Assembly: GCF_000315625.1 (NCBI RefSeq)
Contig: NW_005434666.1
Location: forward strand, 854,748-918,747
Direction of reading: 5' to 3'
Length of the DNA: 64,000 bases
DNA from: Guillardia theta CCMP2712
Taxonomy: Eukaryota; Protista; Cryptophyta
Both the position numbers and the translations under genes were made by a program. Positions within the stretch are counted from its first letter, which is position 1. Every line of letters starts with the position of its first letter. This document shows, in pieces, positions 1 to 64,000 of this stretch. The notes beneath the pieces were generated by a model. The model was not told the origin of the DNA. It made no database searches and worked only from the letters and a program-made list of their open reading frames with translations.

Positions 1-2
1 CG

Positions 3-425
3 ATAGGAGGAGGTAGTGCTGGGAGGAGCGAGAGAGGAGGAGGTAGTGCTGGGAGGAGCGAGAGAGGAGGAGGTAGTGCTGGGAGGAGCGAGAGAGGAGG
101 AGGTAGTGCTGGGAGGAGCGAGAGAGGAGGAGGTAGTGCTGGGAGGAGCGAGAGAGGAGGAGGTAGTGCTGGGAGGAGCGAGAGAGGAGGAGGTAGTGCT
201 GGGAGGAGCGAGAGGGGAGGGAGTGCGGGAAGATCGAGGAGCGACGATGAGGCAGAGAGAGGGGAGGAGGCAGAGATGACGGTGGAAGGGGAGGGAGGGA
301 GGGAGCGCAGGAGGAGAGAGGATAAGGATGAGGAGGCTGACTTCTAGCGGCAGGTTGTCAGGATGTCTCGGCTACAGGAGCGCATCCTCGAGAAAGTGCG
401 GGAGGAGCTGATGAATTTGTCCTAG
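3..425 (+). CDS. 3' end of a gene entering from the left; includes a coding 30-bp repeat (GGGSAGRSER)n
   Basis: The frame from 3 is open to a GT donor at 282. The intron ends with ctgac...ttctag at 347. Exon 348-425 reads RQVVRMSRLQERILEKVREELMNLS*. Confidence 0.6.
6..214 (+). repeat. 30-bp tandem repeat, about 7 copies (agagaggaggaggtagtgctgggaggagcg)
   Basis: Identical head-to-tail units are directly visible, with no spacers. Confidence 0.95.
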
Positions 426-437
426 TTGTTCTCCTCA

Positions 438-1630
438 TCATGCCCAATAATTCTTCCAGAGGTCCCCCAAACTTCCTCGCGGCCGCCCCTGCCATGTCCT
501 CAGCCTCCTCCTCCTCCTCCTCCTCCTCCTCCTCCTCCTCCTCCTCCTCCTCCTCTCTCACATGTCTGAACTCTCCTGTCCATATCCGCTTCCCCTGCGC
601 ATCAGTCAGCTCCTCTGCGTTATCATCCTCCTCCCTCTCCCTCCTCTCACATAGTGGTCGAAGAGCATCCCTTGCCCGCTCATGGTCCCGTTAGCCCAGG
701 ACCCATTGTAGGCAACCAGGCCATTACGCCAGTAGAGAATCCCTGGTCGATCGTCAGGAGCAGCAGGAGCAGCAGGAGCAGCAGCAGGAGCCAGACCTTG
801 ACCGTGGAACTTGAGGAGAGAGAAGGAGCCCCAGTAGAGGAGGGAGACCGACTGAGGATATCTGCAGAGTGCAATGAGGAGGAGGAGGACAAGGAGGGGG
901 AGGGGGAGGGGGAGGACGAGGACGAGGACGAGGAGGAGGAGGAGGAAACCTCATGATGTCAACGTAAGAGGAGCAGGGCACTTGAGCTCCTTTGCGCGTA
1001 CAGGCGACCTGTGACCTTGCATGAGCGGGGGAGGGGGAGGAGGAGGAGGAGGAGGAGGAGAGAGAGAGAGAGAGAGGAGGAGGAGGAGGAGGAGGAGGAG
1101 GAGGAGGAGGAGGAGGATCGTACGAATCGGTTCATCTGCGATATGAATCGCTTCCTCTCTGCCTTGTGCTGTGACCCCCAGCCGTCGGGCAGGGAGGCGA
1201 CGGCAAGAACTCCCGTGCCTTTGACAAGAGGGACCTCCGTGACGAGCCCAGAACGATGCGCAATGCTGGAGCACAAACTCAGTTGGTTGCCTCGTTTTCT
1301 CCTCTCCTCTCCTCCTCTCCTCCCTTCTCCTCCCTCTCTCCTCTCCTCCCCATTCTCCTCTCTTGCTCGTCTCCTTACCCTGTGCTGTCTTTTCATTGCT
1401 ACAACCCTCCTCCTCCCTCTCCTCTCCTCGTTCACCCACCGGAGCAGCCGGAGGACGTCGACGAGGACGCGGCGGACAGCAGGTGATTGGTAGAGGTCGA
1501 CCGGCAGGGCCTGCCGAAGAGACTTGAGGCGATTGACTCGTTTGTCCTGCCCGGGAGTCTCATCGTCGTTGAAAGACCTGAAAACATCTCAGGTCATGCG
1601 ATGTGAAAGTCGTCGTCGTCATCATCATCA

Positions 1631-1662
<32 letters not shown>

Positions 1663-2914
1663 GTCATCGTCATCATCACAATCCCCATCGTCTCCGATCT
1701 CAACGAATGATTCAACTCCCTTCACTGCCTCCTCTTGTTCTCATTCACCATACAATCACATTTTGACCTGCTCTCTTGCATTCGTTGAATGTACAAGGTG
1801 GTTGCTAGGCTGACAGGCAGGCGAAGTAGACTGCAGAGGAGGAGAAAGTATGTCAGAAACAGCCGGCACGGGATACGGCGAGTGGAGGAAGGGAGAGGAG
1901 GAGAGACTATTGCTGGCGGAGTTGTAGGGAGGAGGAAGAGGAGTATGCGGAATAGGGTAGGAGAGAGAGGGAGTGGAGGGAGGGAGGGAGGGAGGAAGGG
2001 GAGAGAGAGAGGGAGGATTCACCTTGGTGTGTTGGGGATGGAGGGCAAAGGCATCACAGGTACTTTCTTTCTCCACATGAGTGGATTTCTTGGGTTGTCA
2101 GTGACTTTCGTCCGGGAGGCGATGGGGAGGGGATGGCTCATGGTGGGGAAAGAAGAAGTGACCTATTACATATCACTTCATACACAGACACTGAAACTCT
2201 CTTTCCCTGTCTTACTCCTTGTTGACATCTCTCCCCCTATCTCTCTCCTCCCCCCATGCGCCCCCGCACTCTTCTGTTCTCCCTGCCCCCCTGCCCCGGC
2301 TCTCCCTCGCTCCCTCGCTCGCACCCTCGCACCCTCGCACCCTCGTTACTCTCACCTCTGGAGCCGTCTTCTCCATCTTCAACCATCTCACGGCATCGTT
2401 GTGCGAGGTGTCCACGTTGTCGATTTGCACACACGCTGAACAAACGTCAGCATCTCCTCAGCCGACATGCCGGCAGACCTTCTAGCGCGACATGCAGCCT
2501 GGCGTTTGAGTGCAGGTAGGCAGTGACAAGGAGGACGAGGAGGATAATTGCAGCCACTATGATCCAGATCGCAGCTCGCTTCATCCAGCTATCCCTTCCC
2601 AGCACATTCTTCAATCTCTGCAGAGGAATGGCGTCGTAGTCCTGATCCTCGAGCGTCGTCACGCGGAAGACTCGCTGCCTCGAGAGAGGCGACGAGATGC
2701 TCTCCTGCCCGCCTTCCTTCATCGCATGATCCGACAGCTCAGTGCCATAGCTGGGAACACGACCTCCTCCTCCAGCTCCTCCTCCCCCACCTCCTCCAGC
2801 TCCTCCTCCCTGTCTCTCGTCGAACGTGGGAAGCAGACCGTTCATTGTCGTCGTCGCCCTGCTGATATAACTCCAGCCCTGAACATCTGCAGTGCTGCCG
2901 TCAGAGGTAGACAT
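438..2914 (-). CDS. Multi-exon single-pass membrane protein with C-terminal MORN repeats
   Basis: TM helix AAIWIIVAAIILLVLLVTAYL. Spliced 3' exons read YWGSFSLLKFHGQG/ILYWRNGLVAYNGSWANGTMSGQGMLFDHY/GKRIWTGEFRH/GRPRG...*, matching the MORN consensus YxGxWxxGxxxGxG. Stop at 438-440. Confidence 0.7.
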
Positions 2915-3047
2915 ACAAACAAGTAAAAACACGTTTCTTGACCGCTTCAGTTATATGAAACCTCCACTAACACATCTAATACAATCGTGTGCTTCTGCTT
3001 ATGCTGCACTGCTCTCTCTCTCTCCACACACATAATCCCATCCTATT

Positions 3048-3097
3048 CTGTCTGCCATGTCTGCCATGTCTGCCATGTCTGCCATGTCTGCCATGTC
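3048..3097 (+). repeat. 9-bp tandem repeat (tctgccatg) x5 in divergent intergenic region
   Basis: Directly visible. Confidence 0.9.
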
Positions 3098-3290
3098 AGC
3101 TTCCTTGCCCCCTCGCCTCCCGCCATCGTGAGGCCCGGATCGGATCGGATCGGTATGATGACGCAAATGAAAAGCTGAGGCGGGGGGGGGCAAGAGACCC
3201 AAAAAAAACGAAAAAAGAAGAAAAAAGAAGAAAAAAACAACGTTGTAACGGTGAATAACTGTAGCCGAAGGGGCACGCCATGCAGGAGAG

Positions 3291-4648
3291 ATGGGCAGGG
3301 AAGTGAGCGGAGCGACTTGGCTGCTGGCAGGAGGAGGGAGGGAGGAGAGAAGAGGCATCGCCATGTCCTCTCTAGCGACAGCGGGAAGGGCCTTGACCTC
3401 ACTCGCATGCCTCTCTCTCGTCCTCCTCCTGGTTCTCCACAAGCCTGGGGACCGGAGTCTGTTGCAGACTGGTTGGAGGACGAGCAGAGGGTGGGAGAGG
3501 CAGCAGGGTCTCAGGCAGTTTGTCTCCTCTGCTAGAAGGGCTGGACGTCATGCTGCATCTTTCCGTCAACTTCACGCTCAAACACCAGTGGAATTGTTCT
3601 CAGCGTGGGCTGACAAGTGGCGTTCGGAGCATCCGGAAGGCAATCTGGAGGAGGTAAGATTGTACAAGGAGCTGTATGAATGTCGACGATGCATCTTCTT
3701 ACATGGCATGTAGGAGAAGGCGGCTTGGAGTGAGCACGAGAAGAATGTCGAGGAGATGAGAGCATGGGAAGCACGGCAAGTGAAGGAGCTAGAGGGATCG
3801 AATGTAGCCGATGATTGCGTGTATGATACCTTCTGGTTCCAAGGCTCGATCGATCCGAGCCGCAAGCCATGCAGGAAGCTCCCTCCTCCTCAGATGTCTG
3901 ATGCTCCGAACCCAGCGGTCAATGCTGTAGAGTATGTCGCTCGTGTCCCACAGACCGTCCTCTCCCCGCCAGAAGGACCCCCAGACTTCAACGGACAAGA
4001 CGCGATGATCGCCTCTCACCCGCCACTTGGATGGGCCCCGACGGATCTGGAGGAGAAGAACGCTGAGTCACGGGGAAGCTTCAGCGTGAGGATGGCTCGA
4101 ACAGGAGCGGACGACGAGGGCGATATCAATCTTGCCATCTACGGGCCAAACACGCCATACCGCTGCTCCCTCAGGGGTTACCGCATGCTCTCTGCAGACT
4201 TCCAGGGGAACTCGGTGTACACAGGATTCAGCCAAGAGTTTGATGCGGGAGGAGGGACGCGAGAGCTGCAGACAGGTTTCATCTCCCCTGGGGCTGCCAA
4301 CGAGTACGACGTGCTAACTTGCAGAGACGAGGTACCCTTGGCTTCTCATTCTCTCCTCCTGTCCTCCTCCCTTATCCTCCTCCTCTCCTCTCCTCGTCGA
4401 CTTCTCTTGTCCTCACCACCTTCCAGGCTACCGGAGAGGTTCAGTACTTCCGCATCAACTGGGGTACAAGGGGGTACGCAGACCTTCAGGCTGGAGGAGC
4501 CCCGGGGGTCCTGGGGCCTCATTTTGGCCAGAACACCGACTCAGTGACGTTCGACATGGACAGGCCGCGGGAGGAGGACGAGGAGGCGATGGACAAGTAC
4601 TATGACCTCAATTATGATCCCAGGACGGATGATAAGCCGTTCTACTGA
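3291..4648 (+). CDS. Multi-exon hypothetical secreted or membrane-anchored protein
   Basis: Hydrophobic segment LACLSLVLLLVL. ORFs 3291, 3756 and 4319 join via GT-AG introns (about 3654-3712 and 4332-4427). Ends ...DPRTDDKPFY*. Confidence 0.7.
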
Positions 4649-4694
4649 TGAGTGAAGGAAACCTTTCTCAGCTTGTGATGGGAGACGTGGTAGT

Positions 4695-7315
4695 TCACTC
4701 CTCCGCCTCCTGCGGTGGGGCAGGTGGAGGATTCAAGTCGAGCTGACACTCGATGTGAACGTTGTGGTGATGCTGCCTGCCTCCCCCATAAGCCTCCTGC
4801 GTTCCTGCATTGCCCGTAAGCTCCCCCCCTCCTTCGCTCTTGGGGCCACCTTGACGGCCCGAGGACGCTTTGGGCTCTTCCTTCGCCTTCTCCTTTTTCT
4901 TCTCCTTCTCCTTGTTCTCCTTCTTCTTCTCAGCTCTTTTCATGTTGGCAATCGCTCGTTCCGTGTCCCTGCCCGACTCGTCAGAGTCCTCGACCGCTAC
5001 CATCTCACCCCCACTTGTCATCTATGGGCCTGATGGTGTCAAAGTGTTCGTCCGTCATCGTCATGCTCGCCTTCACCTGCAAGTTTGTTCACTCCTCCTT
5101 CCATAACCATCATCTCCCCAGCCATTGATCGCCCGCTCCTCCTGCTTCAATCACCTTGAGCGTTGACGACTTCGTTACTAGATCTTCAGTCGCAATCGTG
5201 CTCGTCGCTATCCTCCTAGTGACAAACTGCGGGGGGGGAGGTTCTCTGCCCTCCTCGTCCTCCTTGCCCTCTTGCTCTTGCTCTCCTTCCTCCCCCTCAT
5301 CCTTTGGAGGTGGCGGGGGCACGTAGACTTGCTTCTTCATGTAGAGGTCCACCACGAGGCCCTCAAAGCTGTAAAGAAAGAAGTTAAGGTGGACGAGAGG
5401 CCAAAAACAAGGAAGGGGAGGGAGGGAGGGAGGGAGGGAGGGAGGGAGGGAGGGAGGGAGGAAGGGAGGGAGGGAAGAGGGAGGGAGGGAAGAAGAGAAC
5501 ATGCGAGGATAGCGAATGGGGAAGGAAAGGAGGACTTATTGAGATCGAAGGACACGCGGAGGTAGAGGCTCTTACCGCATCCAATTCAAGACTTGGAAGG
5601 AGGAGGATAGCTCGATCCTCTGGCTGAACTCAAAATTCATCGCGGAGTCGCCTTCTCCTTCCTCCCACAAAATCTCGCGGGTGCGAAGGGGCAGGGAGGA
5701 GGGGAAGGGAATTTCGACGAAGAAACTAGGAGGGTGCTCCTACATGATCAGAATCCGTCAGGTGAACCTGGTCCGTCGGACTGTCACCTGGTAGAAGACC
5801 TGCTCGGGGGAGACCTCTGCCTCCTCCCCTTCCTCTCCTCCTCCTTCAGGCTTGTCAGGAAGGGAAGGTGTTGGATTCTCAAGCCCCTCGATCCTCCCGA
5901 TGGTCAGAGCCAGACTGAACTGCAGAGATTCAAGGTTCAGAGTCGAAGGAGGAGGGACGAAGGTCACCTTGTCGTCAGTGTCCCCGTCATCTGCATCCTT
6001 GTGCTGCTTGCTTGCTGTGTCCTCTTTCCTCTCCAGCGCTTCCTGGGTGGGACTGAACGACTACAACCAGCACGCAAACAGCCTTACCTGTCCCTCCGTT
6101 TCCTCCTGCCCCTCCGCTTCCTCCCGCCCCTCCTCGACCAGCGCATTCTTGTTTTCCCTCTCGTTCTCCAGGACGGTGCTATCATCCAGCTCGGAGAGAA
6201 GAGGAAGCTTCGCCAGGACCCGCTGCCGGTAGTTGGGGAGGAGGACGATCGGGTTTCCCAGCAGCCGGAGCTTGGACAGTCGGGTGAGCTGCTGCAGCGG
6301 CTGGAGCTGGAGGAGAGTGAGGAAGGGACAAGTCGATGGGAATGATGCGAAGTAGAAGCAGGGACGGACCTGACTGATGGTTGCGATACGATTGGAGGAG
6401 AGGTCGAGGGATGTGAGAAACTGCATGTTCTGCGCATGCGGGCCCAGCTCCTCCAGATTGTTGATCATGTTTCCTCCAAGTCCTGATATCAGAGGTCAAA
6501 CTCCAAGAGGGAGGAAGACTTTGATGTCAGGAATGGCGCAAAACAAGAGGGAGCGATCTTGGAATCAATGAAAGTCCAGCCAGCAGGGAGAGCTTGCGGG
6601 TCGCGAGGGGGAGGAGGAAGGTGAGAGCTACGACAACATGCTATGAAGGAGGGGCAGGGAGGCAGAGTGATGAAAAGCCTAGAGAACTAGTGGGACCTAT
6701 GTGCCGGAAGTTGAATGCCTGGAACTTGGGCCAGGAGCTGATGGAGTTGCAGTGAGCGTTGAGAGAGACGAGGGAGGGAGGGAGGTGAGCAATTCTTGTC
6801 AGCTTCTGTCCAGTCACTGACAGCTCCTTCAGCTGCTCCATCTCTCGCGCAAACGTCTCGTCCAGCTCCGTCAGGCTGTACGACACCTTCATCTTCTTCA
6901 TTGTCAGGAGGCTCAGGTCAAGAGTCTCGAACTGCTTGCAGATGAATCCTCTGCCGTAGTTCTTCGCATCCCCGCCCTCCTGCCTGGCCTTCTTCCCTCG
7001 CTCGATCTTGTCCTTCAGCCCTTTCGCCTGGGGGCTAAACAGGAAGTCGACGCCAGGGTCATGCAGCACACGATCATGTAGTCGAGGCGAGATCTCTGCC
7101 TGACCGATGGTATCGAGGTCGCTCTCTGCAGCCTCTGGAGTCAGCGAGTAGTCGCTTGCTAGCCGTCCTGTCATCCCTGACACCGTCTTGAATCGTTCCC
7201 ATGCCTCCTCCTTAGCCTTGTAGGACTTGGTGAACGAGGATGGTCCCGTTGCTGCCTGGATGTTGAGCTTCTCTGCCAGCAGACGCCAGAAGAGCTGACT
7301 TGCTGTGACTTCCAT
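4695..7315 (-). CDS. Leucine-rich repeat protein, LRRC43-like
   Basis: LRRs LKELSVTGQKL, HLPPSLVSLNAHCN, LTSLDLSSNRI and LRR cap LRLLGNPIVLLPNYRQRVLAKLPLLSELDD. Followed by LTIGRIEG and a Lys-rich C-terminal region. Multi-exon. Confidence 0.75.
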
Positions 7316-7672
7316 GGCGATGCAGAGCTCTATGGATTCAAGGGCAGGGACGCTGCAGGCATGCGCTGCAAGCGACTGGGAAAATAACAAGGATGAAGGA
7401 GAGGGAGAAGCTGGGTGGGGATTTGGATCAGGAGGACAGAGACTGCAGTGATGCACGGGACAAGGTGGGTGACAGGAGGAGGAGATCGACGAGGGCAGAG
7501 ACGAGGAGGTCAGGAGGAAGGAGGAGGGGGGCGACTCTGTTCAAGATGTTGGGAGCATGGGAGGAGGAGCAGTAATGTATCGCACCAACGCTTTTCAAAA
7601 CTTTGAGCGTCCAAACTTTATCCATTGAAACTTTGTAAAGTTGAGTTCCTAACGTTAAAAGAGTTTACTTAT

Positions 7673-7890
7673 CTGATTTTTAACTTAACTTAGAGTAAAC
7701 AATCACGGTAGCGCGGCGTACGGCCCGAGTGAGTGCCGGATCGGCGCCAGGCCCCGGCTCGGTCAGTCACCGGGGGGTCACGTGCCTGACTTTTAACTTA
7801 ACTTTGAGTAAAGTTTAGACGACTGGCAGTTTTTTTTTCCCGGAGTCCTCCGGGGTGACCGTAGGTGACTGGCCGGAGCTACGGAACGGA
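7673..7890. promoter_or_regulatory. Intergenic module: two copies of ctga[t/c]ttttaacttaactt[a/t]gagtaaa around a GC-rich core, then GGCAGTTTTTTTTTCCCGGAGTCC
   Basis: 27-nt direct repeats at 7673-7699 and 7786-7812 (2 mismatches). The same motifs recur at 15244-15301. Lies between divergent genes. Confidence 0.5.
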
Positions 7891-8697
7891 TCAGCTTTTA
7901 AAAACATATATGTAATCCGGTATCGTTTGTTCCAGCTTGAGTATTAGAAATGAGGTAGGAAATTATATGTTTGGTAGTAGACAAGTTGTAAGTGATTGGT
8001 AGTAAATTCACAGTGTTTGTTCATAAATGGTACAATTATAAACCCTCTTGAATGTTGGTACTGAAAGTCCCGTCGACCAAGAATAGTCGGGGTTTCTTTA
8101 CTACAGCGAGTCATGTGGTGTCATGGGGTCCGTGAATCCCTGGTCAGCGCTCATGATACCTGGGGAGACCTTGTTAAGACACCCCTGTATCCACCCCCCA
8201 TGAGACCCCAAGTTTCGGGGTAGGAAGGAGGCTGTAGGATTTAGAGCCAGAAGGACGGGTAGTACGCCAAATTTTTTTCTGTCCACGGAAAGTGAGGGGT
8301 ATATTGTAGGAAAATGTAGGGGTATATTTCATGACTGCATCATTGTCGGGGGTTGTCAGACAGGTACAGTCACCGTGACCTAAACCTGGAGGAGCAATCC
8401 CACGTTACCATGTTTGGAATCCTCTCCAAACTGAAACTCTTCGAGTAAACGTTTGTCAGCAGTCATGTTATAAGGCAGCATATTTGCTCTCGTCACGTTG
8501 TAACACCAACCGACCTGTTACCTAATCACGTTACCTTTCCGCACCTCTCTATTTCAAAGGATTTGCCTCGGCACGAGGAACATCAAACACTCTCATCCTC
8601 TATCATCCCACTTCCCCGTCTCAGTCGAAGCTCTCCCCTTCCTCCTCGCCAACTTCCTTCTCCTCCTAATCTCTGATCTTTCTCCTCCCTCCACACT

Positions 8698-9816
8698 ATG
8701 GCCATTTCTGGTACTCCCTCGAGAATTCTTTTTGGTTTCTGCCCGCCTGTCTCGCAAACCCCCAGTGCATCCGCGGCACCTTGCACTTCAATTTTCGCTG
8801 GAGAAAGGACTTCACATTGCCACGAGGGACACAAGCTTTCTTCCCTCATTGGAAACGCTGCTGTCAGGCCAGGAACTGCTTGCCCGCTCGATGCTGCGAT
8901 TCGTGTGCTACAGCTCAAGTCTGACCATGAGGAGCTCTGTCTGGCAGCCAACTCGATCGCAAACTTTGCGCTCAGGCCCGAGTTTCAGAGGAAGCTCGCT
9001 ACCTATCCCGCACTGAAGACTCTCGTTGACTGCCTCCTGAGCACAGAAGACGAGTCTGTGAAACGGTTCCTCAGCATGGCGATTGGCAGACTTGCTGCAA
9101 ACCGAGCGCTTGTCTCCAACCTCATCCAAGATCCTGAACTCGTGGACGCGCTTCTTAAGATCGCAGCAGACCATTCCTCAGGCAACTGGAGACAGCCAGC
9201 CCGCACCCTTGCGATCATGGCGGCGAAGGCCCCGGAGGAATTGCAAGGAAAGTTCTGTACCTCGTCGATGCTCGCAATCATCAAGAACCTCCTTGATGTC
9301 GAGCAGACGGAGATTCAAACGGACGCCATCCTTGCTCTTGTTCCCTTCACCAAGACCGCGCAACGTGTCCGTGCTCTCAGTGACGAGGACGTCTGGACTA
9401 AGTTGTTGCCTTGCGCGTCAAACTCGGGAGTCTCCATCCTTGGTCAGCTGGCTGCAAACGTGGTGCAGGCTGCCCTGGACCGCAGTGCTGAAGACGTGGT
9501 TCTGTCTAAGGAAGCGTTCTGCGCTCTCTGCAGCCTCTCACAGAAATGCCGCGAACATTCCTCCTCCCTCAATAGCACAAAGGCAAACATCTACACCACG
9601 GTGATCTGCCGCATCTTTCTCGCCGCAAGGGAGAATGCTGACGTGCAGACTGAGTACGCGTCGGAAGGAGCTGCACGAGAGATTTCACTCTCTGCTAAGC
9701 TCGTTCTCCACGTCGATGTTGAGTGCGAGGAACTCTCTGACGACATATGTGGCAAGACCTTAAGCGCTCGTTGCCTCTCCTCTTTAACAGCCATAGCTGA
9801 GCATTGGCTTCATTAG
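8698..9816 (+). CDS. Intronless armadillo/HEAT-repeat-like protein, 372 aa
   Basis: Long ORF with ARM-like helices (AANSIANFAL; LKTLVDCLLSTEDESVKRFLSMAIGRLA). Confidence 0.7.
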   Translation: MAISGTPSRILFGFCPPVSQTPSASAAPCTSIFAGERTSHCHEGHKLSSLIGNAAVRPGTACPLDAAIRVLQLKSDHEELCLAANSIANFALRPEFQRKLATYPALKTLVDCLLSTEDESVKRFLSMAIGRLAANRALVSNLIQDPELVDALLKIAADHSSGNWRQPARTLAIMAAKAPEELQGKFCTSSMLAIIKNLLDVEQTEIQTDAILALVPFTKTAQRVRALSDEDVWTKLLPCASNSGVSILGQLAANVVQAALDRSAEDVVLSKEAFCALCSLSQKCREHSSSLNSTKANIYTTVICRIFLAARENADVQTEYASEGAAREISLSAKLVLHVDVECEELSDDICGKTLSARCLSSLTAIAEHWLH

Positions 9817-10876
9817 CTTTGTACATTTGTTTTTGTAAATACGATGAATGAAACAGATTCGATCTCAAGAATTTCTCATGATTGATCCTCACTGCTTCCA
9901 ATGACTCCCATCGATAATCGATCATATTCACTTCAACTCTCAAGTTTCAAAACTCCTGCACCTTCACCTCTTTCACACCTGCTCTTGTTTCTTGTTGCGT
10001 CAAGTGACAAACTTCAACGCACCGTGTCTCACTCAGCCCGCCTCGCTCACTTATTCAAGTCACTACCCCCATACCCTACCCGAGACTACCCCACCTACCA
10101 ATTTCCTCCACTCGTACCCACCAGTTCATCATCAAGTTCGACATCATACCCTACCACCCTACCTCCTCTGGGTCCTCCTCCTTGTAGCAAGGTATGCTGA
10201 TTACTAGGACTTGGGATACTTCCTATGACCCAGAAGTTGCCCTTCGGGTGATCGTGAAGAGTCAAGTGAGGTAGGTAGGGTAGGGTCATTTCAGACGGGA
10301 TTATTGAGGGTAGGGGTACTCTGATATCACAAATTGACTAGGTAGGGGTACAATCGTGAATTTTTGACATGGGGTGGGTGTCAAAGTGAAGGGTACCCAG
10401 TTTATCTTGTCGGGTAAAGGGAGGAAAAAATGATAGCAATGAAGGGGTACACAGATTTTATTTCATAGTTCATATGGTGGGTACACAAAATCTGAGTTCA
10501 AGAAGTATGGGTGGGTAATGGGGACATTGAGGATTAAGGGGTGGGGGTGCACATGGAACAATTAGAAGTTCGCATCTGGCAGATGAGAGGCTCTGAAAGC
10601 AAAGGGGCGGAGGAGAGCGAAGAGAAGGAGCGGGAGCAAGGATTGGAAAGGAAGGAAGAGGAGGAAGAGGAGGAAGAGGATGAAGGGATTTAGTTCAGTG
10701 AATGGTGAAGAAGCAGAAGGAAGGGGAGAAGGAGAGCAGGGAGGGTGAGCCATCATGACTTGATGGAGCTACAACGAAGGGTTGGTACAGCGAAGAGTAT
10801 GTGAATGGTTGAAGATGTGCTATATGACACTTTTCGAGATATGACCGAACTCCTGGTGATCAAGCAAAGTTAAGGA

Positions 10877-11312
10877 TTGATGAACGGAGGGGAAGATGAG
10901 AAGGGGCTGAAGTTCATCCAAGGACACCTTACCAAAGTAGCTTTCACAGTTGAAGCTGAGCCCAAAGTTCAGAGGAGGGAAACGGAAATGGTAGTTGAGA
11001 CTGCAGAGCACAGGAAGGACAAGCTTCAGTCAGCCTATCACCAATGTTGTGGCAATGCTGACCCGATGCCTGCAGTATGTACTCTGATCTCAAGTGGAAG
11101 CAATTGAAGGACCCGGTGATATTATCCTGTTGATGTTGTGGTGGTTGTCTGACTGGTTTTTTTGTGATCATTCAGAAGGGCCAGCTCTACTACTGGAACA
11201 CCAAGAGCAACAAGACCCAGTGGGAGAAGCCCAAGTGTGTCAAGTCTCACTGCGTAAGTCGAGCATGAGGTGGTGTCCGAGGGCTAATCACAAGGCGCAG
11301 GACTTCCACTAA
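10877..11312 (+). pseudogene. WW-domain-containing gene fragment, possibly decayed
   Basis: KWKQLKDP spliced (about 11117-11176) to KGQLYYWNTKSNKTQWEKP, a canonical WW domain. Upstream frames have many stops and no clean start was found. Confidence 0.45.
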
Positions 11313-11617
11313 ATCTAGCGGCTCTCTTGACATGCTTGTAGTACCAAGCACTTATGGAAAGAGGAGTTAGCTTGGATTGTAAATGAAATCTTTCAATCGA
11401 TCCATTCCATGTTGTCGATTCAATGATCGCTCCCCAGATGTTGATATGCTCCAGAACTCTATAGTTCCCTTGGAATAATTGATTGGCATGATCTCCAGCT
11501 CAACATTATGCCAACAGCCTCCGTCTAATATTGAATTACGCTAATCAATCTTCATTCACAATCTACACTCATATTTCACACTAATCTGTTAATGGGACAC
11601 TGCGGATTCCTCCTTGT

Positions 11618-13352
11618 TCAATCTTTGGGCAGGTCAGCATCGTCGATCTCCTGACCTGCCAACAGAGCTGCTCGCTGAGCCTCAAGCGCTTCGAGCTCCA
11701 TGGCAACTTCAGGAAGCATCGAAGGCTGCGACCTCAACTTTGCCAAACGACGCTGCGAGATCAGAATCAGCACACGACAAGCATTTCAAAGTGTAAGCAC
11801 CTGAATAGGCTTCAGGCGCTGGAAAGGCCACTGACGAATGCCCATTTTGCGGCAAACCTGCACACCAGTGAGGCTCGGTTACCATTACAAGTACATGCGC
11901 TCGTTCACCTTCTTGATCGCAGTGGCACAGATCCCGAGTTTGCGAGCAGCATCGTTGAGAGGCATATCAAAGTGCTGCCTCAGCAGCTCTGTGCTCAACT
12001 TGACTGGGACGATGGTTGTGTCCATGTCGTGCAGGGGGCGCCCTCCGAGGGCTTGCTTCCCTCCTTGACCCCAACTTCTCCTCCTCAATCTCGGCTTCAC
12101 CTCCAAGATTTCTACCTTAGAGTTCTTCTTGAGGAGTGAATCCGCAAACGTGGAATCCTCGCCGTCGCCACCGAACACCTTAGATGAAGATGCCATGACG
12201 ATGTCTGCTGCTGTCTGGTTTCCAACGAGGGACGAGAAATTCAACGAGGGCAGGGACGAGTTCCTGTCAGGGGACGACCGAGAGGCATCAGCGTTTCTGT
12301 TTGCAGTCAGCTGGAAAGAAACATGGTTGGTTGACGCGCTGTGAGCCTTGCCGCCCATGAAAGCAGAATCCTTGAAGGACGGCAACATCTGTGACTCAGC
12401 AGAACGTCTGAGCGCTGGATCACTGAGCGGCTGGAAGTGAAGCTTGCTGCTGATCAGATTGTCTGCCTCCTGCATGCCCCGATTCCACAGGCTGAGAGAT
12501 GTTCCATCGTTAAGTTCAGGTTGCCCGGGACCAAGCGGAGTCATAACTTGTGGGGAAGACAGGTCGTCGGAGGAGACTGAACCAGCAGGGGACGCAGTCC
12601 TCCAGCTCTTCGAGTACTGAGTCAGACTGAGAGGTTTCGGTCGGTTTGTGAATCGTTCCAGCAGAGACTCTGTCGAGTTGAGAAGATTTGGAAAGCGAGA
12701 CGATGAGAAAAAGGCAAAATCCTCCATAGCCTTGATCACTTTAGGCTGCACACAGAAACAAAGTGAGACCGGGCGGAATCAAGTACCATCAGGACACCTG
12801 AAGCGGATCCATGGAGTGCTTGTCATGCTTCTTGGTTATCTTCACAACAGCCAACGCATTCACAATCGCATATCTCCTAAGATTCTGGACTTTAACAGCA
12901 AAGGCAGCAATGTCGTTGAGTAACGTCCTCAGGCACTCTGGATCAGCTCTGAAGCTTTCTTCTCCGAAATTCTTGTGCTGAACACTCTCTCAGACCCATT
13001 CTTGGAAATGTCATCACGTGCTCACCTCAAGGATCCTCACTCGCTCCCCGAGCTTGTTAGTCATGTAGTCACAATATTCGCTCTCCTTGTTCACAAAGAA
13101 ATCGTTGACCTGCAATGTAGCGATCAGAATAGCATCCCCGGGTAAGGATGAGCATACCTGGTTGATTTCATGGAGAAGAGCTCGAACGAAAGTTTGCTCA
13201 TGCGCTTCTTGGGAAGCAGAGTCGGTTTGTGCCGTCAGCGGCTTGATGAGCTTCTTGAGGCACTTGTAATTCACAAATCTATCCGCCAGTTCCAGCCGAT
13301 TGCCGAGCAAGCAGGCCGCTTCCTCGGCCCTCATTCGCTGTCCAAACTTCAT
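11618..13352 (-). CDS. SPX domain-RWP-RK domain fusion protein (putative transcription factor), 495 aa, 6 exons
   Basis: Exons 13352-13158, 13109-13026, 12977-12798, 12745-11909, 11857-11801, 11752-11618. All five introns are GT-AG, phase 0, 48-52 nt. SPX motifs MKFG, VNYKCLKKLIK, LLHEINQVNDFF, NALAVVKITKKHDK. RWP-RK motif LRQHFDMPLNDAARKLGICATAIKKVCRKMGIRQWPFQRL. Confidence 0.92.
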
Positions 13353-13609
13353 GGCACTTTCCTCTATTTTTTCTTCTCAATCCCTCAAACAGTCCTGCCT
13401 TACTACTTGTGTCCCCCTCACGTCAAAGGTCTTTAGCGTTCTTGGCCTTCTAGTCCGTCTTTCTACCTGCCTGTCCTTTCGTCTCTTAGTCCTTCTGGAT
13501 GCCTTAAGGGGCCCTGGCTTGCTGCTGCTCCCTCCCCTCGTCCTCTCCCTCGCTACACTCGTGTCGCATAGCTCCTGCCACTTGCATGTTGGACCACCAA
13601 ATCCTTCGG

Positions 13610-14620
13610 GGCCGGTAGGGTGGTGTAGAAGCGATCGTCCAGCCCTGGGGTGGGTGTAGAAGGCAGGGGGTGTAGGGGAGGTGGGGTGGGCTTCTAGTTT
13701 GTTTTTGTATCCAGAAGGGGGTGGGGGTTAAGGGCACGTGTGAGTGAAGATGGATCGGGGGGGGGGAGGGGGGGTGGGTACAAGTGATGGGAAGGGGGCC
13801 TAGAGGTTTCTGAGCATGAGGAGGGTTCAGGTGAGGGTAGGGGTAGTTGCAATTTGAATGGAGAACAGGGTGGGTCGATTGAAGGGGGGTACCTGATAGA
13901 ACCGTCTGTTGCATCTAGTCTTTATTGAAAAGGAGGGGTGGGGTAAACTCAGACCGGTGTTGTCTCTGGTCCTGATTGAGTCGCAATTGGGGGTGGTGTA
14001 CATTCATTGTAAACGAGTCACTAGGGAAAGGGGTGGTGAGATATCTTGGGTAGGGTACAAAACTGTAGGATTGCCGGGGTAGGTACTTTCTGGTTCGCTC
14101 AGTTGGAGCAAATGGGGGTGCATTCCGTCTATTATGGTGGGGTGGTGATGGGGTACCGAAACCATGTGGGGGTCCTTGGAAAAGGATTGGGGTCCATTTC
14201 TGCTTCTTTGATTTTTAAATGTTTTTAGAGGAGGAGGCCATTTTAACCCCACCTGGTAATCAGTTACGGTTTTGTATCAAAGGATGGGGTAGTGGGGTAG
14301 TGGGTTGTACACCTCCTCTCTTCCCTCACGAGCCTCAATCAGACTTGATATGTCGCGATTTGATGACCTTGCGTCCCATGCTTACGGTCAGAAGTAAAAG
14401 AAAGTGCTATTTTCAACATGTTTTTCCCATGGGGTGGCACCACCCTTCCCCTTGATATGTTTGGGGGGGTTAGAAAAGCACAAATACGAAAATAGGGGGT
14501 CCTTTAGACCTGGGGAGGGGGTGTAAACAATCTATTATATTATAGTTTAAATGAAAGTACTCATTTTCGAGAGCCCCTGAACTTTTGGTTTGGCTTTTGG
14601 TACGAGGCCCCCGTCTCTTC
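13610..14620 (+). repeat. GGGGT/GGGTA-rich degenerate intergenic island
   Basis: Dense G-runs on + strand, non-coding. Similar tracts at about 8100-8360, 10060-10550, 21955-22510, 44455-44625, 58955-59110 and 61700-62200. Confidence 0.6.
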
Positions 14621-14679
14621 GGACAACCCCTTGGCTCTCTTCCCAACGACGCCTCCGATCCTCAAATTAGCCTAAAACT

Positions 14680-15301
14680 TCGCCGGGGCGGGCCCGGCTA
14701 TGGGATCCCTCGGACTCTGCCAGCCGCGCGGCCGGCTGGGCGCGGCCCGGGCCTGACTCTGTGAGGCCGCGACTTTCTGAGTCTCACTGCCAAGATCGGA
14801 CGGACGGCGCCGCCGCGTCACCGTGGCACAGTCGGCCCAGTCCGATCGGAGTGGCACTGGGGCCCCGGCGGCGGGCGGCCCGGCGGCTGCCCCGGCGCCG
14901 GGGCCGGCAGTTGGCGCCGTCCGAGTCCGGGTCGCCGCCCGGCCAGCTGACGGCCTCCGAGTGCCAGAGCGTCGGACGGGGGCCGGGGGCCCGGGGCCCG
15001 GGGCCCGGGCGGCCGGGCGGGGCCCGGGCCGTCGAGCCGCGAGTCGTTGATCCGACACTGATCGGAAGTAGTATTACGGTAGTAATGTGGTGACGCCGGC
15101 CCCGCTGGCCCCGCTCCGGGACCGTCCGACCGTACCGAGGCGGGCCGGCCGCTCGCCGTGCCGGCCCGGGGGCTACCGTAGTACACTGTGACGGCCCGGG
15201 CGCCGGTGGTCCGTCACCAAGCTGTGGAACTGTGATGCGAGTACTACTTTAGCTTAACTTTGAGTAAAGGTCTCAGTCGGGACTCCGGGAAAGCAACTGC
15301 C
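14680..15301. promoter_or_regulatory. Very GC-rich island (GGCCCGG words, TACGGTAGTA/TACCGTAGTA motifs) ending in TTAACTTTGAGTAAA and GGACTCCGGGAAAGCAACTGCC
   Basis: Lies between divergent genes and shares motifs with 7673-7890, 34150-34385 and 56095-56470. Confidence 0.5.
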
Positions 15302-15332
15302 GGGAATGCGATGAGGCAGCCAGGCTCTCCCC

Positions 15333-18300
15333 ATGCCGCTACCGGCGGGGAAGGTTCAAAGGACGGACATGTGGGCTGAAGGTCAAGCGCCGCCCGTCAT
15401 GGCGCCTGTCCGAGCCTCCGAGTGTGTTTGAGCAGCAGTACTGAAGGATGCTTGTACTGATAGCAGAGGCTGAGACCCTACGGTAGTACAGGCATGGAGA
15501 CCGTGACATGCTCTTATGGGAGCAGACTGACAGGATCCGCAGGAATCCGGATGACAAGCGGATGAGCTGTGCCCCGGCGCTCGGAGACTTTGAGATGGAG
15601 GCCCACAACTTGGAGGCTCCTCATCACACTCAGGGCTCGGTGAGCAAGGAGAGCACGAGGGCAAGCATCGGGTTGATTTGACTCGGCAGGAGTCGGCTGC
15701 TCGTTCAAGCCATGCGCACATGCAGTTTCTAGCAGGGTTCACAGGAACGCGCCTGACATGCGTGCAGTGCCATCGTAGACTCACAACATGCTGCTCCAGG
15801 GTTCCGAGAGGTAGACTGGGGGAAAGGACACAAGTACAACGGGTACTGGAAAGATGGTAAGATGCACGGGTACGGAACGCTCGACTCTCCCGAAGGACAG
15901 TATGTTGGCGAGTTCGCCGAGCATCAGAAATGCGGTGGGAGAAGTTTGAAGAAGCAGCGGATCACGTGACACGTCACTTGACAGGAAGTGGACGGTTGAT
16001 GCTGAAGAATGGTATGATGTACATAGGCACGTTCGATCAAGACTTGTTCCACGGCAAAGGAGCACTGAAGTTAGTGCAAGCTTGACATGGCGGAGATGCT
16101 TTTGATGCATGTCAAAGACTGAGCTGTGCTTGCAGCTACAGTGACAACTCGGCCTACTCGGGAGAATTTCTGCATGGAAGACGGCATGGGCAGGTTGACA
16201 AGGGGCAGAGTTGGGTCAGTCAGGTCGTGATGCCTCTGAGAGAACCGCAGGGAACGATTGTGTTTGAGAACGGAGATGTGTACGAGGGCGAATGGGTGGA
16301 AGGACGTCGAGAAGGGCTCGGCCTGTATGTCCGAGCTGAGCAGGAAGAAGTTTACGAGTGAGAGCGGAGACGAGAAGAGTGAGACTCGGCATTTGACCAC
16401 GTCATGATAGAGGAGCCTTCATGGCTGATCGGAGGCACGGAAAGGGCGAGCTTTGGATCAAGCGTGAGAACTCTAGTGTGTACAGGAAGAGTGTTGTAGA
16501 GTATGAGGAAGGGAAGATGGTGCGACAGAGGTCAGTAGGGGAGGGTATCCTCCAACAGAAGCCAGTGACCCTGCCCTAGGATGCGACCGAACTCAAAGCC
16601 GAAGTTCCCATCGCAAAAACCGCTTGAGAGGTTTCGATCTTCTGTCGACAAACCAGAGATTCCTCGTGTAGAGGAAGATCTAGATGACGTTGACATCTAC
16701 GATGAGATCCCTGCGATAGCGGATGTACAGCAGGACAACCAACAAGCCCAGGCCTCGGAAGGTGTTGAGGAAGAGCAAGGCGACGCTGAGGCGAGCGTGC
16801 GGCCAGAGCTTTCATTCGTCAGCAACGTACAAGACCAGAAGACAGACTCCAGCCGCTCATGGTCGAGGATGATCAGAAATGCTTTCAATCGCTGCTTGCT
16901 CTGCCTTCCTTCCGGTGCTGAGTTCATGGACCTCGACCCTTCCGCTCTCAACGACGAAGACAAGGTCCTCTCTGCCTCTCGTAGCGACGCAGCGTCATGG
17001 TGAACCTCCTTTGCAGCAAGACAGCATGTTGAATGTTGTGATCTTCAAACTGAAGAACATGCCCGAGTTCGACGATCGAGATGTGGATGCCATGTGAACT
17101 CCGCGCCTCTTGCCTTGAGCTGTGACTGATGTAACATGTAGATACGTCACAAGTCAAGCAGGAAAGACCGTGCGGATATCCAAGAGCCTTCACTCTCTCA
17201 CAGACCCGTGACGGCTGGTCTGCAGCCCTGCAGCTCACTGACGGTGACCCAGGGAATGGAACGAGGAGCTGAGCATGCCCTACAGCACTGCCGACAAGCA
17301 GAACCTCCTTGTGTCCGTTTACCTGGTCATGCACAACAAGAAGCAGCTCCTGCTCGGCTCTTGCGAGGTCAACCTCTCCGCTGCTCACGTCGGGTTGTCG
17401 ATGCCCATGAAGCACTTCTCCCTGGTACTCTCTTCCTGCCGCCGGTCGGCATCGCGCTCAGGTCAGATGTCGCAGGTAGACAGCGCGGGGAGGAAGGTCG
17501 AAGGAGTTTCAGCCAAGGATGGAAGAATGGCATCTACCAAGATCATGATGTGAGCAGTCTTGCAAGACATAACGCTGGACGTGTCTTGCCCTGATGATGA
17601 TGTTAGGTCTTGCTCGATACTGTCTGAACCAGATGCTCTGATCTCAGTCAGAATGGAAGCAGCTCGACATCTGACGCCCACAGACACGCAGATTGCTGGA
17701 GTTCCCTTTGCGGTGGTGAAGTACAACTACAAGGAGTTGAGAACAACGACAGGCAACTGAACTCCCTTTCATCTCCCTCGACCTGATCACGACGACTCCA
17801 GGGCTGGAGTATGACAAAGTGAGATGGGACCAATTCCTCTCGTTCCCTTCACTGTCGCAGTTACAACTCAACAAGATCAAAGGGAAGTTCAACTTCATCA
17901 AGTGGATGACTGTAAGTTGCCAGCTCCTCTTCCGTGAGACCTTACTTGGTGCTACAGGTTGAAGTCTGGGAAGAAGAGCACCTGGGGTCGAAGAGATTCA
18001 TCGGGATGTGTAAAGTAGACTTTCAAGACTTGCAGTTCGGGGAGAAGGGCGAAGGCAGGTGGTACAACCTCACTGACCCTGACAGGCAAGATCTCCCTAC
18101 AGTGAGCACCTCCTCTCGCTGGTGCCCTGCTCTTCTCACCGTGTGAGCGTCAGGTGGGACGAGTGAGATGTTGGGTGGCGTGGGGATACAAGGAGACTTC
18201 GAAGCTGCGCGTGTTCGTGGAAGAAGGACTGAACCTCTCGCCCATCTTCTCCAAGAGTGAGGAAAAGGAGAAGGGAGCAGAGAAGTCCCGAGGACCGCCG

Positions 18301-20505
18301 ATGCTGTCGGCAGCCGGCAGCCTGACGCAGCTGCAACCCAACGCGTATGCGATGAGTGTGCTGGTCCCGGAGGGTCACTCAGGTGTTGCAGGATGTTGAA
18401 GGTGTCGCTGGGGGAGGGTCAAACCTTCAAGACGAAGGTGATGGAGTCTGCTGGGGTAGCTCCCACTCGCTCAAGGATCGCCGTGTTCTCAGGTCATCGA
18501 GCAGAATTACTGCCCCATGTGGAGTGAAAACTTCACCTTCAAGTGCCGACAGAGTGAGCTCCCCGAACGACTGAATGTGAGTCTCCACCACCATCCCAGC
18601 AGCTGACAGCCTTCAAGGTGCAATGCTTCCACCGCCGAGGCCGCACAGATGAGTTCATCGGCCTCTCTCTCGTGAACCTGCGAACTCTAGAGCTCGATGG
18701 CTACTACTTGTCCAGGTGCAAGGGACGGAGTTGACAAGGTTGTGAGCGACATGCTCCAGGTGGTACGACCTTGCAGACCCCGAGCTGGCGTCGTACATGA
18801 AAAAGTATCGGAAAGAGATCGACGAGATCGAAAGAGGTGCGGAGAGACAGCTACGCCTGCTGATGCTTGTTGAGTCTTGATCAGGACACCTGAAAGGAGA
18901 TGACGATGAAGAACAAGACAATGAAGAGAGCAACAGCGATGACGATGACGACTTCTCTGCGCACATCATCAACAAGAAGGGGTGAGCTACAGCTTGCTGG
19001 CTTCATGATGCATCTGACCTCTCCCCAGCATGTTTGGCCGCCTGACCGGAATGAACTCATCGCAGAAGCGAGCCAACTCTGTGGCATTCTCCTACTCAGC
19101 TGGCTGCGACCCGAAGCGAGTGGGGAGGTGGCGGGTTGAGCTGTCCTCACTACGAGCCTCACCCGCTCCTCAGGATCAGAATCTCTTTGCAGTGGACCAG
19201 CCAGTCGTTCGAGGAGGAGGAGCGCTACAGCATCGCCCTCCTGCGAGCCAAGATGAAGGCACCTGCCCGCTCTCATTGGTTAGGCATGACGTGTTTGCTG
19301 CAGGACCCGCAGCAGCGGAAAGTCTTACAGAAGTTGCGGGCAAAATGGAAGTTTGACTTCATGGTAAGCCGTCATGTTGTCAACCTTGCTGCGTTGACAA
19401 CCGATGCAGAGGAAAGCTCTGGAAGCCTTTCAAAGGTAGAGCTGCTGATGTGCCATGGGGAAATGACAAGCAAGTCTTGCTCCACAGGATAAAGGAGGTG
19501 ATGAAGAGTCAGACGAAGGAGGCGGAAGTGAGATATGACTATCACGTCGTAAGAACTGAAGCCCGGCTGCTGTTTCCTCCTCTTACAAGCGCCTCAGGTC
19601 CGCAAGACTCTCCGATCGCTCATCAACTATTTCCAGCTCAAGAGGCTCAGCTACAGCATGGCATACCATCACGGCATGCGGACTATCGTCAGGTACGCCG
19701 CTCCTCTCTCTCACAATTTGCTGACGCGGTAGCAGAGCATGCTTCAAGGACTGGACCAAGTTTCGCATCATCGCGTTGAAGCAGAGGAAGCTGGCGGCAG
19801 GGCTCTACGCCGGCGACGACGACGATCTCATCATCGCTCCTCTCGAGATGTTGAAGGCGTGGTGGAGGAGCTTGCATCCCTGATGACGTGGCAGGTTCAA
19901 CTCCATCGGAGCCCTCAAGGCGAGCGAGGAGGGGAGCAAGGCCCCGCATGAGGCGGCGAAGCGCAGCAAGACTCTGAGCTCCCTCCCCTCGTCCCAGGTC
20001 GACCCAGCGCACACGTCAAAGAGGAAGGGAACGACGTGACTCATAAACGGGTCAAGGTTGTGCCATCATCTATTCGCTCCCCTCCTGCTGCGGCAGCCCG
20101 TCAGAGGTTAATGGTGGCCCTTGTCCGGAGCCACTAGAGGAGCGACGAAGGGGCTGTGGAAGAAAGTCTCGTAGCTGCCGTGCACGATACGCACAAATCG
20201 CCAGAGCTCAGCCACGATCCTCTCGAAGCCAGTGAGCTGCAGCAGCGGGAGCACGTCAAGGGGTTGGGGGGGAGGACGGAAGGGGAACATGCACCTTGTC
20301 GAAAACGAGCTCGAGGACGAGGGACGTGGCAACCACCACGAAGTCAGTGACCTGGTTGAGAATGACAAGCTGTTGGGCACGCGGGAGGGGAAGAGGTCAC
20401 CTGAGTAGTCTTTTTGATGAACTTCTTCCACCCCGTCGCCCACAGGACCGCGAGGTTCTCAATCAGCAGGATGGACAGGATGGCGATCTGAGGGAGGGAG
20501 GATGA
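15333..20505 (+). CDS. Large multi-exon protein: N-terminal MORN repeats plus about 3 C2 domains and a helical C-terminus (ends approximate)
   Basis: MORN: KYNGYWKDGKMHGYG, YIGTFDQDLFHGKG, YSGEFLHGRRHG, YEGEWVEGRREG. Spliced in frame to ORF 16581. C2 motifs: VEVWEEEHLGSKRFIGMCKVDF...WYNL, PMWSENFTF, DEFIGLSLVNL...WYDL. Confidence 0.75.
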
Positions 20506-20548
20506 GACAGAAACATGCTCTCATCTCCCGTCTCTGTCTTACGCTTCC

Positions 20549-21345
20549 TTGCGCACATGCATGCTCTCGGTAATGGTGGACGTGCGCGAGGTGCTCGTGG
20601 TGACCTGCCGAAGGGTTCCCCTGAAGAGGGTCAGGCGAGCAGCAGGCAGCAAGGCAGGAGGTCACCAGCAACTGAGCAGCTTGCATCTTCTCGTAGAAGA
20701 TGGACAGCTGAAGCTGAATGCCTGCTCGAGTTCAATGCCGCAGTCGCCATCAAGAAGGCAGGAAGGGACCTGTGACTACCAGCGCGACGTCTCCCATCAC
20801 AAGTGCAGACTTAACGGCATGCACCTCGAGGAGTTCTCAGATATCGCGCGCACTGAAGTCGACGGGCTACCTCGTCCTTGTGGAGGAAGTTGAGGGTGTT
20901 CTTCTTCCACTTCTTGACCTCGTGCAGTGAGAACGGATTGAAACTCTTGAGAGTAGGAAGCGAAGCCTTCGACTCTGCACGCCCTTCAGACGAGGCCGAT
21001 ACAAACTCTCGCTCATCACCAGAAGAAGTATTCTTCTTCTCCTCTACTCGCTGTTTCGCTTGCTGCGGGGGCGGACGGGCTGGCTCCTTGGCTTCGGCCA
21101 CTGGAGGAGAGGGAGGAGGGGGGGGAGGGGGTTGCTGCTGTACTCTCTCCTCCTCGTGCCTCACCACATTCTCATGGACAGGATCGGCGACTTTCTCTGT
21201 TTGCTCACTCGCATGATTCACCTCTTCCTGTGACCCGCACGTGAGCATTGCGCAACTAGGAGCACGAAAGACGTACCGCTGTGCTGCAGCTGATCAGGAT
21301 CAGCGACAAGAGGCAGAGTGAAAGGACTCTTGCAGTTCCTCTCAT
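20549..21345 (-). CDS. Hypothetical secreted Pro/Glu-rich protein (3' end approximate)
   Basis: Signal peptide MRGTARVLSLCLLSLILISCSTA, then a GT donor and splice into ORF 20811-21248. Confidence 0.5.
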
Positions 21346-21571
21346 GGTTTCGTCAGCCTGCGCAGACTCAGACAGGAAGACGAAACAAAAATGGTCCCAG
21401 ACGTGAAGACAGCACGCAGATTCTTGCTCACTGGGGTGAATCAATCTATGATCCTCTCTATGTTCTATTGACGTGAGCATTCAGCCTAGCTCAACCTGAG
21501 GGAAGTATTTGGACCTCCACGTTCTATCACGTTCCCCTTGCATCATAATTGCAGATGAGAAGACGAGGGAG

Positions 21572-21938
<367 letters not shown>

Positions 21939-22808
21939 CATGGCAAGGATTCATGGGGCGCAATCTTTCACATAGGGGGTCCATTCTTCATCCAAGCTTC
22001 GACACCCCACCCCCGGTCATGGTCCCCCTGGTCAGCCAAGGGGTTAGGGGTCATGATATTGTACCGGGTGCAACACCCGCATTCAAGGGGTGGTCTAAGA
22101 ACATGGTATTGGTGGGTGGGTGGGGGTGGAGTGTAATAAAACCCTTGTAGCTCTGGGAAAGAGGGGTGGTCTCAAAGGAAAGGGTGGGGTGGTAGAATTG
22201 GTAAAGGAGGGGTACAATGAGGACGGGTAGTTTAAAATTTAGAGGTGGGGTGGTTTACAATCTCAATTAGCTCACTGTAATTAGCTGAAAAACTGCCCGG
22301 ATCACCCCTGACCCCCAAATATTGCATACCACCCCTTATATAACCCCTGTTTGATATTAAGAGTACCCGGTACTTGTGGGTAGCAACTATCTTGGTACCT
22401 ACCTTACTGACTTCCTATCCCCTTGGACCTAGTGGGGTCCTAGATGATTTCTTTAAGACTACTAAACCCCATAAACTTTGAAGAAAACGGGTCTAAGTAC
22501 CCCAACATTTCTATTCTATAGTACCCGTGCAGTCTCCGCTGACATCATTCTTTATTGTAATTTTATAGTTTAATTTCACATCAGTACTGAAAATTGACTA
22601 AATAGTTTTTATTTTCAATATTTCTATTGAAGATCCTGCTAGCGCCCCCTTTTCGTCCCCCTTTGCCCCCCTCCCTCTAAATCCTTCCCTTCCCTTCCCT
22701 TCCCTCCCTTCAGCCTTGACTTGAATCGGATCCGAGAGGTGTCGATACGAAGGACTCTCTCCCGTTCCTCCTACTTGTTCTTGAAAGAAAGGAGGCTTTT
22801 CCTATCCC

Positions 22809-24812
22809 ATGATGGGGTTAAACTTATTTTTCGTGCGTCTGCTCGTTCTTTCCCTGCTGTCCACTCTCACAGCAGGCTTCATCTCTACCTTACCCAGAGG
22901 GATTGTTCCTGCCAGTCAGGCAACGACGGGTCGGTCACTGCTCAAGTTTGGAAGCAGCGGATCATGGCGGCATGCGGCGTCGATGAGCAGGAGGGGTGGA
23001 GTACGCACTGCCAGGATGCTGAGGGAGGAGTACGACCTGGTTGTAATCGGGGGAGGACCGACCGGGCTGACCGCTGCCCTGGCCGCGGCTTCAGCGGGTA
23101 GGACCTGCGTGATTGTGGATGCGACGAAGAAGAACCAGGTTCTGAAGCTGATGCATGCTCGTATCTCCCTCCTCTGACTGTCGTTGCAGGTTCAGTTCTC
23201 GGGGCCTACGGGCCTGTTCTCCAAGGCCCTGAGGGATGCCTCCAAGAAGATCGACGTGGGGACGTTGCGCAAGATGGGGCTCAAGGACGTGACGGTGTGG
23301 AAGCAAGTACAGGAGCTGACGTCCGACATCGTCAAGGCCTCTGGTCAGAGCAACCTCGCCGCAGTGCAGGCGTGCAGGATCCCCCACCTCCGAGGGTCTG
23401 CGAGACTGATGAGCAGCTCAGAGGTGGAGGTGACGTTCACGGAATCGAACAGGAGCATCCCCGTGAGGGGCAAGAGAATTCTTGTTGCCACTGGCTCGAC
23501 CCCCTACCGCATGCCCGGCATCCCCTACGACCAGATGCGCATCTTCGACTCGGACACCATCCGCATGCTCACGTTCCTCCCCAAGACCGTCACCATTGTG
23601 GGAGCAGGGATCATCGCGATTGAGTTCGCCAAGATCTTCTCGCGGCTCGACTGCAAGGTCACCATGCTCGTGCGCGCCAAGAGCCTTGATGTCGCGCTGC
23701 TGAGGATCGGGGTCGATCGGGACGCAGCGCTGCAGCTGCAGAAAGATTTGTGCATGAACAAGGTCAGGATCATATTCGACACGGAGGTGGAGGAGGTGAT
23801 CAAGGAGGAGAGTCCTCGCAATGCCAACACCGTCAGGCCCATGCGGATCAAGCTGAGGAAGGCGTCGACCAAGGAGAGTCAGCCGCATGCTGAGATCCGC
23901 ACGGAGGTTCTGATGACGGCGACGGGAAGAAGCGCCAACACCCGGGGGATGGGCCTGGAGGGCCTCGGGGTCAACATGGACAAGGACGGGGCGATCCTAG
24001 TGAATGGCAACATGGAGACCTCGGTGAAGGGGGTCTACGCAGCTGGAGACGTGCTGGGCGCTCCCTCGTTGGCGAGCACTGGGATCGAGCAGGGGAACGC
24101 GGCGGTGACTCACATGTTCGGGTTCGACTCTTCCTCCAAGTCGGCATGGATGCTGAGGACGGGAGGGCGAGACCCAAAGAGCCTGACGGCAAACCCTCTG
24201 CTCTACCCTGTCGGCATCTGGACCATCCCCGAGATGGCCTTCATAGGACGCACCAAGGAGAAGGCGATCGATGACGGATGGGAGCCCGAGGAGCTGGGAG
24301 AGGGGCTTGCCCAGTACTCGCAGACTATCAGAGGACGAGTGCAAGGGATCAACTTGGGCTTCCTCAAGCTTCTCTTCTCCAAGCCCGACGGCGTCATCCT
24401 GGGGGTCCACATCCTGGGGGAGGACGCATGCGAGCTGATCCACTACGGGACGGCGCTGGCTCAGTCGGGCAAGACGGTGTACGAGGCGCTGGGAACGGTT
24501 TACACGGCCGTGACCTTCCACGAGCTCTTCCGGATCGCCGCGATGGACGCGGTCAGGCAGCTGGAGGTGGACGCGTGGAGTCCGTTCTTGACGCGGCTGG
24601 GACTCGGGGAGGAGGAGACGCACAACGTGCAGGACGTGAGGAAGAGGCTGGGTGAGGGAGGGATGTCAGAGGATGACTGCGAGGAGATCTGTCGGGCGCT
24701 GGATCAGCGAGCGGATCAGGACGAGGAGCGAGAGGGAACCCAAGTCTCGTTCCAGCAGATCATGCAGGTAGTGCAGAAGTATCGCATCCCCAAGCCATGG
24801 TATGCTCCCTGA
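22809..24812 (+). CDS. Plastid-targeted soluble pyridine nucleotide transhydrogenase-like (SthA/UdhA-like) flavoprotein
   Basis: Signal peptide ...LSTLTAG-F plus transit peptide. FAD motif YDLVVIGGGPTG. One intron 23139-23189. Motifs SKALR, GAGIIAIEF, VYAAGDV, GIWTIPE, GVHILGEDACELIHYG. No CxxxxC disulfide and no HPTxxE. Confidence 0.8.
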
Positions 24813-24894
24813 AGGCCGGGAGGAGGAGAGGAGAGGAGAGGAGAGGAGAGGAGAGGAGAGGAGAGGAGAAGCAGTAAGGCTTTTATGAGTTGAT

Positions 24895-27800
24895 TCAGGG
24901 CTGTTTGGCAAGGGCGATCACGTTCAGCATGAGCTCATTGTCGCTCTTCGCCATCATCTCCTGCACCACCGCGATGCTGTCTTGCAGTAAAGTTTGCTGA
25001 CAACAAGTGTGAGACAAGTGTGGGAGATGAAGGACAAGGAGGACTAGGAGAGGAGGAAGATATGAAGACAGCACGACGAGGGTGCTGGGCTCGGATAGGG
25101 AGGAGGCGGGAAGAGGACACCTGGGAGCTTCTTCCTCTTGCTTTGGGAGTCTTCCTCATGCCGTCGAGCTCGTATAGTATCCCTGCAGCCTCTCAGCTCC
25201 TTCCCTCCTCAGCCGACGATCCTCACCGTCCTTCTCGACGTAGCAGATGAAGTGGAGCACAGACTGGAAGGAAGACTCTTCTGCTCCGCTCCTGAACTTA
25301 TCAACGTTGGTGTCTCCCTGTGTGAGAACACAGTGACTGGGAAAACCTCCGCTTCCACTCTCCTCCTCGCGCTCCTGCTCCCTCCTCCACTTCTTCCCTG
25401 CCCTCTCTTGGCTACACTCCCTCCTCTTCCTCCTCCTCCTCCTCCTCCTCCTCCTCATGCCTTGCGTGCAAGCTCGTTGTGCCGAATGGCGATGTCTTCG
25501 TCCTCCTCTAGCGCAGCCGCACAGTCCAGGGGAGACTTGGAGAGGTTCGAGGAGACAAACTTGTGCAGCCATCCTCCTTTTCCCTCCTGCAAGCTCGTCA
25601 GCAGAACGAACAAGCGTCCTGCCCCCTCTCCTACCATCCCCTCACCCCTCTTCCTCCTCCTTGTCCTCCTCCTCCTCCCTCACTCGTTCTTCTTTACCTC
25701 TCGCAGCTCAGAAGGAATGCTCGCAAACGCGTGGATCATCGCAATCGTGCCGCAAGCATTGCCAACAGTCTGATGGACGAAGAAAGGAGCTTCTCCCCCT
25801 GCTCCTCCTTCTCCTGCTGCTGCTGCTGTCAGTCAAGTTCGCGCAGTGAGTCAAGACTACATGAAGCATCGCTCTCGACGCTCTCCTTGTAACTCGGGGT
25901 GATGGGGAAGCAGACGAGTACCTGGAGTGAAATGAGGAAGGAAGCAGAAGGGGGTTGGGCGAAGAGGAGGAAGGGGGAAGGAGAGAGGAAGGTACCTGAA
26001 GAGAGAAAGGGGAGAGAGGAGAGATGGAAAGGAGATGGGAGAGGAAGAGGATGGAGTTGAGTACAACGGGAATGAAAGGAGGAAGGTGGTGGTAACAGTG
26101 AAGGTGAAGGGATCAGGGAGCGACAGACCGCATAGGTCGGCGAAGGAACGAGAGCGAGCAGCTCAGGATCAAAGCCGAAGACTTCAAAGAAAGAGACGCT
26201 CATTGGAAGGCCAATCTGGAAGAAATGCGATAAGAGCAGAACAAGGAAGGAGCAGAGGACAAGAAGAGAGGAAATATCGAGAAGGAGGAGCGGAGAAGGA
26301 GGAGGGAGGAGGAGGAGGTAGACCTGGTACCCCAGCTCATTGAAAATGTCAGGGTTTGACTCGAGGGGCAGCCATTTCTTCCTGCGAAATCCTCACACGA
26401 TGCTCTCCTCCCTCCCCTGCCTGCCTGAAAAATCGATCTCCAATCTTGCGGCGAGTCGCCTTGATGAGCTTCAGTGATGCACCGATCAAACTGCCTGCGT
26501 CTTCAGGTGAGCAAAGAAGGAGGGAGGGAGAGAAGAAGCAGATGAGGGAGGGAGGGAGGGAGGGAGAGAAGAAGCAGGCGAACGAGGGAGGGAGGGAGGG
26601 GGATAAGTCGAAGTCACTTGATCCTCACCGATGGTTCCCTCTTCCCCGTTCTCCTCCGCTAGAGCGCGCAAGCACGCGTACAGGCCTACGGCCTTATAGC
26701 TCCGCAGGTCACCCCAGCTCATCTCTGATAGCAAGTGAGGAGAGGGAGGGCAGAGGAGGTGGTGGACAGACCTCCGGCAGACCCTGCGATGCTCTTCACG
26801 ATCTCCGTCTCCACCACCTGGATTCTAGCTGGGCTTGGGCCGATGGAGACGTCCTTGAGGATGTTGTCAATCTGTTCTGAGTCAAGAGGAGGAAGTGAAA
26901 GTGAAAGAGGAAGGGGGAGGGAGGGTGGGATAGGATAAGTGGGTGGGAGGCTGGTGGGGAGAGGGGGGAGAAGAGGAAGGGAGCGAGAAAGGGAGGGAGG
27001 GGGGGTGACGTCATGACCTTCTGATTGAACTCGCCGTCCATCCTCTTGGAAATCCTTTCATTCAGCTCCTTAACCTTCTCCAGATCGCACAAAGATGATT
27101 CGCTGAGAACCATCCCCGTCGCTTGCTCCATCAACCAGACGATTCTCTAATCGCAATCTCAACACCATACGCTCCCTCCCTTCCACGTCTCACTTCACGT
27201 TGCAGCTTCGCAATCGACGAGTCTGACTTGTTCCGAAACTTTTCAAGCTTTGACCTCAGCAGCTCTGTTGGATTCTCATCTGGCAAGGGGTCAGGAGGGC
27301 GCGGAGTTGGGACTGATCTACTGGGCCGGAGGAACAATCTTGATCTCTCATCTTCGGTCAGCAGTCTGTTCAGAGGATCTCAGATTCGGTACTTGACATC
27401 AGCTCCTGTCACCTCGAATAGAACATTCTGAAAACATCGTCCATCGACAGGACCTGCCAGCTCGCTTCACTCTCCCGGCACAACCAGGAGTATCCCATCA
27501 GCATCAAGCTTGCACATCACCTGAGGTCCAGCAACAACACTCGGAAACTGAGACTCGTCGTTGACGTCGCAGGATTGCCTCCACGAGTCGTGCAGAGATC
27601 TGAAGACTCTTGTCACACGTTGGTCCTCCTCCTCGTCCTCCTCCTCCTCCTCCTCCCCACCTCACTCCCTGCAAGTGTCCCATCAGATCCTTGTCCTGCT
27701 TCATGCTTGCGAGCAGTCGCCCTTCAAGCTCGCTGGCCCAGGACTCATCGATCTCCACTCCTGAGAAGCATTCTCACAACAAACGATTCGCAGATCGCTG

Positions 27801-28699
27801 GCTTACCCTTTTGCCTTGCAAGCAAGTCCCTCTCCTCCTTCACAAACGCAATGAACGATTCGATGACCTCCACCTTCACCTCCGCCGACTCTTCCGCCGA
27901 CACAGCTTGCACTCCATGTCGGAGTTGATCCAAAGTCACTTTGACTTCAGGCCCCTCCTGCAAACCTTGTCATCATCATAATTGACTGCTCTTCCAATAC
28001 AAACAGACACATTATTCTCACAAACACTTTCTCACGAGCATTCCTCTCTCATCTCCTCGTCAGCTACAAGTATAGTCACCAGCATCTTCTCCTCTCCGAT
28101 CCCGAGGGCCTTGCCCAGCGTCTGAGGGTTGAAGCGCTTGTGGGGGAAAAGGCCGTGAAAGAGCGCTGCCACGTCTGCCACGTCCCCATCGCAGATCTCA
28201 TGAAATCGACTGATGGCCTCACCAACGCCTGTCGGTATGTCAAGTTGACACCCGCGTCTCATTTCGTCTCCTCTGTTCTCGACCTCGCCGTTCTGATTGA
28301 TCCTACCTCCTCTCCTCTCCTCCTGTTCTCCTCCTGTTCTCCTGTGCTCCTGTTCTCCTCTCCTCTCCACCTGCTCTCCTCCTGTTCTCCTGTTCTCCTC
28401 TCCTCCTGTTCTCCTCTCCTCCTCTCCTCCTGTTCTCCTCTCCTCCTGTTCTCCTCTCCTCCTGTTCTCCTCTCCTCCTCTCCTCCTGTTCTCCTCTCCT
28501 CCTGTTCTCCTCTCCTCCTGTTCTCCTCTCCTCCTCTCCTCCTGTTCTCCTCTCCTCCTCTCCTCCTGTTCTCCTCTCCTCCTGTTCTCCTCTCCTCCTC
28601 TCCTCCTCTCCTCCTGTTCTCCTCTCCTCCTCTCCTCCTCTCCTCCTCTCCTCCTCTCCTCCTCTCCTCCTCTCCTCCTCGCCCTTCACCTGAAGCCAT
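24895..28699 (-). CDS. Ubiquitin C-terminal hydrolase (peptidase C12, UCH-L1/L3 type) with long N-terminal extension
   Basis: Motifs WLPLESNPDIFN, QTVGNACGTIAMIHA, HFICYV and LYELDG. Joined to upstream exons through a GC-AG intron at 26424-26382. Stop at 24895-24897. Confidence 0.8.
28305..28680 (+). repeat. Intronic pyrimidine-rich minisatellite (ctcctctcctcctgtt variants)
   Basis: Visible repeat filling intron 1 of the UCH gene. Confidence 0.85.
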
Positions 28700-28926
28700 G
28701 ATGACGCTGCGACTGATGCCGTGGGTCGAGCAACAAATCCATTCCCTTGAGGCGGGCCGGCCTGTGAGTACCAGAGGGTTGTACCAGATCGGGAGATTTG
28801 TACCAGGAGAGAGAAAAAAAGAAATTGAGTAAATACTTTTGACTTTCTTGATTGTTGTTGCGACCGTTACAGATAATTAGATGAGCGTTGCAGCGGTTGC
28901 GATGCCACGAAGACATGGAATACCAG

Positions 28927-28964
28927 TAGAGGATGCAGAGGCGAGCATGGGAGAGGGGAAAGAT

Positions 28965-29003
<39 letters not shown>

Positions 29004-29004
29004 T

Positions 29005-29058
<54 letters not shown>

Positions 29059-29070
29059 ATAGAGGATGCA
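28927..29070 (+). repeat. (GAGCAG) x~15 array within a segment bounded by 11-bp direct repeats TAGAGGATGCA
   Basis: TAGAGGATGCA at 28927-28937 and 29060-29070. Confidence 0.75.
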
Positions 29071-29324
29071 TGTGAAATCAAGTTGCTAAGATGGTACAAG
29101 ATGATGGACCAAGACGACAGGGACGGTGAGATGTTTCTGGGCTAGAAGAAGGCGAGGATGGTGGCGATATGTGTGTACAAGTGAACTAGGACAGAATAAC
29201 GGATGATGATTCAAACTCACCCAGTGACAACTCCCTGACAACTCATTACAACCCAGGAGCTCGCGCAGTGAGATATTGAGATCAAGGTGGCAGCGGGAGG
29301 AGGTAGCATTGCGGGCTGGCGAGG

Positions 29325-31783
29325 ATGACTTCGGAAAACAAACATATTCGAGGCACCATGATCCGACCGTCCTTGAGAAGAACGCCTGAGAACGCGTCTG
29401 TCAAGGACGCCGCGGGGTTGCCATGTAAGTAGAACGATGTTCCTTGACTGTTGAGCCTCGGCCTGCCTTCTGCCCTCTCTTGATCCTTCTCCTACAGGGG
29501 GTTGTGCGCTCATCCCGCTCGCTCCGGCGTCGGGTAACGTGCCTCGTCCGAGTGCCGTGGACGAGATTCTAGCAGAGGAGATCCCTCGCTGCCAGCAGTG
29601 CTTCGGCTACATCAACGCATACTGCATGTTCGAGAAGAAGGCATGGATCTGCAGCCTGTGCGGGAACAAGAACGACCTGTCCTCCAGGTATGCCACCAGC
29701 GCCGTCAGGGCAAGCCTGCAGGAGCTGCAGCGCGGCATAGTGGACGTTGTGGAGGAGTGTGTGGAGGTTGATGTGGGCGACATCTTCTCCAAGGACCTGA
29801 AGCCGCAGGAGCGACCAGCTGTCGTTGCCGTCGTGGACGTTTCTGGCTCTGAGGACTTCGTGGAGGTGGTCAAGTCAGGGATCCTGGCGCTACTGGAAGC
29901 ACTGCCCCCCTACGTGCTGTTCGGGCTGATAACCGTCTCCGACTCTATCGGCGTCTATGACATGCGGAGCTCGTTCCCCCACTGCTTTCAGATCCCAGTG
30001 CCTGAAGATGGCGAGCTGGACGTTGCCATCGCCGACATCCTCCCTGCCGACTGCTTCCTCGTCCAGCTGGGATCCAGCAAGCCCACCATCTCAGCGGCTG
30101 TGGAGAGCATCTCAGCGGCTGGCAGCAGCGAGCAGGGCGCGGCGCCACGTCGGTTTGCGCTGGGGTCTTGTCTGGACACGCTGCTGGAGATGTTCGAAGA
30201 GGACGCGCAGTTCAGCCTCCGCATCATCAGCGTCATCGGGAGCAGACCCAATTTCGGGCTGGGGGCGCTAGAGGAGCAGGCACAGACTGCGTCCTTCTTG
30301 AGCCAGGGCATCGCAAAGAACCTCCCCAAGGGCTCAGAGTTCTATAGCAGCCTGGTGGACCGGGTGACGTCGATCTCAGCAGTCGTCGACCTGTTCGTCA
30401 TCGCCGAGGAAGGGTATGTTGGGGTGGACGCGATGATTCCGATGGTGGAGTGTGCCGGAGGAACGATGGTATACTACCCCGGCATCGATACCTCCGCCCT
30501 TCCTCAGGTTCCTCCTATCCCCTCACAAGCCCCTTGCTGATCGCTCCCCTCCCGTCCAACAGGATCTGTACCGCACCTACTCCCGCCCGTTCGCCTCCAA
30601 CGCGATCCTACGACTGAGATGCTCGTCCGGGTTTCAGGTGCTTGGCTGTTGCCTGCTCGGTGATGGTGATGTGAGACATGCCAGGTGGCGCGAGCTTACG
30701 GGCATCTGAGTGCGGACAAGCAGTACGACAATCTCTACCATGTTGCTTCCTGCCACAGGTGACCCTCTCTCACCTCCCCCTTCTCCCCCCCCCCCCGGTC
30801 TCAAGACCTCTTGACCCTCCTGCACAACCTCCTCCTCCTCCTCCTGAATCTCTTCTTCGACATCCTACTCTCTTGATCTTCAACCTAAATCTCCTCCTCT
30901 TCCTCTAACACTGAATGCCTGTTTCACAGTGAAAGTTGTTTCGCTGTTGACTTCGAGTTCGACAACCCTTCAGGCGTCACATCAAATCTTGACGTGCAAG
31001 TGAGAATCGATCTTACTCCTCTTACCTTTCTCTTGCCCTGCTCTCCCCCGCCTCCCCCATTTGATGCCCCTCTGTCCACTAGAATCCTCCCAATCACAGG
31101 TTCCTTTCTGTCTCTTCGTCGCCCTTTCAAAATTCGTTCTCTTCCTGCTCCACCACTTTCGCTCCGTTTGTGCGTGCAATCAAACACCTTTCAAACTATC
31201 TCTGTCAACCTCCTTCACTCTTCCTCTCCTCTGATCTTTCAGGCTTCAACGTTATGTGCCGACTGATCCGTTTCCTCCAGCCGACCCTCCAGCTCGCCTT
31301 CTCCTACTCCTGCATCGTGCCTGACCCCGAAGCGAATTCCTTTCAAGTGCAGCGACGACTGAGGATAGAAACTTCTCGCGTCGATATTGGAAGACAGGTG
31401 ACCATCACCACCACATACACCTCCTCCTCCTCCTCCTCCTCCTCCTCCTCCTCCTCCTCCTCCCCCTCCCCCTCCCTTCTCCTTTTTCTCATTTGTAGGA
31501 TTTCCTCCTCGTTCTGCACCTTCCCCTGCCTACTCGTCGCCGACCATCCCTCCGCTCCCTTCCTTGTGTTGCTCTCCTTGTGCTGCTCTCCGTGCTCTCC
31601 TTGTGTTGCCCTCCTTGTGCTGTCAACTTCAGCAACACTCACACGGCCTGCAGGCTCTTGACATCTACGCGCACGCGGACTCTGAAGTTGTCGCTTCCCT
31701 CCTATGCCACAAGATCATCGTTGCACAGGCGACAGAAGGAACAGGTAGGACTTAGCTGAACTCTCAAGCTCCTCCTCCTCCTC

Positions 31784-31817
<34 letters not shown>

Positions 31818-33082
31818 CGACTTCTACTTTGCTATCCACTTTGACGGTTCCGCACGGCAGGAGAAGCTCGCATGCTGCTGCAGGACTGGTTGGTGATCCT
31901 GACGGCGAGGTGAAGTTCTTGGAGAGGTAGCAAGAGCGATGACGTCAGCGCAGGTACAACGAGAACATGTTGCGAAGGAGGGAAGCCGGTCTAGACCTAC
32001 AGTTCTCAAGGTTTCCCAACTTGGCTTCTCTCACGAAAGTGGTGAGTCTTCCACATGAAAGCTCCCCCGTCTCCATCCACGTCATCAACGTCTCTCACGC
32101 TGCTCAAGGTCTATGGAATGTTGCGCGGCAAGCTGCTCGACCCCGTCGTGGTGTCTCGTGATGAACGCTCATTCATCTGCTACCTCTGCTCCAGCCTCAC
32201 CCCTGAGGTCCCTCGATCTTCTCCTCCTCCTCCTCTCATGCTCCTCCAGGCCTTGACCTACACCATTTACCCGAAGCTTATCTCCTTCAAAGATCCCAAC
32301 AGCTCTCAGCCAAGTGGAGGACCTCTCTTCCTGCTCAACTCTACTCTTGACAATGTAGAATATCCCTCTACACCCACGGCCTTCCTCCTCCCCCCAATGA
32401 GCCTCTCCCTCTCTTACTCATATGCTGACATCCTCCTCTTCTCGTCTTGACTTGCGAGCAGGCGACCGATGGGATCTTTTTGCTGGACAGCTACACGGAC
32501 CTTTGCGTCTACTGCACCGCTCAGGGGCTCGAGACCTTTCCTTATCCTCCTCCTCCGGACTGCGGACTGCGCACCTACATCCAATACATCAAGGTAGGTT
32601 GGCATGACAGTAGCACTGATCTTGTGGTTGAGGTTGGTTGTACATGTTGGAAATTCCGTGTTGTGATTGAGGTTGGAGGAGGTCGTGGTGGAGGTGAAGG
32701 GGAAGAAGGATATTGATGCTGATGATGAAAAGACGACAACGATGTTGTTATTTTTGTTGATGATGGTCATAACGGCACAGATGTTGATAACAGTGTTCAT
32801 AATCATTCAAGTGACCGTTCTCCTCGCAGGAGAACAGAGCCATCTGTCCGCACGTGTACTATACGAAAGCCAAGGATGGGACGGAGCAAGACTTTATCAG
32901 CCGCCTCATCGAAGAGCCTTCGGTTCTGCTCCTCTCATGCGCTCTCTCCCGGCTGACTCGCTCCATCTCTTCAGCACAGGACGGCGGAGAGCGGAGCGAC
33001 GGAGTGGGTCGGAGCTGCGGCCAAGGGATACAACGTCTTCCTCGAGGTGTTGGGCACGGAAGTGAAGGAATTCCTCGAGTAA
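29325..33082 (+). CDS. Sec23/Sec24-family COPII coat protein, divergent paralog (plant SEC23D-like)
   Basis: GLPWG; Zn finger RCQQCFGYINAYC...WICSLCG; vWA trunk AVVAVVDVS; LPQDLYRTYSRPFASNAILRLRCS; LLQDWLVILTA; gelsolin-like IFLLDSYT. TAA at 33080-33082. Confidence 0.88.
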
Positions 33083-33156
33083 TCTTGACCCAACAACGCA
33101 TCTCAACCAGTGCTAACGACGAGTTTCTCTCCCGCCCGCCCTTCTCCCTCTCCTTC

Positions 33157-34146
33157 TCAGCTCGTCTCCTGCTTGCTCTGAAGGTTCTGCCAGTATCTCC
33201 ACCCGTAGCTCAATCCGATCTCCATCGGCTCTGCGTTCCTGAAGCACACGGCCTGATTGAGAAAGACGACAGGCCATGTCGGACTGAGGTGTCCATCCTC
33301 CACCGCCATCCTCCACACCAGCTGCAGCACGTTCTTCTGCATGCTCCTCGCGTACTCCTCTTGCGTCATCCCCTCCTCGTACGCCAGGTCATTCGCAAAC
33401 ATGCCGAAGTTGGCTGGTCCAACCGGCCCACCGTCCTCTACCGGAACGAAGAATCTCCCTCGAGCCCAGTTGACGTCTGGCTCTACCCTGAGGTCTTGCG
33501 AGGCCTCGTCGAAGAAGATGTTATGTCCTGCGACTGCTCCTGTCATGTTGTCCGAGAGGTCTGCAGCAGAGCCCGCGGCGTCGATCAGAGTCATGAGCTC
33601 TCGGTCGTACACCACCAGCGTGTCTGGCTTGTCGAAGGCGAATGCCACTGCCTTGTCCCCTTGCGATAACGATGACCATGTTCCCTCCTTCGAGTAGCCG
33701 CTGATCAACGTCCCTGCTGGAAGAGTGACTTCCGCAACATGCTCGCTGGCTGCCACTGCGACGTACAGGCCCATGCCGCTGCATACCTTGGACTCCCCCA
33801 CAAAGATCTCGATGCCGAGGTCTTGAACAAGACAACCATACTTCATCTTTTCTTGACTTTGCGAGGGGCCCATGTATGGCTCGATTTCTTCCTCCTCCCC
33901 TTCCTCTTGCTCGTCCCTCTGCCCCTGATCCTCCGTTGACATTGTCAACCTGCAGCTTCCTACTTTCCTCTGAGGAAAGGCAGCATGAAATCTGTTGAGC
34001 TTTAGACTTCTCATCGGCACAAGTTGGCAGGATGAGGAGGAGATCAGGTTCAAGCTGGGCATGCGGAGAGGAAGGTGCGAGAAGGTCAGCCCCGTCCCTC
34101 CCCCTACCGCTGCCACCAACATCGCCACGGCCGCCATTAGTCGCAT
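33157..34146 (-). CDS. Intronless protein with bipartite (plastid-type) targeting and divergent SET-domain-like motifs
   Basis: 329-aa ORF with signal peptide then F and a Ser/Arg-rich stretch. Motifs GMGLYV...LPAGTLISGY, GMFAND, EIGLSYGWRYW. Confidence 0.7.
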   Translation of the reverse strand: MRLMAAVAMLVAAVGGGTGLTFSHLPLRMPSLNLISSSSCQLVPMRSLKLNRFHAAFPQRKVGSCRLTMSTEDQGQRDEQEEGEEEEIEPYMGPSQSQEKMKYGCLVQDLGIEIFVGESKVCSGMGLYVAVAASEHVAEVTLPAGTLISGYSKEGTWSSLSQGDKAVAFAFDKPDTLVVYDRELMTLIDAAGSAADLSDNMTGAVAGHNIFFDEASQDLRVEPDVNWARGRFFVPVEDGGPVGPANFGMFANDLAYEEGMTQEEYARSMQKNVLQLVWRMAVEDGHLSPTWPVVFLNQAVCFRNAEPMEIGLSYGWRYWQNLQSKQETS

Positions 34147-34149
34147 CCT

Positions 34150-34385
34150 GCGACACCCGGATATGGGGTCGGGCCAGCCCCTTCAAGGTAATCCCCGGCC
34201 TCTGCCCGGCCTGCTCTGCGGCCTGCCGCTGCGGCGGCCCGGTCCAGGGCCCGGTCACCCGGAGTCACCAGCCGGCCCCCGGCAGGCCGGCCGGGCCGGC
34301 CGGGCCTGCCAGCCACCGTAGTAACAGTGGTATGATTGAATAGGACTAGTACTCAACGGTTGCAAGTCACGTCACCCCGAGTCAG
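34150..34385. promoter_or_regulatory. GC-rich island with ACCGTAGTA motif immediately upstream of a gene start
   Basis: GGCCGG/CCCGG words; caccgtagtaac at about 34314. Confidence 0.45.
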
Positions 34386-34543
34386 TGAGTTGTCAAGTTT
34401 CCCAGGCTTCCGGATCAGGTGGAAGAGATCCTTCAGAGAGTCTGACATAATTCACATTCAATAACCATAGGAAAGGGCTGTAAGACAAGAGAAGAGCCAG
34501 GTCTCATTCAACTTGACGGTTGCAAGAGCAGGCGACTCGTCAG

Positions 34544-35323
34544 TCAGGGTGTGGAGGGAGGAGACTCGTAGTCCTTGATGCCAGACTTCCTCGGTGACAG
34601 CAGCCCGAAGTCCCGCTTGCTCTCATCCGCCATGAGCTGCTGCACTCGCCTGACCGAGCCTCCTTCATTCGCGTAGCTGGCCCTCGTGTGGGCGGATGCG
34701 GCGAGAGGCGCAGGAGCAGAGCCGCTAAGGCTTGTAGGCAAGGACCCTACATGGCTTGCTCTCTGACGACGACGCGAGGTTGTGCGGGTGATCGTCGAGC
34801 TCGCGTCTCGAGGGCCTCGGGTCGTGCTGGTGCGCGAGGTAGCCGGGGGAGTAAGTCGAGTCTCGATCTCGCGACCGCAATGGCGCGGGAACACCTCGGG
34901 GACTGTCAGCCTGATCACAGCGTTAGAGGATGAGAGTCAAAGTACCGTCATGGATAAGGCAGGGGAGGTGGTGGAGGAAGTTTGTGGAGGGGTGTGGTAG
35001 TCTTACTGGAGGAGGTAGTGGTAGGAGAAGGACGAGGACGATGATGAGGACGAGGACGAGGAGGATGTGGAGGGCAAGGAGGAGGAGGTGGTGGTGGTTG
35101 AGAAGGTGGTGGAGGAGGAGGTGGAGGAGAAGGTGGTGGTTGTAGTGGTGATGGCGCGTACCGAGTCTCGCTCTCCTCGATCGGATCGACGACGCCTCGG
35201 GAAGTTCGACCTGCCGGTGAACTCGTGGAGCTCGGGGACGGTCTTGTGCTTGGTGTTGCTATCATCCTCTTCATTGCGCCTGCAGCATGCTGTACCGAAC
35301 ATGACGCTCTCCCCCTGCCCCAT
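34544..35323 (-). CDS. Small putative N-myristoylated/palmitoylated protein, copy A (47-nt deletion gives an early stop; possible pseudogene)
   Basis: Exon 1 MGQGESVMFGTACC...; exon 2 nearly identical to 42410-42849 in inverted orientation. Confidence 0.7.
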
Positions 35324-36035
35324 GATGCTCTATGTTGTACGTCTATTTGGTCCAAATGGCGTTCGATCGAAGAAGAGCTCTACTGAACATTTGCTTGCAT
35401 CCTTCACGTTGTGAACCTAGTGCGATTCCTGTTGATCGATGATAACACCTAACCAAGGCAAATTAGCGTTGCTCCATCCCCTCCCCTCCCCGTTCCTGTG
35501 CTTGACAGACACATCAATTCCCCTCGCCTCTATCACGCAGCTGTTTTTCCTACCTCGCTCTCTTACATGCAACTTGCTGTTGATCTCTGAACTCAAACGT
35601 TCATCCCTGCTCTTCTCTCTCCCTCTTGCGCTTCCTCCCTCCCTCACTGCTCTTCCTCCTTCCCGTTCAAATTCCGGATGTCAGCCATTTCGCAGGGATT
35701 TCGCAGGGCAATTTCCTGCAAATCTCCAACAAATTACGCCTAATGCAAGGTACATTTTCCTGCACAAAAAGGGCTCGATGCGGTCACAAACGATCGAGGA
35801 GAGTGAGGAGGAGGAGGAGGAGGAGAACGACGATGAGGAAAGAGAAAGACAGGAGCACGAGGAGAAGGACGAGGAAGGGGGGGAGGAGGAGGATGAGGTC
35901 GAGGAATGGGAGCAGGCAAGCTCGAAACGAACTTTGATTGAATTTGACATTGCAGGTCTGTAGATGAAATCGTCCGCCAGCAGAGTTCATCCTTCTCCTC
36001 CTCCTCCTGATCGGCTCTGAATCTCCGGAGCTGCC

Positions 36036-39000
36036 ATGGAAGCAAGCAACAACAGCAACGCGTCCCACAAAAGCACCATCTTGCAACAATGCTTGTTGCT
36101 CTTCCGCAAGCAGGCGATCCTGAAGCGGAGGAGCTGGAAACTGACTCTCCTTGAGATTCTGTTTCCTCTGTACGTCATCATCATCCTCGTCATCGTGAAG
36201 TCGATCAACTTCATTCCATATGAGGTACCGATGACCCTCCTCTTCTCTTCTTGCTCGCCATGTCGTTGCAATGATGTTGTCTAGGTTGTCAAGACACCAG
36301 CATCCGGTGCTCCTCCAGCAATCGATATCTTGCAGCCGCCATGGCCAAAGCCCGTCCCAGTGAAAGTTGGAGTCGTCAACACAGGAAGTGCGCTGTCTGT
36401 CATGGTTCTCAACGAGCTGTGTTTCTATCTCGGCAACGTGAAGAAGGAATACTCATCCCAGGCCTGCCCGACCGTCTTGTCCTTCGGGACAAGAGAAGCG
36501 CTTCTTGCTACGAATGGGCAGAGTTACGATCCCTCGACCAGCCTCGATTTTGGCGTCGTTGTCGACGACACCAAGGATGAATTCATGCTGGTAAGAACAG
36601 TTTGAATTTTCAAGTTTGTTCTCAGGAGTCCTTTGTCATTGTGCTGCAGGTTTATCAGGAGCTGACGTTGCGCAATGTTTCGACTGGAGATACAGACGAG
36701 GGGAATGCTGCAGAGTTTGGCCTCCTCTGGCTGCAGTCTCTAGTCAGCAGAGTCCTGATGGAGCACAAAGGAGTTCGCATTACAAGTGAAAACAACACAG
36801 AGATTTTGCTGGGTGATCTTCGCTTCAAGATGCTTTTCCAGGAATTCCCACAGCGCTCGAATCTACAGATTGTGAACTTCATCAAGATCATTTTCCCTGT
36901 CAATTTCATCATGATCTTGTTCATGAATCTGCAAGCAACCATGATTCAGGTGAACGATTGAGTACTAGTGCCCTTCTTACATTATACCTTGCAGATTGGC
37001 CAGGAAAAGGAGAAGGGGATCAAGGAGGCTTTGAGCCTGAAAGGGATGTCCCCTATATCGTTTTGGATCACATGGTTCTTGTCGGAGTCTATCATTGTGC
37101 TGGGAAGCGTGTTGGTTTCGGTATGCGGATTGTATGCTGGCCGTATCTTGGTTCATACGAACTTTGGCATCGTTTTCCTTGGTTTCTTCCTGTTTGGGAT
37201 GTCTTTCATCTGTCTCGGGTTCTTGATCAGTCAGTTAGCATCGAAGGGTCAGACTCTGTTTGTTGTCGGAGCGCTCATGCTCTTGGTGCTGTCGGGGATA
37301 TTTTACTTGGTTCAATTCTTGATGATTAACAAGGGGGTAGCCAGGCCTTTAGTGCTCTTGACCTTCTTGCTGTCTCCTGTTCCCTTTGGTCATTTCTTGT
37401 ACACGATGCTGGACGGTGAGCTCTTAACGACAGGGTGGACTTCGGACCTGAGCCCGTACGCAAATGATTGCTTCATCTTTCTCGTCGTCGATGCAATCCT
37501 CTACTTCGGTCTTAGTTTGCTCATAGACACCGTTACAAACAATCCCGAATTGAAATTCTGGAAATCTCTGCCCAGCAACACTGTACATGTAGAGGACGGG
37601 AATCGGAGCGGACTAGAGATGCGAGATGTGCATAAAACCTTTCAGGTGTGGGAGAAGAATCAGTACGGGTTCTCAGTGAGGAAGGAGATTCAGGCTGTGA
37701 ATGGCCTCAATCTCAAGGTAGCGGGGCATTGCCAAACCTGTTCACTGAGTTGATCAACTTTCCTCTCAGGTCGAAGACAACACCATCTTCTGTTTGCTCG
37801 GGCACAACGGCGCTGGGAAGACCACCAGCATGTCCATCATGACTGGCGGCCTCCTACCGGACTCAGGCTGGGCCACGATAGCAGGTCAAGATGTAGTTCG
37901 AGACAAGGCCAAGATCCGGAAGAGCCTGGGGGTCTGCCCGCAGTTCGATGTCCTCTACAGCGAGCTGTCTTGCTGGGAGCACATGCTGCTGTACGGGGGG
38001 ATGCAGGCAATGGAACATGTCGGGGTAGGGCTGAGCTGACGACGGTCATGGCAGGGGCTAGATGAGCAGCAGTGTGAGGAGGAGGCGAGGAGGCTCTTGT
38101 CCTGCCTGTCCTTGAGCAGCAAGGCTCATCAGAGGGCGGGGTACCTCTCAGGAGGGCAGCAGCGGAGACTGTCCTTGGCCGTTGCACTTATCGGAGACCC
38201 GAAGATAGGTAGGAGGGGAAGAGAGGGAGGGAGGAGGGGAAGGGAGGGAGGGAGGGAGGGAGGGAGGGAGGGAGGGAATGAAGGAGTTGACGATGCCTAA
38301 TCTCAGTGCTGTTGGATGAGCCCACCACTGGCCTTGACCCGGACAACCGTCGGAAAGTTTGGAAGCTGCTGCAAGCTCAGAAGCAGAAGAGTACCATTAT
38401 CCTGACGACTCACAGCATGGAGGAGGCAGACTTGCTCGCCGACACCATCGGTGTGATGTCAAAGGGGAAAATGCAAGTTCAGGGAACGAGTTTGGAGCTG
38501 AAGCAGGCATTCGGGACAGGATACATCCTGCATCTGCTCAAGGCAGATGGAAACATCAAGAACGAACCGATTGTAGAGTTGATCAAAAGCATCGTTGAGA
38601 GCGCAAGTCTGCACTCAAACATCCAGGCAGAGCTGACGTTCAATCTTCCTGTGGGAACCGACTCAAAGTTCCCTGAGATGTTTGAGAAGATAGAGGAGGA
38701 GAAGCAGTCGGTCGGGATCGCAAGTTACGGGCTGAGCATGACGACTCTAGAGGAGGTGTTCCTCAACCTTGCCGAGAAAGAGCGACAGGAGAACACGGAG
38801 CAGTCCTCAGATAGCGCCGAGACCAACGAAGAGATCAAGATGGAGCTAGACGGGGAGACGGAGGCGGGAGCTGGGGGTGAGATGGAAGACTTCGAATGCG
38901 AAGTTTCTTGGAAGAGGCAGATACTGGCTGTGCTGTATCAGACGCTGCAGAACTCAAAGCGATATCCTCTCTCTTACGTCCTCCTCGTCTGGCAGCCCAT

Positions 39001-41894
39001 CGTGTTCTGCCTGGTTGCAGGGCTGGTGCACCCGCTGACGAAGCCCAAGAGCCCGGAGCCCGTGAGTCTCTCCGCTGTGTTCGACCCCTTGTGACGTGCT
39101 GCGACAGGTGCTGATGGAACCTTCGGTCCTGCCAGACAAGTACAGGAATGCGATCCCATACTCGGTGAGAGGGAGAGAGGCGGGAAAGAGGACGTGGCAA
39201 GTGACAGTGACGGGCAGGTCGGGGGGACGACGTTGAATCAGACCCGAGACGACCAACTGCTCGGGTTCGTGCTGGGATCTTCGTGGCCCATACAAGGCTA
39301 TACAAGGGCGTCTTTGGCTCAGGGATACAGTGACTTCAAGATCGACGACGGCTTTTTGTCGAATGCGGTTGAGATGCTCGTTGCGCAGAACACCACAGGA
39401 AGCTTGTTGTTCAAGTTCAACCACACGATAGCATACAGCTCTAGGGTCCTCCTCTCCAACTTCTGGAACTCTTCCTCTTTTCAGACGGCTCCCCAGTCCT
39501 TTCCAGGAGGGATACGCTGCGATTATCTTGTCTGGGCGCTTCCTAGCTACCAGAACAGCTTCGGGACAGGAGGCATCATGTACTTTGTAGCGTCAGCGTT
39601 CGGGCTGCTGTCAGCCTTCTATGCGGAGGAGATGGTCAGGATCAGAGAGGTTGGAGTACCCTGCTCTGCATCAGCAGCATGATGACGCCGTTGCCGCAGA
39701 CACGGGTGAAGGAGATGCTGCTGCTGTCCGGGTTGTCGCGGAGGCTCTTCTGGTTCTCGTTCTTCATTGCCCATCACTGCCTCTTCTGGATTTCAGTGGC
39801 GATCGGGCTCATCGTAGGTGGAGGTGTGAGGCCGAAGGCGATCTAATGCTGTTTGCAGGTGCTGCGAGTCACCAGGATGGATGGGATCAGCAACAACAAC
39901 TTCCTTGGATACTTCCTGCTCAACTTCTTCACGGCCCCAGCCCTCATCCTCTACGGTTACGTCTTCTCCTTCGCCTTCAAGAAGCAGGAGACGGCTCAAC
40001 AAGCGCTTGGTGAATTCATCAATCTCACTCTCGCGCTCCCATGGGTCATCTTGGCCTTTGCTACCTCCACCAAGAACGTGCCGCTCGAAAACGCCTTGAG
40101 CCTGATCCCGGGGTTTGCGCTCTATCGGGGATACTCGATCCTCGAAGCTGCCGCTGTGGTGGGATCGCCCTTCTCCGCAAGGGACGTCTTTCTCTGGGTA
40201 ACTGGAGCTGAAGAGGAGAGCGGTGCTTGACTTGTGGTCGCAGAACAGAGAGTTGATCCAGGTGTTCATGATGCTCGTCATTGACAGCATTATCTTCCTC
40301 CTCTTCCTTACCTTCATGGAGTCCGGGCTCGCGCGAAGATTCGCCAGGTCCCTGTCCGGGACGGTTCAGTCCTCTGCGTTGATCAGCGCCGGGGAAGCGG
40401 ACGACGGCAAGGACGTGGAGCTGGATGAACTGATGCCTCCGATCGTCTCGTCCACTCGAGACTTCATCAGCACAAGTCCTATCATTGCCGACGAGCTCAA
40501 GAAGACTTACTCGGGCCATGGGGCCCCCGACGTTCGCGCTTGTCGTGGAGTCTCTTTCAAGGTCAACTCAGGGATCGTCTACGGCCTGCTAGGGTGTGTC
40601 TAATCTTCTTGCTCCTCTTCATGCTGTTCCTCGTTCTTGCTACCTCCCTGTATCCTCCTCGTGCTCGTCTCCTGCTGCCTCCTCTCGTTCTTCTCCTGCT
40701 TCCCCTCCAGTCGCCTGACAGGTCCTGCTCAGCCCCAACGGCGCGGGGAAGAGCACGATGATCTCGATGATGGTTGGAATCGAGAAGGCGGACGAGGGCG
40801 ATGCCTGGATCAACTCCAGCTCCGTCACCTTCGACCTTGCAGCTGCTCGAAGGGACATCGGCCTCTGTCCTCAGTTCGACGCTCTCATCGACAACTTGAC
40901 CGGGAGGGAGCATCTTATCATGTTCGCAATGATCCGGTCTGCGTCTCCCACCCATGGTGCAGGTGCTGATGGGTTGACAGGGGCGTCCCCCCCCGGCTCA
41001 TGAGCACGGTGGTGGAGGGAGCGATCAAGGACATGAAGCTCGAGCAGAAAGCTGGCGCCCTCACCAAGACCTACTCGGGGGGGAACAAGAGGAAGCTGAG
41101 TGTCGCCATCAGCCACGTCGCGAACCCCAAGGTTTGACATCACAATGACGATGACCCACGATGACGATGATGACATTGTTGATGACGATGACGATGACGA
41201 TAATGATGATCACGATGATAGAGATTAAGATGATGGAGATGGAGATGGAGATGACGATGACCGAGTTCGATGAGGATGAGGGAACGAGGGCGAGGACGAT
41301 CAGAGGAGAGGACCAGGATGGCGAGGACGATGACGATGATTGCAGTGCGTCTTCATGGATGAGCCGAGCACTGGAATGGATCCAGAAACCCGCCGCCACA
41401 TGTGGAACTACATCTCCAGCATCGCCAAGAAGCGAGCAGTGGTGCTGACTACACACTCTATGGAGGAGGCAGATGCTCTCTGCAGCCAGATCGGAATCAT
41501 GATTCAAGGGCATCTCAGGGCCCAGGGCACTTCCCAGGAGCTCAAGAGCAGATTCGGCAGCGGATATCAAGTTTACGTTCGCTTCCGCAATGACGAGGTA
41601 GCGAGGGACCTGGAGGACGTGCAGAAGAGACTTGGGACGCTGAGTGAGGGGCTGGTAACGGACCAGTCCTCCCCGAAGATCTTCAGGTTTGCCATCCCAC
41701 GGACAGACCTGAGGCTCGGAGACCTGTTCCGGATGCTGCTCACAATCAAAGACGACTTTGGAGTGGAAGATTTCAGGTGACGAGGACAGTGCTGCTGCTC
41801 GGTTGCTCTCCTGACTCAATTTCACACCAGCGTTACACAGACAACGCTCGAAGACGTCTTCCTTCACTTCGCCCGCATGCAGCCCTCCGACTGA
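36036..41894 (+). CDS. Full-length ABC transporter, subfamily A (TMD-NBD-TMD-NBD)
   Basis: LLLFRKQ...LLEILFP; EKEKGIKE; Walker [12 protein letters not shown] and [11 protein letters not shown]; [10 protein letters not shown]; LSGGQQRRL and YSGGNKRKL; [10 protein letters not shown] and [10 protein letters not shown]; [10 protein letters not shown] x2; TTLEEVFL and TTLEDVFL. Confidence 0.95.
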
Positions 41895-42161
41895 TGTTGA
41901 ACAGAGCTGAGCTGTCTGCCGACAAGTGCATCGCAAGTCTCCATCCCCTCCCTCATCGTTCCTTAGAGTAGAGTAACTCGTAGCGGCTGCATTTAACTAA
42001 AAATTGGTTACAGCCGGCCTCGCTCCCACTCGTCACTAACTATTAGACGTGTAGCAAATGATCCACTGCCCCCAAGTATGAGTAAACACAAAAACTGAGG
42101 CGGACTTGCAAAGTAGGCCCGTTCAAAACCTGTTACGCGTCGTATGAGCTAACGAGGCGCC

Positions 42162-42824
42162 ATGGGTCAGGGGGAGAGCTCTATGTTCGGTACAGCATGC
42201 TGCATGTGCACAGACGACAGCAACAGCAAGAGGAAGACCGTCCCCGAGCTCCACGAGTTCACCAGCAGGTCGAACTTCCCCAGGCGTCGTCAATCCGATC
42301 GAGACGAGCGAGCCTCGGTACGTGCCTCGTCTTCGTCCTCGTCCTCGTCCTCCTCCTCCTCCTTCCCTGACATGATTGTTCCTGTGCCTCTTCTCTAACG
42401 CTGTGATCAGGCACAGACCCCCAGGAGTGTTCCCGCGCCATTGCGGTCGCGAGATCGAGACTCGACTTACTCCCCCGGCTACCTCGCGCACCAGCACGAC
42501 CCAAGGCCCTCGAGACGCGAGCTCGACGATCACCCGCACAACCTCGCGTCGTCGTCAGAGAGCAAGCCATGTAGGGTCCTTGCCTACACGCCTTACTCGC
42601 CTCTGCAGCAAGACGCCGTCAGCTTCTTCTCCGGCAGCCGCAGCGGCTCTGCTCCTGCGCCTCTCGCCGCATCCGCCCACACGAGGGCCAGCTACGCGAA
42701 TGAAGGAGGCTCGGTCAGGCGAGTGCAGCAGCTCATGGCGGATGAGAGCAAGCGGGACTTCGGGCTGCTGTCACCGAGGAAGTCTGGCATCAAGGACTAC
42801 GAGTCTCCTCCCTCCACACCCTGA
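42162..42824 (+). CDS. Small putative N-myristoylated/palmitoylated protein, copy B (intact)
   Basis: MGQGESSMFGTACC, GT-AG intron about 42318-42410, then open to ...KDYESPPSTP*. Confidence 0.75.
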
Positions 42825-43099
42825 CTGACGAGTCGCCTGCTCTTGCAACAGAGAGAGCAACAGAGGGCATGCTCCTGGATACCAGATCCGCTCCCACAAC
42901 TTGTAAAAACACAACCTGCGACGCTGTACATGACGAGGATGTAGTATGAGATATTATTCTTTATTTATTTGTTTCTGCGAATTCGAAAGAGAGGTGACAG
43001 AAAGGGTGGGGGGGGGTTAGACTAAATTGTACTCTTGGCATTGATAACATTACAAGATGGGGAAAAGACAAAAAACAGGATATAACATAATGGAGAGAA

Positions 43100-44137
43100 G
43101 AAGATTCTACATCCTTCTGATCGATGGGTTGTCCAAGCAAGTCTAAATGTCGTCAGTTGAATGAAATCTCTCAAGGATCAAAACACCTGATAGCCGAAGT
43201 CGAAATGGCACGCTGGCACCTTCGCACACGCATTTTCCATGGCGGCAGGATCACCCTATGTTTACAGATGTAAACCTTTGTGATAGAAGAAGCGCCAAAC
43301 CCTTACCCTGTTGTCTTGCACGATTCTAGCGCACTCTGACTGAGTTCGAACGAGTGGTACCTCATGTACAGCACTCGAGCTTGACAGCTGAGTGTTGTGA
43401 GCCACTCCTGATCCTTTCATCTCTCGTGCGTGCTTCTCTTCAAGTTTTCGTTTTGCTTCCCAGACCTTGCGAGTTCTCGTCACAGCAAACAACCCGACTG
43501 AGATTTGATCATACCTTGTACTTCTGCAGCATAGACCGCATGGATGGGTATTGGTGAGAATCTTGACGACTTTCACTTGTTCCTCCTGATTCATCTTGTC
43601 TTTTCGGAATTCTCTGGCTATTCTGGTGATCTCGAGATTCTCGGATCGCGTCAACTCGCTTCAAGGACTGTTCCAGGATACTCTTCAGTTCAAGGATCCT
43701 GCTGCCCTTGCCCCTTGCAGCAAGAATGCGAGATACAGCCTCTGCATCGTTTTCGAGCTGCTTCTCAACATGCTGCGCCAGTTGCTTTGGAGTTTCATGT
43801 TCCCTTCCTACATCCATGCGCCTTCTGTTGCCACGAAGAAAGTTCCTTGTTGGATCCTCCTCCGTGCTACCCCTCGAGAAGATCTCGTTGTATTGATCCA
43901 GCTGCCGATTTGCAAGTTTTCTAGCTGCAGAAGAGATCTTCTCAGACTGCAGCAACGGAGTGGGAGAGAAAAGTTCCGATCGGATACTGTCAGTATCAAA
44001 TTTACACCGAGATTGATTGCCTTGCCTGCTTTCTCAAAGTTGAAATTTTGGTGTTCCGTTCCGAACGAACGTGCTCCAATTCTTGATCCCGCTCTCGCCT
44101 CATGGAATCGTGAAGCTGTTTCCTCAACTGCTTTCAT
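43100..44137 (-). CDS. Hypothetical multi-exon helical/coiled-coil protein (3' end approximate)
   Basis: Overlapping minus-strand ORFs 43808-44137, 43509-43955 and 43262-43654 can be linked by short introns. Confidence 0.5.
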
Positions 44138-45240
44138 CCGTTAGCAGAGAAAACTTGCTTTAATATACATGTTTACCTCAACGAATTGATTCTTGCTGTC
44201 AGCCAGCACACTCCCGCCTCCATGCTGGGTGGCAAAGACAACAGCCACAACAAGGCACACAGGGGATGTGAGAGGACACGATGGCCAGCTTTCTGACCCA
44301 CCCGCCACATGCTGTCCCTGCACCCTCACTGCCCTCACCGCCCATGCTAAAACCGGCCGATCGGGTGACCTGGAACGGCAATGTAACTATTTCTGTAACG
44401 TTTCATAACGGCAATGCTCTACTAGAAGTTTTATTAGTTAATGTTTTGCGAAGCTGAGGGGGGCTTGAAAGGACAAAAAATGTGGGGGTAGGGGTGGGGA
44501 AAATCGGTCGGAGTAAATTAATTGAGGGGTTCTAGGGGTTCATGTGAGTTGTATTTGGGGGTGGGGTAGTAGAAAATGAGGGTGGTGTCTAGTACATACA
44601 GGATTAGGGTGGGGGGTGGGGTAGCAAACGAAGAGTCGGGATGCTGGTTCTCAGGCTTGAGTCGCTGGGTGGCGTGAGCGGCCCAACATGCGTGCCGAAG
44701 AATCCTCCTATCGTGACGAAATGGGGAACCTTTGATGGTGAGAAGAATGATGTGCTTGCTTGTCTCCCTGTATCGCCCTCCCCATCTTGTGTCATGGCTC
44801 CTTGTCCGATTCCTCCTAGTGGCTGCTCGATAGTTGGATCGTCGTCGGGCGTTAAACCATTGCGCTGATCAGAAAATTGCATTTCAGGTTGCAATGGTTG
44901 TACAGATTGTACACCTGGAAATGATGTTGTCGGCGACTATATGCAGCAAAATGCTATTGCTGGGAGGTGAAATCTGGATAGCGTTTTGACATCAGTTGAC
45001 CGTTCTTTGACAGAGTCGCTTTCATCTAAAGTTTTGGTACATGTGTCTGCCAAGAATGAATGTGTAAAGACTTTATGGATGGATGTATACGCGTTTTATA
45101 GACGGATGGTAAACACGTAAATGCATGTAAGATTGCTTCAAGTGTGCAAAAACATGCTTCATTGAGGCAAATCATGTTGCCCTTGATCAAATCTCCACAG
45201 CATGTACAAGTGTGACAGGTCAGAGATACAAACGTAAATT

Positions 45241-46843
45241 CTATTTGTTCACAGAAAATCGAAATTCGCGCACACAGGCTGTGGAACAAAATGATTTTGA
45301 CAAAACCTCAAAACCTTGATTGGAATCGTCAAGCGGAAGCTGTGCAAGTGTGTGGCCGTACCTGAATCAAGGATTCCTTTCTGACAGACATGGCATCTCA
45401 CAGAGGATTTCTGACGTGCTTGCTCCTCTTTCTCTCTCGCGCTGATTTCTTGCTGCTCCTTTTCTCGGAGTTCCCTTTCAGCTGCTTTCTTCTCCTTCTC
45501 CTATCCCGTCATGATGAGATTATCCACGTCAGACCCAAGTTACATGTACCCTCTCTTTCTTCATCTTCTTCTTCAGTTTCTCTTTCATCTTCTTCATCTC
45601 TGCCAATGCAGCTGCTTCTTCTTCTGCTTTCTGTTGAGCAATCCTAGCCTGTGAATGGCGTTATGGTGGGCAGGGCTCACATAACAGAACCTCCTCCTCC
45701 TGCTGTCTCTTCGCCTCAAGATTCTTCTGCTTTTCTTCTTCTTTGTGCTCCAGAAAATTCTTGAGCTTGATTGCATCTTCCACCTCCTGTGCCCAACTTC
45801 ATTCACACCATCCAAGTTCCACCGGCCTTCACTTGCCTGCACTGCAGCTGCTACTTCCCATTCTTTCTCCTCCTCTTCAGCTCTCAACCTTTCAGAAGCT
45901 TGGACCGCAGCTTGCTCCAGCTCAGCTTCTTGGTTCTGCAAGGTTGTGAACAACATGCTGACGACAGGAAGGCGGTGGGACCTCACGTTGGATGTGCTCG
46001 ATCACATGGGCGCGATTACGCTCCCTCTGCGCTGCTTCTTGTCTTCTTGCCTCCTCCTGTCTTAACCTCCTGCTTTCCTGCTTCTGTCTCCTCACCTCTG
46101 CTTCTCTCTCTGCCTGCTCGATGCAGGTCACCTGACAAGGACCCCGAGCTCGTCCTGCCCCACCTGAGCTGCCAGTCGCTCTGCAACCCTGACAAAGGAG
46201 TCGGAGTCCTCTAGCGACGCGTCTCGGAGATCTGCCAGGATGTTGGAATGATCTATCAAGTCGGGAAAATCTGTTTCCTCCATGGTCCAGCCTTGCTTGC
46301 GACGCTCCCATGGGTCAACCTCGTCTTTGTCGTCGTCTATGACTACCAAACCTGGGCCTTGCCCACTAGCAGGCTCCTTCCTCACGACCTTCGAGCATGC
46401 ACGGCGAGGGTTCTCCTTTCTCCGGAATTGGAAGAGACCAAGGAGGGCAAGCGAAGCCTCCCTCCTCAAGTTCCGTGCCCTCGTGTCATCGACGGAACTC
46501 CCCTCCCCGGCACTTTGATGGCTTGCTGAAGATCGAAGGCCTCGGTGACAGAAATCCTTCCATGGAGCTGTCTTGAAGCACCTATCTCCATGCAGTGCTT
46601 GTCCAACCGCAGGCAGTCCTCGCGCGTGAGCATCCTCCGGTTGTAGGGGTTCTCGAACCTCCCTTGCGAGATCATGTACTCTGCCAGCACCTGCCCGTCA
46701 AACAAGTGCTTCTTCCCTCCCGCCATGGGCAGCCCTTTCTCATCGAGCATGGGGAGCTGGAAGGGAGGGACTGGCAGGTCTCGGAGGGGTTGCAGAGTTA
46801 TGGGATCCTCCTCCTCCTCCTCCCTCCACCATCGGTCTCCCAT
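45241..46843 (-). CDS. U-box/RING-like domain + coiled coil with UIM-like motifs + C-terminal treble-clef Zn finger (VATC-like)
   Basis: DPITLQPL...HLFDGQVLAEYMISQGRFENPYNRRML; EAELEQAAVQASE and EWEVAAAVQASE; spliced RCHVCQKGILDS/GFEVLSKSFCSTACVREFRFSVNK*. Confidence 0.7.
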
Positions 46844-47730
46844 GGATGATGATTGCGCGTCGGGTAGTTTTGCAGGACAAAAAAAGGACCTTGTCCGGCG
46901 ATCGCGAGACATGCAGGGAACAGTGCATGGAAGCAGTATAGGAGGGGAGAGGTGGAGAGGAAGGAAGGGGTTGGGAGGAAGGGATAGAGGTGGATAGGGA
47001 GAGCAAGAGGTTGAGAGAGGTGAGAGAGCGAAGGAAAGGACGAGAAGAAGGAGGGAGGGCGTGACTGAGGAGGTGGAGGCATGTGATGTGAAAGCATGCG
47101 AGTGCGAGGTCATCAGGATGGGTCGTGAAGCGGGAAAGGGAGCGAGACAGGCAGGCAGTGTCATGGAGATGTAAAGATACACCGTCAGGGTGTTGATGTT
47201 GAGGGACAAGGCAAGAACAGCAGGGACTGTCTGCGTCCTGCGAAACTTGAAGACATATCAACCTGAGAGCTTGTCAACAGAGAAGGAGCCCAGCACTACA
47301 GGCAGTGATCAGCATGGCGAGTACAGGAGGGCAAGCTCCTGCTGAACCAGCGGTAACGACCGAGAACCTTCGTCTTCGCCTTGCTCATTCTTGTACAGCC
47401 TGCAGCCGGTGCGGGACGCGCGGTTAAAGGAGCTGAGATGTTTGCTGCTCTTCCTCAGATGGCGATCTTCATGCTCATGTGAATGCACAGGAGGGGGAAA
47501 GGGGAGGAGAGGAGGAGGAGGAGGAGGAGGAGGAGGAAAGCGAGGGAGCGAGGGAGCGAGGGAGCGAGGGAGCGAGGGAGCGAGGGAGCGAGGGAGGGAG
47601 GGAGGGAGGGGGGGAGGAGCGTCTCACTCTGTCACAGAAGGAAGCTTGTCTGCGTGAGCTCAAGGCCTTCAAGATCCTTGGCGGTTGTTGATCTCAAGCA
47701 TCCCAACAAAACTTGATGCTGCTGCTGCTC

Positions 47731-47830
47731 NNNNNNNNNNNNNNNNNNNNNNNNNNNNNNNNNNNNNNNNNNNNNNNNNNNNNNNNNNNNNNNNNNNNNN
47801 NNNNNNNNNNNNNNNNNNNNNNNNNNNNNN
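47731..47830. other. Assembly gap (100 N)
   Basis: Run of N. Confidence 1.
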
Positions 47831-48049
47831 TTCATCAACTTGGGCAAGTGGTTCAGCAACTGAAACAATCACAAAGGGAGCAACTTATGCTTCTATATCA
47901 ATACTTGGAGGTGATAAAGCAAATCCATATCAAGGATTTTCAGCAACTGGTATGTCTGGATATGGTGCTCTGTGGGGGGAGCAGGAGGAGGAGAGGGAAC
48001 AGGAGGAGATGGGGGGGCGGGGAGCATGAGGAGTTCTCAAAGCTGCTGT

Positions 48050-49965
48050 AGGTGGTCGACCATATTCAGCCCTCAGTTCCAGCCAAGTGCGTGAGAACTC
48101 CTGCAACCCGCATGCTCTGACGGAGAAGCATCGCAGAAAAGCTTGAGGGGCCCGCGGGAGGGTTGGAGGGAGCGAAGCTGTCGGCGCAACTGCAGCAGGT
48201 ACATGGAAGAGCAGATCCTCCTGCCGTGGGGATGACGGGAAGGAACAGGAGAGCAGGTCGGCATCTGCGGCAGCGGGGCCTGCAGGGCATGCGGGAGTAA
48301 GACGTCCCCTTTGGAATTTTGGACAGGAGTTCGAGCTGTAAGCTGAGAGCAGTGCGACTGATCGCTGATAGTCCTGCCTACAGCTACGTCTTCCTCGCCT
48401 CCTCCAACGAGACCCTCACGCACCTGACCATGTCCTCTGTCGGGTTGAACGTGCAGGGAAGGGAGCTCTGATCTGGCACGAGAAGGTCTTCCTCCTACCT
48501 CCTCCTCCTCCTCCTCCTCCTCCTTCACCACCACCACCAAAACCACTACCTCCTCCTCCTATTCCTCCTCCTCCTATTCCTCCTCTCCCTTCACCATCAA
48601 CACCAACACCAACACCTTCTCCTCCTCCTCCTCCTCCTCCTCCTCCTCATCATCATCATCATCATCATCATCCTCATCCTCTACCTCCCTTGCTCGGCTT
48701 TTCCCTCCCTTGGCAGACCCCATCACTTCCAATTCTCCCAAAAGCATCCTGCTCACTTTTGTTGTCCTTGCTCTTTCATCGTCATCATATCATCATTCCA
48801 CTATCTCCATCGTTTTTCTATTCCAACTGTCCGTTGTTTCCTTTCTTGACCTTCTTGATCAAATTTTCGCAGAATCTGTTTCTCAATTCTGCTCCATTGA
48901 AGGGGAACACCAGATTGTTCAACCGCTCATTGACGAAGAACGATTTACATCTGCCATGGTACTTCAAGCTGACTGCAAACGTCGCTGTATTGCAACCCAC
49001 TCTTTGTTCTCGGTTTTGCAGCGCTTTTAGATGTTGTTGCGCGCATGTCTTGAATCTGTCGTCATGATAACTCAGTTTTCCCATCCTTTCCTCCTCTGAA
49101 GCTCCTGACAGGCATAATCAGTCTGTATTTGCGCACGTCTACTTCGTCAGAAATGGGGTCCCGTCAGCCCTTGCCTTGATCTCGCTTACCTGGACCCGCA
49201 GGCGGATCCTCTGGGAGGAGGAGGCAACGCTGATGTCGCGCATGGCGTGTTCAAGTATCAGAAGAAATTTGTTATCGTGATGGAGGGGATAACGAAATTC
49301 TTCAGCCTGATCTCGCACGCTCCCCGGCCGAAGGCGAAGAAGACCAAGAACCTGATAACAGGCGACATGTCGGAGAGAGATCAGGTATGGGACTTGTAAG
49401 GAGCCGCCGAGTCCTGAGCAGCACCAGGAAATCATGGCGGCCAACGCCAAGCTCAACATCACAGAGGAGCGAGAGGTCGCATGCTCGATAAGGAGCCGAT
49501 GGTCTGTGATGCTGAGAGCAGAATGAGATTATCCCTATGTGGAAGCCAGAGATCTACATCGACATTGTTGAGGAGGTCTGCTGCTGTTACTCCTTCCCCT
49601 CCCTCCTTGCCTGCCTGCCTTGCCTCCTCACTATACGCTCCTGTCCATCCCCCTCCCTCTTGCTTCTCCTCTTCTACTCACATCGGCCATGATTTCCTCT
49701 CGTTCTGCTTACCTTCACTCCAGACGTCCGTCTTTCCTGGCAACGGAATTCCACAGCCGATGCTCGACCATATGAAGTTTGACTCGGATGGAAGGTAAGG
49801 AGGAACAAGCTCGCGAGAAAGGGAGGAAGTCAATACGAAAGAAGAAGGAAGGAGGAGAGGAGGAGGATTTAGAGGGAGCCGACCAGGAGGAGGAGCAAGA
49901 GGAGGTGAAGTGGAGAGCAGGAAGAGGGGGGAGAGCAGGAGGAGATGAGTAAGGGACATCATTAT

Positions 49966-50006
<41 letters not shown>

Positions 50007-53000
50007 GGAGACTGTGGAGGTACTGACAGGGCCGCAGCTACTTTCCCATCATGCATCTCAACGAGTTCTGGTTGACCAAGGGGATGATGATCCACGTGAA
50101 CGAGACAGTCGATCACCTTCCTCTCGTCCTCCACTTCCGGTCAGTTAACCTCCAAGGAGCCTCCGCTACTCTCCCTCCCTCCCTCTCCTCCCTCCATCCC
50201 ATCTTCCTGCTCCCTCCCCCCCTGCTCCCTTCCCTCCTGCTCCCTCCCTCCTGCTCCCTCCCTCCTTCTAGCTTCTTGACTTCATTTTTCCTCTTCCTAT
50301 CCCCCGCAGGTGTCAAGGTCGCTTCACATGGCTCATGGTCATCCAGTGGGGAACTTCAATGCAGCAGCAGGTGATTATCTTCCTGCGGCGAGACGAATGT
50401 GACGTCTCCTCCTCCTCCCCTCCCCTCCCTTTCTCTCTTCTTCCTCCTCTCTGCTTTCCTTCCTCTTCTCTTCTATCCTTCCTCCCCTTCCTCCCGCTAC
50501 TCCTTCCTCATCTCCTCTCCTCTCTCCTCTCTCCTCTCTCCTCTTCCCTTCCCTTCCCTTCCCTTCCCTTCCCTTCCCTTCCCGTGTCTTCCCGCATCAC
50601 CGTCATTTCTCGTCCTCTGCAGCGAAGCATCGGCACAGCATCGGAGGGCGATCATGACGAGCTCAAGAGGATTCTGCTCGAGAGCAACCCGTGAGGAGCA
50701 TCCAAGGCAGTCAGCGCTTCTGACGTCCTCTCAGCTACCTCCTCGCCATCACCGGGATAGTGTCCCTCCTCCACACCGTCTTCGATTTCCTCGCGTTCAA
50801 GAATGGTAGGAGAGGAGGAGGAGGAGGAGGAGGAGGAGGATGGAGGAGGAGGAGGAGGAGGAGGAGGAGGAGGTTGTAACGGATTCTACAGACATCTCAT
50901 TCTGGAGGAAGGTGGACTCGATGCAGGGGCTCTCAGTCAGGAGCATCTTCACCAACATGTGAGGAGGGAGGCGATTGGAGCTGCTCCTGACCAGCACAAC
51001 AGCATCACGCAGACGATCATATTCCTCTACCTGCTCGACAACGACACGTCGTGGCTGGTGAGAGGAGAGGAGGCGAGAGGAAGCAAGAGAGGGCGCAGGG
51101 ATCAGGATGAGGATGAGGGAGGGTTGGCAGGTAGCAAGACCTGAACCTGACGGTTCTGGTTGCAGATCCTCCTTTCTTCGGGCGTTGGGCTTCTGATCGG
51201 TATCCCTCTTGTTTCCTCATCATCATCTTCATCATCATCGTCCTCCTCCTCCTCCTCCTCCTCCTCCTCCTCCTCCTCCTCTAACTTCACTCTCTCCCCC
51301 TTTCCGCCCGCTTCTCGTTCTTCTTACCTGCATACAGAAATCTGGAAGGTGAAGAAGGCAATGAATGTACTAGTTCTGCCCCAGGTGATTCCCTTTCGTT
51401 CATGAAAGGGACGATGAGAATGAGGAAGATGGCGATGGCCATGACGACGATGATGACCTTGATTGTAGTTTCCTTTCATCAAGCTCAACTACAAAGATTC
51501 CTACAAGTCAGAAACGATGAGATATGACCAGGTTCTTCATACTCAAACTACCAACCTCCGTTTTCTCCTCCTATCCTTCCTTTCCTTCTTCCCTTCCTTG
51601 CTTCGCTCCTCTCACCATGTTGCAGATCGCTATGAAATATCTCTCTTACGTGCTCTACCCGCTCTCCCTCGGTTTCTCCATCTACAGGTAACTTCTCAAG
51701 TTACTTTTCCCTTTCCCGTCACTGACGTCGGAACTTCAAGTTTGATGTACAACCAGCACAAGAGCTGGTGGTCTTGGATCCTTTCATCGGGTACCTCTCC
51801 CTCCCTCTTCCTCCCTCTCCCCATCCCTCCCTCCCTCCCTCCCTCCCTCCATCCATCCATCCATCCATCCATCCATCCCTTCTCCACTCCCTTCCTCCTC
51901 CTCTCATCGTTTCTTCATTAGCCGTTGGTTGCGTTTATACATTCGGCTTCATCATGATGACGCCGCAGCTCTTCATCAACTATAAGGTGACTTGCTTCCT
52001 TCTCCTCCTCCTCCTCCTCCTCTCTCCTCCTCTCTCCTCCTCTCTCCTCCTCTCTCCTCTCCTCCTCTTCACTTCTCTTCCTAAACCTTCGCAGCTCAAG
52101 AGCGTCGCGCACTTGCCTTGGAGAGCGATGATTTACAAAGTGAGTGAAGAATCATATTGATCACGATGTTGATTATAACGACGACGTCGGTGACGACTTT
52201 GCAGTTTCTCAACACAATCATCGATGATCTTTTCGCCTTTGTGATCAAGTGAAGAACTTTGCCTTCGTGATCAAGTGAAGAGACGCCGGGGCTGATATGT
52301 GTCTGTCAGAATGCCAACTCTGCACAGACTTTCTGTCTTCAGAGACGGTGAGGACAACATCATTGTGTCTTGACTTTCCTTCTTGTGAGAGTTTGCTATA
52401 TCAGACCTTATCTTCTTGATCTACTTGTATCAGCGATGGACATACAGGTAAACCTCCCTCTTCTCCCTCCTCCTCCTCCTCCTCCTCCTCCCTCCCTCTT
52501 GTTGACTCCACCACACACCCTCTTCCTAACTTTCCCCTCCTCCTTCATGTTCCAGCCCTCGTTCCCCCCCTTTCTTCCTTCATTCCCTCCCTCAAAATCT
52601 CCTCCCTCCTTCCCTCCCTCCCTCAATCCATCCATCCATCCACAAATCCCTCTTTGCTTTTATACCCTCCTCCTCCTCCTCCTCCTCACATTCCCTCCTC
52701 CTCCTTCTCCCTTGGCGCTTCCCTTTCGTTTCCTTCCGCCTCCTCCTTCGCCTCTCCCCTTCATTCCTCTGACTTTCCTCTCTAGGGTAGACAAGAAACG
52801 ACCCAACGGTTCGAGCCCTTGGCTTCCCTTCCTGCCTTTCGCTCGATTGCCTCCCATCGCCTTCCGCCTGCATTGGACCCCCCTTGCTATTTTGCCATCC
52901 TATGCTCGTCCTCCCCTAGCTCTACCACCTCCTTCCTCCTTTACCTCTTAGCCTCTAAGCTCCTTGCCTCCTCCTCCACCACCACAACTACCTCCTCCTC

Positions 53001-53179
53001 CTCCTCCTCCAATCCCCCCCCCTCCTCCTCCTCCTCCTGAATCACTTCGGCAGAATACGGCATGGTTGCCAAGGACGCGGAAGAGAGCACGCAGGTTCAG
53101 ATTGTGTCTGTTTCCTCCCTTTACTCTCATCACTCATAATGTACAGGATCCAGCTCAACCCCAGCAGGAGAAACAATAA
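48050..53179 (+). CDS. CLPTM1-family multi-pass ER membrane protein (5' end uncertain, near the gap)
   Basis: ALIWHEK, HNQSVFAHVYF, KKTKNLITG, WKPEI, LNEFWL, ELKRILLESNPYLL, FDFLAFKNDISFW, GFIMMTPQLFINYKLKSVAHLPW, NTIIDDLFAFVIKMP, YLYQRWTYRVDKKR. More than 20 exons. Confidence 0.92.
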
Positions 53180-53237
53180 AGCTAGCCCCTCCTCGCATGT
53201 TCTCTCGATCTTAACTCACCCCGTTGTTATCGACTCG

Positions 53238-53291
<54 letters not shown>

Positions 53292-53399
53292 TCACGTCTT
53301 ATTACAATCGGCTCCACCATCGTCGTATCCATCTTGATTATTTCATTTATCATCTCCATCATGGTCATCACAACCATCATCACCATCACCATCATCATC

Positions 53400-56065
53400 C
53401 TTCTTCTGCAACTCCAGCTGCTGTCTGCATCTTTCTGAATCTTTCCGTGAGAGGAACGCGGAGGTTGAGCTGCCTCAGTCGTCAGTCGTTGAGCTGCTGA
53501 CCCCTCAAACCTTCACCGAGTGAGGAGACGGAAAGTGAAGGCGGCGGGTAGAGGAGGGGCCTGACTGCTGCGGAGCTGGTGACATGAAGGAGGAGGAGGA
53601 GGATAGAACAACAAGAGGAGAGGAGAGAGGAAAGGGTTCTCAGGGAGACATGAAGACAAACAAGCAGGCATGTCGGCGGGTTGACGAAGATGATGGAGGG
53701 AGGGCGAGGGCGAGGGCGAGGGCGAGGGCGAGGGCGAGGACGAAGCATCATTGACCTCGGGGAATTGCGAAGAGTCAGGAGGTGCTGGGAGAGCTTGTCA
53801 ACAACCGAAGGGAAATCACAGATGAGAAGGACCAGCGAAAGATCTCTTTGGGCTCAACAGGTTGAAGCTGTTGAAAACCAATCTCAGCACCACATGAGGT
53901 CGAGAGCAATGCTCGCAACACAGCACATTCAGGGGCAAGGGAGCGTGAGACCGAGGAGTAGGAGGACTCACTCGAGCTTCGGGACGGCAGCTTTCATGTC
54001 AGCCTCTTGAACGATGCTCTTGAAGTCAGCGGGGAGAAGGTCCTTGCCCTGCAGGCTGGTGCAGGAGATGGGGAGAGGGTTGTGGTACTTTTCCCGGTTG
54101 TCTCTGAAGAACGAGTCCAGCATGCGCGCTTGCAGCTATCATGTGGTCATGTACGACTTTGCGGCATCGGCAGCACCTGGTGGCAGTAGAAGTGACAGCT
54201 GGGCTGCTGCTGAGCCTTGATCCAACGGAAAGTCTGAAACATCTTCAAAAGAGGGCGGGAGCGAGATCGGGAGCGGGAGCGGGAGCGGGAGCGGGAGCAG
54301 CACGAAGGGCGTATCACCGGTATCTCTGCTTGCAGACCTTGGCGTTGTGATACGTGATGTGCCGATCTTTCTGGTTTCTTCTTGCTCTGCAGGGGTTCAG
54401 GCATCACATCGAGCATTTGGATCTCATACCTTGGAGATCAAGATCAGAATCCCTTCCTGTTCAACAACGACTGGAGCGGAGCTAAAAGTAGACATGTACT
54501 TTGCGAGCTGAGTGGAGAATCATCGTGCTGACGTCATCTATGAATCTAGCCTTTATCACCTTCTTGAGATGCTTTTCGACTCTCTTCTTGCCTGACACGC
54601 ACAAATGGCTATCAGAAGCTGCAGACGCAGTAGACTGAGTGGGCAGAGCAGGCAAGAACGAGCGAGAGTGAGTTGAAGGTTGTGTTGCTTACGTCTTGTC
54701 GGTAAGGACCAAACCTTCGATTGTTGTACATGTACTTCTTCTTCAAAAATCTGCTTCCTGTGTCGATGAAGAAAGGCTTTCAAAGCTTCGACGGCAATCT
54801 GGTATACAAAAGCCGTCAACAAGGTCGAGGAGGTGAAGAAGAAGAAGAAAGATTTCACAGCAAGGAGAAAAACGAGGTAGAACAGGATAGAATAGAGAGT
54901 GATAAGTAGAGACAAGATCTCCAACCTTGCATGACGTGACGCTAAATCGCATGCATGTCGCCATGTCATACTCGAAGACCTCGGGCCCATCGTCGCTCCA
55001 GGCCAGAACCTGAACGACGTCACTGAAAGACATTCCGTTAGGATCATCCGCACTTTCATCAGCAAGGTTGGAGGAGGATGGTCGGCACAGGCAGGTACGC
55101 TCCTCTCCTGACCAAGGTGGCTCCGTGACGACAGAGTCTCGTGCAGAGGTCGTGGGGTTCCTGGAGGGGAAGAGGCGGGAGCAGGAGGAAGAGGAGAAGG
55201 AGGAGAAGGAGAAGGAGAAGGAGAAAGAAGAGAATGAGTAAGAGGAGGGGGACAAGAAGGTAAGTCTTGACACAGTTGATTCCTCAGACTCACCTTGGAA
55301 AGCTTCGAATGACATCTCGCACGATGTTCGCTCAGAATTCCCAAGAGTGACGTTGAGGTACCAATTCCTCACTGACGTTGATACCTTGTACAAGTTGTCG
55401 GAAGGAAAGAATCTGAGCAGCTTCGCCATCAACCAGTGCTGCTCTACCGCTCTCCCAGCTCTGATTGCCAGCATCCTCTTCGTCTCTTCCACCACATGCC
55501 GCCTGCGCCGAATGCCCGCGTTCCCTAGACGGACGAATCCATGCTCCTTGCCTGTCGAAACACGCTGAAGGATCTCCCCAGTCATGAGCTGGAGGAGGAA
55601 CTTGGGACTCTGTGTGCTCCTTGCTGTGAGAGGAGGAGCTGGCTTCTCGTCGGGTTCCAGGAGGACGAGGTTCTCAGGAATGAGCCGCATAGGAGCGCAC
55701 AGGACATGCCAAACGAGCATTGCCCCCGTAGCCTCGCAGAACAGCGGCTTCGAGGTTTTCAACCAGCAGCGAAGCATGCAGACAAGACTCGTGCAGTGCG
55801 GCTCCCATGGCACGATCTCCCAGCAGCCGAGGACTACACATACTTGATAGCTCCTCAGTTTCTCCTCCACCTCCTCCCCTTCCCGTCCAAACTCGTCGAG
55901 CCCTTCCAGCCCCCGAACGTCTAGGGTGACTTGTGAGGCTCTGGAGTGGAGGAGGCTGGAGATCGCATGCGTGAGAGTGACAAGGGAGGAGGAGGAGGGA
56001 GGGAGGCGATGGGAGCTCCCCGCGTCATCCAGTGTGTCTGTCATGACCACCAGCCATCGCACCAT
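53400..56065 (-). CDS. Large multi-exon hypothetical protein (ends approximate)
   Basis: 450-codon ORF 54743-56095 plus downstream minus-strand exons with GT-AG boundaries. No family recognised. Confidence 0.55.
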
Positions 56066-56094
56066 TCCGCCAGTAACGGCCGTCAAGCCTGTCA

Positions 56095-56470
56095 AACTCG
56101 GTTTCCACGGCCCGCCTCACTCCCGGTCGGCCTGGCGCACCTCCGTGAGTCCGACAGTGCCGGGCTCGGCCGGGGGCCATGATCGGCCCGGCCTCGGCCG
56201 GCCTCGGACGGAGTCGCGGTCCGGGTAGGGCCGAAGCCTCATCGCCACTCACCGGAATGTCACGATTTTTCGACTTCACTGTGAACGGCCTTGAACGCAC
56301 ATCCCACCCGGGCCTGAGTTCACTGCGGCACAGCCCGGTCCTGGCACTGCGGCAGTGAGTCGCTGGCAAGTTGCCATGGTGATAACGGCGTACTAGTGAC
56401 TACGGTACTACGGTACTAGGCTGAGTACCGTGATCGGACTTCAGTGAGTAAAGATCGGAGCGGCCGTGAA
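56095..56470. promoter_or_regulatory. GC-rich island with TACGGTACTA repeats between divergent genes; TATA-like catataaaaa nearby at about 56526
   Basis: gactacggtactacggtacta at about 56398-56418. Confidence 0.45.
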
Positions 56471-56539
56471 GTGAGTTCACACGTTTTCGGGGAAGAGGCA
56501 ACGCCATTTCACCAGCTAGCCGTGACATATAAAAATCCA

Positions 56540-57466
56540 ATGGCAGGATCTCCAGGTTTCGTTGGCTCCTTGTCGTGGCCACAAAGTCGCCATGGCAGTG
56601 GAAGGATGCTTCCCCTTGCCCCTCGCTCCTTCCCTCTTGCTCCTTCCCCTCGTTCCTCGGCGCCATTCCATGCAGGAAAGGGGATCATGGCCATCCGATG
56701 CCTCGCTCCGTCAGGGATCGACGCGCTGCCTTTAAGCTTGCAGGTGCATCTTCATTGACAGAGCCTCACCTCTCACGCTCACACGTCTTCACTATTCCTC
56801 TGACATGCAAACATCCACGCAGGCAGCAACCTTCGTCTCTATCTTCGCTGGACTTGGCCTGGGGACTGCGTTGCTCAGCGGCCCAACCTTCTCAGCTGTC
56901 GAAAGAACGCTCCCTAAGGGGTGGTTCTCGTCATGGAAGAAAACTTGGCCTCTCCTTGGCCTTGTGTATGTTCTGGCAGGTGTAGCACACTTCACAGCTA
57001 AGGATGCCTTCCTCGCCATCTACCCTCCCTTGGGAACCTGGGGGTTGTGGTTTCTTCCTGGTTCGGCCGAGTTTCATGTTGCGTGGACGGGTGTGGCGGA
57101 GGTCTTGGGAGGAAGTGGCTTGCTGTTGGGAGGCACGATACAAGCTCTTGGTAGGGAAGACCTGCTGCCAAATTCCATGAAGGGAGTGAAGTATGCCAGT
57201 GCTCTCGCACTGTTCCTGCTCACCCTCGCTGTCACTCCTGCTAACATATACATGTACACTCACGGTATCCCAACATGCATTCAAATTGATCGAACTCTTC
57301 AGTGCTCATGCTGAATGCCACAGGTGCAACAATGCCGGGTTTGGGCCCGCCAGGAGAAATCCCAGTGAGTTTCCACGCTGTGCGCGGCCTGTTACAAGTA
57401 GTACTCTTGTCCTTGCTCTGGAGCATGTCCGCTGGTGAAGGAGCGGGGAAGTCCAGTTCAAGCTGA
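56540..57466 (+). CDS. DoxX-like (COG4270-type) membrane protein with N-terminal transit-peptide-like extension
   Basis: AGVAHF...AIYPP, WTGVAEVLGG, LAVTPANIYM, HAVRGLLQ. Two GT-AG introns; TGA at 57464-57466. Confidence 0.85.
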
Positions 57467-57649
57467 ATGAGCATTTACTCGAACTGTTCGATCGCTGTTG
57501 ACGAGTTGTAAATTCTCTTTGTCATGAAATCATGGAGCATCTCACCATCAAGGGTGTCCTCTCCTTCATCGAATTAAAACTCTCACTAGACACGGATCAT
57601 AGTTACAGGGGTTCTTATATACATGATTTTGCCACTATGACAGGTAAAA

Positions 57650-58932
57650 TGAGCAAGACTTATCACTCTGAAACTGTGATGTTCCTCAACAGCAATATTG
57701 CTCTCTCACTGGTTGCGCAAGACCATATTCGCTGCAAACGACAAGGAATCAAAACACCTCAGCAGAAAGTGAAAGTTCGAGACACAGACCTGCAGACAGA
57801 CATATCCACGACGACACCGTCCGATCTCACACAGTACAGCACTCGAGTCTGCTTGCAAGTTGCGCTGCAGCTCGACCATGCCTGAGGCACAACACTACAA
57901 AAAGAAAGAAAACGTGTCACGATTGCCGACCAATTCACTGCAAAGAGCAAGTGCCTGTATGTGCATCCCAAGATAGTGAAACATGGCATTTCGGTCGTCA
58001 AAGGAACCATCCCCCGGGCTCTGAGTAAGCTTTCAGTCCTGATAAACCCGTCTCAGCACACTTACATGCATGTTGAACTGTCAACTGTCTCTCCGTCGTC
58101 TCTGACACAATCCACTACCCTGCGCTGCGTACCACTACCGCATGTTGTTGAGCAGTCTCCCCAAGATCCTGATACAAGTTTCAATTTTTGAGCGAGTGTT
58201 TGAACTCATAACAGTCGGATGACCTGCTACGAACGAATATCCGCAGAGAACTGTCCCGGTGCACTCCCTTCAAGCACGATGTCAGTCCCACAGTTTCATG
58301 TGCCCTCATGAAAGTCACATGATGCTTTCAGGCTTTGCTCCAGCATACATCGCACACATTGCCGCGTCGTCAACACCGTTGTCACTTGCCCTCTGACACG
58401 TGACAGATCTTGTGATGTTGGCTACACCACAGTCTGGACATGCCGACCAGGAGCCTACTACCCATTTGTAGGTCTCGCATATCGTTCCACGAAGCACTGA
58501 ATTCTCTACCCAATATCCACCTGTTCCAAAGTTGCAGCAGTCTCTCCTGCACACATTCGTATCATTCACTTGGCATGGAGTTGGAAAACTGTACCTCCAG
58601 TTGCATGTACCTTCGGGTCCGACAAGACAACACCCAGGTATCTGATCATTGGTAGGCGCCTTCAGCACAGTCAGGCATGTAAGTCAGGATGAAGATGCTC
58701 AGGTACCGGCTGCATCTCTTCTGGGCTAGTTGCCAGGGAGTTCAATCTTATAATCTCACTCTTCTTCCACATGTCCCAAATCACCGCCACGTTGCTGTCT
58801 TGACCATCAGACACGCCTGAGTTGTTGTCCAGATCTTTCATCTCACCTGTCTGCTGACGTCTGGCAACATCCCGCATCTACATCTCCTGCCATGGCGGCT
58901 GCCAGCACCACCACAATCACCCTAGCCAGCAT
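57650..58932 (-). CDS. Secreted thrombospondin type-1 repeat protein (3' end approximate)
   Basis: Signal peptide MLARVIVVVLAAAMA. Three TSP1 repeats: WVVGSWSACPDCG...RSVTC, GSWGDCSTTCGSGTQRRVVDC, AWSSCSATCKQTRVLYC. Confidence 0.8.
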
Positions 58933-59119
58933 GACGCCTCGTTGACAAGCGCCTATCCGCCCCACCCCCCTACCCCTCAAATTTTCATTCAACCCCACTG
59001 ATTTCCTTTTGGAAACCCCATCATGTGAGAATCAAAATGACCCCTACCCCCAGGTCTCTACCACCCATCAATTCATGGGTTTGTGTTGGACCCCCTCATC
59101 CCCCTACGCACGCCACTCA

Positions 59120-59290
59120 CAGTGATGATCCACAGGACTCGGGATGATGATCCAGCTCAGTGATGATCAGACTGATGATCCTGCTGATGATCCTGCTGAT
59201 GATCCTGCGATCGCGAAGCAGCGAAGCCGGGCTCAGTCAGGCTCACCAGCTAGCAGGCTAGCCGCAGTGACTCATTGAGTCAGTCAGAGA
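59120..59290 (+). repeat. Degenerate TGATGATC(CTGC) array followed by perfect inverted repeat TGACTCA-T-TGAGTCA
   Basis: About 6 TGATGATC units at 59123-59207; palindrome at 59268-59282. Confidence 0.7.
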
Positions 59291-59429
59291 CTATCAGGCA
59301 AACACAACACTGTGCAGGCGAGGCTGTGATTTAATGATTGGCCCAGTGGTGTACCGTAGCACTGGCGGCAGTGCGGCCCTAGTGTGGGACGGCCCAGGGT
59401 GTCACAATTCAGCCTCGTTTCACCCATTT

Positions 59430-61569
59430 TAACCGTCTGATTCATTGAAGGAAACGGATTTCTTCCCGAAAAAACCAAAGTATGGAAGACTTCAAAGCTC
59501 CTCCTTCTTGCCACCGGACGCAGAGCAGATAGGCTTGCAGAAAGTGCCAGCGACCGTCTTGGGGTCAGAATCAAGATTATTGACGATGAGATTTGCAAGG
59601 TCCCCATCGTCTTCACTCAACCTGCAAGGATGGAAATCACCCCCGAGCCTGCAGTTCCCGAAGGGATGAACCAAGCCCTGACCTCTCATCGATGGTGTCC
59701 CGACATGCCAGCCGGATCATGGCATACCGCATCACATTGTACTCGTGCTCGTCCCTGATGATTTCCATGAATCAACAACTACTAGGATTGAAGTCAGGAA
59801 GTTCACCGGGAGTTCTCCGACCCCCGCCCGTCTTCACTGTTAGGATGTTTGTCCTTCTTCCTCTTGTCCTGCCTGGAGAGCTTCCAGGGCCCTTCAGGAT
59901 CATCCTGGCAGAGCAATCAGCTGCAACACATCTCATTACATGATCCTCAGATCACCTGAAAAATGTGGTAGCCTTGAGCCCACTCAGGAGGGTTTCCAGG
60001 TACAGCAGGGTAGTAACCTTGCCTGGGAGGTATAACATGTCAAAGGCTTCCAAGCAGCGAGAAGTGCTTGCGGTCTTCACCTCAGCCTTTCATAATCCTT
60101 CCCATGACAAATCTTTTGAACGATGTCAGTGACGAGAGATTCTCTCTGCAAGGGCAAGTTAAAACGGCCTTGTCCTGTACCTTAGCTCTGCTAATTCACC
60201 TGCCATCGGTCCTTGAACTGGGGAGTCGTCGACCTCATCTCTTTCACTTTTTCAATGGCTTTCCGCACCCCAACCTTGCATACAGTGCACTGAAGGTCTA
60301 CCCTTCCCTTGTTGACTTTTTCCTTCGAGGCAAGTCAAGCTCGTGCTGGACAAGGCGTGTGTATCTAACCTGGAATGGAGGATCAAGGGTCTTCTCTGGA
60401 TAGTGAGCTTCCAATTCCAGCATCTCGCTGATTGCACCAGATGTGTCTCGTTTGTTGAGAAAGTCTTGATAAAAAAATCAAAGCACAAACATTCCAGGAA
60501 GCATCAAACCTTGCATCATGTCCGAAGGGTTGGGAGGTGGTGCGGGAGCAGCAGTCTTGGGAGTGTATGGAACTTTCCCCTTTCTCTTCTACAGATGGAG
60601 CTTGGTCACTCCGTGTCTACATGGAGAAACACACAGACCTCTTCTGGTTTGATGGCCTGCGGGCAAAAATCGAGTGCAATCTCTTGCGGAGTGGAGGAAT
60701 CAACCCTTTTGTACATCACCTGCCGACTTGCTCAGCGATCTGCAGGGACGGCTGCAACCAGGGTCTGACCTCGGATACTTCTTGCTGAAGTTCTTCACAC
60801 CAATCCATGCAGACCTTGATGGAAGAGGTGTGAGCGAGGTGAGAGGTTGAGATAACGAGCAAACCTTCTTTGTGAGCAGGAGGCCTTCAACCACTTGCTG
60901 GGAGTTGCCACCCTCGGGCATGCCCCCGAACATGTCGTCCTCATCGTCGTCGTCTGTCTTGTTCTTCTTCATCAGTTTCCATACACCCGTGTCATCCTTG
61001 TCGAAGGTGTAGCGTTGCACAACTCCCAAGCAGATGGCCATTCCCGCCGTGTCATAGATGTTGTCTTCTCCTTCATCTTTCATCTTGTGCTTGACCAATT
61101 CGGTGTGCATTTCACTGATCTAAGTTGGCAGGAACAATCAGAATCCATCCGACCCACCCACTCAGTTGCTTCCTACCACTGCATTGCACATGTCCGACTC
61201 AGTGTCAGGATGAATTTTGTAGTTCTTCCCTTGCATGAGGATCTTTTTCTTGAAGACCTGACAAGACAGAACTCGTCAGATGGAGCATCGTCCATCATCA
61301 CATTGGTTGAAAGCACTTAACATGACAAGGACTCTACATCAAACTCCCCCTCCCTCCCTCCCAGGCAGTCCCAACAAAGATGGCACCCCTACGGTCTTCG
61401 ACCAGCAACCCACCATCTCCCTCACTTGCGAGCACATGATGCATGAGGCTGAGAGGCATGCGCATAGGATCACCTTCTTAGAGTCGGCCTCCTCCACCAT
61501 CAACATCATGAGCAAGGCCATCGCAGCCGCAGCCGCCACCGCAGCCCCACCCGACCTCGTGCTCAGCAT
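59430..61569 (-). pseudogene. Probable decayed gene for a secreted protein
   Basis: Signal-peptide-like MLSTRSGGAAVAAAAAMALLMMLMVEEADS, then protein-like segments (e.g. 60700-61110) broken by stops not explained by introns. Confidence 0.4.
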
Positions 61570-62226
61570 TCTTCGAGCTCTTCTACACTTCTCCCGGGGC
61601 AGCAACTTCTTACCTAGTAATGAATTTGCTGTCCTCTGTTCTTCCAGCTAGCGCGGCTGCTAGCGCGGTGACACTGTACTCTGGTCTGACAACATGTGCG
61701 GATCCTCCACAAACCCTCACACCACCCGCAAATATACTACCCTACCACACAAATTTCAACTCGTTACTACCCCCTACCCCCTTCAATGAATTGAATCATA
61801 GTCAAATGACCCATGTAGATCCTCCTTCTCGACCCACCCAAACTCTTTGGACCCCCATCAAAATTCATTCACCCCCACCCCTATACTACACCTCCCTTGC
61901 ACGGTGGATCGACGCTGCTGCCATTTCATAACCCTACCCCCGTCCCCCTGATTTACAGAACCACCCCTTCTAAATAGTTTGTTTTAGACCCCTGCTTTTA
62001 TACTATCCTACCCCCGGTTCATACATAGCCTGACACCCCACCCCCATTTCGTTCCACCCACCTCACTCCTTTGGACCCACTGCAACAAGGTGTTGACAGG
62101 TGGGGGTATATACCCCTACCATATACCATCAGCATTTGATTCAGTATCAAAGCACCGGTAGTCTGAACACCCCACCCATCTGAATGTTTATACCAGGCCC
62201 CGTTCGCTCCAAAATCACCTTTTACC

Positions 62227-63498
62227 ATGGCGGTTCGTTCCTTTGCCGCCGTGCGCTTTGTTCGAGCCGATGCGGAGGAGGGCTCGTCGTCCTCGCCCTC
62301 CTCTGTCTACTACCCTCCTTCCGCCCCCTCTCCCTCTCGCTCTCCCTTCTCCTCCTCACGTCCGGAGGAGTCACCCACTTTTGTACGCTTCAATCCTGCG
62401 ATGGTACGGAGGATTGGTCTTGCTGCCAGCGCTCACTTGACATTTTGCAGGACATGGACGAGGAGCAATGGGCTCCTCAAGCTTCCAACCAGGGAAGGTT
62501 TCCCTCTCCTTCACTCAAGCGCACAAGAAGCCCGGGTCATCAGCGTGATTCGCTCAAGAGCCGATACAGGTTCGATATGCCCAAGTTGTTTTCGTAGCTA
62601 AGGGTGTTCTCCATAGCCCAGGAAGACCAGGATCGCGGCGACATCAGAGATGGAGGAACGAGATGGATATGAGAGAGCCTCTTGACGAAGCTGAGCTTCG
62701 AGAGCTGTTTTCCATGAATTGGAAGTCCAAATTTGAAGGTGAGGGACTTTGCGACATCTTCGCTGGCATCTGAGATGTGCTCGAATCCAGAGCTCTTCGA
62801 GGGTGAAAACATGCAGCTCTGGAATGAGTTTTGCATGTGATCAGTTCTCGTGCTGGTGTGTGAGGGACTTGACTTTCGGGTAGGTCGAGTGAGGAGGAAC
62901 AGCGAGCTATGCTGAAGACGATGAATCCTGAAGTGAAAGGTCCTACGAAGCTCAGCCCAACCGATGATCCGAAGTACTTCCATGCGCACAATATCGCAAC
63001 ACTTATGGATGCTTGCTTGTAGGATGCTGTTCAATCGTTTGGATAGAAGAGTGAAGACTCTCTTAAAGGTTTGGAAGTTTCATTCTGGTTGAAGCATCCT
63101 TGATATCATGTGCAGAAAGGAGTTGCGAGAGATTTTGTCATTGAGTTCGAGACGGCATTGTGCAAGCTTTTGCATCCCAGCAAGTACATGGACGTCAAGG
63201 ACGACGAAAAGGAAGCAACACTTGAAGTTCATTCCTCAAGCACAGGAGCTTCTGTGGTGCTCCAGGACTCCATGAAGAGAATGCTGGCGCATGCAATCTG
63301 TCTATTTCACTCAGTGCAGGTCTGTCAGTTTGTTTGTGTTTGCTTCATAGGATTGATAAGTCGTACTAGAGCTTCACTCGGGACAGCAAGGAGACCAAGG
63401 GAGAGAAGCGTCTTATCATGTCTTGGAACAGAGAAGAGTATGCCTCGTCCGTTCACCCGCGAAAGCTCCTGCATGAGTACCTGGAGGAGATCGGATAG
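62227..63498 (+). CDS. R3H domain protein, R3HDM4-like
   Basis: Spliced exons contain the R3H-associated motif GSRRHQRWRNE and the R3H motif KRMLAHAICLFH. TAG at 63496-63498. Confidence 0.7.
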
Positions 63499-63591
63499 TC
63501 AGACATGACACGCGCAAGGATAACCTGACACTCTGTTTTGATCCTTTTCTTGATTTTTATTAATTAAGAACTCAAAAGAGGCCAACGAGTG

Positions 63592-64000
63592 TTATTCGAG
63601 GTTGTGGTGTTGGAGGAAACTGAGCTTCAGGAGCTTATCGGCGTTCAGTCGCTTCTCGGCCTTGACCTCGAAGCACTTGTCAAGAAAGTCCTTGACGGCA
63701 TGTGACTGCGCCATCACACTCGGCTCTTCCGCGTACTTGAGGACAAACTTGCGAAGGTCAGTCTTGGCCCAATCAGCGAAGATGCGCTGTGGAACAGAGA
63801 CGGGTTCGAAGATGTTGTTTCCTCGGAAGAGGAAGGGGCCTGACGCCTTGCCAGTTATCATCTCCGTCACGATGCAGCCGAGCGACCACACGTCGATCTT
63901 GCCCACCATGTCATCGTTGACGATGCGCAAGTCCCGCAGCTGAGGGTGGTTGGCGCTCCCACTCCCCATCTGCCTGTGCACGATCCACTCAGGGGCTGCG
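63592..64000 (-). CDS. Ser/Thr protein kinase, C-terminal lobe (partial; STE/MAP3K-like)
   Basis: APE, DVWSLGCIVTEMITGK, KDFLDKCF...KR. Runs off the window end. Confidence 0.9.
   Translation of the reverse strand, partial: AAPEWIVHRQMGSGSANHPQLRDLRIVNDDMVGKIDVWSLGCIVTEMITGKASGPFLFRGNNIFEPVSVPQRIFADWAKTDLRKFVLKYAEEPSVMAQSHAVKDFLDKCFEVKAEKRLNADKLLKLSFLQHHNLE

What the first reader, a model, noticed from the sequence alone, without database searches (positions are those of the whole stretch)
11618..13352. SPX-RWP-RK fusion: a candidate one-component phosphate-sensing transcription factor
Seen: six exons joined by clean phase-0 GT-AG introns give one 495-aa protein. It has an N-terminal SPX domain with the ligand-binding surface intact (MKFG; Y-K-x-L-K-K; K-x-x-K-K-x-D-K), a Ser-rich linker and a C-terminal RWP-RK domain (variant QWPFQR) plus a short coiled coil. 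The ORF track shows the two halves as separate ORFs. Established: SPX domains sense inositol pyrophosphates as a phosphate signal and are usually fused to EXS, MFS, RING, VTC, ANK or GDPD domains, or act alone on PHR factors. RWP-RK is the DNA-binding domain of NLP/NIT2 nitrate regulators and RKD/MID. In rice, separate SPX4 and NLP3 proteins interact to couple N and P signalling. Inference: this gene fuses that link into one chain, so InsP7/8 binding may directly gate DNA binding or nuclear entry. I do not recall this architecture being described but cannot search.
Basis: partly seen in the sequence, partly recalled or inferred. Interest (0 to 1): 0.88.

Follow-up and report, generated by a model that had tools for sequence, protein, structure and literature searches.

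The report
Cryptophyte SPX–RWP-RK transcription factor
This is a real, expressed gene of the cryptophyte alga Guillardia theta whose protein joins an intact phosphate-status sensor (SPX) to an RWP-RK DNA-binding domain; related cryptophytes keep the combination, no paper found here describes it, and its function is untested.

Summary
Observation confirmed. Six exons on the minus strand give a 495-aa protein identical to the public G. theta model GUITHDRAFT_150618 (XP_005839647.1). Single contigs from two probable RNA runs carry all five splice junctions, including 12797-12746. That junction lies inside the SPX fold, whose last helices are in exon 4. All six inositol-pyrophosphate-binding residues are intact, and the predicted SPX fold matches solved SPX domains. 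SPX plus RWP-RK without RING is conserved in Hanusia, Geminigera and metagenomes. Two SPX-RING-RWP-RK paralogues exist, which this scan had already found elsewhere in the genome. An SPX-less sister gene has an 83% identical DNA-binding module, and one metagenomic contig holds an apparently independent SPX-RWP-RK-BRK fusion. The genome encodes PPIP5K, and no PHR/PSR1 coiled-coil domain was found. Best reading (about 0.5): a one-component transcription factor gated by inositol pyrophosphates, working like SPX-PHR in one chain. Predicted EIN3-SPX fusions in Selaginella are a published precedent for SPX joined to a DNA-binding domain.

The parts
11536..13577 (-). Transcribed unit: about 225-nt 5' leader, six exons, about 80-nt 3' UTR, poly(A) at about 11536
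   Evidence: Contigs in X1 and X7 reach 13575 and 13577 (contig ends, not a mapped start); poly(A) loose ends in 58 reads of X22
13158..13352 (-). Exon 1, residues 1-65: MKFG start, N-terminal helical hairpin with a 7-residue insertion typical of the RING-less clade, ligand residues Y29/K30/K33/K34 (13268-13251)
13026..13109 (-). Exon 2, residues 66-93, long SPX helix
12798..12977 (-). Exon 3, residues 94-153, SPX helix with lysine cluster K139/K142/K143/K146 (12842-12819)
12746..12797 (-). Intron 3 (52 nt, GT-AG), the junction between the two ORF-track halves; spliced in the main contigs; one MMETSP isoform appears to retain it
12644..12745 (-). Start of exon 4, residues 154-187: last helices of the SPX domain
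   Evidence: alignment to rice SPX1 7e40 through query residue 184; helices 153-160, 164-167, 171-186 in the model
12110..12643 (-). Ser/Thr-rich disordered linker, residues 188-365 (43 S+T of 178)
   Evidence: pLDDT under 50 over 188-361; 75% identity to Hanusia against 91% for SPX and 98% for the C-terminal module; composition
12035..12103 (-). Conserved basic motif, residues 368-390 (K-P-R-L-R-R-R ... G-G-R-P): candidate nuclear localisation signal or DNA-contact extension (inferred)
   Evidence: near-invariant in the family alignment
11810..11998 (-). RWP-RK domain, residues 403-448, split by intron 4; QWPFQR variant of the signature
   Evidence: PF02042 E 1.5e-8 on exon 4, E 3e-18 on the Hanusia orthologue
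11660..11824 (-). Two C-terminal helices (residues about 444-459 and 465-482), a coiled-coil-like hairpin split by intron 5
   Evidence: model helices 443-458 and 464-481 of the orthologue, pLDDT about 90

Best explanation
A one-component, inositol-pyrophosphate-gated transcription factor of cryptophytes. SHOWN: one mRNA and one protein; an SPX fold with a complete ligand surface; a disordered linker; a basic motif, an RWP-RK domain and a helical hairpin; the architecture kept across cryptophyte genera; PPIP5K and IPK-family kinases encoded in the genome. INFERRED: when phosphate is ample, InsP7/InsP8 binds the SPX surface and docks SPX onto the basic RWP-RK/hairpin module of its own chain or of a dimer partner, blocking dimerisation or DNA binding, as InsP-bound SPX1 does to PHR2 in trans. 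When phosphate falls, the ligand drops and the factor binds target promoters, probably phosphate-starvation genes, filling the PHR/PSR1 role. The direction of the switch and the targets are borrowed from plants. The SPX-less sister gene on contig C47 may bind the same sites without phosphate control.
For: Splicing in single contigs. Y29, K33, K143 and K139, K142, K146 have the spacing of the Vtc3/Vtc4 phosphate-binding and lysine clusters given in PMC9911596, and are kept in the full-length SPX+RWP-RK proteins and most loci examined. SPX model pLDDT 90, best match rice SPX1 7e40, TM 0.75. Orthologues in Hanusia phi, Geminigera cryophila and metagenomic contigs. PPIP5K present (E 7e-22 to solved structures); IPK matches. 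No PF14379 MYB coiled-coil match in the genome, and no LHEQLE-like motif in the ten best Myb loci. Plant mechanism in PMC13153306. An apparently independent SPX-RWP-RK fusion, P0204.
Against: No binding, DNA-binding, localisation or starvation-expression data. The full-length model gives no confident relative placement of the domains (pTM 0.41). An intact surface does not prove sensing: the Vtc3 clusters are intact yet dispensable (PMC9911596). The basic helices proposed as docking site are identical in the SPX-less sister, so they show no SPX-specific constraint. SPX has been lost or degraded several times in this RWP-RK clade. The absence of PSR1 rests on a six-frame search of an intron-rich genome.
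Confidence: 0.5

Rival explanations
1. SPX binds the ligand but acts through other proteins: it recruits or releases a partner (a RING-bearing paralogue, the SPX-only protein on contig C61, or an anchor), controlling turnover or nuclear entry of the factor rather than DNA binding in cis.
For: Two SPX-RING-RWP-RK paralogues with a related module (67/128 identical) and SPX-only and SPX-RING genes in the same genome; a long disordered linker; rice SPX4 is degraded to let PHR2 and NLP3 enter the nucleus (PMC8717665).
Against: No interaction data; a covalent link kept across genera is more simply explained by action in cis.
Confidence: 0.22
2. A nitrogen/phosphorus integrator: an NIT2/NLP-like regulator of nitrate assimilation genes placed under phosphate control.
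For: RWP-RK factors regulate nitrate genes in plants and Chlamydomonas (established knowledge); SPX4-NLP3 coupling exists in rice.
Against: No GAF or PB1 domain. At least 150 RWP-RK matches in this genome, so the domain does not imply nitrogen. The closest relatives identified are all cryptophyte or unassigned metagenomic proteins, not NLPs.
Confidence: 0.13
3. The SPX domain is a ligand-independent structural or dimerisation module, or is becoming dispensable; the protein is an ordinary cryptophyte RWP-RK factor.
For: Repeated SPX loss and a degenerate SPX (P0114, lysines replaced) in the same clade; two metagenomic orthologues changed lysines next to the conserved Y/K pair.
Against: The six defining residues and MKF are kept in G. 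theta, H. phi and G. cryophila although the SPX domains are only about 34% identical.
Confidence: 0.1
4. Intron retention yields separate SPX-only and RWP-RK-only products that act in trans, and these are the functional forms.
For: MMETSP proteins consistent with retention of intron 2 (96 aa), intron 3 (155 aa plus a 336-aa downstream ORF) or intron 4 (439 aa).
Against: The main contigs are fully spliced in three runs; the 155-aa product lacks the last SPX helices; such forms are common in de novo assemblies.
Confidence: 0.05

Closest known systems
Plant SPX-only sensor with PHR1/PHR2 MYB-CC factor (AtSPX1-PHR1, OsSPX1-PHR2, PDB 7e40)
   Same: SPX fold and ligand residues; a sensor coupled to a DNA-binding domain with adjacent coiled-coil-like helices; best sequence and fold match
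   Different: One chain instead of two; RWP-RK instead of GARP MYB; gating not shown
NLP/NIT2 and RKD/MID RWP-RK factors; rice SPX4-NLP3
   Same: RWP-RK DNA-binding domain
   Different: No GAF, no PB1; QWPFQR variant; a cryptophyte-specific basic motif upstream; SPX is covalently attached
SPX-RING (NLA) and the cryptophyte SPX-RING-RWP-RK paralogues (contigs C6 and C169; Hanusia A0A7S0DW38)
   Same: SPX and RWP-RK modules related, with the first intron position shared with the C169 gene
   Different: This gene has no RING and no long C-terminal extension; its RWP-RK module falls on the other side of a 99/97 branch
Predicted EIN3-SPX fusions of Selaginella moellendorffii (PMC8717665)
   Same: SPX fused to a transcription-factor DNA-binding domain, proposed as phosphate control in one chain
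   Different: SPX is C-terminal, a different DNA-binding domain, one species, untested

Membership tests
SPX domain (PF03105) | Profile match above the curated cut-off | tested here: met
   41.3 bits against cut-off 27.8 on the full-length Hanusia orthologue, 91% identical in SPX; single exons 20-24 bits
SPX domain (PF03105) | N-terminal helical hairpin plus three-helix bundle | tested here: met
   Model pLDDT 90; top Foldseek hits are SPX domains
SPX domain (PF03105) | Phosphate-binding cluster (Y, K, K) and lysine surface cluster (K, K, K) | tested here: met
   Y29, K33, K143; K139, K142, K146
SPX domain (PF03105) | Binds InsP6/InsP7/InsP8 | not testable with these tools
   needs ITC or NMR
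RWP-RK family (PF02042) | Profile match above cut-off | tested here: met
   34.8 bits on exon 4, 65.8 on the orthologue; cut-off 29.3
RWP-RK family (PF02042) | Canonical RWPxRK hexapeptide | tested here: inconclusive
   WP kept; reads QWPFQR; RING paralogues read QWPHRK
RWP-RK family (PF02042) | Sequence-specific DNA binding | not testable with these tools
   needs EMSA or DAP-seq
NLP / NIT2 | GAF nitrate-sensing region and PB1 domain | tested here: not met
   Only SPX and RWP-RK in the Pfam scan
SPX-RING (NLA) | C3HC4 RING after SPX | tested here: not met
   Absent here, present in paralogues P0031 and P0045
PHR/PSR1 | GARP MYB plus LHEQLE coiled coil | tested here: not met
   Absent from the protein; no PF14379 match in the genome

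The most novel reading that the evidence does not exclude
Cryptophytes lack the SPX-PHR/PSR1 pair and run their phosphate-starvation response through a small family of one-component SPX-(RING)-RWP-RK factors in which inositol pyrophosphate directly switches DNA binding. An SPX-less twin binds the same sites without phosphate control, and the same fusion arose a second time in another lineage.
Probability: 0.3. Interest if true: 0.85.

Novelty: new variant of a known kind. Interest (0 to 1): 0.62.

Why it matters
No SPX protein with its own DNA-binding domain is described as tested in the papers found here. If gating is real, this would be a transcription factor directly controlled by an inositol pyrophosphate, a candidate phosphate-starvation regulator for an abundant algal group, and a natural template for a single-chain InsP8 biosensor. 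The RING-less member is the simplest one to test, and the SPX-less sister with an 83% identical module is a ready control.

Tried and rejected
Separate transcripts for the two halves: rejected by single contigs across all joints and because the junction lies inside the SPX fold. Gene-model artefact: rejected by an identical public model and by orthologues in other genera. NLP/NIT2 membership: rejected (no GAF, no PB1). Paper searches: SPX with RWP-RK gave 29 papers, 27 listed, which by title and abstract are plant or green-algal nitrogen/phosphorus studies and none on a fusion (not read in full). Searches with Guillardia, cryptophyte, protist, microalga and oomycete terms showed none either. 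The ESM Atlas gave no usable feature hit and only single-domain structural hits. No solved RWP-RK structure was found by sequence. A metagenome scan for relatives of P0204 found none. The full-length model did not place the domains. The SPX tree could not settle whether RING was lost or gained (72/89). No expression data under phosphate or nitrogen starvation were reachable. As the operators asked, the spliced model was searched exon by exon by reference and the joined step was left out; whole-length searches and folds used the public Hanusia orthologue P0015 by id. The public G. theta record P0009 was used only in local scripts.

Full report
Gene structure. The gene lies on the minus strand. 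The exons are 13352-13158, 13109-13026, 12977-12798, 12745-11909, 11857-11801 and 11752-11618, separated by five GT-AG, phase-0 introns of 48-52 nt. They give 495 codons and one stop. The ORF track shows the parts as separate ORFs. The translation is identical to the public protein P0009, Guillardia theta GUITHDRAFT_150618 / XP_005839647.1 / L1JWB9, listed as hypothetical or 'RWP-RK domain-containing'. So the gene is in databases but uncharacterised.

One transcript. In runs X1 and X7, from separate studies and guessed to be RNA, a single contig of 1799 and 1783 nt covers the locus from about 13575 to about 11540 and skips all five introns. X11 shows the same five joints. Raw RNA reads of X22, strongly biased to the 3' end, confirm the last two joints and a poly(A) at about 11536. 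It also lies inside the SPX domain: residues 154-187 in exon 4 align with the last helices of rice SPX1 and fold with the rest. MMETSP holds proteins consistent with retention of intron 2, 3 or 4. These look minor, but contigs drop rare forms, so their share is not measured.

Domains. By exon, SPX scores E 7e-4 and 5e-5 and RWP-RK E 1.5e-8. The Hanusia orthologue P0015, 91% identical in SPX and 98% in the C-terminal module, passes both Pfam cut-offs and has no other domain. Its SPX model has pLDDT 90 and matches solved SPX domains, best rice SPX1 in 7e40. Y29, K33, K143 and K139, K142, K146 have the spacing of the phosphate-binding and lysine clusters given for Vtc3 and Vtc4 in PMC9911596. The linker, residues 188-365, is disordered and Ser/Thr-rich. 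A basic motif at 368-390 is nearly invariant in the family. Two helices follow the RWP-RK core. The full-length model does not fix the domains relative to each other (pTM 0.41).

Family. RING-less SPX+RWP-RK proteins occur in Hanusia phi, Geminigera cryophila and metagenomic contigs; in the contigs the missing N-terminal exons are present upstream. G. theta has two further SPX+RWP-RK genes that also carry a RING, on contigs C6 and C169. The C6 gene is seen as one contig in the same runs. This scan had already reported both (s1-436904, s1-439484). In the RWP-RK module tree the RING-bearing and RING-less members are split by a 99/97 branch. The window gene is sister (99/97) to an SPX-less gene on C47, GUITHDRAFT_110717, with 106 of 128 module residues identical; no SPX trace was found in 6 kb around that gene. 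SPX-bearing rows lie at several places in the RING-less clade, which suggests SPX was ancestral there and lost more than once, although those forks are weak and some SPX-less rows are fragments. The SPX tree groups the RING-less members with the SPX-only C61 type only weakly (72/89). Both share a 7-residue N-terminal insertion. The first intron position is shared with the C169 RING gene. Whether RING was lost or gained is not settled. One further protein, P0204, from a single intronless metagenomic contig of unknown origin, has SPX, RWP-RK and a weak BRK match. It lacks the family's basic motif and shares only 35 of 128 module residues, so it looks like an independent fusion; no relatives were found.

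Context. The genome encodes a PPIP5K and IPK-family kinases, so the ligand can probably be made. No PHR/PSR1 coiled-coil domain was found, and the ten best Myb loci show no such motif; introns limit this search. RWP-RK has at least 150 matches in the genome, the scoring limit. It is a general-purpose DNA-binding domain here and does not imply nitrate signalling.

Mechanism. In rice, InsP6 stabilises helix 1 of SPX1, which blocks PHR2 dimerisation and contacts its MYB domain (PMC13153306). The most economical reading is the same switch in one chain: ligand-bound SPX docks on the basic RWP-RK/hairpin module and shuts it off when phosphate is ample (0.5). Rivals are control through partners, turnover or localisation (0.22), a nitrogen/phosphorus integrator (0.13), a ligand-independent SPX (0.1) and action in trans from retained-intron products (0.05). 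The transcript, domains, residues and conservation are shown; ligand binding, gating, direction and targets are inferred.

Novelty. Reviews list SPX-only, EXS, MFS, RING, SLC and VTC classes, plus rarer predicted fusions including EIN3-SPX in Selaginella (PMC13153306, PMC8717665). The latter already proposes phosphate control of a fused transcription-factor domain. SPX with RWP-RK appears in neither, nor in any title or abstract my searches returned; the library misses most subscription journals. I rate it a new variant of a known kind, real and directly testable, at interest 0.62.

Method note. The spliced model was searched exon by exon by reference and the joined step was left out. Whole-length searches used the public orthologue P0015 by id.

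Noticed in passing
G000:C47, L039:1076-2695 (-): SPX-less sister gene GUITHDRAFT_110717 with an RWP-RK module 83% identical to this gene's and apparently the same intron position in the RWP-RK core; a Hanusia orthologue exists. Possible phosphate-insensitive twin.
   Followed up: partly
L040:432-1871 (ENA ERZ1764455): Intronless SPX + RWP-RK + weak BRK protein P0204 from an unknown eukaryote; apparently an independent fusion; single contig.
   Followed up: partly
L022:140-1798; protein P0235: P0114 has a degenerate SPX (lysines replaced) before RWP-RK. P0235 has almost the same N-terminal part followed by a Homeobox_KN match: a possible second SPX-to-DNA-binding-domain join, or a misassembly.
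   Followed up: no
L006:1306-2892 (G000:C8, about 20 kb before the window): Single long ORF for SPX-RING followed by hydrophobic, probably membrane-spanning segments.
   Followed up: no
L013 (G000:C61) and L014 (G000:C102): C61: SPX-only gene sharing the N-terminal insertion of the window gene. C102: degenerate SPX with the lysine cluster lost.
   Followed up: partly
window 8698-about 11400 (+): Convergent neighbour with armadillo/HEAT-like repeats (weak ARMC5 match); expressed, with RNA depth up to about 11400-11480, close to this gene's poly(A) site.
   Followed up: no
window 14680-15210: Very GC-rich patch with short GGCCCGG-type direct and inverted repeats upstream of the gene; no function assigned.
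   Followed up: partly
window 11589-11600: Hundreds of X22 reads have loose ends or strand switches here, resembling nearby opposite-strand sequence; probably a library artefact.
   Followed up: no
L023:1747-2184 (G000:C10): PPIP5K/VIP1 kinase gene, E 7e-22 to solved structures.
   Followed up: yes
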